Shown here: in pieces, positions 1-24,000 of the stretch
Layout of the letters: every line of letters begins with the position of its first letter
Position numbering within the stretch: position 1 is the stretch's first letter
NCBI RefSeq assembly: GCF_000377705.1
Contig: NZ_KB898629.1
Coordinates: forward strand, 138,189 to 162,188
Origin: Salsuginibacillus kocurii DSM 18087
GTDB lineage: Bacteria > Bacillota > Bacilli > Bacillales > Marinococcaceae
Direction of reading: 5' to 3'
DNA length: 24,000 nucleotides
The notes under the pieces: generated by a model
The model's input: only the letters and a program-made list of their open reading frames with translations
Told to the model about the DNA's origin: nothing
The model's database searches: none
Translations under genes and position numbers: made by a program

Positions 1-1227
1 AATGGAGAAGATGAGGCAACAGAAGGTACAGATGAGGGCGATGTCGTGGATGTTGAAATATTTCAAGGGAAAGTTGAATTCCGCGATCATTTCATTGAAC
101 TTTCTGAATTGTACGAAGAAGAGAATCCTAATGTAAATATTGAATTTTCAGCTGTTGGCGGCGGAACGGATTACTTTTCGGCATTAAGGTCGCGATTTTC
201 TTCTGGTGATGAGCCTGATGTTTTCAGCTTGGCCGGTCCTTCAGAATTAAATGATTACCAAGATAATGTGCTCGATTTATCAAATCATGCAGCAGTTGAT
301 GAAGCTATTGAGGGGACACTTGAAGGCGCTATAGATGAAGATGGTAACGTCCGAGGAATTCCGTTTCAACAGGAAGGGTACGGCCTCCTATATAACAAAC
401 GAATTTTCAATGAAGCAGGGATCGATGCAGATGAAATTTTGACGTATGAAGATTTGGAAGAAGCGGTTGAAACTTTGGATGATCAAAAGGACGAGCTTGG
501 CATAGACGGTGTATTTGCACTGCCGGGCGCGGAAGCCTGGGTGATGGGAGATCACTTAGCCAATACTTATTTATCACCGGAGTTTAACGGCGATATGATG
601 GAAGCTTATGAGAGTGACACCGTAGACTTTGAGCGTGCGGATGAGATGGAGCGGATGCTGAGGCTGCAAAACGACTATTCAATTGAACCGGTATTAAATA
701 TGGATTATTCGCAGCAGGTGGAAGAATACTTCTCCTTAGAGCGGACAGCGATGATTCAGCAGGGTGATTGGGTTCATCCGACGTTAGAGCAAATGGATCC
801 AGACTTTGCAAATGAACATGTCGGTGTGCTGCCACTACCGGTTGATGGTTATGAAGGTCATATCCCTGTGGATGTGCCGAACTACTGGGCTATTAATGAT
901 GGTGTAGAAGATGAAGTCATTGAAGAGGCAGAAGCTTTCTTTGAATGGATGTATACCGATGAGGAAGGGATCGCCGCAGTGCAGGATAAACTTGATATGA
1001 TTCCGGCTCATGAAGGTTTTGACGTGGAGGAAATTGATGCCCCAATCCAGCAGGAGATTTATGAATATGTGCTCGAGGATAACACACTCGGCTGGATCTT
1101 TACCGGCTATCCACAAGGATTTGGTAACGACTTTGGCGCTTATATGCAGGAATACCTTGCCGGTGAACGCGAGTGGGACGACGTTATTGAAGCTGGACAA
1201 AATGAATGGGAAGAAACCCGTCAGTAG
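1..1227 (+). CDS. ABC transporter extracellular solute-binding protein (carbohydrate type, family 1), 5'-truncated by the window edge
   Basis: Frame 1 is open from nt 1 (NGEDEATEGTDEGDVVDVEIFQGK...), so the GTG at 46 in the ORF track is probably not the true start. The acidic low-complexity N-terminal stretch looks like the linker that follows a lipoprotein signal. The gene is directly followed by MalF/MalG-type permease genes. The protein is extremely acidic. Family is assigned from sequence character and operon context only. Confidence 0.8.
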   Translation, partial: NGEDEATEGTDEGDVVDVEIFQGKVEFRDHFIELSELYEEENPNVNIEFSAVGGGTDYFSALRSRFSSGDEPDVFSLAGPSELNDYQDNVLDLSNHAAVDEAIEGTLEGAIDEDGNVRGIPFQQEGYGLLYNKRIFNEAGIDADEILTYEDLEEAVETLDDQKDELGIDGVFALPGAEAWVMGDHLANTYLSPEFNGDMMEAYESDTVDFERADEMERMLRLQNDYSIEPVLNMDYSQQVEEYFSLERTAMIQQGDWVHPTLEQMDPDFANEHVGVLPLPVDGYEGHIPVDVPNYWAINDGVEDEVIEEAEAFFEWMYTDEEGIAAVQDKLDMIPAHEGFDVEEIDAPIQQEIYEYVLEDNTLGWIFTGYPQGFGNDFGAYMQEYLAGEREWDDVIEAGQNEWEETRQ

Positions 1228-1252
1228 TTGACTGCATCATTAGATCGGAAAG

Positions 1253-1276
1253 ACAGCCGTGCATGCGGCTGTTTTA
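1253..1276 (+). terminator. Intra-operon stem-loop (attenuator-like) between the binding-protein gene and the permease genes
   Basis: ACAGCCG (1253-1259), loop tgcatg, CGGCTGT (1266-1272), then TTTTA. The 7-bp perfect stem sits in the 80-nt gap after the SBP stop codon. This is the classic arrangement that gives excess SBP transcript. Confidence 0.45.
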
Positions 1277-1306
1277 TCCGAAATCCATAGCTTGGAGGCA
1301 CCGTGT

Positions 1307-2167
1307 ATGGGAAACAAAAGTCCGGTATTCTGGTTATTTATTGCACCTGTACTCGTAGCTTTACTACTCGTTGTCGGGATTCCGCTTTTTATGGGATTTT
1401 TCTACACGTTCACAAACTGGAACGGGCTCGGTTTTGACCAATTCGTCGGGTTTGAGCATTACAGCCGGCTGCTTGATGATGAGCGTTTTCTCAGTTCGTT
1501 ATGGTTTACCATTCAGTTTTCTGTTGTTTCTGTTGTTTTATTAAATATTATAGGTCTTGGCTTAGCTTTAATTGTGACGCAGAAGTTAAAATCAAGTAAT
1601 TTTCTGCGAACGATCTTTTTTATGCCAAACTTAATTGGCGGCTTAATCCTCGGCTTTATCTGGCAGTTTATTTTTATTAATGTGTTTGGTCAGATCGGTC
1701 AGCTTATGAATATTGAAGGACTTCAAGGCTGGCTGTCCACGCCTGCTACTGGTTTTTGGGGGCTTGTCATTTTAACTGTTTGGCAACTTGCAGGCTATAT
1801 TATGATTATTTACATTGCTTATTTGCAAAACGTATCGGGTGAGCTGATCGAAGCCTCACAAATTGACGGTGCCGGTCCGGTGCAACGGTTTAAAAATGTC
1901 ACTTTTCCTTTAATCGCACCCGCATTTACTGTCAGCATGTTTTTAACGCTTTCTGTGTCATTTAAAATTTACGATCAAAACTTATCTTTAACTGATGGTG
2001 GACCATTTAACTCAACGGAAATGGTGGCGATGAACATTGTTTATACTGCCTTTGACAGTAACGAAATGGCTTATGGCCAGGCAAAAGCCGTTGTATTTTT
2101 AATCTTTGTATCAATTATTGCGATCTCTCAAGTTTATTACAACAAGAAGAGAGAGGTTGAGATGTGA
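1307..2167 (+). CDS. Carbohydrate ABC transporter permease (MalF/UgpA-type, BPD_transp_1)
   Basis: Polytopic hydrophobic protein. It has an EAA-loop-like segment (IEASQIDGAGPVQRFKNVTFPLIAP). GGAGG at 1294-1298 lies 8 nt before the ATG at 1307. The ORF-track start at 1259 lies inside the upstream hairpin and is unlikely. Confidence 0.9.
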   Translation: MGNKSPVFWLFIAPVLVALLLVVGIPLFMGFFYTFTNWNGLGFDQFVGFEHYSRLLDDERFLSSLWFTIQFSVVSVVLLNIIGLGLALIVTQKLKSSNFLRTIFFMPNLIGGLILGFIWQFIFINVFGQIGQLMNIEGLQGWLSTPATGFWGLVILTVWQLAGYIMIIYIAYLQNVSGELIEASQIDGAGPVQRFKNVTFPLIAPAFTVSMFLTLSVSFKIYDQNLSLTDGGPFNSTEMVAMNIVYTAFDSNEMAYGQAKAVVFLIFVSIIAISQVYYNKKREVEM

Positions 2168-2985
2168 TGAAACAGCGTAAAAACAACACCAATTGGGTCG
2201 AAATTTTAGGCATTTTTCTCGCGTTAACTTGGCTCGCTCCTTTTTATTTAATGGTTGTAAACTCTTTTAAAACAAACCGTGACATTTTTGAAGATGTGCT
2301 CGGACTTCCACCGGATGCTGTGTTTGCAAACTATGCCCAGGCGTTTCAAGACCTTGATTTTGTAAATGCGTTATGGAATTCAACCTTTATTACAGTAACA
2401 AGTATCGCATTCATCATTGCGTTTTCCTCAATGGCGGGTTACGCGCTGGCACGAAATAAAAGTAAGTTAAGCGGTACCCTTCTATTAATCTTTGTATCTG
2501 CGATGCTCATTCCCTTTCAAGCCGTGATGATTACACTCACATCATTTTTCAGCAGTTTTAATATGTTGAATCAGTATGGCTTAATCTTTATGTATCTCGG
2601 CTTTGGCTGCAGTCTTGCGATTTTTCTTTATCACGGGGCGATGACCGGCATTTCATTAACACTGGATGAAGCAGCTACAATCGACGGAGCGAACCGTTTT
2701 CAAACGTTTTGGTATATCATCTTTCCGCTTCTTAAGCCAATTTCAGTAACCGTTGCGATTTTAAATGTCATCTGGATTTGGAATGATTACTTGCTGCCTT
2801 CATTAGTTTTAAGCTCTGAGGAAGCGACCATCCCGATTAATATGTATTACTTTTTCGGAGAATACACGCGGCAGTGGGACCTCGCCTTAGCAGGCTTAAC
2901 GTTAGCGATCATTCCGATCATTATCTTTTACTTTTTTGCCCAAAAACAAATCATCTCCGGGGTGACCGATGGCGCTGTCAAATAA
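2164..2985 (+). CDS. Carbohydrate ABC transporter permease (MalG/UgpE-type)
   Basis: Its start has a 4-nt overlap (GTGA) with the upstream permease stop. EAA loop: LDEAATIDGANRFQTFWYIIFPLLKP. Six predicted TM segments. Confidence 0.9.
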   Translation: MMKQRKNNTNWVEILGIFLALTWLAPFYLMVVNSFKTNRDIFEDVLGLPPDAVFANYAQAFQDLDFVNALWNSTFITVTSIAFIIAFSSMAGYALARNKSKLSGTLLLIFVSAMLIPFQAVMITLTSFFSSFNMLNQYGLIFMYLGFGCSLAIFLYHGAMTGISLTLDEAATIDGANRFQTFWYIIFPLLKPISVTVAILNVIWIWNDYLLPSLVLSSEEATIPINMYYFFGEYTRQWDLALAGLTLAIIPIIIFYFFAQKQIISGVTDGAVK

Positions 2986-3005
2986 ACGGTTGAAGCAGGA
3001 GGAAG

Positions 3006-3698
3006 GTGATGACAATGATTTCAGCAGCGGGATTTTACAAGACGTGTGAATGGGTGACGAAGTTTTCGCTCGTGAATGTATACTGGCTTGCCACTATCAG
3101 TCCGCTTTTATTTCTCGGCGGGGTTACTGCACTTACCGGTGGAGGTGCACTATGGCTGGCTGCCCTTGCCGCAGCGTCCATGCTCGCGCCATTCCTTTTC
3201 TTTCCGGCGACAGCAGCACTGTTTGCTTCCGTACGTACATTTATTGTCGATGAAGATAAAGGCGATTCTCTTAAGCAGTTTATTCGCTACTTTAAAGAGA
3301 ATTACCGGCAGGCATGGCAGGCCGGTCTCTTGTTAACGACGCTGTGGGTGATCTGGGGGATTGATTATTTTTACTTTTTTATCACGGATCACTTTCTACT
3401 CGTTACCTTTTTATTGTTCGGTATTCCTTTATACTTATTTACGATTTATGTATTTATGGTCATGTCTCATTTCCGCATTACATTACGTGACATTTATAAG
3501 CGGGCTTTTTACTTCACCTTTGGCGCCCCATTAACGAGCTTTTTTATTTTATCGTTAACATTCATGCTCATCTTTATCGGTTTGAGCGGATGGACGTTTT
3601 TACTCATCTTTTTTGGCGGTTCATTAATTGCATTTGTCTCGTTCTCGACATTTTACAAAAAGGTACTAAACCTACAAAGTAAGCAGGCATCAACTTAA
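3006..3698 (+). CDS. DUF624/YesL-like integral membrane protein of sugar-utilisation operons
   Basis: About 225-aa polytopic protein. Its N-terminus (F..C.W..K....N..WL) is typical of the YesL/YteU family that accompanies Bacillus carbohydrate ABC operons. The start is ambiguous (GTG 3006, ATG 3009 or ATG 3015) after AGGAGGAAGG. Confidence 0.65.
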   Translation: MMTMISAAGFYKTCEWVTKFSLVNVYWLATISPLLFLGGVTALTGGGALWLAALAAASMLAPFLFFPATAALFASVRTFIVDEDKGDSLKQFIRYFKENYRQAWQAGLLLTTLWVIWGIDYFYFFITDHFLLVTFLLFGIPLYLFTIYVFMVMSHFRITLRDIYKRAFYFTFGAPLTSFFILSLTFMLIFIGLSGWTFLLIFFGGSLIAFVSFSTFYKKVLNLQSKQAST

Positions 3699-3712
3699 AT
3701 GGAGGTAAAGAT

Positions 3713-5383
3713 ATGACTACAAAATGGTGGCAGAATTCAGTCGTTTATCAAATTTATCCGCGAAGTTTTAACGATTCCAACCAGGACGGGGTCGGTGACA
3801 TCCCCGGTATTATCCAAAAGCTGGACTACCTGTCCGATCTAGGCATTGATGTCATCTGGCTCAGCCCGGTGTATGCCTCACCGATGAAAGATAACGGTTA
3901 CGATATTTCCGACTATGAAAATATTGCGGAAGTGTTCGGTACGATGGAAGACATGGATCAGTTAATCGCGGAAGGGAAGAAGCGGGGAATTTCGATCATC
4001 ATGGATTTAGTCATCAATCATTCATCGGATCAGCACCCGTGGTTTCAAGAATCGCGACGCAGTAAAGACAACCCCAAACGGGATTTCTACATTTGGCAGG
4101 ATCCACGGGAAGACGGTGGTCCGCCGAACAATCTTCGGGCGGTGTTTGGCGGTTCCTGCTGGGAATATGACGAGCGTACCGGGCAGTATTATTTTCACTC
4201 TTTTGCAAAAGAACAGCCGGACCTCAACTGGGAAAATCCAGAGCTGCGCGAGCATTTGTACAAGATGGTACGATGGTGGCTTGATAAAGGGATTGGCGGC
4301 TTCAGGATTGATGCGATCACCTTTATTAAAAAGCAGCCATTTTACGATGATTTCACACCGGATGGACCGGATGGCCTGCAGGAAGTGGCGCCGAATCAGC
4401 CTGGAGTCGGCGAATTTCTGCAGGAATTAAAGCGGGAGACATTTGATCACTATGACATTTTTACGGTAGCAGAAGCTCCTGGGGTAGAGCCGGAGGAGAT
4501 CCCGGACTTTGTCGGTGAAGACGGCCACTTTGATATGCTGATTCGTTTTGATCACGTTGACATTGACATCGGACCGCATGGACGTTGGTTCCCGACTAAA
4601 GACTGGAAGTTGCAGGATTTCAAACAGGCGATCACAAACGCGCAAAAAGCAACGGAAAGTGACGGTTGGATGGCAAATTATTTGGAAAATCATGATCAGC
4701 CACGGGCGATCAGCCGGTTTATTCCGCAAGAAGATCAGAGTGAATTTACAGGTAAGATGCTTGCGACTACGTACTTCTTCCTAAAAGGAACGCCGTATAT
4801 TTATCAAGGACAGGAGATTGGTATGCTAAACACTGATTTTCAAAGCATCGATGAACTAGATGATATTTCGTCAATTGATCAGTATGAAGCTGCGCTGCGG
4901 CACGGTCATACGAAAGAAGATGCGTTCCGCTGGATAAGCCACCGGAGCCGGGATAATGCCCGGACACCGATGCACTGGAATGCCACTTACGCGTCTGGGT
5001 TTAGTGAAGCAGCACCTTGGCTAAAAGTAAGCCGTGATTACGAGGAAATTAACGTGGCAGAAGCTGAAAGCCGACCCGACTCGCTTTTTCAATATTATAA
5101 ATACTTGATCTATCTCCGACACAACAGCTCTTACAGCAGCGTGCTCATTTCTGGAGATTATGAAGAGCAGTTTGCGAATCATAAGCAAGTGTTTGTGTAC
5201 ACACGTACATTGGAAAACGAGCGCGTGATCATACTTGCCAATTTTACGAACGAAGAAGCAGAGCTTACTTTCGACACGCACCTTGGCACCTGGATTTTCG
5301 GCAACTTGGATAGCACGTGTGTAAACGGTAAAGAAGTAAAACTTCGTCCCTACGAAACCGCCGTCGTAGAATGGCCAAAATAA
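3713..5383 (+). CDS. malL: GH13 oligo-1,6-glucosidase / alpha-glucosidase
   Basis: The N-terminus WWQNSVVYQIYPRSFNDSNQDGVGDIPGIIQKLDYLSDLGIDVIWLSPVY is near-canonical. GH13 regions are present: DLVINHSSDQH, GFRIDAITFI, EAPG and ENHDQPR. Length is 556 aa. The symbol is given by analogy to B. subtilis MalL. Substrate is not determinable from sequence. Confidence 0.9.
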   Translation: MTTKWWQNSVVYQIYPRSFNDSNQDGVGDIPGIIQKLDYLSDLGIDVIWLSPVYASPMKDNGYDISDYENIAEVFGTMEDMDQLIAEGKKRGISIIMDLVINHSSDQHPWFQESRRSKDNPKRDFYIWQDPREDGGPPNNLRAVFGGSCWEYDERTGQYYFHSFAKEQPDLNWENPELREHLYKMVRWWLDKGIGGFRIDAITFIKKQPFYDDFTPDGPDGLQEVAPNQPGVGEFLQELKRETFDHYDIFTVAEAPGVEPEEIPDFVGEDGHFDMLIRFDHVDIDIGPHGRWFPTKDWKLQDFKQAITNAQKATESDGWMANYLENHDQPRAISRFIPQEDQSEFTGKMLATTYFFLKGTPYIYQGQEIGMLNTDFQSIDELDDISSIDQYEAALRHGHTKEDAFRWISHRSRDNARTPMHWNATYASGFSEAAPWLKVSRDYEEINVAEAESRPDSLFQYYKYLIYLRHNSSYSSVLISGDYEEQFANHKQVFVYTRTLENERVIILANFTNEEAELTFDTHLGTWIFGNLDSTCVNGKEVKLRPYETAVVEWPK

Positions 5384-5425
5384 AAAAATAAATGAGCGAT
5401 AGTCCGTGCAGTGCGCGGATAGTAG

Positions 5426-5457
5426 CCCCTTACTCAGCAGTTGCTTGTAGTAGGGGG
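5426..5457 (+). terminator. Putative intrinsic terminator of the sugar operon
   Basis: CCCCTTACT ... AGTAGGGGG is an imperfect stem (one bulge). It lies about 40 nt after the malL-like stop. The T-tract is weak (ATCTTTAATT). Confidence 0.5.
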
Positions 5458-5540
5458 ATCTTTAATTCTGCGATGAAAACATTTTCATTGAGATCCTTAA
5501 ACCACTGAAACGATGCCTTACTAGCATATTTATTTGAATA

Positions 5541-5576
5541 AAGCAGCCAGCGGCTCGAGGTCAAAAGTCGTGCCCC
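5541..5576 (+). repeat. Solo fragment of the GC-rich repeat family (type B unit) that forms the array at 10445-11047
   Basis: The 19 nt GGCTCGAGGTCAAAAGTCG (5552-5570) are identical to 10594-10612, in the same orientation. The flanks are partially similar (aagcAGCcAGc / aagcGGCaGGg; Tgcccc / Cgccct). Confidence 0.6.
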
Positions 5577-6057
5577 GGAGAAATGTTATTAACTCGCCAA
5601 GAAGAGCAGAAAAATAAGCAATCCCCTCTCCTAGAAGATCAACAGTGGGAAGAGTTAAGTTGGATCGTACATGAAGCATTGGAATGGATAACACCTTTAT
5701 TGATCCCCTTATCAAAAAAAATGTTATTTTTATCCAGTGTGACCCCTCAATCTTCGAATCGTTTCCGTTTTAGAATATATGATCAATATTAAACGGAGTT
5801 TATCAGGGATTGGCGCGGAGAAACCACTGATCGAGTAAAAGTATAGTATAGCATAGAATTATTTATTAAAGGACGGCAGTTACACACTGCTTCCGTGGTC
5901 ATCGTTATTCCTCCTGTTATGTTGGGTGTTTGGTTACTTTCATCATAACGGAATAACGATGGCTTTAGCTATACCTTTAGCTGTTGCATTTAATTTTATA
6001 ATCAAACGTCGGAAATATTTTTAATTTATGGTAATTTTTACTTTCCGTTAAAGATTT

Positions 6058-6063
6058 ATAATG
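6058..6063 (+). promoter_or_regulatory. Candidate -10 box (TATAAT) upstream of the bacteriocin gene
   Basis: A perfect TATAAT lies 57 nt upstream of the ATG at 6120. No convincing -35 is found at 16-18 nt spacing. The RBS GAGGAGAGG is at 6109-6117. Confidence 0.3.
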
Positions 6064-6119
6064 TTAGCATAACTATCATGGTTTTTTAAACCTGAAGAAC
6101 TATCTGTGAGGAGAGGCTT

Positions 6120-6515
6120 ATGAAAAAATTATTTCTATCTATTCCTGTTGCAGCTTTGTTCGCAATACCCGCACATGATACTTTAGCAGAAGATGATATC
6201 ACAGAAGGGGAAGGTATCAATTTAGACGAGTTGATGGAAGAAAACGAATCTGGTGAAATCGGTCCTGGATATAATGAAGAAGTTAGTGTTAATAGTAACC
6301 CAGGAAATGGCCCTGATGGTGGAGGATATCATAGTGTAAACTGGCACGGAGATACTCATACATCAGTTTATGACCATTACGAATTAACCCATAGAGCAAG
6401 TGCTGGCAATTCAAGATCAAATGTACGAAGTGCATGGGAAAGACAAGGAACAACAGCAAGGGCCACGATAATATCAACTCTAACAGGAAACACAGCAAAT
6501 TGGGCTACTAGGTAA
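6120..6515 (+). CDS. Lactococcin 972-family bacteriocin precursor (Sec signal, acidic pro-region, conserved C-terminal core)
   Basis: Signal peptide is MKKLFLSIPVAALFAIPAHDTLA|ED. The C-terminal 65 aa are GGGYHSVNWHGDTHTSVYDHYELTHRASAGNSRSNVRSAWERQGTTARATIISTLTGNTANWATR. By eye they align to mature Lcn972 (EGTWQHGYGVSSAYSNYHHGSKTHSATVVNNNTGRQGKDTQRAGVWAKATVGRNL...). The shared pattern is W.(H)G, S.Y.H, TH.A and G..A[KR]AT[VI]. The gene is followed by the family's hallmark DUF1430 membrane protein and dedicated ABC ATPase. Confidence 0.7.
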   Translation: MKKLFLSIPVAALFAIPAHDTLAEDDITEGEGINLDELMEENESGEIGPGYNEEVSVNSNPGNGPDGGGYHSVNWHGDTHTSVYDHYELTHRASAGNSRSNVRSAWERQGTTARATIISTLTGNTANWATR

Positions 6516-6525
6516 TTCCTAAACG

Positions 6526-6563
6526 AAAAGATAATAGGCCAAAATATGCCTATTATCTTTTTC
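6526..6563 (+). terminator. Intrinsic terminator/attenuator between the bacteriocin gene and the immunity/transport genes
   Basis: AAAAGATAATAGGC (6526-6539), loop caaaatat, GCCTATTATCTTTT (6548-6561), continuing into a T-run. The stem is 12-14 bp and perfect. Confidence 0.75.
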
Positions 6564-6591
6564 ATCCGAAGGAGACTAAAGGAGACTAAAT

Positions 6592-8757
6592 GTGAACAAA
6601 ATCATATATTGTTTATTAGGGACAGTTTTCATATTAATAAACATATTTGGTTTTAATTTATTTAATGAGAAACTATCCTACAATATTTTATACAACGATT
6701 CGGATATTCTGACAGTAGATTTTAATGGTAATGAAAATTTAAATATCGAAGATATTCAAAGATTTTCAGAGAAAGAAGAAGTTAACATATCTCAATATAA
6801 TTTCTTTACTGAGGACAGAGTGAATATATATTCAACTAACTTAAATATTGATCCAAACCTTCATATCCATGAAGGTTCGCTCCCTCACGATAGTGAATAT
6901 ATATCTAATATCAATAATTACTCGACTGAGCAATCTGGTGTTATCACATTTCCCTTAACAAACATGGAAGTGCGTTATTATAACTACCAAGATATAGTGA
7001 ATGTTGGAGTAGATAACAGATTCTATATCAATGGAGATACCTCTCCAGAAAGCTTAGAACGTGTAAAGGAGTTCTTTTCTCAATATGGAGAGGTTTCATT
7101 TGTAAACGATCAAGTAAGTCTTCTACAATTGTTGAATTTCCCTTTATTACTAATTTCATTTTTATCATTAGTTCTTTATGTTATTGGGCTATTTTTCTTT
7201 TTAATACAAAATAGAAAAATGTACATTCTTCTTAACTTATGGGGTAGTTCTAATGTCAGAATTATCCTTGTGACAATTAAGCTTCTTATAAAACCCATTT
7301 GTATTATTTTTAGTGCTTTATTTGCAACGTTGCTGATTATAATTTTATATTTAAATCAAACTGAATACTTATTAAGCTATCTATCTACTTTTCTAGCATT
7401 TAATATGTTTATAATTACTGCAATTATTACATTGACAGTGATGGTTTCTGCTTCTCTCATTTCGATGATTAATATGAATACCATAAAGGGAGACTTCCCT
7501 TTTCGAAAAGTACACTGGGTTGCTGTAGCAACTAAAGTTACAACATCATTAATCTTCTTTACTATGATTGGCTTTTCAATAAACAGTTTCTTAGATTTAA
7601 ATGAGAAATTGGATAGTTTTGATTACTGGAATGAGGCACAAGATATTTATAGATTGCAGTTAACTGCAGGAATAGAATATTTAGAGGAAAATTTGGAACA
7701 AGATAGAGATTTTAATAATAGAATGGACCGTCTCTACAAACAGTTAGAGTCCGAACATAATGCTTTTCTAATGGGTTCAGAGAACTTTTATCCACTAGAT
7801 AATGACACCGAATCTGAACCTGAATACATTTACACCCTTAATGCTGGAGAGGAAGAATTTTACTTATCATCTGGGAGAAGAGTAACTATAAATGAGAATT
7901 ATTTAAACTATAATCCTATAGAGGACGTAAATGGTGATAGTGTAGTCTCTCAATTAACTTCAGATTCAAATACTTTGGATATTTTAGTTCCAGAACAATT
8001 TTCAAATCTAGAAAATGAGATTTTAGATGAGTATTTGGATTACTTCTACTTCCAAAAAGTTGAAGTTGATGACATTTATAATGAGGAATTAAATGAACCC
8101 TTAAATGACACATCTGTGCAAGACCTTTCTATTAATATTATATATACAGAAGAAGGTCAAGATTATTTCACTTATAAAAGCAACACAGGTGATAATCAAA
8201 ATAACATTACAGATCCAATTGCTATTGTATATGACAATAACTTTGATAATTCTTATATAAGTGCATTATCAAGCACATCCTTATATTTCGAGGATTATTC
8301 GTCTGGAAACGCATTCAACAACATAGAACCTTATCTAATGGACATTGGCGTTCCAGAGGTCGGCTCAGTTACTTCTGTTTTCAACGAAGCCAGTGATGAA
8401 ATTGTAGAGCATTCAAGGCTATTACTACAACAATTAATAGGTTTGATTGTTATTTTTACCTTTATCATCATATTTTTAAGTCTATATATATGGACGTATG
8501 TCGCGATAAATATGAAAAAGCTCAATCTAAAGTATATCTTAGGTTATTCGTTTTTTAATCGTAATAAACACTTGTTATTAATTAGCTTTTTAACAACTAT
8601 TATTATAGGATTATTGTCTTCCCTGATTCACGATATTCTTTTAATCATACCCATTGCATTTCTCTTCTTTGCTATTGAATTTTTGATAATTTATGGGCTA
8701 AGTACTAATTTTGTAAAAAAGAATATAAATAAGGTCTTAAAAGGGGATTATTTATGA
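6592..8757 (+). CDS. Bacteriocin-associated integral membrane protein (DUF1430 / bact_immun_7tm-like, MacB/FtsX-type architecture)
   Basis: 721 aa. Layout is an N-terminal TM, an ecto-domain of about 160 aa, a cluster of TMs (residues about 180-330), an acidic/Asn-rich ecto-domain of about 280 aa, then three C-terminal TMs ending ...NKVLKGDYL. The GTG start lies 5 nt after a duplicated AGGAGACTAA. The gene is very AT-rich. Position and size match the putative immunity/permease gene of Lcn972-type loci. Confidence 0.75.
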   Translation: MNKIIYCLLGTVFILINIFGFNLFNEKLSYNILYNDSDILTVDFNGNENLNIEDIQRFSEKEEVNISQYNFFTEDRVNIYSTNLNIDPNLHIHEGSLPHDSEYISNINNYSTEQSGVITFPLTNMEVRYYNYQDIVNVGVDNRFYINGDTSPESLERVKEFFSQYGEVSFVNDQVSLLQLLNFPLLLISFLSLVLYVIGLFFFLIQNRKMYILLNLWGSSNVRIILVTIKLLIKPICIIFSALFATLLIIILYLNQTEYLLSYLSTFLAFNMFIITAIITLTVMVSASLISMINMNTIKGDFPFRKVHWVAVATKVTTSLIFFTMIGFSINSFLDLNEKLDSFDYWNEAQDIYRLQLTAGIEYLEENLEQDRDFNNRMDRLYKQLESEHNAFLMGSENFYPLDNDTESEPEYIYTLNAGEEEFYLSSGRRVTINENYLNYNPIEDVNGDSVVSQLTSDSNTLDILVPEQFSNLENEILDEYLDYFYFQKVEVDDIYNEELNEPLNDTSVQDLSINIIYTEEGQDYFTYKSNTGDNQNNITDPIAIVYDNNFDNSYISALSSTSLYFEDYSSGNAFNNIEPYLMDIGVPEVGSVTSVFNEASDEIVEHSRLLLQQLIGLIVIFTFIIIFLSLYIWTYVAINMKKLNLKYILGYSFFNRNKHLLLISFLTTIIIGLLSSLIHDILLIIPIAFLFFAIEFLIIYGLSTNFVKKNINKVLKGDYL

Positions 8758-9377
8758 TCGAACTTAATAGGATAACCAAATCTTTTGGTGACGAGATTAT
8801 ATTCAATAATTTTTCTTTACATGTAGAAAAAAATGAATTTGTTGCTATCCTGGGTAAGAGTGGTTCTGGTAAAACCACTCTGCTTAATTTAATGGGTTCT
8901 CTTGAAAAACCAGATAGTGGTACCATCTCAATAATGGGGGTTACTAACCCATTTGGAAAAAAGTTAATGTTGTTGAGGAGATACAACATAGGGTATATAT
9001 TTCAACATTATTTTTTATTGGAAAATGAAACAGTGTATGAAAACTTAAAAATGGGAGCTATTTATAATAAAAAAATAGATAAAGATAGAATTGATAAAAT
9101 TATTACGGAGGTTGGCTTAGAACCATCTTTCTTGGATAAAAAGGTTTATAAGCTAAGTGGTGGGCAGCAACAAAGAGTAGCATTCGCACGGATAATGTTA
9201 AAGCCTTGTGAGATAATATTGGCAGATGAGCCCACAGGGAACTTGGATACTAACAATAAAGAGTTAATTATCTCCCTTCTAAATCACCTTAAAGACAGTG
9301 GCAAAACTATAATTTGTGTAACCCATGACAAAGAGGTTGCTACGAACTCGGATAGGATATTAGATATTTCCAATTAG
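8754..9377 (+). CDS. ABC transporter ATP-binding protein (lactococcin-972-group / MacB-LolD-like ATPase)
   Basis: Motifs present: Walker A GKSGSGKT, Q-loop IFQ, signature LSGGQQQR, Walker B IILADEPT, D-loop GNLD, H-loop VTHD. The ATGA overlap with the upstream stop suggests translational coupling. It has 207 aa and no fused TM domain. Confidence 0.9.
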   Translation: MIELNRITKSFGDEIIFNNFSLHVEKNEFVAILGKSGSGKTTLLNLMGSLEKPDSGTISIMGVTNPFGKKLMLLRRYNIGYIFQHYFLLENETVYENLKMGAIYNKKIDKDRIDKIITEVGLEPSFLDKKVYKLSGGQQQRVAFARIMLKPCEIILADEPTGNLDTNNKELIISLLNHLKDSGKTIICVTHDKEVATNSDRILDISN

Positions 9378-9393
9378 TGAGGTGCTTGCACTT

Positions 9394-9576
9394 ATGAAGA
9401 TTTTTACCTTAACGGCCATAAATTGTATATTAATATTACTTACAGTCTTTATACACAAAATAATATACCGTATACTTCTATTAGATTATGAGAGTTTGGT
9501 TTTGTATTGGGGATTATTTTTATTAGTATTTTTTCCTATGAGTCTAGTTGTAAATATAATATTTAACAAGAAATAA
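9394..9576 (+). CDS. Small hydrophobic two-TM protein (60 aa) of unknown function, last gene of the island operon
   Basis: GAGGTG (9380-9385) lies 8 nt before the ATG at 9394; the ORF-track start is GTG 9382. Sequence: MKIFTLTAINCILILLTVFIHKIIYRILLLDYESLVLYWGLFLLVFFPMSLVVNIIFNKK, giving two hydrophobic spans. It has the same strand and AT-rich composition as the cassette. No family was recognised. Confidence 0.45.
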   Translation: MKIFTLTAINCILILLTVFIHKIIYRILLLDYESLVLYWGLFLLVFFPMSLVVNIIFNKK

Positions 9577-9815
9577 TCACAACTGAATACGGCGGACGAT
9601 TCTTACCACCTTTTGCGAGGAAATGTACCACTCAGGAATTCTTTACCACACATGAAAAGAATGGATTAAATATTACCATTACCATTGGATAGAGCCGGTT
9701 GTGCCATTTGTAAGCCACTAAAAAGGAAGTCATCGCATTAAATATCGTGAATCGTTGTTTGAAGCAAAAAGTGTTCAAAATTAACGAGCAAAAATTGTTC
9801 ATTTCTACTTGACGG

Positions 9816-10295
9816 TTACAATTGCACAATAACGAGTGCAGAAAACCCTTTTTCTTTATGGATAGTGGATTGATTCAAAAACGATCTTGGTATAGTATGA
9901 CTCCATTCCCCATGACAGTTCTAAACTATCAGTTGTTGCTTCATAGGAAACTCTTTCTCCTGATTCTGCGTTCGAAACGTGAGGAAGAGCAACCCCGAGA
10001 GATTAGCTTCGTGCTGATCCATTGCCATATACATCAAGTCATCAATAATAACGAGATTTGCTTCACGGGTGCTGATAAATCAGGATGTTCCCTTAACCAA
10101 TCCAATATATATGATTGATACGGGTATAACTTTTTTTGTTCTTGTTTTCAGTGTTTTTACCCATTCGACCGTTTCATCGAATTGTTTCTCTAAATAAGCA
10201 TATACCGTGTTTCTTGAGAGTCCACATTTCCTCGCAATAGCAGCAATACTAAATCCTTCTTTTTTTAACTGATGAACATAAACATGTTTTCCAAT
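9816..10295 (-). pseudogene. Decayed IS21-family element: istA N-terminal HTH fragment fused by internal deletion to a frameshifted istB C-terminal fragment
   Basis: Manual minus-strand translation gives three pieces:
- IGKHVYVHQLKKEGFSIAAIARKCGLSRNTVYAYLEKQFDETVEWVKTLKTRTKK, an IstA-type HTH;
- a frameshift to LYPYQSYILDWLREHPDLSA;
- then LVIIDDLMYMAMDQHEANL... (IstB Walker-B region), ...ATTDSLELSWG... and ...STIHKEKGFS..., spread over three frames.
There is no ATG start (TAA precedes an ATT codon). Confidence 0.6.
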
Positions 10296-10444
10296 TTACT
10301 CACCTTTCGTAGCCCCCTGATCCCCACTCAATATTTCCATTAAGTGTACATGATCAAAAGGAAGTAGTAACGAAAAGTGTTCAATTCTATCAAGCAGAAT
10401 GTGTTAACTTTAATCTAGCAGTTACATGAGTATGGGTCTGCTTC

Positions 10445-11047
10445 AATCATAGCTTGTCCAGCTGCGAGCGCCATTGGCTTGTGATCCCTTTTCCCCGCCC
10501 TGCGGCGGCAACAGCCTCCTCGGCGGGGAAGAAGGGCCCTGCGCCAATGGTCAGGCGCCCTCCGCTTTTCGATGTCTAGCTTCAAGCGGCAGGGGCTCGA
10601 GGTCAAAAGTCGCGCCCTTTCAAAGCCAAAAAGCGGCTTTGTGCAGCGCTCGCCTTTTGCTTGACCCCTAGCGCCGCTTTCCGCTTTTCTGTCTAGCTTC
10701 GGGCGTTAGCGGCTTGCAATCGCTTCTGGACCGGACTGCGGCGGACGCGTCCTCCTCGCCGGTTAAGAAGCGTGCTGCGCCGCTACCCAAACGCCCTCCG
10801 CTTTTCTGTCCAGCTTCGCGGACTAACGGCTTGAGATCCCTTTCTCCCACCCTGCGGCGGCAACAGCCTCCTCGGTGGGAGAGAAGGGCTCTGCGCCGCT
10901 GAGCAAGCCCGCTCCGCTTTTCTGTCTAGCTGCGGCGCCTAGATGCTCGAGGTTTTTTCTGCCCCTGACTTCGAGGAGCGAGCTCCTCTGCGCAGGTGCT
11001 GAAAAACTTGTCGCCTCTAAGCAAGGCGCCTTCGCTTTTCTGTCTAC
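10445..11047. repeat. Tandem array of GC-rich repeat units with a period of about 117 bp (5 units plus partial ends), in two unit subtypes
   Basis: The core TCCGCTTTTCTGTCYAGCT starts at 10561 (with a 2-nt insertion), 10680, 10797, 10913 and 11031 (partial). Spacings are 119, 117, 116 and 118 nt. Type A units (about 10445-10560, 10680-10796, 10797-10912) share CTGCGGCGGCAACAGCCTCCTC inside a long hairpin. Type B units (10561-10679, 10913-11030) share GCTCGAGGT. Spot GC is 73% for 10501-10560. Confidence 0.85.
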
Positions 11048-11541
11048 CTGATCCAGCCGGGGTGCCATTGGAAATGGGTGTTGGTTGGTTCGGAGGGAGG
11101 ATCGAAAATAAATGATGGGTAGGGTAGGGAGAGAGCGGGGGTGTAGTCTGGTGAGATGAATTTGAGTGATTTCAAATCTGGGTTGGTTGGGAAATGTTCA
11201 TCGCTGTATACACGGCATTCAAAGACGATCAGTGTGTACTCCACTTGATCGCCGTTTGGATCTTCGTATTGAAAGTCTTCGCCGCCGAAGACACCGGTCA
11301 GCTGGGTAGGGACTACGTCGAGCCCGGTGTCTTCACGTACTTCACGGATTAGAGCTTGGGCAGGTGCCTCTCCGGGTTCAATGGCCCCAGATGGCAGGCT
11401 CCATCCTTCAATTGTTCCATTATCTTTAAATAAAATTTGTCCTTCTTCATTACGGATGATAGCGGCGACACTTGGCATAAACACTCTTTCCTGGCCGATT
11501 TTTTGACGCAGTTTTTTATAATAGCTTGACATGTGCATCAC
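11044..11541 (-). CDS. Nudix hydrolase
   Basis: Nudix box GAIEPGEAPAQALIREVREDTGL fits GX5EX7REUXEEXGU. It has 165 aa. Its stop codon (11044-11046) lies inside the last partial repeat core of the array. Confidence 0.85.
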   Translation of the reverse strand: MMHMSSYYKKLRQKIGQERVFMPSVAAIIRNEEGQILFKDNGTIEGWSLPSGAIEPGEAPAQALIREVREDTGLDVVPTQLTGVFGGEDFQYEDPNGDQVEYTLIVFECRVYSDEHFPTNPDLKSLKFISPDYTPALSLPYPSFIFDPPSEPTNTHFQWHPGWIR

Positions 11542-11681
11542 TTCCTCCAGTTAAGGGTTTAGAGGGGCGAAACAGTTATCTGTTGGCAAGGACACGCCGT
11601 TGGTCCGGTCGCCTCATTTACACCGATTCGCGAGAAATTCAAAATGTCCTTTAATCTGACGCAAATTCCGCGCAGTGTCGA

Positions 11682-12059
11682 TCAGCTTACTAAAAAAAAG
11701 CCGACCGCAAACAGCAGCAGGGATCCTGCAAAGGAGAGCGTAATATAGGCGAAGCAGGCGCCTAACCTGCGTTTTTCTAAAAGCTGAAAGGCTTCGACAC
11801 TAAAGGTGGAGAAGGTGGTAAAAGCGCCGAAAAATCCGAGTCCGATGGTAAGGTAAAGGGTGTCGCTGTAAATGTCAAAAGGGACGCTGCTGTAGTTGAA
11901 TCCAATAAAAAGGCCGAGCCCGAGCGCGCCGAGGATGTTTACGACGAGCATGGCAGTTGGAAAAGGAGGATTCGGCACTGCTGACATCACGGCTTTGCCG
12001 AGCAGGTAACGGAGAATGGAGCCGGCAGCGCCTCCGAGCATGAGGAGGGTGATGTTCAT
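11682..12059 (-). CDS. crcB: Fluoride ion channel CrcB/FluC (paralog 2 of a tandem pair)
   Basis: 125 aa with four TMs. Motifs: GGAAGSILRY, VNILGALGLG and GAFTTFSTFSVE. Its start overlaps the upstream crcB stop by 4 nt. Confidence 0.9.
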   Translation of the reverse strand: MNITLLMLGGAAGSILRYLLGKAVMSAVPNPPFPTAMLVVNILGALGLGLFIGFNYSSVPFDIYSDTLYLTIGLGFFGAFTTFSTFSVEAFQLLEKRRLGACFAYITLSFAGSLLLFAVGFFLVS

Positions 12060-12466
12060 AAGTGTTGCCCCCTTTGTGGCTGCTTGGAACTCTTAGCAAT
12101 ACGTTCGCCGAGCAAAAATCCGGCGAAGGCCAGGAGGACCCCGCCAAATAATGTAATGGTTATGTACAAGGCCACAGCGCTGGTGGAGCTGGTGTCGGCG
12201 AGTAAAAAGGTGTCGGAGGCGATGGTGGAAAACGTTGTATAACCGCCACATAAACCTACGCCGAGTCCAGCCTTCACCCATTCTTTCGGGGTACGCAAGG
12301 CAAAAAATCCAGTGAGAGCGCCGAGCAATAGGCTGCCGCTTAAATTTTCAATGACAGTCCCTAGCGGCAGACCGGTGGCAAGGGTGGAGAGATTGATGCC
12401 ATAACGAAGGAGGGTACCAAGCGCGCCTCCAATCCCTATGGCTACTATAATTTTAAACATAAGCAT
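12056..12466 (-). CDS. crcB: Fluoride ion channel CrcB/FluC (paralog 1 of a tandem pair)
   Basis: Motifs: GIGGALGTLLRY, ENLSGSLLLG and GGYTTFSTIASD. I place the start at the internal ATG (MLMFKIIV..., 12466) rather than the ORF-track 12505, because CrcB proteins begin just before the first TM. Confidence 0.85.
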   Translation of the reverse strand: MLMFKIIVAIGIGGALGTLLRYGINLSTLATGLPLGTVIENLSGSLLLGALTGFFALRTPKEWVKAGLGVGLCGGYTTFSTIASDTFLLADTSSTSAVALYITITLFGGVLLAFAGFLLGERIAKSSKQPQRGQHL

Positions 12467-12780
12467 CGCCTCAGTTAAGGAAAGATGTCTCCCAAATGGT
12501 AACACATTACAGGTTGTACAGTTACATAGAATTTATTAGTCTGCCAAAAGAATTTGGCAAAACTCTTGCAATCGACAGGCTGCAATCGTACATTGAGATT
12601 GTTTCAGCGAATGATGTAGAAATATCGGAGTAGAAAGGTGGGTTGCGCAAACATCAATCGTTTTGCTCAACCGTGAGAAGAAGTACGTGTTCTTTCACTG
12701 GGAACGGGTCCGGAGCTCTTCTTAAGAAGCATAGGCACTGCGCAAAGGAATAGTTCGTCTAATGTAATGTAAAAGGAGTA

Positions 12781-13989
12781 GTGACTGAAAAAGAGAAAGG
12801 AATTGTACATATGACAACGAAACAAGGCAACGGTTCAAAATGGGAGATTTTAAAAGTATCAACTCGACTGGGGTTTACGTCATTTGGGGGGCCGGTCGCG
12901 CATCTCGGTTATTTTCATGACGAGTATGTCAAGCGGCGCAAATGGCTGGATGAACAAAGTTATGCTGATTTGGTTGCTCTATCTCAATTTTTACCTGGTC
13001 CGGCCAGCAGCCAGGTTGGGATTGGAATTGGGGTAATGCGAGGGGGGATAAGTGGGGGCTTATTGTCTTTTTTAGGCTTTACGCTACCTTCCATCCTCTT
13101 GTTGATGATTTTTGCATTTATGTTTCAAACCACGAATGTAGCAGGGGCAGGCTGGATTGATGGCTTGAAGCTTGTGGCGGTGGCAGTGGTTGCTCATGCC
13201 ATTGTTGGAATGGGGAAAAAACTAGCGCCTGATAAGGAGCGGGCGACCATTTCGTTTGTCACGTTAATGATTTTACTCGTTTGGCAGACGGTGTATAGTC
13301 AAGTATTATTAATCGCGTTGGCTGCTTTAGTGGGCTTATGGCTTTACCGGAAAACAGCAGAGACAGAAGACTCATCGTTTATTGTACCTCTCACCCGCCG
13401 GTTTGGCGCCATATGTTTAGGTCTTTTTGGGGCTCTTCTTGGGCTTTTGCCATTGCTTCGTGCTGTCTTTGATGTTTATTTTCTTGAGCTTTTTGATAGC
13501 TTTTATCGTGCGGGTGCGCTAGTTTTTGGCGGAGGTCATGTGGTGCTCCCGCTTTTAGAACGGGAAATGGTCCCTGCCGGATTTACAACAGCAGAAGAAT
13601 TTTTGGCTGGGTACGGGGCTGCGCAAGCAGTGCCTGGTCCGCTTTTCACATTTGCATCGTACCTTGGGGTGATTGCTGATGGCTGGGTCGGAGGTGTTGT
13701 AGCAACGGTCGCTATCTTTTTGCCTGCTTTTTTATTGATTCTGGGGGCCCTTCCATTTTGGTCAGAGATGCGCCGCTATCCAAACATGCAAGCAGCCTTG
13801 TTTGGTGTGAATGCGTGTGTAGTTGGAATTTTGGCTGCAGCTTTTTATAATCCCATCCTAACCAGTGCGGTTACAACTGGTCTTGAAGCAGCTATCGCCG
13901 TTGGGCTCTTCGGTTTGCTTGCATATTGGAAAATGCCGGCTTGGGGCGTTGTTATCGTCGGTCTTCTTAGCGGTATTTTGCTATTGTAA
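12781..13989 (+). CDS. chrA: Chromate transporter ChrA (CHR family, two-domain long form)
   Basis: FTSFGGPVAHLGYFHDEYVKRRKWLDEQSYADLVALSQFLPGPASSQVG is the hallmark CHR N-terminal motif. The second half repeats it (VFGGGHVVLPLLE...AQAVPGPLFTFASYLG). The true start may be ATG 12811 (AAAGGA 9 nt upstream) rather than GTG 12781. Confidence 0.9.
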   Translation: MTEKEKGIVHMTTKQGNGSKWEILKVSTRLGFTSFGGPVAHLGYFHDEYVKRRKWLDEQSYADLVALSQFLPGPASSQVGIGIGVMRGGISGGLLSFLGFTLPSILLLMIFAFMFQTTNVAGAGWIDGLKLVAVAVVAHAIVGMGKKLAPDKERATISFVTLMILLVWQTVYSQVLLIALAALVGLWLYRKTAETEDSSFIVPLTRRFGAICLGLFGALLGLLPLLRAVFDVYFLELFDSFYRAGALVFGGGHVVLPLLEREMVPAGFTTAEEFLAGYGAAQAVPGPLFTFASYLGVIADGWVGGVVATVAIFLPAFLLILGALPFWSEMRRYPNMQAALFGVNACVVGILAAAFYNPILTSAVTTGLEAAIAVGLFGLLAYWKMPAWGVVIVGLLSGILLL

Positions 13990-14081
13990 AAAAGTGAAGA
14001 GATATAAATTTGAAAACAAGATTTTTGTTTAATAAAGGCTGGTTGCTCCATTGAAACACCGCGGGGCAGGGAGTGCTAATC

Positions 14082-14116
14082 AAAAAGGAGCTGACCTTCT
14101 AGGCCGGCTCCTTTTT
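14082..14116. terminator. Bidirectional intrinsic terminator between convergent chrA and tlp
   Basis: AAAAAGGAGCTGACC ttcta GGCCGGCTCCTTTTT. A 10-bp stem (one G-U pair, one mismatch) is flanked by an A-run and a T-run. Confidence 0.65.
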
Positions 14117-14146
14117 GAGTGCATTCCTATTATGAGCATAGCAGTG

Positions 14147-14377
14147 TTACTGGTGTTTTTGCTGATCATGCACTTCGTCTTTTAACTCTTCACGAAAGCC
14201 TTCTACCGCTTGCTCGCGACGTTCGTTTTTCGATTCGATCTGTTGTTTTTGTTCCTGGCTCATCTCTTCATCGTGTGCTTTTTCATAATCATGCGCTTCG
14301 TTACGGTTTTGAAGGGTCTCGTCAATCATTTCTTTTAAACGTTCCGGGTTGTTTGATCTGTCATCAGGTTTTGCCAT
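14147..14377 (-). CDS. tlp: Small acid-soluble spore protein Tlp
   Basis: MAKPDDRSNNPERLKEMIDETLQN...KNERREQAVEGFREELKDE matches the conserved PDDRS.N.E.L N-terminus and the charged C-terminal helix of Bacillus Tlp. GAAGGAGG lies 8 nt before the ATG at 14377. The ORF-track start at 14395 is upstream of the RBS. Confidence 0.75.
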   Translation of the reverse strand: MAKPDDRSNNPERLKEMIDETLQNRNEAHDYEKAHDEEMSQEQKQQIESKNERREQAVEGFREELKDEVHDQQKHQ

Positions 14378-14408
14378 GCTATGAACCTCCTTCACCAGTG
14401 TCGGTTTG

Positions 14409-14438
14409 TAGTTTGAGTGGAAGGGGAAGAAAATATAC
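14409..14438 (-). promoter_or_regulatory. Candidate forespore (sigma-G/F-type) promoter of tlp
   Basis: The minus strand reads GTATA - 18 nt - CAAACTA, ending about 30 nt upstream of the tlp ATG. This resembles the forespore sigma consensus (GnATA ... CAnnnTA). It is pattern-based only. Confidence 0.3.
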
Positions 14439-14647
14439 CTATCTTTTTTAACATCCAGAGTGATGTTTTACCCTGGGAAATTGTCTTACTCTCATGGCTG
14501 AATTTCCATAAATGTGGCGATTTTATGTGTCAAAAAGAGTGTTTACGAATTTTTTACATATAATTAATTTTCCTAATATTGAAACGATGTTTTCTTCCGT
14601 TTATAATTTTTTGTGTAATTCACAATATACGAACAGGAGGCGGTTGG

Positions 14648-16717
14648 ATGAAAAAAATAAATCGGAAACGATGGGTAAAGTTGGGGGTGATGTCTTTATC
14701 AGCAACGGTGGCGTTCGGAATCACTCAATCTCCTGCTCAAGCGGAGAATGAAACCGAGCTTACGATTATACATACAAACGATATTCATTCTTCCATTGAA
14801 GGCTTTGCGGAACTTTCTGCGTTACTTGATGAAAAACGGGCGGAGAGCGATCATGTGCTTTTCTTAGACGGGGGCGACATTTTTAGTGGTGATCCAGTTG
14901 TAGACCTTCAAGATGGAGAACCAATAATCGAGCTTTTGAATGAAGTAGGATTGGATGCGTTAGCAGTTGGCAATCATGAATTTGATTACGGTCAGGAAGC
15001 CTATGCGTCGAGCGTGGAACAGTCTGGTTTCAGCTGGCTTTCGGCAAACACTGAAGTAGTAGACGACTCTATTCCGATTGAACAACCGGATGCTTATGAG
15101 GTATTTGAACTTCCGGACCTGGACGTGGCCGTGCTAGGTTTAACCCAGGCGCCTCCAGCCACAGCTCCTGCTGGCATTGAAGGACTTGAGTTCCATGAAT
15201 ACGCGGAAACAGCTGAAGAATATGAATATTTACAAGAAGAAAACGATGTCGTGATTGGTTTAACACATATTGGACTGTATGATGATGTTCCGCTGGCTGA
15301 AGAGATTGAGTATTTTGATTTGCTTGTCGGTGGCCACAGTCACACGGTCCTTCATGAACCACAGGTAGAAAATGGAACACCGATTGTGCAGGCAGGAAGT
15401 GATTTAAACTACATTGGGGAAGTAACGCTTACCATCGATGAAGATGCAGGCGAAGTGACCAATGTAGATGGCATGCTGCACGACATGGAAGACTTGGAAG
15501 CAGCCGATGAAGATGTCCAGGAGATGATTGATACGTACCTTGAGGATGCGGAAGAGATCTTAGAAGAAGTGGTAGGCGAGACGAATACTGGACTTACTCG
15601 AGACGGGCGTTATGAGCGAGATGTCGGATTGGGCAACTTCTGGACGGATGCTATGGCAGAGGCGTTTGGTGCTGACTTAGCCGTTACCAATAATGGTGGC
15701 ATTCGAGCAAGCATTGACCCAGGAGAAATTACCGCCAATGATATTTACACGGTCGAACCTTTCGGAAATGAAATCATGGAGATTGAAATCAGTGGAGAAG
15801 TGCTGCGCGACGTGATTGAATTTTCGTACACAAGAGAAGATCGTAATCAAATTGACCTGCAAACATCAGGGCTCCATTATGAAATTTATGTTGACGATGA
15901 TGGAGAGTATGTTGACGCGGAGCTTTGGATTGATGGTGACGTAGTAGAGGACGACGAATTATATCGGGCAGCAGTGCCGGACTATATCGGCACAGGGGGA
16001 TCTGGTTATGATTTTGATGGTGAAGTCATTCAAGACGGCGCCGGCGAAATTGCTACTTCTTTGATGCTGTATGCTGAACAGCTTATGGAAGAAGAAGGAA
16101 CCATTGATTTTGAAGATGAAGGAGAAGCCCGCATTTCTATTGAACCTGCCCCAGAGGAGGAAGACGAGGACGAAGAAGAAATTCCAGTTCCTGAATTCAC
16201 GGATATTGAAGGAGACTGGGCAGAAGCAAACATTGTAACGCTTGCTGAAGCAGGACTTGTCACAGGGTATGAAAATGGTGAATTCCGCCCGGAGAACGAT
16301 ATGACACGGGCAGAATTAGTAACTCTGCTTGTGCGGGCAAGTGACCTTGAAGAAAGCGATTATGAAGCTGACTTTTCCGATGTTGAAGGTGACGAGTATT
16401 ACGCCGGCTACTTACAAGCGGCGGCAGACGCAGGGTATGTACAAGGGCATGTAGATGGTTCTTTCCGGGGAAGCGCAGAAGTGAATCGACTTGAAGCAGC
16501 TCTATTACTTGCACGCTTTGCTGGCATCGATACCGATGAGTTTGACAGTGAAGTTTCTTTTGAAGATATCAAAGACATTGCAGAAGAAGCTCAGCAAGCG
16601 ATTGAGTGGTTAGCAGCAGAAGGTTATATTCACGGCTATCCAGATGGCACTTTCCAGCCAGGCGCTAGCTTACAGCGCAACGAAATGGCAGCGATGCTCT
16701 CTGGGTGGGTAGAGTAA
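14648..16717 (+). CDS. Secreted 5'-nucleotidase/2',3'-cyclic phosphodiesterase family metallophosphoesterase with three C-terminal SLH domains
   Basis: AGGAGG precedes the ATG at 14648. The signal peptide ends AQA|ENE. Metallophosphatase motifs are HTNDIHS, LDGGDIFSG, GNHEFDYG and GGHSHT, followed by a 5'-nucleotidase C-terminal-like region. A polyacidic linker (PEEEDEDEEE) is followed by three SLH repeats: FTDIEGDWAEANI...TRAELVTLL, FSDVEGDEYYAGY...RLEAALLLARF and FEDIKDIAEEAQQAIEWL...RNEMAAMLSGW. Confidence 0.85.
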   Translation: MKKINRKRWVKLGVMSLSATVAFGITQSPAQAENETELTIIHTNDIHSSIEGFAELSALLDEKRAESDHVLFLDGGDIFSGDPVVDLQDGEPIIELLNEVGLDALAVGNHEFDYGQEAYASSVEQSGFSWLSANTEVVDDSIPIEQPDAYEVFELPDLDVAVLGLTQAPPATAPAGIEGLEFHEYAETAEEYEYLQEENDVVIGLTHIGLYDDVPLAEEIEYFDLLVGGHSHTVLHEPQVENGTPIVQAGSDLNYIGEVTLTIDEDAGEVTNVDGMLHDMEDLEAADEDVQEMIDTYLEDAEEILEEVVGETNTGLTRDGRYERDVGLGNFWTDAMAEAFGADLAVTNNGGIRASIDPGEITANDIYTVEPFGNEIMEIEISGEVLRDVIEFSYTREDRNQIDLQTSGLHYEIYVDDDGEYVDAELWIDGDVVEDDELYRAAVPDYIGTGGSGYDFDGEVIQDGAGEIATSLMLYAEQLMEEEGTIDFEDEGEARISIEPAPEEEDEDEEEIPVPEFTDIEGDWAEANIVTLAEAGLVTGYENGEFRPENDMTRAELVTLLVRASDLEESDYEADFSDVEGDEYYAGYLQAAADAGYVQGHVDGSFRGSAEVNRLEAALLLARFAGIDTDEFDSEVSFEDIKDIAEEAQQAIEWLAAEGYIHGYPDGTFQPGASLQRNEMAAMLSGWVE

Positions 16718-16729
16718 AGCGAACTAATC

Positions 16730-16766
16730 CTAAGCACACCCTATTCCGGGGTGTGCTTAGATTTTG
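16730..16766 (+). terminator. Intrinsic terminator of the nucleotidase gene
   Basis: CTAAGCACACC ctattccg GGGTGTGCTTAG followed by ATTTT. Confidence 0.7.
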
Positions 16767-16868
16767 GTGGAAACAGTAGTGTTTGTGTAAACCAGAGAAG
16801 ATATTCGATGAGGCTAGACCCTTACCTGGAGCATGGATTAAACGCGCCCGAGAGTCGAAGAGTCCTAT

Positions 16869-17384
16869 TTAATGCCGATAAATAGCATATCTTATGTAAG
16901 CACTAGTTTCGAGTAATCCTTTATACTCAAGTCCAATCTTTTCTGCAACTCGAATAGAGCCTTTATTCATTTTATTAATGTCAGCAACTATTTCTTCAAT
17001 TTCCAGGCTTTCAAAAGCATAGTGTAAGATGACTTTTGCTGCTTCTGTCGCGTAACCCTTCCCCCAATATTTTGGTTTTAACCTCCATCCAATCTCAATT
17101 TCTGGACCCACCGCATCCATTGGAATTAACAATATCCATCCTATAATTTGTTGCTGGTCGTCTTTTGATTCAATCATCCAGTACCCCATACCTGCTGGAT
17201 ACTGAGCTTCAGTTCTTTTCACAATAAATTCTCGGTGTTTTCTTTCATTACCTACAAGCGTTTTTATCTCTGGAACATATTTCACAACCTCTGCTTCACG
17301 ATCCATTTCCATACATAGTTCCACATCATCAAGAGTGCGTTCTCGTAGAATTAACCTATCTGTTTCAAAAGTCCTCAACATCAC
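16869..17384 (-). CDS. GNAT family N-acetyltransferase (RimJ/RimL-like, Acetyltransf_3 type)
   Basis: The N-terminus is typical (TDRLILRERTLDDVE). The motif A region is WGKGYATEAAKVILHYAFE. It has 171 aa. Confidence 0.8.
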   Translation of the reverse strand: MMLRTFETDRLILRERTLDDVELCMEMDREAEVVKYVPEIKTLVGNERKHREFIVKRTEAQYPAGMGYWMIESKDDQQQIIGWILLIPMDAVGPEIEIGWRLKPKYWGKGYATEAAKVILHYAFESLEIEEIVADINKMNKGSIRVAEKIGLEYKGLLETSAYIRYAIYRH

Positions 17385-17610
17385 ACAATCCCCTTTTCAG
17401 TACGGAATGAGTTGAAGGAATTTTCTCATAAATAACTTACTAGAGCCAGTGGCAACAAAATGATTGTTAAGAGCTGAAGTAGAGCTAATAGAAAAGATCT
17501 ATTTGTACCTTTTTATAACGTTTAGGAATTAATCCTTCGTTGTCTTCTTTTTGACGGCAAGGTAAAGCTATGCTACATTTTATAAAACTATGAAAATTCT
17601 TCCTATAAAA

Positions 17611-17628
17611 TGAATGAGCAATCATTCT
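17611..17628. promoter_or_regulatory. Candidate FadR(YsiA)-type operator next to a TTGACA -35 box upstream of the thiolase gene
   Basis: TGAATGAGCAATCATTCT consists of inverted 7-mers TGAATGA/TCATTCt with a 4-nt spacer. It lies 3 nt upstream of TTGACA (17632-17637). It resembles my recollection of the Bacillus fatty-acid-degradation FadR box (TGAATGA-n4-TCATTCA). Confidence 0.3.
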
Positions 17629-17727
17629 CTTTTGACAAGCCACATGAGCGGGTATGAGATATATAAGTTTATAGTAACTCACGTTAAGGAGAAAACGATT
17701 GATGGTGATTAAAAGGGGGAAGGAAAC

Positions 17728-18882
17728 ATGAGAAATGTAGTGATCGTCGAAGCATTCCGCACACCAGTAGGTCGACGGAAAGGGTTGCTTTCGAGTAAGC
17801 GGCCCGATGAAATGCTGGCCGCTACCTTGAAAGAAACAGTGGCCAAAGCGGGGATTGACCCGGCTGAAATTGATGATGTAATTGCTGGATGTGTAACACA
17901 AATCGAAGAGCAAGCACCTGATATCGCTCGAACGGCTGCCTTAATGGCCGATTTTCCAATTACGGTGCCTGGTGTAACGCTTGATCGTCAATGTGGGTCG
18001 AGTTTACAAGCCATCCATTTCGGGGCGCAAGCTATTATGAGTGGAGATATGGATACGGTGATTGCATGCGGTGTAGAAAGCATGACAAGAGTCCCAATGT
18101 TTAAAAACCTAGGAGAAGACCCTTACAGTCCTGATTTAACCCGTCGTTATGAGATGATTAACCAAGGCTTGTCTGCTGAGCGGATTGCTGAACAGAACGG
18201 CTTTTCACGCCAGGACTTAGATGCATACGCAGCAGAGAGCCATCGCCGTGCTTTACTTGCGCAAGAAGCAGGCTATTTTGATGACGAAATGTTGCCGATG
18301 GCTGTATTAAATCATGAAGGAGAACATGAAATTGTTAGTGCTGACGAAGGTCCGCGCCCAGGCTCCAATGAAGAGGTACTCGCCGGACTTCAACCGGCTT
18401 TCCGAGAAGATGGCGTCATTACCGCAGGCAATGCCTCACAGATGAGCGACGGGGCAGCAGCAGTCCTATTAATGGCTGAAGAACATGCGGAATCCCTCGG
18501 GTTAAAGCCGCTTGCCCGCCTTAAATCAAGAGTGGTGGTTGGCTCAGATCCAACGATGATGTTGACCGGGCCAGTTCCAGCTACTCGGCAAGCGTTGAAG
18601 AAGGCAGGGATGGAGTTGGAAGCTATTGATCTCGTTGAAGTCAACGAAGCATTTGCACCGGTCCCCCTCCATTGGCTCAATGAATTAAACGGAGACCGTG
18701 AAAAATTAAATAAATTAGGCGGGGCGATTGCACTCGGGCACCCACTTGGCGCAACCGGTGCTCGGATTACCACAACGCTCGTCCATGAAATGAAACGAAG
18801 CGGTGCGGAACACGGCTTGATTGCAATTTGCGAAGGGTTAGGCATGGCAAATGCGACCATTCTCGAGAATTTGCGCCGCTAA
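17728..18882 (+). CDS. Thiolase (acetyl-CoA C-acetyl/acyltransferase)
   Basis: MRNVVIVEAFRTPVGRRKG is a thiolase N-terminus. The active-site Cys context is LDRQCGSSLQA. NEAFAP, GGAIALGHPLGATGAR and the C-terminal CEGLGMANA are also present. It has 384 aa. Confidence 0.9.
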   Translation: MRNVVIVEAFRTPVGRRKGLLSSKRPDEMLAATLKETVAKAGIDPAEIDDVIAGCVTQIEEQAPDIARTAALMADFPITVPGVTLDRQCGSSLQAIHFGAQAIMSGDMDTVIACGVESMTRVPMFKNLGEDPYSPDLTRRYEMINQGLSAERIAEQNGFSRQDLDAYAAESHRRALLAQEAGYFDDEMLPMAVLNHEGEHEIVSADEGPRPGSNEEVLAGLQPAFREDGVITAGNASQMSDGAAAVLLMAEEHAESLGLKPLARLKSRVVVGSDPTMMLTGPVPATRQALKKAGMELEAIDLVEVNEAFAPVPLHWLNELNGDREKLNKLGGAIALGHPLGATGARITTTLVHEMKRSGAEHGLIAICEGLGMANATILENLRR

Positions 18883-18911
18883 GTTTAAGCGAAGATAGGA
18901 GACTGTTGGCT

Positions 18912-19028
18912 GCTTCGAGGATCCAGGTTGGCTCCTACATGACGAAGCACTAAAGGGAGGCGACGCCGCATTCAGGTTTTGTCATGCGGCACTCGCGCGG
19001 GACTGCACTCCGGTAGTGCAATCCCGCG
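18912..19028. repeat. GC-rich multi-hairpin intergenic element between convergent genes
   Basis: There are three consecutive stem-loops:
- GCTTCG...CGAAGC (18912-18948);
- GCCGCAT...ATGCGGC (18965-18990);
- CGCGGGACTGCACT ccggt AGTGCAATCCCGCG (18996-19028, 14 bp with 1 mismatch).
None is followed by a T-run. Confidence 0.45.
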
Positions 19029-19159
19029 TATCCTCTGCACAGCCGCACGTAACCTACGCGCATGCCGCTTAACATGCTAGTATCCGCGCTCTTCCTCCGC
19101 ACCTCCCCTTTTCTCTCTTTTTGCTGGTGGGCACCTTTTTCAGCCCAATTCGCTTTGTC

Positions 19160-19420
19160 CTATTTTGACTTTGAGGCGTTGCCTTCTTCTTTTTCAATCG
19201 AACGCTTGATGTTGCGCGCAAAAAGATAACACGAAAGGACCATCCCAACAAAAATCGTTGTCATTAAAGGGTCAAAGCGCAAGGGGACGGTTATGATGGC
19301 AAATATGCCTGCGAGAATACAGAAGAAAATGTCACTTTTTTTAGCGTGTTTGCGAATGTTTTGAAACAATGGTGTACACTCCTGCCTGACGTATGTTTCT
19401 TTTAGGTCCCAGTTTATCAT
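19160..19420 (-). CDS. Hypothetical small membrane protein (two TM)
   Basis: The ORF has two hydrophobic spans (IFFCILAGIFAIITV, MTTIFVGMVLSCYLF) and a charged tail. The ATG at 19420 has no RBS. An in-frame TTG at 19366 lies 9 nt after a GGAG (CAGGAG) and is the more likely start (68 aa). No family was recognised. Confidence 0.35.
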   Translation of the reverse strand: MINWDLKETYVRQECTPLFQNIRKHAKKSDIFFCILAGIFAIITVPLRFDPLMTTIFVGMVLSCYLFARNIKRSIEKEEGNASKSK

Positions 19421-19673
19421 AAGATAGACAAATGGTCTTACTAGGGTCTTTGTGGCTGTGAATTTTCTTTCAACTTGACAGAATGCAAATCTCGGCTTAG
19501 ATTTTTATCAATATCCTTTTTATGAAATTCAGAATCTTGTTTACATCATGATGGCATTTTGTGCTGCTGATTTCGGTGGAGAGTGTTCTTCCGGTTCTTT
19601 CATTGTGCCAGCGTCTATGAAGGATTTTTTTTAATGATGCAAACTATTTTTATAATAATCTGAGGTGAATATG

Positions 19674-20246
19674 ATGGCAAATTTATTGGATGATATTTTA
19701 CGTTACAATCATACATTTGTAGAAGAGAAAGGGTATGAGCCTTATGTGACTTCTAAGTTTCCTGACAAAAAAGCTGTAATTCTAACTTGCATGGATACGC
19801 GTTTAACTGAATTACTTCCGAAGGCGATTCATTTGCACAATGGTGAAATGAAAATCATTAAAAATGCTGGGGCTGTTATTACGAATCCGAGTGACAGCGT
19901 GGTGCGCAGCATTCTCGTGGCTTTGTATGAACTCACGGCTGAAGAAGTGTTTATTATCGGTCATCACGGCTGCGGCATGACAGGACTGACCGGAGATAGA
20001 ATTCTAGAAAAAGCGTATAAACGTAGTTCAGAGGCAGAAAGCATTCACGAACATTTTGAAAAAGAAAACGGTGCGGCTGAGTGGCTAACTGGTTTTGAGA
20101 GCGAAGAAGAGAACATCAAGGAAAGTGTGGACGCGTTACGTCGTCATCCACTACTCCCGGATGATACGAGAGTACACGGCTTACTGATAGACCCTGAAAC
20201 AGGCAAGCTTGACCTTGTGGTTGATGGGAATAAAGAAAAGGCGTAG
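19674..20246 (+). CDS. Beta-class carbonic anhydrase
   Basis: Zinc ligand motifs are CMDTRL and GHHGCGM. The N-terminus MANLLDDILRYNHTFVEEKGYEPYVTSKFPDKK parallels Bacillus YtiB-type beta-CAs. The RBS GAGG is at 19662-19665. The start is ATG 19671 or 19674. Confidence 0.85.
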   Translation: MANLLDDILRYNHTFVEEKGYEPYVTSKFPDKKAVILTCMDTRLTELLPKAIHLHNGEMKIIKNAGAVITNPSDSVVRSILVALYELTAEEVFIIGHHGCGMTGLTGDRILEKAYKRSSEAESIHEHFEKENGAAEWLTGFESEEENIKESVDALRRHPLLPDDTRVHGLLIDPETGKLDLVVDGNKEKA

Positions 20247-20301
20247 CTAGTAGAGAAACAGGACCTAAAGCTTGGGCACTTATCAAAGAGGGGGGCATCC
20301 A

Positions 20302-21183
20302 ATGGCCTATTTATTTGTTTACGGTACGTTGTTGAAGCATGAACGAAATGACCACTTTTTGCGTGAAGCCACGCGCCTGGTGCGCCAAGCTTCGGTCCGT
20401 GGTCAGCTTTATGATACATATCGCAACTATCCGATAGCGACACTGGAGTCCGAGAGTAGGATCTATGGTGAATTATACGATGTTCCAACTCCCCTTTGGC
20501 CGGAGTTAGATAAATTGGAAGGTTATGTAGAGGATCCTTCCAAACGCGTCTTTGACCGTTCGCAAGTGCTGGTCTCTACTGATGTCGGCACAGTGACTGC
20601 CTGGGTGTATCATACGTATGAGGCAGATTTAAATCCTAACTGGCCTGCTCTTCCTTATAACGATTGGAAGCTGCATTTGTTTCATGAGCGCAAACCAGCA
20701 TCTGTTTCTTATTTTGCTTACGGTTCCTGCATGGACCAAGAACGATTTAAAGATGCAGGGGTGGCTTCTTATTTTACTACTATTTCTTTTACCGGTACGC
20801 TCTACGGCTGCGATCTTCAGTATACGATTTACCGGCCTGACGGCGGCCGCGCGGATGTGGTGGAAACCAACAACCCAAAAGACTGGGTGGAGGGCTTGGT
20901 GTACCATTGCCCTCAAGCCGCTCTCGACTATTTATACAAACGAGAAGGTGTAGATCAAAACTGGTACCGTCCAGCGATTATTGACGTGGAAGATGAAAAA
21001 GGTCGTACTCACAGTCATGTGCTTACCTTTTTTGTCATTGATAAGGTGGAAGAAGCGGCGCCGCCCGCTCATTACTCGGAGGAGATTTTACGAGGGGCGT
21101 TGAACAACGTTTCACTTGATTATCAGACACGATTGCAGACAAAAATAGATCAATTAAATGAATCAATGAAAAAGTTGCCATAA
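20302..21183 (+). CDS. Tandem gamma-glutamylcyclotransferase-fold protein (AIG2/GGACT-like domain plus GGCT-like domain; YkqA-like)
   Basis: The N-terminal domain has LFVYGTLL...YGELYDV...LDKLEGY. The second domain starts SYFAYGSCMDQERF (YGS.M motif). AGAGGGGGG lies 6 nt before the ATG at 20302. Confidence 0.7.
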   Translation: MAYLFVYGTLLKHERNDHFLREATRLVRQASVRGQLYDTYRNYPIATLESESRIYGELYDVPTPLWPELDKLEGYVEDPSKRVFDRSQVLVSTDVGTVTAWVYHTYEADLNPNWPALPYNDWKLHLFHERKPASVSYFAYGSCMDQERFKDAGVASYFTTISFTGTLYGCDLQYTIYRPDGGRADVVETNNPKDWVEGLVYHCPQAALDYLYKREGVDQNWYRPAIIDVEDEKGRTHSHVLTFFVIDKVEEAAPPAHYSEEILRGALNNVSLDYQTRLQTKIDQLNESMKKLP

Positions 21184-21198
21184 CACGGCAACTTTTTT
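21169..21198 (+). terminator. Intrinsic terminator overlapping the stop codon of the GGCT-like gene
   Basis: AAAAAGTTGCC ataacac GGCAACTTTTTT. Confidence 0.75.
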
Positions 21199-21345
21199 AC
21201 ACCGTAAGAATGTACAAATAGTTGAAGAAACGGTATACGTGCAACGAAGGTTCAGCCTACGCCCCAGGCTTGGGTTTGCCAAGTTTTCTTTACGAACCTG
21301 CTCCCACGTTTTAAAAGGTTCTGTGACAAAGAGGAGGGAACAGAA

Positions 21346-21645
21346 GTGAAACTTCCCCGCTGCTGGAAATGTGCCCACATCTTTTCCTGGAAGCAAGCGT
21401 TTAGGCATAGAGACGGAGAAACGACATGCCCGGTCTGTGGTTCTGTTCAATATTTACAGCAAACAGCACGCTGGCGTTCTAACTTTGTGCCATTAATCGG
21501 CGTGGTACTCATCTTAGCATTAATCAATATTGAAGAAGTGAGCGGGCTCTCCTATTGGCTCGCAGTAGTGGGCACATTTGCTGTATCGTTGTTTGCTTAC
21601 CCGTTTTGCTATCGGTTTACTGAGCAAAAAGAGGATCTATTTTAG
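21346..21645 (+). CDS. CXXC...CXXC zinc-ribbon membrane protein (cxxc_20_cxxc-like)
   Basis: GAGGAGGG precedes the GTG at 21346. The N-terminus has CWKC - 18 aa - CPVC, followed by two TM helices. This small-protein type is common in bacilli. Confidence 0.6.
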   Translation: MKLPRCWKCAHIFSWKQAFRHRDGETTCPVCGSVQYLQQTARWRSNFVPLIGVVLILALINIEEVSGLSYWLAVVGTFAVSLFAYPFCYRFTEQKEDLF

Positions 21646-21708
21646 AGGAGCTCTTGTTGTTTCGTCGATGGGTTATTAGACAACAACATAAAAAGGGGAG
21701 TGGTGGGT

Positions 21709-22224
21709 ATGCATGTACGTATGGCTGGTCCGGGGGATGAGTCGGCATTAGCTGAGCTTTTAAATAAAATTGACAGCGAAAGTGAATATATGCTCTATGA
21801 GAAAGGTGAGCGAAATTTGACTGCCGCCCAAGCCGGACGGATGATTGAACATTTTTGCGAAGAAGAGAAGTTAACTATTTTTGTAGCTGAACAGGCAAAG
21901 CACTTGGTAGGCTATGGCTTGCTGCTTGGTGAAAAATTGAAGAAAAACGAACATCGCGCAGCCCTTGTCCTCGGGGTTAAACAAGCGGCTCAAGGCAAGG
22001 GGACGGGGATGGCTATTATGAAGGCTCTCGAAGACCAGGCTCTAAAAAATGGGGTGAAGCGCTTAGAATTAACGACCTTACAGAGCAACGCACCTGCCTT
22101 ACATCTTTATAAGAAATGCGGGTTCAAAGAAGAAGGTGTACGTAAGGGCTCTTTATACGCACGAGGGCATTTTGAAGATGAACTCTATCTCGGCAAATGG
22201 CTTGAAGAAGAGGTGACTCGATGA
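21709..22224 (+). CDS. GNAT family N-acetyltransferase
   Basis: The motif A region is AQGKGTGMAIMKALEDQA, with a C-terminal LHLYKKCGF. AAAGGGGAG lies 8 nt before the ATG at 21709. Confidence 0.8.
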   Translation: MHVRMAGPGDESALAELLNKIDSESEYMLYEKGERNLTAAQAGRMIEHFCEEEKLTIFVAEQAKHLVGYGLLLGEKLKKNEHRAALVLGVKQAAQGKGTGMAIMKALEDQALKNGVKRLELTTLQSNAPALHLYKKCGFKEEGVRKGSLYARGHFEDELYLGKWLEEEVTR

Positions 22225-23024
22225 AAAAAGCTGCTGTAAATTTTGGCAACGTCTCCAAAGCATATGCTAAAGGGCGCAATGATCTTCCAGCAGACGTTAT
22301 TCCACGGTTAACACACCGTGGAACCAAGTTAAGAGGCAATACAGTCGTAGACCTGGGAGCTGGAAGCGGTGTGCTGAGCCGGGAGCTTTCTAAAAGTGGG
22401 GCGCGGGTTTACGGGGTAGAACCTTCGAAAGAAATGATAGAAGAGGCTGTGAGACTAGAAGAAGAAAGAAGCGGTCCAGTGAAGTATATTCAGGAATACG
22501 CAGAGGATACGAGGCTTCCGGGAAAAATGGCAGACACGGTAACCGTCTTGCGGGCCTGGCATTGGATGAACACAACAGCTGCAAGTAAAGAAGTAAAACG
22601 GCTATTAAAGCCAGGCGGGGAGTTCCTCGTGATGGATTCAGGCTTTAGTAAAAGAAGTCCACTACTGCAGGCAACGTTTCGAATAGTTGAATCACATATG
22701 ACAAGTGGAAAAGCAGCACCGGCGGGGTCCAAAGCTTACTCCAAACAGTTTATTCATAGTTTTCCGGTGGAGTGGTTTGAAGAATGGAAGAATGCTAGCT
22801 TTGATTTGCAGGAAACGTTTAAATGGCCCTATGATGTAGCCTTTACAGCGGATACGTGGTGTGACCGAGTCGCGTCTTTATCGTGGTTGGCTGCGATGAA
22901 CGAATCACAGCGGGAGGCGGCGTTGGCAGAATTAAAACAATATATGAACGAGACGTACGCCCTTGATACAGTGCATACCATAGCGCACAATTTTTACGTA
23001 GCCAGACTGCGAGTAGATGCGTAA
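22221..23024 (+). CDS. Class I SAM-dependent methyltransferase
   Basis: Motif I is VVDLGAGSGVLSRELS, post-I is RVYGVEPS, and LKPGGEFLV is present. The ATGA overlap with the upstream GNAT stop suggests co-translation. Confidence 0.8.
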   Translation: MKKAAVNFGNVSKAYAKGRNDLPADVIPRLTHRGTKLRGNTVVDLGAGSGVLSRELSKSGARVYGVEPSKEMIEEAVRLEEERSGPVKYIQEYAEDTRLPGKMADTVTVLRAWHWMNTTAASKEVKRLLKPGGEFLVMDSGFSKRSPLLQATFRIVESHMTSGKAAPAGSKAYSKQFIHSFPVEWFEEWKNASFDLQETFKWPYDVAFTADTWCDRVASLSWLAAMNESQREAALAELKQYMNETYALDTVHTIAHNFYVARLRVDA

Positions 23025-23178
23025 AGGAAGGGACAAACAACTGGCAGATGAGCGCTACTGCTCAATTTGACTTTATGCAGTTTACCGGAGGGCTAACAGG
23101 TCTCAAGTTAAACGTGCGTATAAACCTTTGGCATGATACGATGAAAGGTAGATAACAACGCGGAAGGGAGAATGTGGT

Positions 23179-23913
23179 ATGCTTCTGCCGGAAAATAATT
23201 TTGACAGTAGCCAAGAGCCGCTTCGCAGCCCTAAGCATATTGCTATATTAACTGCAGTCGATGTAGAAAAAGAAGCAGTTGAACGTGGAATCAGCCAATC
23301 TCAAGCACGGACGCCATTGGTGAGTGACGCACCTTCTATTGATGTGGCCGCAGTTGGTGTCGGTCCGATTGAAGCAGCGGCGCGGGCGTCCAGTTTTCTC
23401 GCTAAAACTCAAGGTACGTATGACCTCGTTATTAGCGCAGGAATTGGCGGTGGATTCAGGGGGCGAGCACCAGTTGGCTCGGTTGTGTTGGCGACAGAGA
23501 TGGTAGCAGCTGATTTAGGGGTGGAAACGAATGGAGGATTCCAGCCGGCAAGTGAGCTAAACCTCGCGCAAACACGTATCCCTTGTGAAACGGCCCTGGC
23601 CTCAGCCTGGCGAAAACAACTTGTCGCTACCAATGTGGAAGCCGTACTGGCCCCGGTGTTAACGCTGGCGACGGTCACGGGTTCTAAAGCAACAGCTGAC
23701 CGACTGGCAGCAAGAGAACCTGAAGCAGCTGCTGAAGCGATGGAAGGCTACGGTGTCGGCACCGCAGCAAATCACTATCACATCCCTGTCCTGGAAATCC
23801 GGGCGATTTCGAACACGGTTGGACCACGTGACCGTGAAAATTGGCAGATAAAAGAAGCATTAGAAGCACTTGAACAGGCGATACAAGCGTTACAGGAGGT
23901 TCTCACAACATGA
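23179..23913 (+). CDS. mqnB: Futalosine hydrolase (MqnB, PNP_UDP_1 nucleosidase fold)
   Basis: ILTAVDVEKEAV, GVGPIEAAA, ISAGIGGGF, TVTGS, EAMEGYGV and LEIRAISNTVGPRDRENW follow the MTA/SAH-nucleosidase-like pattern of futalosine nucleosidases. The gene overlaps (ATGA) the start of an mqnD-like gene. Confidence 0.75.
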   Translation: MLLPENNFDSSQEPLRSPKHIAILTAVDVEKEAVERGISQSQARTPLVSDAPSIDVAAVGVGPIEAAARASSFLAKTQGTYDLVISAGIGGGFRGRAPVGSVVLATEMVAADLGVETNGGFQPASELNLAQTRIPCETALASAWRKQLVATNVEAVLAPVLTLATVTGSKATADRLAAREPEAAAEAMEGYGVGTAANHYHIPVLEIRAISNTVGPRDRENWQIKEALEALEQAIQALQEVLTT

Positions 23914-24000
23914 AAATAGCTTATTCTCCTTGTCCAAATGACACATTCACTTTTTATGCGTGGGCGCACGGACGAATTGAAGCCCCGCTTCCTGAGGTGG
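23910..24000 (+). CDS. mqnD: 1,4-dihydroxy-6-naphthoate synthase (MqnD), 3'-truncated by the window edge
   Basis: MKIAYSPCPNDTFTFYAWAHGRIEAPLPEV contains the SPCPNDTF motif characteristic of MqnD N-termini. AGGAGG is at 23894-23899. Confidence 0.65.
   Translation, partial: MKIAYSPCPNDTFTFYAWAHGRIEAPLPEV

Follow-up and report, generated by a model that had tools for sequence, protein, structure and literature searches.

Lactococcin 972 (Lcn972) of Lactococcus lactis is a Sec-secreted, unmodified bacteriocin encoded on plasmid pBL1 (PMC4055356). Its 66-aa mature form starts directly after the signal peptide of a 91-aa precursor. In the plasmid-linked lcn972-orf2-orf3 operon, which the literature describes as three genes without one for a WGxF protein, the peptide gene precedes those of a DUF1430-type membrane protein and an ABC ATPase. 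Across Lcn972-type loci, immunity and transport are putative functions of the B and C genes, none having been verified by experiment (PMC11796350). Antibacterial activity is known for Lcn972, Lmo2776, streptococcin B and mediterrocin, and lipid II binding for Lcn972 only. The first-pass annotation of the DNA studied here took Lcn972 to be the only well-characterised family member; that premise of novelty is outdated, since Lmo2776, streptococcin B, mediterrocin and Sil have already been studied and formosin D (9HKJ) provides a second structure.

Lmo2776 of the food-borne pathogen Listeria monocytogenes belongs to the 'long-form' subfamily, with a precursor of 131 aa that carries a signal peptide. 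Its synthetic core (Gly69-Lys131) is an active bacteriocin that acts on P. copri and B. subtilis (PMC6854461). The order of genes is lmo2776-lmo2775-lmo2774 and the WGxF gene, encoding the peptide, a DUF1430 protein of about 722 aa, a 207-aa ATPase and a WGxF protein of about 67 aa. Four-gene cassettes also reside on the B. mycoides plasmid p10720 (NZ_CP092838.1) and the B. subtilis plasmid NZ_CP061871.1, where PGAP names the products lactococcin 972 family bacteriocin, DUF1430 domain-containing protein, ABC transporter ATP-binding protein and bacteriocin-like WGxF protein. Both of these Bacillus peptides carry a (G)VNLD motif, and our literature search found no experimental characterisation of the Bacillus plasmid cassettes.

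We analysed a 24,000-nt stretch (the window) of the chromosome of Salsuginibacillus kocurii, a haloalkaliphilic relative of Bacillus from a salt lake, in which four co-directional ORFs had been proposed to form a cassette of this kind at 6120-9576. All four are present on the + strand and intact. The interval that contains the cassette is bounded by a GH13 sugar operon and a Nudix gene. Its architecture is identical to that of the two Bacillus plasmid loci and has the same gene order as the Listeria locus; with Lcn972 it shares the membrane protein and ATPase genes downstream of the peptide and a link to plasmids, but it has four genes rather than three. The Bacillus plasmid copies are recognised by automatic annotation. 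Unlike the Listeria locus, the S. kocurii copy sits among relics of mobile elements and its peptide gene is annotated as a hypothetical protein. We put the probability at roughly 0.8 that the intact operon at 6120-9576 was acquired horizontally, derives from a plasmid and belongs to the lactococcin-972 family, within the long-form subfamily that includes Lmo2776.

The first gene (6120-6515, + strand) encodes a 131-aa pre-bacteriocin composed of a Sec-type signal peptide, an acidic extension and a lactococcin-972-type core. The signal peptide (about residues 1-23) begins with MKK, continues with hydrophobic residues 4-18 and ends in TLA/ED; there is no double-glycine leader. This region aligns with the signal peptides of the long-form subfamily, and the sequence together with family precedent suggests that Sec cleavage takes place after about Ala23. 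Residues 24-65 form the extension, which has a net charge of -13 and contains a conserved GINLD motif, and the remaining 66 aa are predicted by AF2 to adopt the beta-sandwich of the Lcn972 core. Over its full length the precursor is 39% identical to Lmo2776, rising to 49% in the core; both contain EGE-x-(I/S)-(N/S)-LD-x-LM, and their cores end in GNxANWAT(K/R). Identity to the B. mycoides p10720 peptide is likewise 39%.

Scored directly, the peptide falls under both curated lactococcin-972 cut-offs, reaching 21.9 bits against 22.0 for PF09683 (E 2.6e-4) and 23.3 bits against 32.1 for TIGR01653 (E 5.8e-5). The latter model is passed by its close subfamily relatives at 43-82 bits, with the 50%-identical homologue P0002 at 61.8 bits. 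A phmmer search of the peptide against the PDB gave no match. Because the direct Pfam and TIGRFAM matches are below cut-off, assignment to the family rests on transitive, profile and fold evidence. An exhaustive search for the subfamily yielded 48 representatives, 47 of which were used to build a profile; 33 of the 47 match PF09683. This profile matches Lcn972 (2LGN) with an E-value of 1.3e-7 and formosin D with one of 1e-4, and hhalign aligns it with Lcn972 at 95.7% probability (E 1e-8). All six nearly invariant positions of the subfamily (M1, G69, H91, N97, G123 and N124) are kept in the S. kocurii peptide.

The fold prediction agrees. AF2 models residues 71-130 of the core at a pLDDT of 92-97 with six strands, and a Foldseek search of the PDB with this model places 9HKJ at the top and 2LGN in third place, each with a probability of 1.00, although the E-values are modest (4.8e-3 and 2.5e-2). 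The TM-scores (target) are 0.63 to 9HKJ and 0.67 to 2LGN, the latter with an rmsd of 3.0 Å over 62 columns at 24% identity. The comparison with the Lcn972 beta-sandwich that had been proposed as a check thus extends to both solved structures of the family. Linkage points the same way, with a TIGR01654 membrane protein and a TIGR03608-type ATPase immediately downstream on the same strand. The view that the gene encodes an Lcn972-type peptide is therefore upheld by profile and predicted fold, with direct model scores just below the cut-offs, and we conclude that it is an unannotated member of a known bacteriocin family.

The second gene (6592-8757, + strand, GTG start) encodes a 721-aa polytopic permease, a bacteriocin-associated membrane protein that passes TIGR01654 (193.4 bits against 189.35, positions 1-681 of 681) and DUF1430 (30.6 bits against 28.2, residues 619-718), as its earlier description as DUF1430-like had anticipated. 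It is 41% identical to the p10720 permease and only about 30% identical to that of Listeria. Hydropathy indicates 7-8 TM segments, laid out as two FtsX-like halves, in each of which an extracytoplasmic domain separates a first TM helix from three more; this recalls the fused two-half chain of YbbP and BceB, although BceB has 10 TM segments and the extracytoplasmic domains are unrelated in sequence to those of type VII ABC transporters. No FtsX match was found at the sequence level in Pfam or the PDB, while DUF1430 and FtsX belong to the same Pfam clan (PMC6588880). Our AF2 model of the permease is of medium quality (pLDDT 66.7, from a 10-sequence alignment). With it, all Foldseek matches at a probability of at least 0.85 are type VII ABC permeases, at TM-scores of 0.2-0.36: YbbP on top (E 2.4e-8, probability 1.00), and also Spr0695, MacB, BceB, LolC/E and FtsX. 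At that model quality, the MacB/FtsX-like layout suggested earlier may be right.

The permease stop codon overlaps the start of the third gene as ATGA, which supports the proposed translational coupling. This gene (8754-9377, + strand) encodes a stand-alone ABC ATPase of 207 aa with intact Walker A, signature, Walker B and H-loop motifs. TIGR03608, its best match, extends over the whole protein, scores 241.5 bits (cut-off 254.85) and places it in the Lcn972 group. Outside this family, its nearest counterparts are the ATPases of type VII systems, and the next-best NCBIfam matches include DarD, FtsE, the MacB NBD, LolD, DevA and YbbA (E 1e-34 to 1e-50). The fourth ORF opens at GTG 9382 (9382-9576, 64 aa). 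Because the alignment to the family begins only at residue 5, and ATG 9394 has a GAGGTG ribosome-binding site 10 nt ahead of it, the product is probably the two-TM protein of 60 aa that had been predicted (9394-9576, + strand). It carries the motif YWGLF and scores 91.9 bits on the WGxF model NF037932 (cut-off 40, E 2.5e-26). A WGxF gene holds the same position after the ATPase in six other loci (L002, L085, L086, B. mycoides p10720, the B. subtilis plasmid and Listeria), making it a conserved fourth gene of the cassette.

The peptide ORF is preceded by a strong ribosome-binding site, but we found no consensus sigma-70 promoter upstream of 6120 and no regulator encoded in the island (5700-10440). 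Upstream of the peptide gene, the + strand can form a strong, unexplained hairpin without a U-run (5897-5964; -32.7 kcal/mol, z -5.3), as stable as none of 200 shuffled sequences. A second, terminator-like hairpin (6525-6562, + strand) separates the structural gene from the putative immunity genes; its 15-bp stem is followed by UUUUUCAU. The fold of 6510-6595 has an MFE of -22.7 kcal/mol, its centroid, the hairpin alone, -18.4 kcal/mol, and the z-score is -4.0. At the equivalent position the plasmid contig L002 carries a classic terminator. The hairpin is probably an attenuator.

The composition of the cassette sets it apart. Its GC content is 31.0%, against 44.9 ± 1.2% (minimum 42.4%) in 233 stretches of the same length elsewhere in the window and roughly 45% for the S. 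kocurii chromosome; the whole island has 32.4%. Spot values given by the first-pass annotation were exact on recount: 18.3% (6601-6660), 25.0% (9001-9060), 51.7% (4021-4080) and 73.3% (10501-10560). It had also described the encoded proteins as rich in Asn, Ile, Lys and Tyr, which for the permease holds for Asn, Ile and Tyr (and also for Leu and Phe), but not for Lys (3.1%). Across all hosts examined the GC content of the cassette is about 29%, each time below that of the flanks (28.7-29.7% versus 34-37%), so that low GC by itself cannot date a transfer.

Relics of mobile DNA lie on both sides. To the right, a decayed IS21-family element (9600-10300, - strand) retains the N-terminal HTH of istA, with frameshifted pieces of istA and istB behind it, and is interrupted by several stop codons and frameshifts. 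The HTH matches the IS21 transposase model NF033546 over positions 2-71 of 294 (E 5.4e-9), and blastn gives short matches to istA and istB as annotated on plasmids of Bacillaceae. What we found are fragments, not the intact istA/istB with terminal inverted repeats by which membership of IS21 is judged, and as a relic the element is what it had been claimed to be. To the left, a 69-aa ORF (5583-5792, + strand) might be a fragment of a YolD-like gene: it matches Pfam YolD (PF08863) over profile positions 8-45 of 94 only, at 22.0 bits against a cut-off of 27.5 (E 1.8e-4), and has no NCBIfam match.

The island had further been described as bracketed by copies of one repeat family. On the right, at the host-side boundary, this is accurate: an array of five tandem, hairpin-forming units of about 117 nt and 61% GC occupies 10446-11050, has no match in Rfam, and is folded by RNAalifold with 34 pairs, 23 of them with compensatory changes. 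On the left, near the edge of the foreign DNA, there is only a lone remnant of this GC-rich family, about 33-36 nt long and representing a unit's left arm (5540-5575). It matches 10590-10617 at 26 of 28 positions and has an exact 19-mer in common with 10594-10612 (chance expectation 0.01).

A horizontal, plasmid-like origin of the cassette is well supported. We found the peptide in a single genome, and its sole close homologue (50% identity) is encoded on an 8.3-kb contig of 29% GC with a 25-nt terminal overlap, on which Rep3, a MobC-like gene and a relaxase accompany the same four genes in collinear order (42-59% identity). The same annotated cassette occurs on B. mycoides p10720 (MOBV, 10.7 kb) and on B. 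subtilis plasmids of 136-156 kb. Together with the deviating composition and the flanking relics, these plasmid-borne cassettes bear out the earlier suggestion of horizontal acquisition. That it was recent is not supported, given the heavy decay of the flanking mobile genes and the cassette's GC content of about 29% in every host; with the adjacent IS21 element so decayed, any transfer would not be very recent.

The BceAB system acts by target protection. By analogy with this and with MacB mechanotransmission, we suggest the following mechanism for the S. kocurii cassette. A single transcript would start upstream of 6120, and the hairpin at 6525-6562 would attenuate read-through, such that the structural gene is expressed above the three downstream genes. 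The precursor would be exported by Sec and cleaved as above, and the released protein, an Lcn972/Lmo2776 homologue in its 66-aa core, would kill or inhibit competitor bacteria. Cell-wall synthesis is the most likely point of attack, judging from Lcn972 and its binding to lipid II; for this peptide, as for long-form relatives such as Lmo2776, lipid II as the target would be an extrapolation. Self-protection would be provided by a type VII (MacB/FtsX/BceAB-like) ABC machine, in which the double-FtsX-like permease would pair with a dimeric form of the coupled ATPase. ATP hydrolysis in the cytoplasm would move the extracytoplasmic domains and so strip the bacteriocin from its membrane target, without export of the peptide by the machine. 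The WGxF protein, linked to these genes throughout, may be a conserved accessory membrane component of the immunity module. The cassette itself would have come from a low-GC Bacillota plasmid pool and become fixed in the chromosome, the mobile DNA that arrived with it having since decayed.

The permease, ATPase and WGxF protein could instead be a dedicated machine for export or maturation of the peptide, one that, for example, recognises the N-terminal extension and releases or processes the protein at the surface. TIGR03608 bears the NCBIfam name 'putative bacteriocin export ABC transporter', such a machine could recognise the peptide by the conserved motif that follows the signal peptide, and the maturation of Lmo2776 at Gly69 assumed by Rolhion et al. 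implies a second processing step. Yet the peptide begins with a typical Sec signal sequence, Sec dependence is reported for family members, streptococcin B does not need the bacteriocin transporters ComAB and BlpAB, and mediterrocin retains all residues after its signal peptide. The permease lacks a peptidase domain, and type VII ABC systems work from the outer face of the membrane without translocating a substrate across it (PMC12646458). In L. lactis, moreover, cloned lcn972-orf2-orf3 constructs led to a higher Lcn972 MIC, and the literature regards orf2-orf3 as immunity genes. We consider an exporter unlikely.

It is a little less probable still that S. kocurii retains the cassette chiefly for resistance to the bacteriocins of neighbours, as a 'cheater' module, the divergent peptide being inactive or unexpressed. 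The peptide's low score on the family models, the lack of a recognisable promoter and natural pneumococcal scb loci that keep the B and C genes without a functional peptide would fit; against this stand the intact ORF with its strong ribosome-binding site and preserved near-invariant positions, a core that AF2 folds confidently and its 49% identity to an active synthetic peptide. We give equally little credence to an old resident of the lineage whose low GC reflects the amino-acid make-up of membrane proteins. The constant GC content across hosts, the decay of IS21 and an extension that looks halophile-adapted speak for such a history, but GC3, which depends less on amino acids, is also low (0.22-0.32 in the four cassette genes versus 0.43 ± 0.08 in 18 backbone genes), the peptide's nearest relative is plasmid-borne, and mobile-element relics lie on both sides.

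We thus favour an acquired, plasmid-derived bacteriocin operon of a well-known kind, in which the only new element is an S. kocurii toxin gene so divergent that routine annotation misses it. Signal peptide and core are separated by a segment of about 42 aa. It is absent from Lcn972, whose mature form follows the signal peptide directly, and is conserved across the long-form subfamily, Lmo2776 included; it carries the motif x-[IV]-[ND]-[LV]-D, predicted by AF2 as a strand plus a helix. In S. kocurii it is the most acidic among 47 members, and far more so than in Lmo2776. Tentatively, and with the odds against it, this extension might be a functional pro-domain rather than a spacer, either an inhibitor or chaperone acting within the molecule or a handle on which the ABC machine docks, removed by a second cleavage; its acidity would then either suit a saline, alkaline habitat or neutralise the core. 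An inhibitor or chaperone of this sort, if real, would keep the bacteriocin harmless near its producer.

The four plus-strand genes of the AT-rich island (peptide, 6120-6515; permease, 6592-8757; ATPase, 8754-9377; and WGxF ORF, 9382-9576) lie exactly where the first-pass annotation had placed them, with the stop codon of the permease overlapping the start of the ATPase in an ATGA. The last ORF opens with a GTG at 9382. Since the family alignment starts at residue 5 and the ATG at 9394 is preceded by a GAGGTG ribosome-binding site, the true product is probably 60 aa long, in agreement with the small protein originally proposed. We considered and rejected the possibility that the cassette is a pseudogene remnant: each of the four ORFs aligns from one end of its family model to the other, and the motifs of the ATPase are intact.

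The 131-aa product of the first gene is 100% identical to an S. kocurii NCBI protein annotated as a 'hypothetical protein'. Taken as a single sequence it falls short of the family models it had been expected to match, scoring 21.9 bits against Pfam Lactococcin_972 (PF09683, cut-off 22.0) and 23.3 bits against TIGR01653 (cut-off 32.1). A phmmer search of the PDB returned chance matches to antibody light chains only, and the comparison called for a subfamily profile. HMMER, run exhaustively on 1.84 billion representatives, yielded 48 relatives, mostly 120-145 aa in length; PF09683 is matched by 33 of 47 subfamily members, and the members tested against TIGR01653 pass it with 43-82 bits. The subfamily profile matches Lcn972 (2LGN) with an E-value of 1.3e-7 and formosin D (9HKJ) with an E-value of 1e-4, and the hhalign probability for the profile is 95.7%. 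In the AlphaFold2 model built from the subfamily alignment, the C-terminal 60 residues form a six-stranded sandwich (pLDDT 92-97). Foldseek ranks 9HKJ first and 2LGN third in the PDB, both with a probability of 1.00 and with the modest E-values of a small domain, which bears out the predicted likeness of the core to the Lcn972 beta-sandwich. This transitive evidence settles the membership of the peptide in the lactococcin-972 family, and the original identification was essentially right.

The argument for novelty fails. Lcn972 had been taken as the sole characterised member, while Lmo2776 of Listeria monocytogenes, streptococcin B of pneumococcus, mediterrocin of Mediterraneibacter gnavus and Sil of Streptococcus iniae have all been described and the structure of formosin D has been solved; a literature search under 'formosin' turned up no publication about the 9HKJ bacteriocin. 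The most relevant characterised relative here is Lmo2776, the precursor of which is also 131 aa long. Its synthetic Gly69-Lys131 fragment, active on Prevotella copri and Bacillus subtilis (PMC6854461), is 49% identical to the S. kocurii core. A Listeria variant shares 39% identity with the full S. kocurii precursor, and the similarity includes the motif directly after the signal peptide. Gene content and gene order of the Listeria locus match those of the S. kocurii cassette for all four genes. Among the related loci, one (L086, 4516-5396) and one ENA/JGI contig have two long-form peptide genes in tandem (140 and 144 aa) before the permease, which suggests two-peptide or diversified variants. 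In another (L087, 1-5064 and 9951-12423) the cassette relative adjoins a LanM-type lanthipeptide synthetase and a LytTR two-component system, and two transposase genes stand in place of the WGxF gene.

In precursors of the long-form subfamily, signal peptide and core are separated by about 40 residues that include a conserved x-[IV]-[ND]-[LV]-D motif, which AlphaFold models as a strand (28-34) and a helix (36-43) with pLDDT of 77-89. With a net charge of -13, the S. kocurii extension is the most acidic among 47 representatives (median -2), and its core is near neutral (+1, versus a median of +3). The acidic extension and near-neutral core may be an adaptation to a saline, alkaline habitat. The extension of Lmo2776 is assumed to be removed (PMC6854461); mediterrocin retains all post-signal residues.

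The peptide would leave the cell via Sec, judging from its typical signal (MKK, a hydrophobic stretch and TLA|ED). Members of the Lcn972 family are Sec-dependent, and streptococcin B is independent of the bacteriocin transporters ComAB and BlpAB. As proposed from the sequence, the 721-aa protein is a DUF1430-like polytopic protein: it passes both DUF1430 and, over its full length, TIGR01654. The ATPase finds its best match in TIGR03608, also at full length (241.5 bits, cut-off 254.85), with FtsE, MacB, LolD, DevA and YbbA among the nearest other families, and the small protein scores 91.9 bits against NF037932, 'bacteriocin-like WGxF protein' (cut-off 40). By hydropathy the permease falls into two halves of the same layout: a single TM helix, an extracytoplasmic domain and three further TM helices. 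With a pLDDT of 66.7 its AlphaFold model is of medium quality, and its Foldseek matches with a probability of at least 0.85 are type VII ABC permeases only, led by YbbP (E 2.4e-8) and followed by Spr0695, MacB, BceB, LolC/E and FtsX. Hydropathy and fold matches are consistent with the suggested MacB/FtsX-like layout.

Of the systems matched, BceAB shields its lipid-cycle target from bound peptide. Type VII systems perform mechanical work at the outer face of the membrane without substrate translocation (PMC12646458), and Pfam places DUF1430 and FtsX in one clan (PMC6588880). The type VII-like character of the permease and ATPase, taken with the non-translocating type VII systems and BceAB, leads us to a target-stripping model of immunity, in which the permease-ATPase pair would strip the bacteriocin from its membrane target and the WGxF protein may act as an accessory subunit. 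Across Lcn972-type loci the functions of the corresponding membrane protein and ATPase genes (the B and C genes) are putative (PMC11796350).

As to expression, a consensus scan gave no convincing promoter for the operon, with counts not above those in shuffled sequence. Between the structural and permease genes is a 15-bp hairpin with a U-run after it (6525-6562, z -4.0), and an 8.3-kb plasmid contig carrying a related cassette has a classic terminator at the equivalent position; this suggests attenuation setting the ratio of toxin to immunity expression. At 6570-6591, a tandem duplication, AAGGAGACTAA-AGGAGACTAA, creates two ribosome-binding-site-like motifs directly before the GTG of the permease. 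Another strong hairpin (5897-5964, -32.7 kcal/mol, z -5.3) precedes the peptide gene by about 150 nt; it lacks a U-run on both strands and has a marginal blastn match (E 4e-4) inside IS30 transposase genes from Enterococcus plasmids. Rfam detected no RNA families, either in the whole window at gathering thresholds or at E <= 1 in 5300-11200.

The cassette stands out in composition. The four spot GC values reported initially were exact on recount, and the cassette as a whole has 31.0% GC, against 44.9 +/- 1.2% (minimum 42.4%) in equal-length windows elsewhere in the window; GC3 of its genes is 0.22-0.32, against 0.43 +/- 0.08 for backbone genes. Two backbone genes, 14119-14451 and 16869-17384, also have low GC3 (0.24 and 0.29), so compositionally atypical genes occur outside the island too. 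The island's neighbours are ordinary chromosomal genes: a sugar ABC importer and a GH13 enzyme upstream, and a Nudix hydrolase, a CrcB pair, a chromate transporter and an SLH-anchored 5'-nucleotidase downstream. The CrcB (fluoride channel) genes lie on the minus strand at 11682-12505; at gathering thresholds, Rfam finds no fluoride riboswitch in the whole window.

The sole close homologue of the peptide (50% identity) is encoded on the 8.3-kb contig, which is metagenomic, has 29% GC and carries a Rep3 initiator, a MobC-like gene and a relaxase; its 25-nt terminal overlap is consistent with a circle. The four cassette genes are collinear there, with 50, 42, 59 and 59% identity. PGAP annotates an identical four-gene cassette on Bacillus mycoides p10720 (10.7 kb, MOBV) and on a 136-kb B. 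subtilis plasmid, and related B. subtilis plasmids of 142-156 kb match the permease and ATPase. Lcn972, too, is plasmid-borne: its gene cluster lies on pBL1 and promotes maintenance of that plasmid (PMC4055356). The right flank holds the suspected IS21 relic, recognised by the N-terminal HTH of IstA (NF033546, E 5.4e-9) and by blastn matches to annotated istA and istB, with several stops and frameshifts. A 17-nt inverted repeat (9610-9626/10224-10240, 94% complementary) has one arm inside the istA HTH remnant (codons IARKCG), suggesting that another remnant of this IS, in the opposite orientation, directly follows the WGxF gene. The left flank contains a weak YolD-like fragment, and blastn of 5384-6119 against plasmids gave marginal matches only.

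Plasmid-borne homologues and decayed mobile DNA in the flanks make an origin in a foreign plasmid pool well supported. The claim that the acquisition was also recent is not established, because the mobile genes have badly decayed while the cassette is intact, and because the cassette has about 29% GC, less than its flanks, in all hosts examined. A scan of genome contigs with the GH13 protein gave distant GH13 enzymes (32-50% identity), with no Salsuginibacillus locus among the matches listed, and a search with the Nudix protein gave nothing above 55% identity besides S. kocurii itself. The description of the island as bracketed by copies of one repeat family is partly right: five tandem units of about 117 nt (61% GC) form an array on the right (10446-11050), and on the left there is one fragment of about 35 nt (5540-5575). 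The junctions do not resemble a simple insertion into one repeat unit. With only 62-82% similarity between its units, the array escaped Tandem Repeats Finder, and it has no Rfam match. Each unit folds as one long imperfect hairpin; 23 of the 34 pairs predicted by RNAalifold keep pairing via two-sided changes among copies. The repeat may belong to a dispersed, REP/MITE-like family in S. kocurii.

The S. kocurii cassette is a divergent example, unannotated in public records, of a cassette type that is known and widely annotated, and nothing here is unexpected for a bacteriocin specialist. It does correct the public annotation, turning a 'hypothetical protein' gene into that of a lactococcin-972-family bacteriocin with a complete immunity module, and extends the Lmo2776-like long-form subfamily to a haloalkaliphilic member of the Bacillaceae. 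The WGxF gene is conserved, yet left out of most descriptions of 'three-gene' operons; its presence beside the Lmo2776 operon is already marked in a review figure (PMC7076858). As a natural variant with an unusually acidic extension and a near-neutral core, the S. kocurii peptide could be useful for telling apart what core and extension each do, and for activity assays at high salt and pH. The modelled link of the DUF1430 permease to type VII systems (YbbP, BceB, MacB) would give the Lcn972 family a concrete, testable mechanism of immunity.

Follow-up and report, generated by a model that had tools for sequence, protein, structure and literature searches.

Structured tandem repeats at gene ends of Bacillaceae, an apparently undescribed family represented by an array in Salsuginibacillus kocurii

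Described repeats and how the family compares with them

Most work on structured interspersed repeats has dealt with Proteobacteria, with pneumococci and with the Bacillus cereus group. The repeats considered here form an array in Salsuginibacillus kocurii DSM 18087, in a stretch of 24,000 nucleotides (NZ_KB898629.1:138189-162188) which we call the window, and they belong to a family which is also carried by other Bacillaceae. Among the described systems REP/BIME-REPIN and ERIC come closest to the family in the way they work.

The REP/BIME sequences and the REPIN-RAYT systems are known from enterobacteria and Pseudomonas (PMC3116915, PMC3337134). The family resembles REP/BIME in its GC-rich extragenic palindromes, which lie as arrays in 3'UTRs and intercistronic regions. 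It also resembles the REPINs, which are hairpins with a length of about 100 nt and presumably move single-stranded. Genome-specific sequence populations and long vertical persistence are common to these systems and the family. A REP, however, is 20-40 nt long, whereas the units of the family are 115-123 or 146-150 nt with a single hairpin of about 45 bp each, and neither of the tags of REPs, GTAG or CGTC, occurs in the invariant columns here, where the ends are GAAAAGCGGA and AGCTRGACA. Furthermore, orientation alternates within BIMEs and two inverted REPs make up a REPIN, while here all units are direct and the ends are non-inverted.

The ERIC/IRU elements of enterobacteria and yersiniae have been reviewed (PMC2229807). 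Like the units of the family, ERIC is an imperfect palindrome (about 127 bp) which makes one long RNA stem-loop; it is co-transcribed with the flanking genes, as would be expected of the arrays, and has TA at its insertion site. Its effect on mRNA stability depends on orientation and on ribosomes, and TA termini are listed for the Correia, ERIC, RUP and CIR elements (PMC2229807). ERIC differs by its short terminal inverted repeats, its TA duplication and its occurrence as single copies; the family has head-to-tail arrays with a fixed junction and no detectable duplication, and is found in Bacillaceae only. De Gregorio and co-workers reportedly noted in 2005 that some ERIC copies, when inserted in one of the two orientations, overlap a stop codon or adjoin it.

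Two further repeats come from Firmicutes. The BOX elements of Streptococcus pneumoniae (PMC3049150) are modular, with a variable number of tandem internal modules, and are, as here, intergenic with stable stem-loops; they are also transcribed, as the arrays should be. BOX is built as boxA-(boxB)n-boxC, with a boxB of 45 nt and a stem formed by boxA with boxC, whereas here each 117-nt unit makes its own complete hairpin, and BOX has no sequence similarity to the family. The bcr repeats of the Bacillus cereus group are cited in PMC2267715. One of these, bcr1, is like the family an interspersed repeat of Bacillaceae with a compensated predicted RNA structure, but it is not known from outside the B. 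cereus group, lacks the high GC content of the family, is present as single copies and has a TTTAT duplication. In 2004 Okstad and co-workers reportedly described bcr1 as about 150 bp long, with an RNA structure supported by compensatory changes and with features of a mobile element.

The transposons of the IS200/IS605 type and their miniature derivatives share with the family the asymmetric ends, the reliance on hairpins and the strand asymmetry. They make no target duplication, and none was seen with the arrays; they insert on one side next to a short specific target, as the family may do. They carry two separate subterminal hairpins of about 20 nt, and the link is one of mechanistic analogy. 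As in MITEs, multiple dispersed near-identical copies are present per genome (Bacillus marasmi and Alkalihalobacillus sp. BA299); the terminal inverted repeats of MITEs are missing, the outermost 9-10 nt being non-complementary except for AGC/GCU and the inverted repeat starting inside of them. What is distinctive for the family are its direct head-to-tail arrays of complete 45-bp rods, its conserved non-inverted termini and its anchoring at stop codons.

The array in the window and the structure of its units

Between positions 10455 and 11040 of the window five GC-rich units, each 116-118 nt long, follow each other head to tail (Table 1). The GC content of the array is 0.56-0.60 as compared to 0.36 in the left flank. 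On the plus strand the 19-nt junction between units reads TCCGCTTTTC followed by TGTCYAGCT, and a unit cut at this core starts with TGTCYAGCT, continues for about 98 nt and ends with TCCGCTTTTC. The core TCCGCTTTTCTGTCYAGCT, 19 nt long, is present in exact copies at 10680, 10797 and 10913; the copy at 11031 has 2 mismatches, and the one at 10561 has a 2-nt insertion (TCCGCTTTTCgaTGTCTAGCT). The core-to-core spacing is 119, 117, 116 and 118 nt. With up to 3 mismatches allowed, 4 core matches were observed versus 0.05 expected from shuffles. A preliminary description of this DNA had counted five cores 116-119 nt apart and given the unit order as A-B-A-A-B, and both statements hold. Tandem Repeats Finder did not report the array when run on the window, because the units are too diverged (the unit bodies are mutually 60-77% alike). 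Units 5 and 4 are separated by a 2-nt spacer at 10571-10572, and distally, after unit 5, the array has a clean end at AGCTGGACA.

Table 1. Features of the array and of the gene next to it; bit scores are those of the covariance model R1.
Feature	Position in window	Strand	Evidence
Unit 1 (type B', gene-proximal)	10923..11040	minus	R1 85.5 bits; single hairpin, MFE -50.9 kcal/mol
Unit 1, sense ends 5'-GAAAAGCGAA...AGCTAGACA-3'	10923..11040	minus	
Unit 2 (type A; GAGGAGG within apical loop)	10807..10922	minus	R1 77.8 bits; inverted repeat I3; MFE -62.8 kcal/mol
Unit 3 (type A variant)	10690..10806	minus	R1 73.0 bits; inverted repeat I2; MFE -57.2 kcal/mol
Unit 4 (type B)	10573..10689	minus	R1 82.9 bits; MFE -51.2 kcal/mol
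Unit 5 (type A, distal)	10455..10570	minus	R1 68.1 bits; inverted repeat I1
Degenerate half-core AGGTAGACA, directly upstream of unit 1	11041..11049	minus	Sequence, ORF list, junction table
Nudix hydrolase gene, stop codon adjoining array	11044..11541	minus	Pfam NUDIX, E = 1.4e-17

The array is flanked by the Nudix gene, crcB, an ABC transporter and a bacteriocin-like cluster. The preliminary description had placed the Nudix stop codon inside the last partial core, and this is indeed its position: the stop is a TAG at 11044-11046 on the minus strand, within the degenerate core at 11031-11049, and the boundary between stop and array reads AGGTAGACA directly followed by GAAAAGCGAA. That the array might have replaced the C-terminus of the Nudix protein was considered and rejected, as the protein is native in the alignment as far as the invariant W163. 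A terminator scan found none that would separate the Nudix stop codon from the array, and the Nudix gene is probably the source of transcription through the array. A Logan assembly contig (L001) ends at the first unit of the array. No further copies were seen in an extra 9.6 kb of the same genome (L034), so that approximately 34 kb of this genome hold a single array.

Each complete unit folds into one long rod-like imperfect hairpin of about 45 bp, and for the window units the RNA MFE on the minus strand is -51 to -63 kcal/mol. The better-folding strand, called the sense strand in the following, reads 5'-GAAAAGCGGA...AGCTRGACA-3' and is in the window the minus strand, that is the sense strand of the Nudix gene. 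Of 45 units, taken from the window and from 21 other loci, 42 fold more stably on this strand, with a mean difference of 7.4 kcal/mol (Wilcoxon p = 1e-8). The sense consensus begins with GAAA, a 3-bp closing helix AGC/GCU, GGA and a helix P1 of about 7 bp. These are followed by a 5-nt bulge (UGCUC-like), a helix P2 of 6 bp and a 3x3 internal loop GAC/CGA, which is able to form tandem G.A pairs, and then by further helices and a variable apical module in which a GNNCUUU loop is frequent; the tail is AGACA. The parts conserved throughout the family are the ends, the basal helices, the 5-nt bulge and the GAC/CGA internal loop. Besides the two size classes of 115-123 nt and 146-150 nt there are a few units which are internally deleted.

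The preliminary description had seen conserved structure in stems of about 14 bp near the tip of the type A units. The inverted repeats are found where it had put them (arms 10471-10499/10522-10550, 10721-10734/10759-10772 and 10838-10851/10874-10887) and the stems are real, with the minus strand, the Nudix sense, as the best-folding one; the conserved structure, however, is the whole unit and not the tip alone. The GAGGAGG which had been read in the loop on the other strand does occur in the apical module of type A, but this module is specific to this genome and not family-wide. The apical hairpin of unit 4, AAAGCC/GGCUUU, has the loop GCUUUUU, a loop type which is also present in other genera.

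Covariation was analyzed in an alignment of 34 units from about 15 genomes, from which the basal helices were recovered by RNAalifold. Of the 16 basal pairs, 13 show compensatory double changes. In the basal helices 95.4% of the cells are paired compared to 70.9% after shuffling, and 121 cells are changed on both sides compared to 30.9. The covariation score is 0.64 against 0.18 in shuffles, none of 500 shuffles reached 0.64, and all controls in which the partners were slid stayed at 0.11 or below. The basal helices contain 17 G.U cells versus 3 A.C cells, an excess which fits the strand asymmetry of the fold.

A second comparison used pairs of units 75-98.5% identical, each with its own fold. 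It gave 221 double changes which keep the pair, 157 wobble changes, 141 single breaks and 46 double breaks, in units and unit pairs which are phylogenetically non-independent. With independent substitution at the per-site rate of 0.157, about 65 of the 2653 aligned pairs are expected to be changed on both sides, and about 20 of these are estimated to be still pairing. Within the window, the units at 10807 and 10455 differ by 8 double changes which preserve pairing and by 1 break. The family hence displays covariation across diverged homologues, as structured RNAs do, and pairing is kept far beyond the neutral decay of a palindrome. The claim of the preliminary description that the constraint is on structure (RNA or ssDNA) rather than on coding is borne out, both in the window and in the 34 units. 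The signal is compatible with selection on an RNA or ssDNA hairpin and also with arm-to-arm correction in a DNA hairpin, both of which require that the hairpin is formed.

Distribution, position relative to genes and dispersal

A scan for exact matches to the 19-nt junction, with one genome per species, gave 27 loci. Bacillaceae account for 21 of them, in at least 14 genera; the named carriers are Alkalihalobacillus, Anaerobacillus, Alkalihalophilus, Bacillus marasmi, B. kwashiorkori, Anoxybacillus, Perspicuibacillus, Virgibacillus, Lederbergia, Guptibacillus, Mesobacillus, Pseudalkalibacillus and Salinibacillus, and several MAGs are found in addition. The remaining 6 loci are single chance matches in unrelated phyla. 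The preliminary description had mentioned similar repeats in Bacillaceae genomes, and the 21 loci agree with this. The covariance model which it had proposed was built from the 34 units (R1) and found 57 solid units in the Bacillaceae loci and 0 in the six chance loci. The unit counts come from pieces of 8-20 kb of the carrier genomes, and since the loci were ascertained by an exact junction, solitary units and diverged subfamilies are under-sampled. There was no B. cereus-group genome among the junction matches. BLAST against plasmids and phages gave no match to the array, and a scan of viral contigs did not find the 19-nt core.

No curated Rfam model describes the family: the window has no match at gathering thresholds, and the region 10300-11200 has only chance-level ones (E >= 1). 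In the literature, in which few subscription journals were covered, the core sequence turned up only as primer coincidences, and no earlier description was found in work on repeats or MITEs of Bacillaceae. Bhal-1 of B. halodurans (PMC2267715) was considered as a member and rejected, as it consists of unrelated AT-rich terminator-like sequences. The family is therefore apparently undescribed, and it has probably escaped description due to the fast divergence of the units and to gene callers which translate them as hypothetical proteins.

For 28 independent arrays we oriented the array by its folded strand and listed the neighbours, with ORFs taken from a simple finder. In 11 of the 28 the first unit begins 0-4 nt past the stop codon of a co-oriented ORF. 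For a random intergenic position and strand such an abutment has the probability 0.0104, so that p is approximately 3e-15. The preliminary description had asked whether copies cluster at the 3' ends of genes; the arrays listed here are anchored at gene ends, most often right at a stop codon and within a transcription unit. The abutted genes, whose functions were read from their translations, are mutually unrelated and have mostly recognisable housekeeping products. They are those for Nudix (the window), gamma-glutamyltranspeptidase (GGT), PurU, an ABC permease, a FadN-like dehydrogenase, GlyS, a Crp/Fnr regulator, YtzH, dihydrolipoamide dehydrogenase (Lpd) and two others. Their C-termini look native, that of Nudix according to the alignment to W163. 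At several loci the stop codon borrows the first G of the element, the gene contributing TA and the element continuing with GAAAAGCGGA.

On the 3' side of sense arrays we find either the native terminator hairpin of the gene, as at purU (L004, L029), glyS (L016), lpd (L027) and ytzH (L031), or the RBS and ATG of the next cistron (L003, L012, L024), and the arrays therefore lie inside transcription units. From this position the sense arrays should be transcribed as 3'UTR or intercistronic RNA. Approximately 9 arrays, about a third, have the opposite orientation and are placed between the terminator of the upstream gene and a downstream promoter-like sequence. The GAAAAGCGGA end of these antisense arrays is within about 10 nt of a -35-like hexamer (the promoters were read by inspection). 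They lie outside transcription units, where a role in mRNA is doubtful, and keep the hairpin equally well. This speaks for a requirement of the structure in propagation or in the DNA itself, and not in mRNA alone. Nearly all array starts, also those without a real stop codon, have a TA(A/G) 0-8 nt upstream of them, and this suggests that the 5' junction is a TA-containing target or terminal sequence. The idea that array orientation follows the replication strand was abandoned, since there is no significant GC-skew bias (17 versus 10).

Within a genome the hairpin bodies on different contigs may be 93-97% identical, as in B. marasmi and Alkalihalobacillus sp. BA299, while the best identity between genomes is 81% or less, and blocks of 2-3 units are common to non-orthologous loci. 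This indicates within-genome proliferation or conversion. Mobility is here inferred from similarity alone, a similarity which gene conversion could mimic. In the genomes compared, one per species, the 3' flanks have no repeat matching the upstream TA(A/G), and no target-site duplication was seen. No partner enzyme, and no RAYT gene, was identified in the 8-20 kb pieces of the carrier genomes.

The purU site illustrates what happens to an array over time. Alkalihalophilus marmarensis has 2.3 units there (two and a partial one), whereas A. lindianensis, with a PurU which is 92% identical, has a single chimeric unit composed of parts of the marmarensis units; in both species the array sits between the stop codon and the same terminator. 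From these two arrays it follows that arrays are inherited vertically over species-level time and that their unit number changes by unequal recombination at the conserved junctions. The site is empty in Halalkalibacter krulwichiae, H. halodurans and Alkalihalobacillus sp. BA299, and BA299 has arrays elsewhere within the same 20 kb. An ancient conserved 3'UTR element at purU was rejected, given this absence in Halalkalibacter, H. halodurans and BA299. Nor are arrays always truncated at the 3' end, as had been supposed for a time; this was partly an ascertainment effect of the junction search, and in arrays of several units a clean end is about as frequent as a truncated one.

Possible origin and function of the arrays

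The family is widespread, structure-constrained and strand-asymmetric, with arrays anchored at gene ends. The best explanation is in our view that we are dealing with Bacillaceae-wide structured interspersed repeats of the REP/BIME-REPIN, ERIC, BOX and bcr1 kind, which are co-transcribed in 3'UTRs and spread non-autonomously; to this we assign a probability of about 0.6. The family would spread, or once have spread, within genomes as a non-autonomous element. A single-stranded route which recognises the hairpin would place the GAAAAGCGGA end beside a TA(A/G) site. The 3' end of a unit, CTAGACA, would then mimic the TA(A/G) target and make the next unit land head to tail, and such mimicry would account for the exact head-to-tail junctions. 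Once transcribed, the RNA rods would most likely be decay barriers or processing sites which alter the decay of the upstream mRNA. Their proximity to the stop codon may bring the rods under the influence of the terminating ribosome. REPs of E. coli located near stop codons have been proposed to act in a similar way. For the ERIC elements of yersiniae a response to translation has been proposed (PMC2229807).

A more specific formulation sees in the family more than a further selfish palindrome and makes the stop codon itself the anchor of an element placed by a new mechanism. This would be either a hairpin-dependent insertion of a single strand (ssDNA or RNA) at TA(A/G), which would build polar head-to-tail arrays since the 3' end of each unit restores the target, or an RNA module which has to lie within the footprint of the terminating ribosome in order to control the fate of the mRNA. 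We put it forward as a tentative proposal with the odds well against it.

It could also be imagined that the arrays are no selfish repeat and that the host has selected them as a cis-acting RNA module, which would set the stability of the mRNA 3' end or couple translation termination to mRNA fate. Possible routes are a ribosome-dependent opening of the basal helix, the exposure of an RNase site, or stalling with trans-translation. The tight abutment to the stop codon (0-4 nt), the conserved unpaired nucleotides in the 5-nt bulge, the GAC/CGA loop and the GNNCUUU apical loops, and the retention of the array at purU in two species would all agree with such a module, and the orientation- and ribosome-dependent mRNA stability found with ERIC provides a precedent (PMC2229807). 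However, the abutted genes are functionally unrelated, three neighbouring genera lack the purU array, and the structure is kept in the third or so of the arrays which are antisense and outside transcription units. Near-identical copies at different loci of one genome speak for proliferation, and we consider a host-selected module to be an unlikely origin of the arrays.

Read in the opposite orientation, a unit is a hairpin followed by GCUUUUCU, and the arrays could then be stacked or bidirectional intrinsic terminators between genes. On the plus strand every hairpin of the window has AGC/GCU as its closing helix and TTTTCT directly after it, antisense arrays do lie downstream of genes, and the window array is situated between convergent gene sets. 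The U tract, however, has four U residues only, and 42 of 45 units fold less stably on the strand which resembles a terminator. In the sense direction the hairpin is followed by AGACAGAAAAG, and on the opposite strand, with its less stable fold, by no more than UUUUC, neither of which is what an intrinsic terminator has. The antisense arrays come after a separate native terminator (L011, L002), the gene in the commonest context reads the strand without the U tract, and a consensus scan finds no convincing terminator at the unit ends. A terminator function is therefore very improbable.

We are just as sceptical about an array of small-RNA genes, whose multimeric transcript would be cut between AGACA and GAAA into rods of about 117 nt which act in trans or are bound by protein. 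Such processing would suit a junction which is single-stranded and almost invariant next to variable helices, and also the uniform unit length (115-123 nt, with the second class at 146-150 nt). Against it, no promoter of their own is evident at the array starts, which adjoin coding sequence, there is no match in Rfam, no conserved neighbouring protein gene was seen, and the units within an array diverge strongly, although an RNA acting in trans on a defined target would not be expected to vary in this way.

Finally, the regular spacing of a short conserved core, the conservation of structure and ends rather than of sequence, and a size similar to that of attC might bring to mind integron recombination sites or a CRISPR-like array (19-nt repeat, spacers of about 98 nt), but this is contradicted by the defining features and is hardly conceivable: the units are contiguous without ORFs between them, the invariant ends have no RYYYAAC...GTTRRRY cores as in attC/VCR sites, the "spacers" are mutually homologous palindromes, the scanned flanking ORFs include no integrase or cas gene (0 of 9 window ORFs scanned were cas-like), and the arrays are scattered behind housekeeping genes.

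The interspersed repeats of non-autonomous spread which we prefer would extend what is known of such elements to many other Bacillaceae, among them alkaliphiles, halophiles, a thermophile MAG and gut isolates. The covariance model R1 can be used to mask bogus ORFs and to explain assembly breaks at arrays, and the variable unit number may make the arrays useful as typing markers. Long RNA rods placed 0-4 nt past stop codons constitute a natural test system for termination, mRNA decay and operon polarity in Gram-positives, and the family may give access to a route of transposition which has yet to be identified in Firmicutes. If the reading of the arrays as insertions at stop codons or as modules in the footprint of the ribosome is true, the 3'-end biology of Bacillaceae would have a layer which is widespread but has so far gone undescribed.

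Surroundings of the array in S. kocurii

The array lies exactly at the border between core genes and a low-GC island (window ~6000-10400), in which the GC content is 0.26-0.36 as against ~0.45-0.5 elsewhere. The island carries a lactococcin-972-like bacteriocin gene, a gene for a DUF1430 membrane protein and one for an ABC ATPase, and this cluster looks horizontally acquired. Just past the distal end of the array there is what remains of a gene resembling those for transposases or resolvases. The helix-turn-helix at its N-terminus, KEGFSIAAIARKCGLSRNTVY, gives matches to Pfam HTH_7 and HTH_23, and past this the frame is broken over three reading frames. The leader of two adjacent crcB fluoride-channel genes gave no fluoride riboswitch in Rfam, either at the gathering thresholds or with a cut-off of E <= 5.

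The short-read contig L001 of the same organism, which like its extension L034 comes from the Logan assembly of SRR892362, stops 39 nt into the array's first unit, a break which fits with assemblies being collapsed or broken by the repeats.

Features at or near repeat arrays (L016, uncultured Bacillaceae; L031, Alkalihalobacillus sp. BA299; L005 and L013, Bacillus marasmi)
Locus	Feature	Coordinates	Strand
window	lactococcin-972-like bacteriocin gene	6120-6515	
window	DUF1430 membrane protein	6592-8757	
window	ABC ATPase	8754-9377	
window	transposase- or resolvase-like remnant, frameshifted	9560-10298	minus
window	two adjacent crcB genes	11682-12505	
window	leader of crcB pair	12506-12780	
L016	two miniature units	6374-6449	
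L031	second short repeat	6630-6660, 13869-13895	
L031	palindrome downstream of purU	10874-11190	
L031	reading frame over array	15641-16420	
L005	reading frame over array	2215-2589	
L005	common flanking modules	~2190-2272, 2507-2590	
L013	common flanking modules	~7264-7347, 7826-7874	

Shortened units and neighbouring repeats

After glyS in an uncultured Bacillaceae there are two miniature units, 37 and 39 nt long, with the native glyS terminator directly 3' of them. Apart from a stub of helix P1 they keep nothing but the two conserved ends, and they look like internal-deletion derivatives which mark the minimal retained ends. At two separate sites in BA299 the sequence ...GCTAGACA is followed by a second short repeat, YCTCGAAATTTATAYTTTYTTATTCT, perhaps an extra 3' module that the element has in this genome. 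It should be noted that downstream of BA299 purU, at the place which the array occupies in Alkalihalophilus, there is a different long nested palindrome of ~200 nt, reading GGACCGT...AAAATAAAATAGCC...GGCTATTTTATTTT...ACGGTCC, which may belong to another repeat family.

Reading frames and composite blocks

According to the preliminary description, similar GC-rich intergenic repeats are translated as bogus hypothetical proteins in Bacillaceae genomes, and examples were indeed found: called or open reading frames run over arrays in BA299 and B. marasmi, and these have no Pfam match. The B. marasmi arrays on two contigs have extra flanking modules in common on both sides, a small hairpin ahead of the arrays (e.g. 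GGCGCAAA(T)GCGCC) and a module 3' of them (e.g. GGCTCCCARYTRGCCCCRTGAACCGCACGTGCCTG.AGCGGAAA); larger composite blocks are therefore repeated too.
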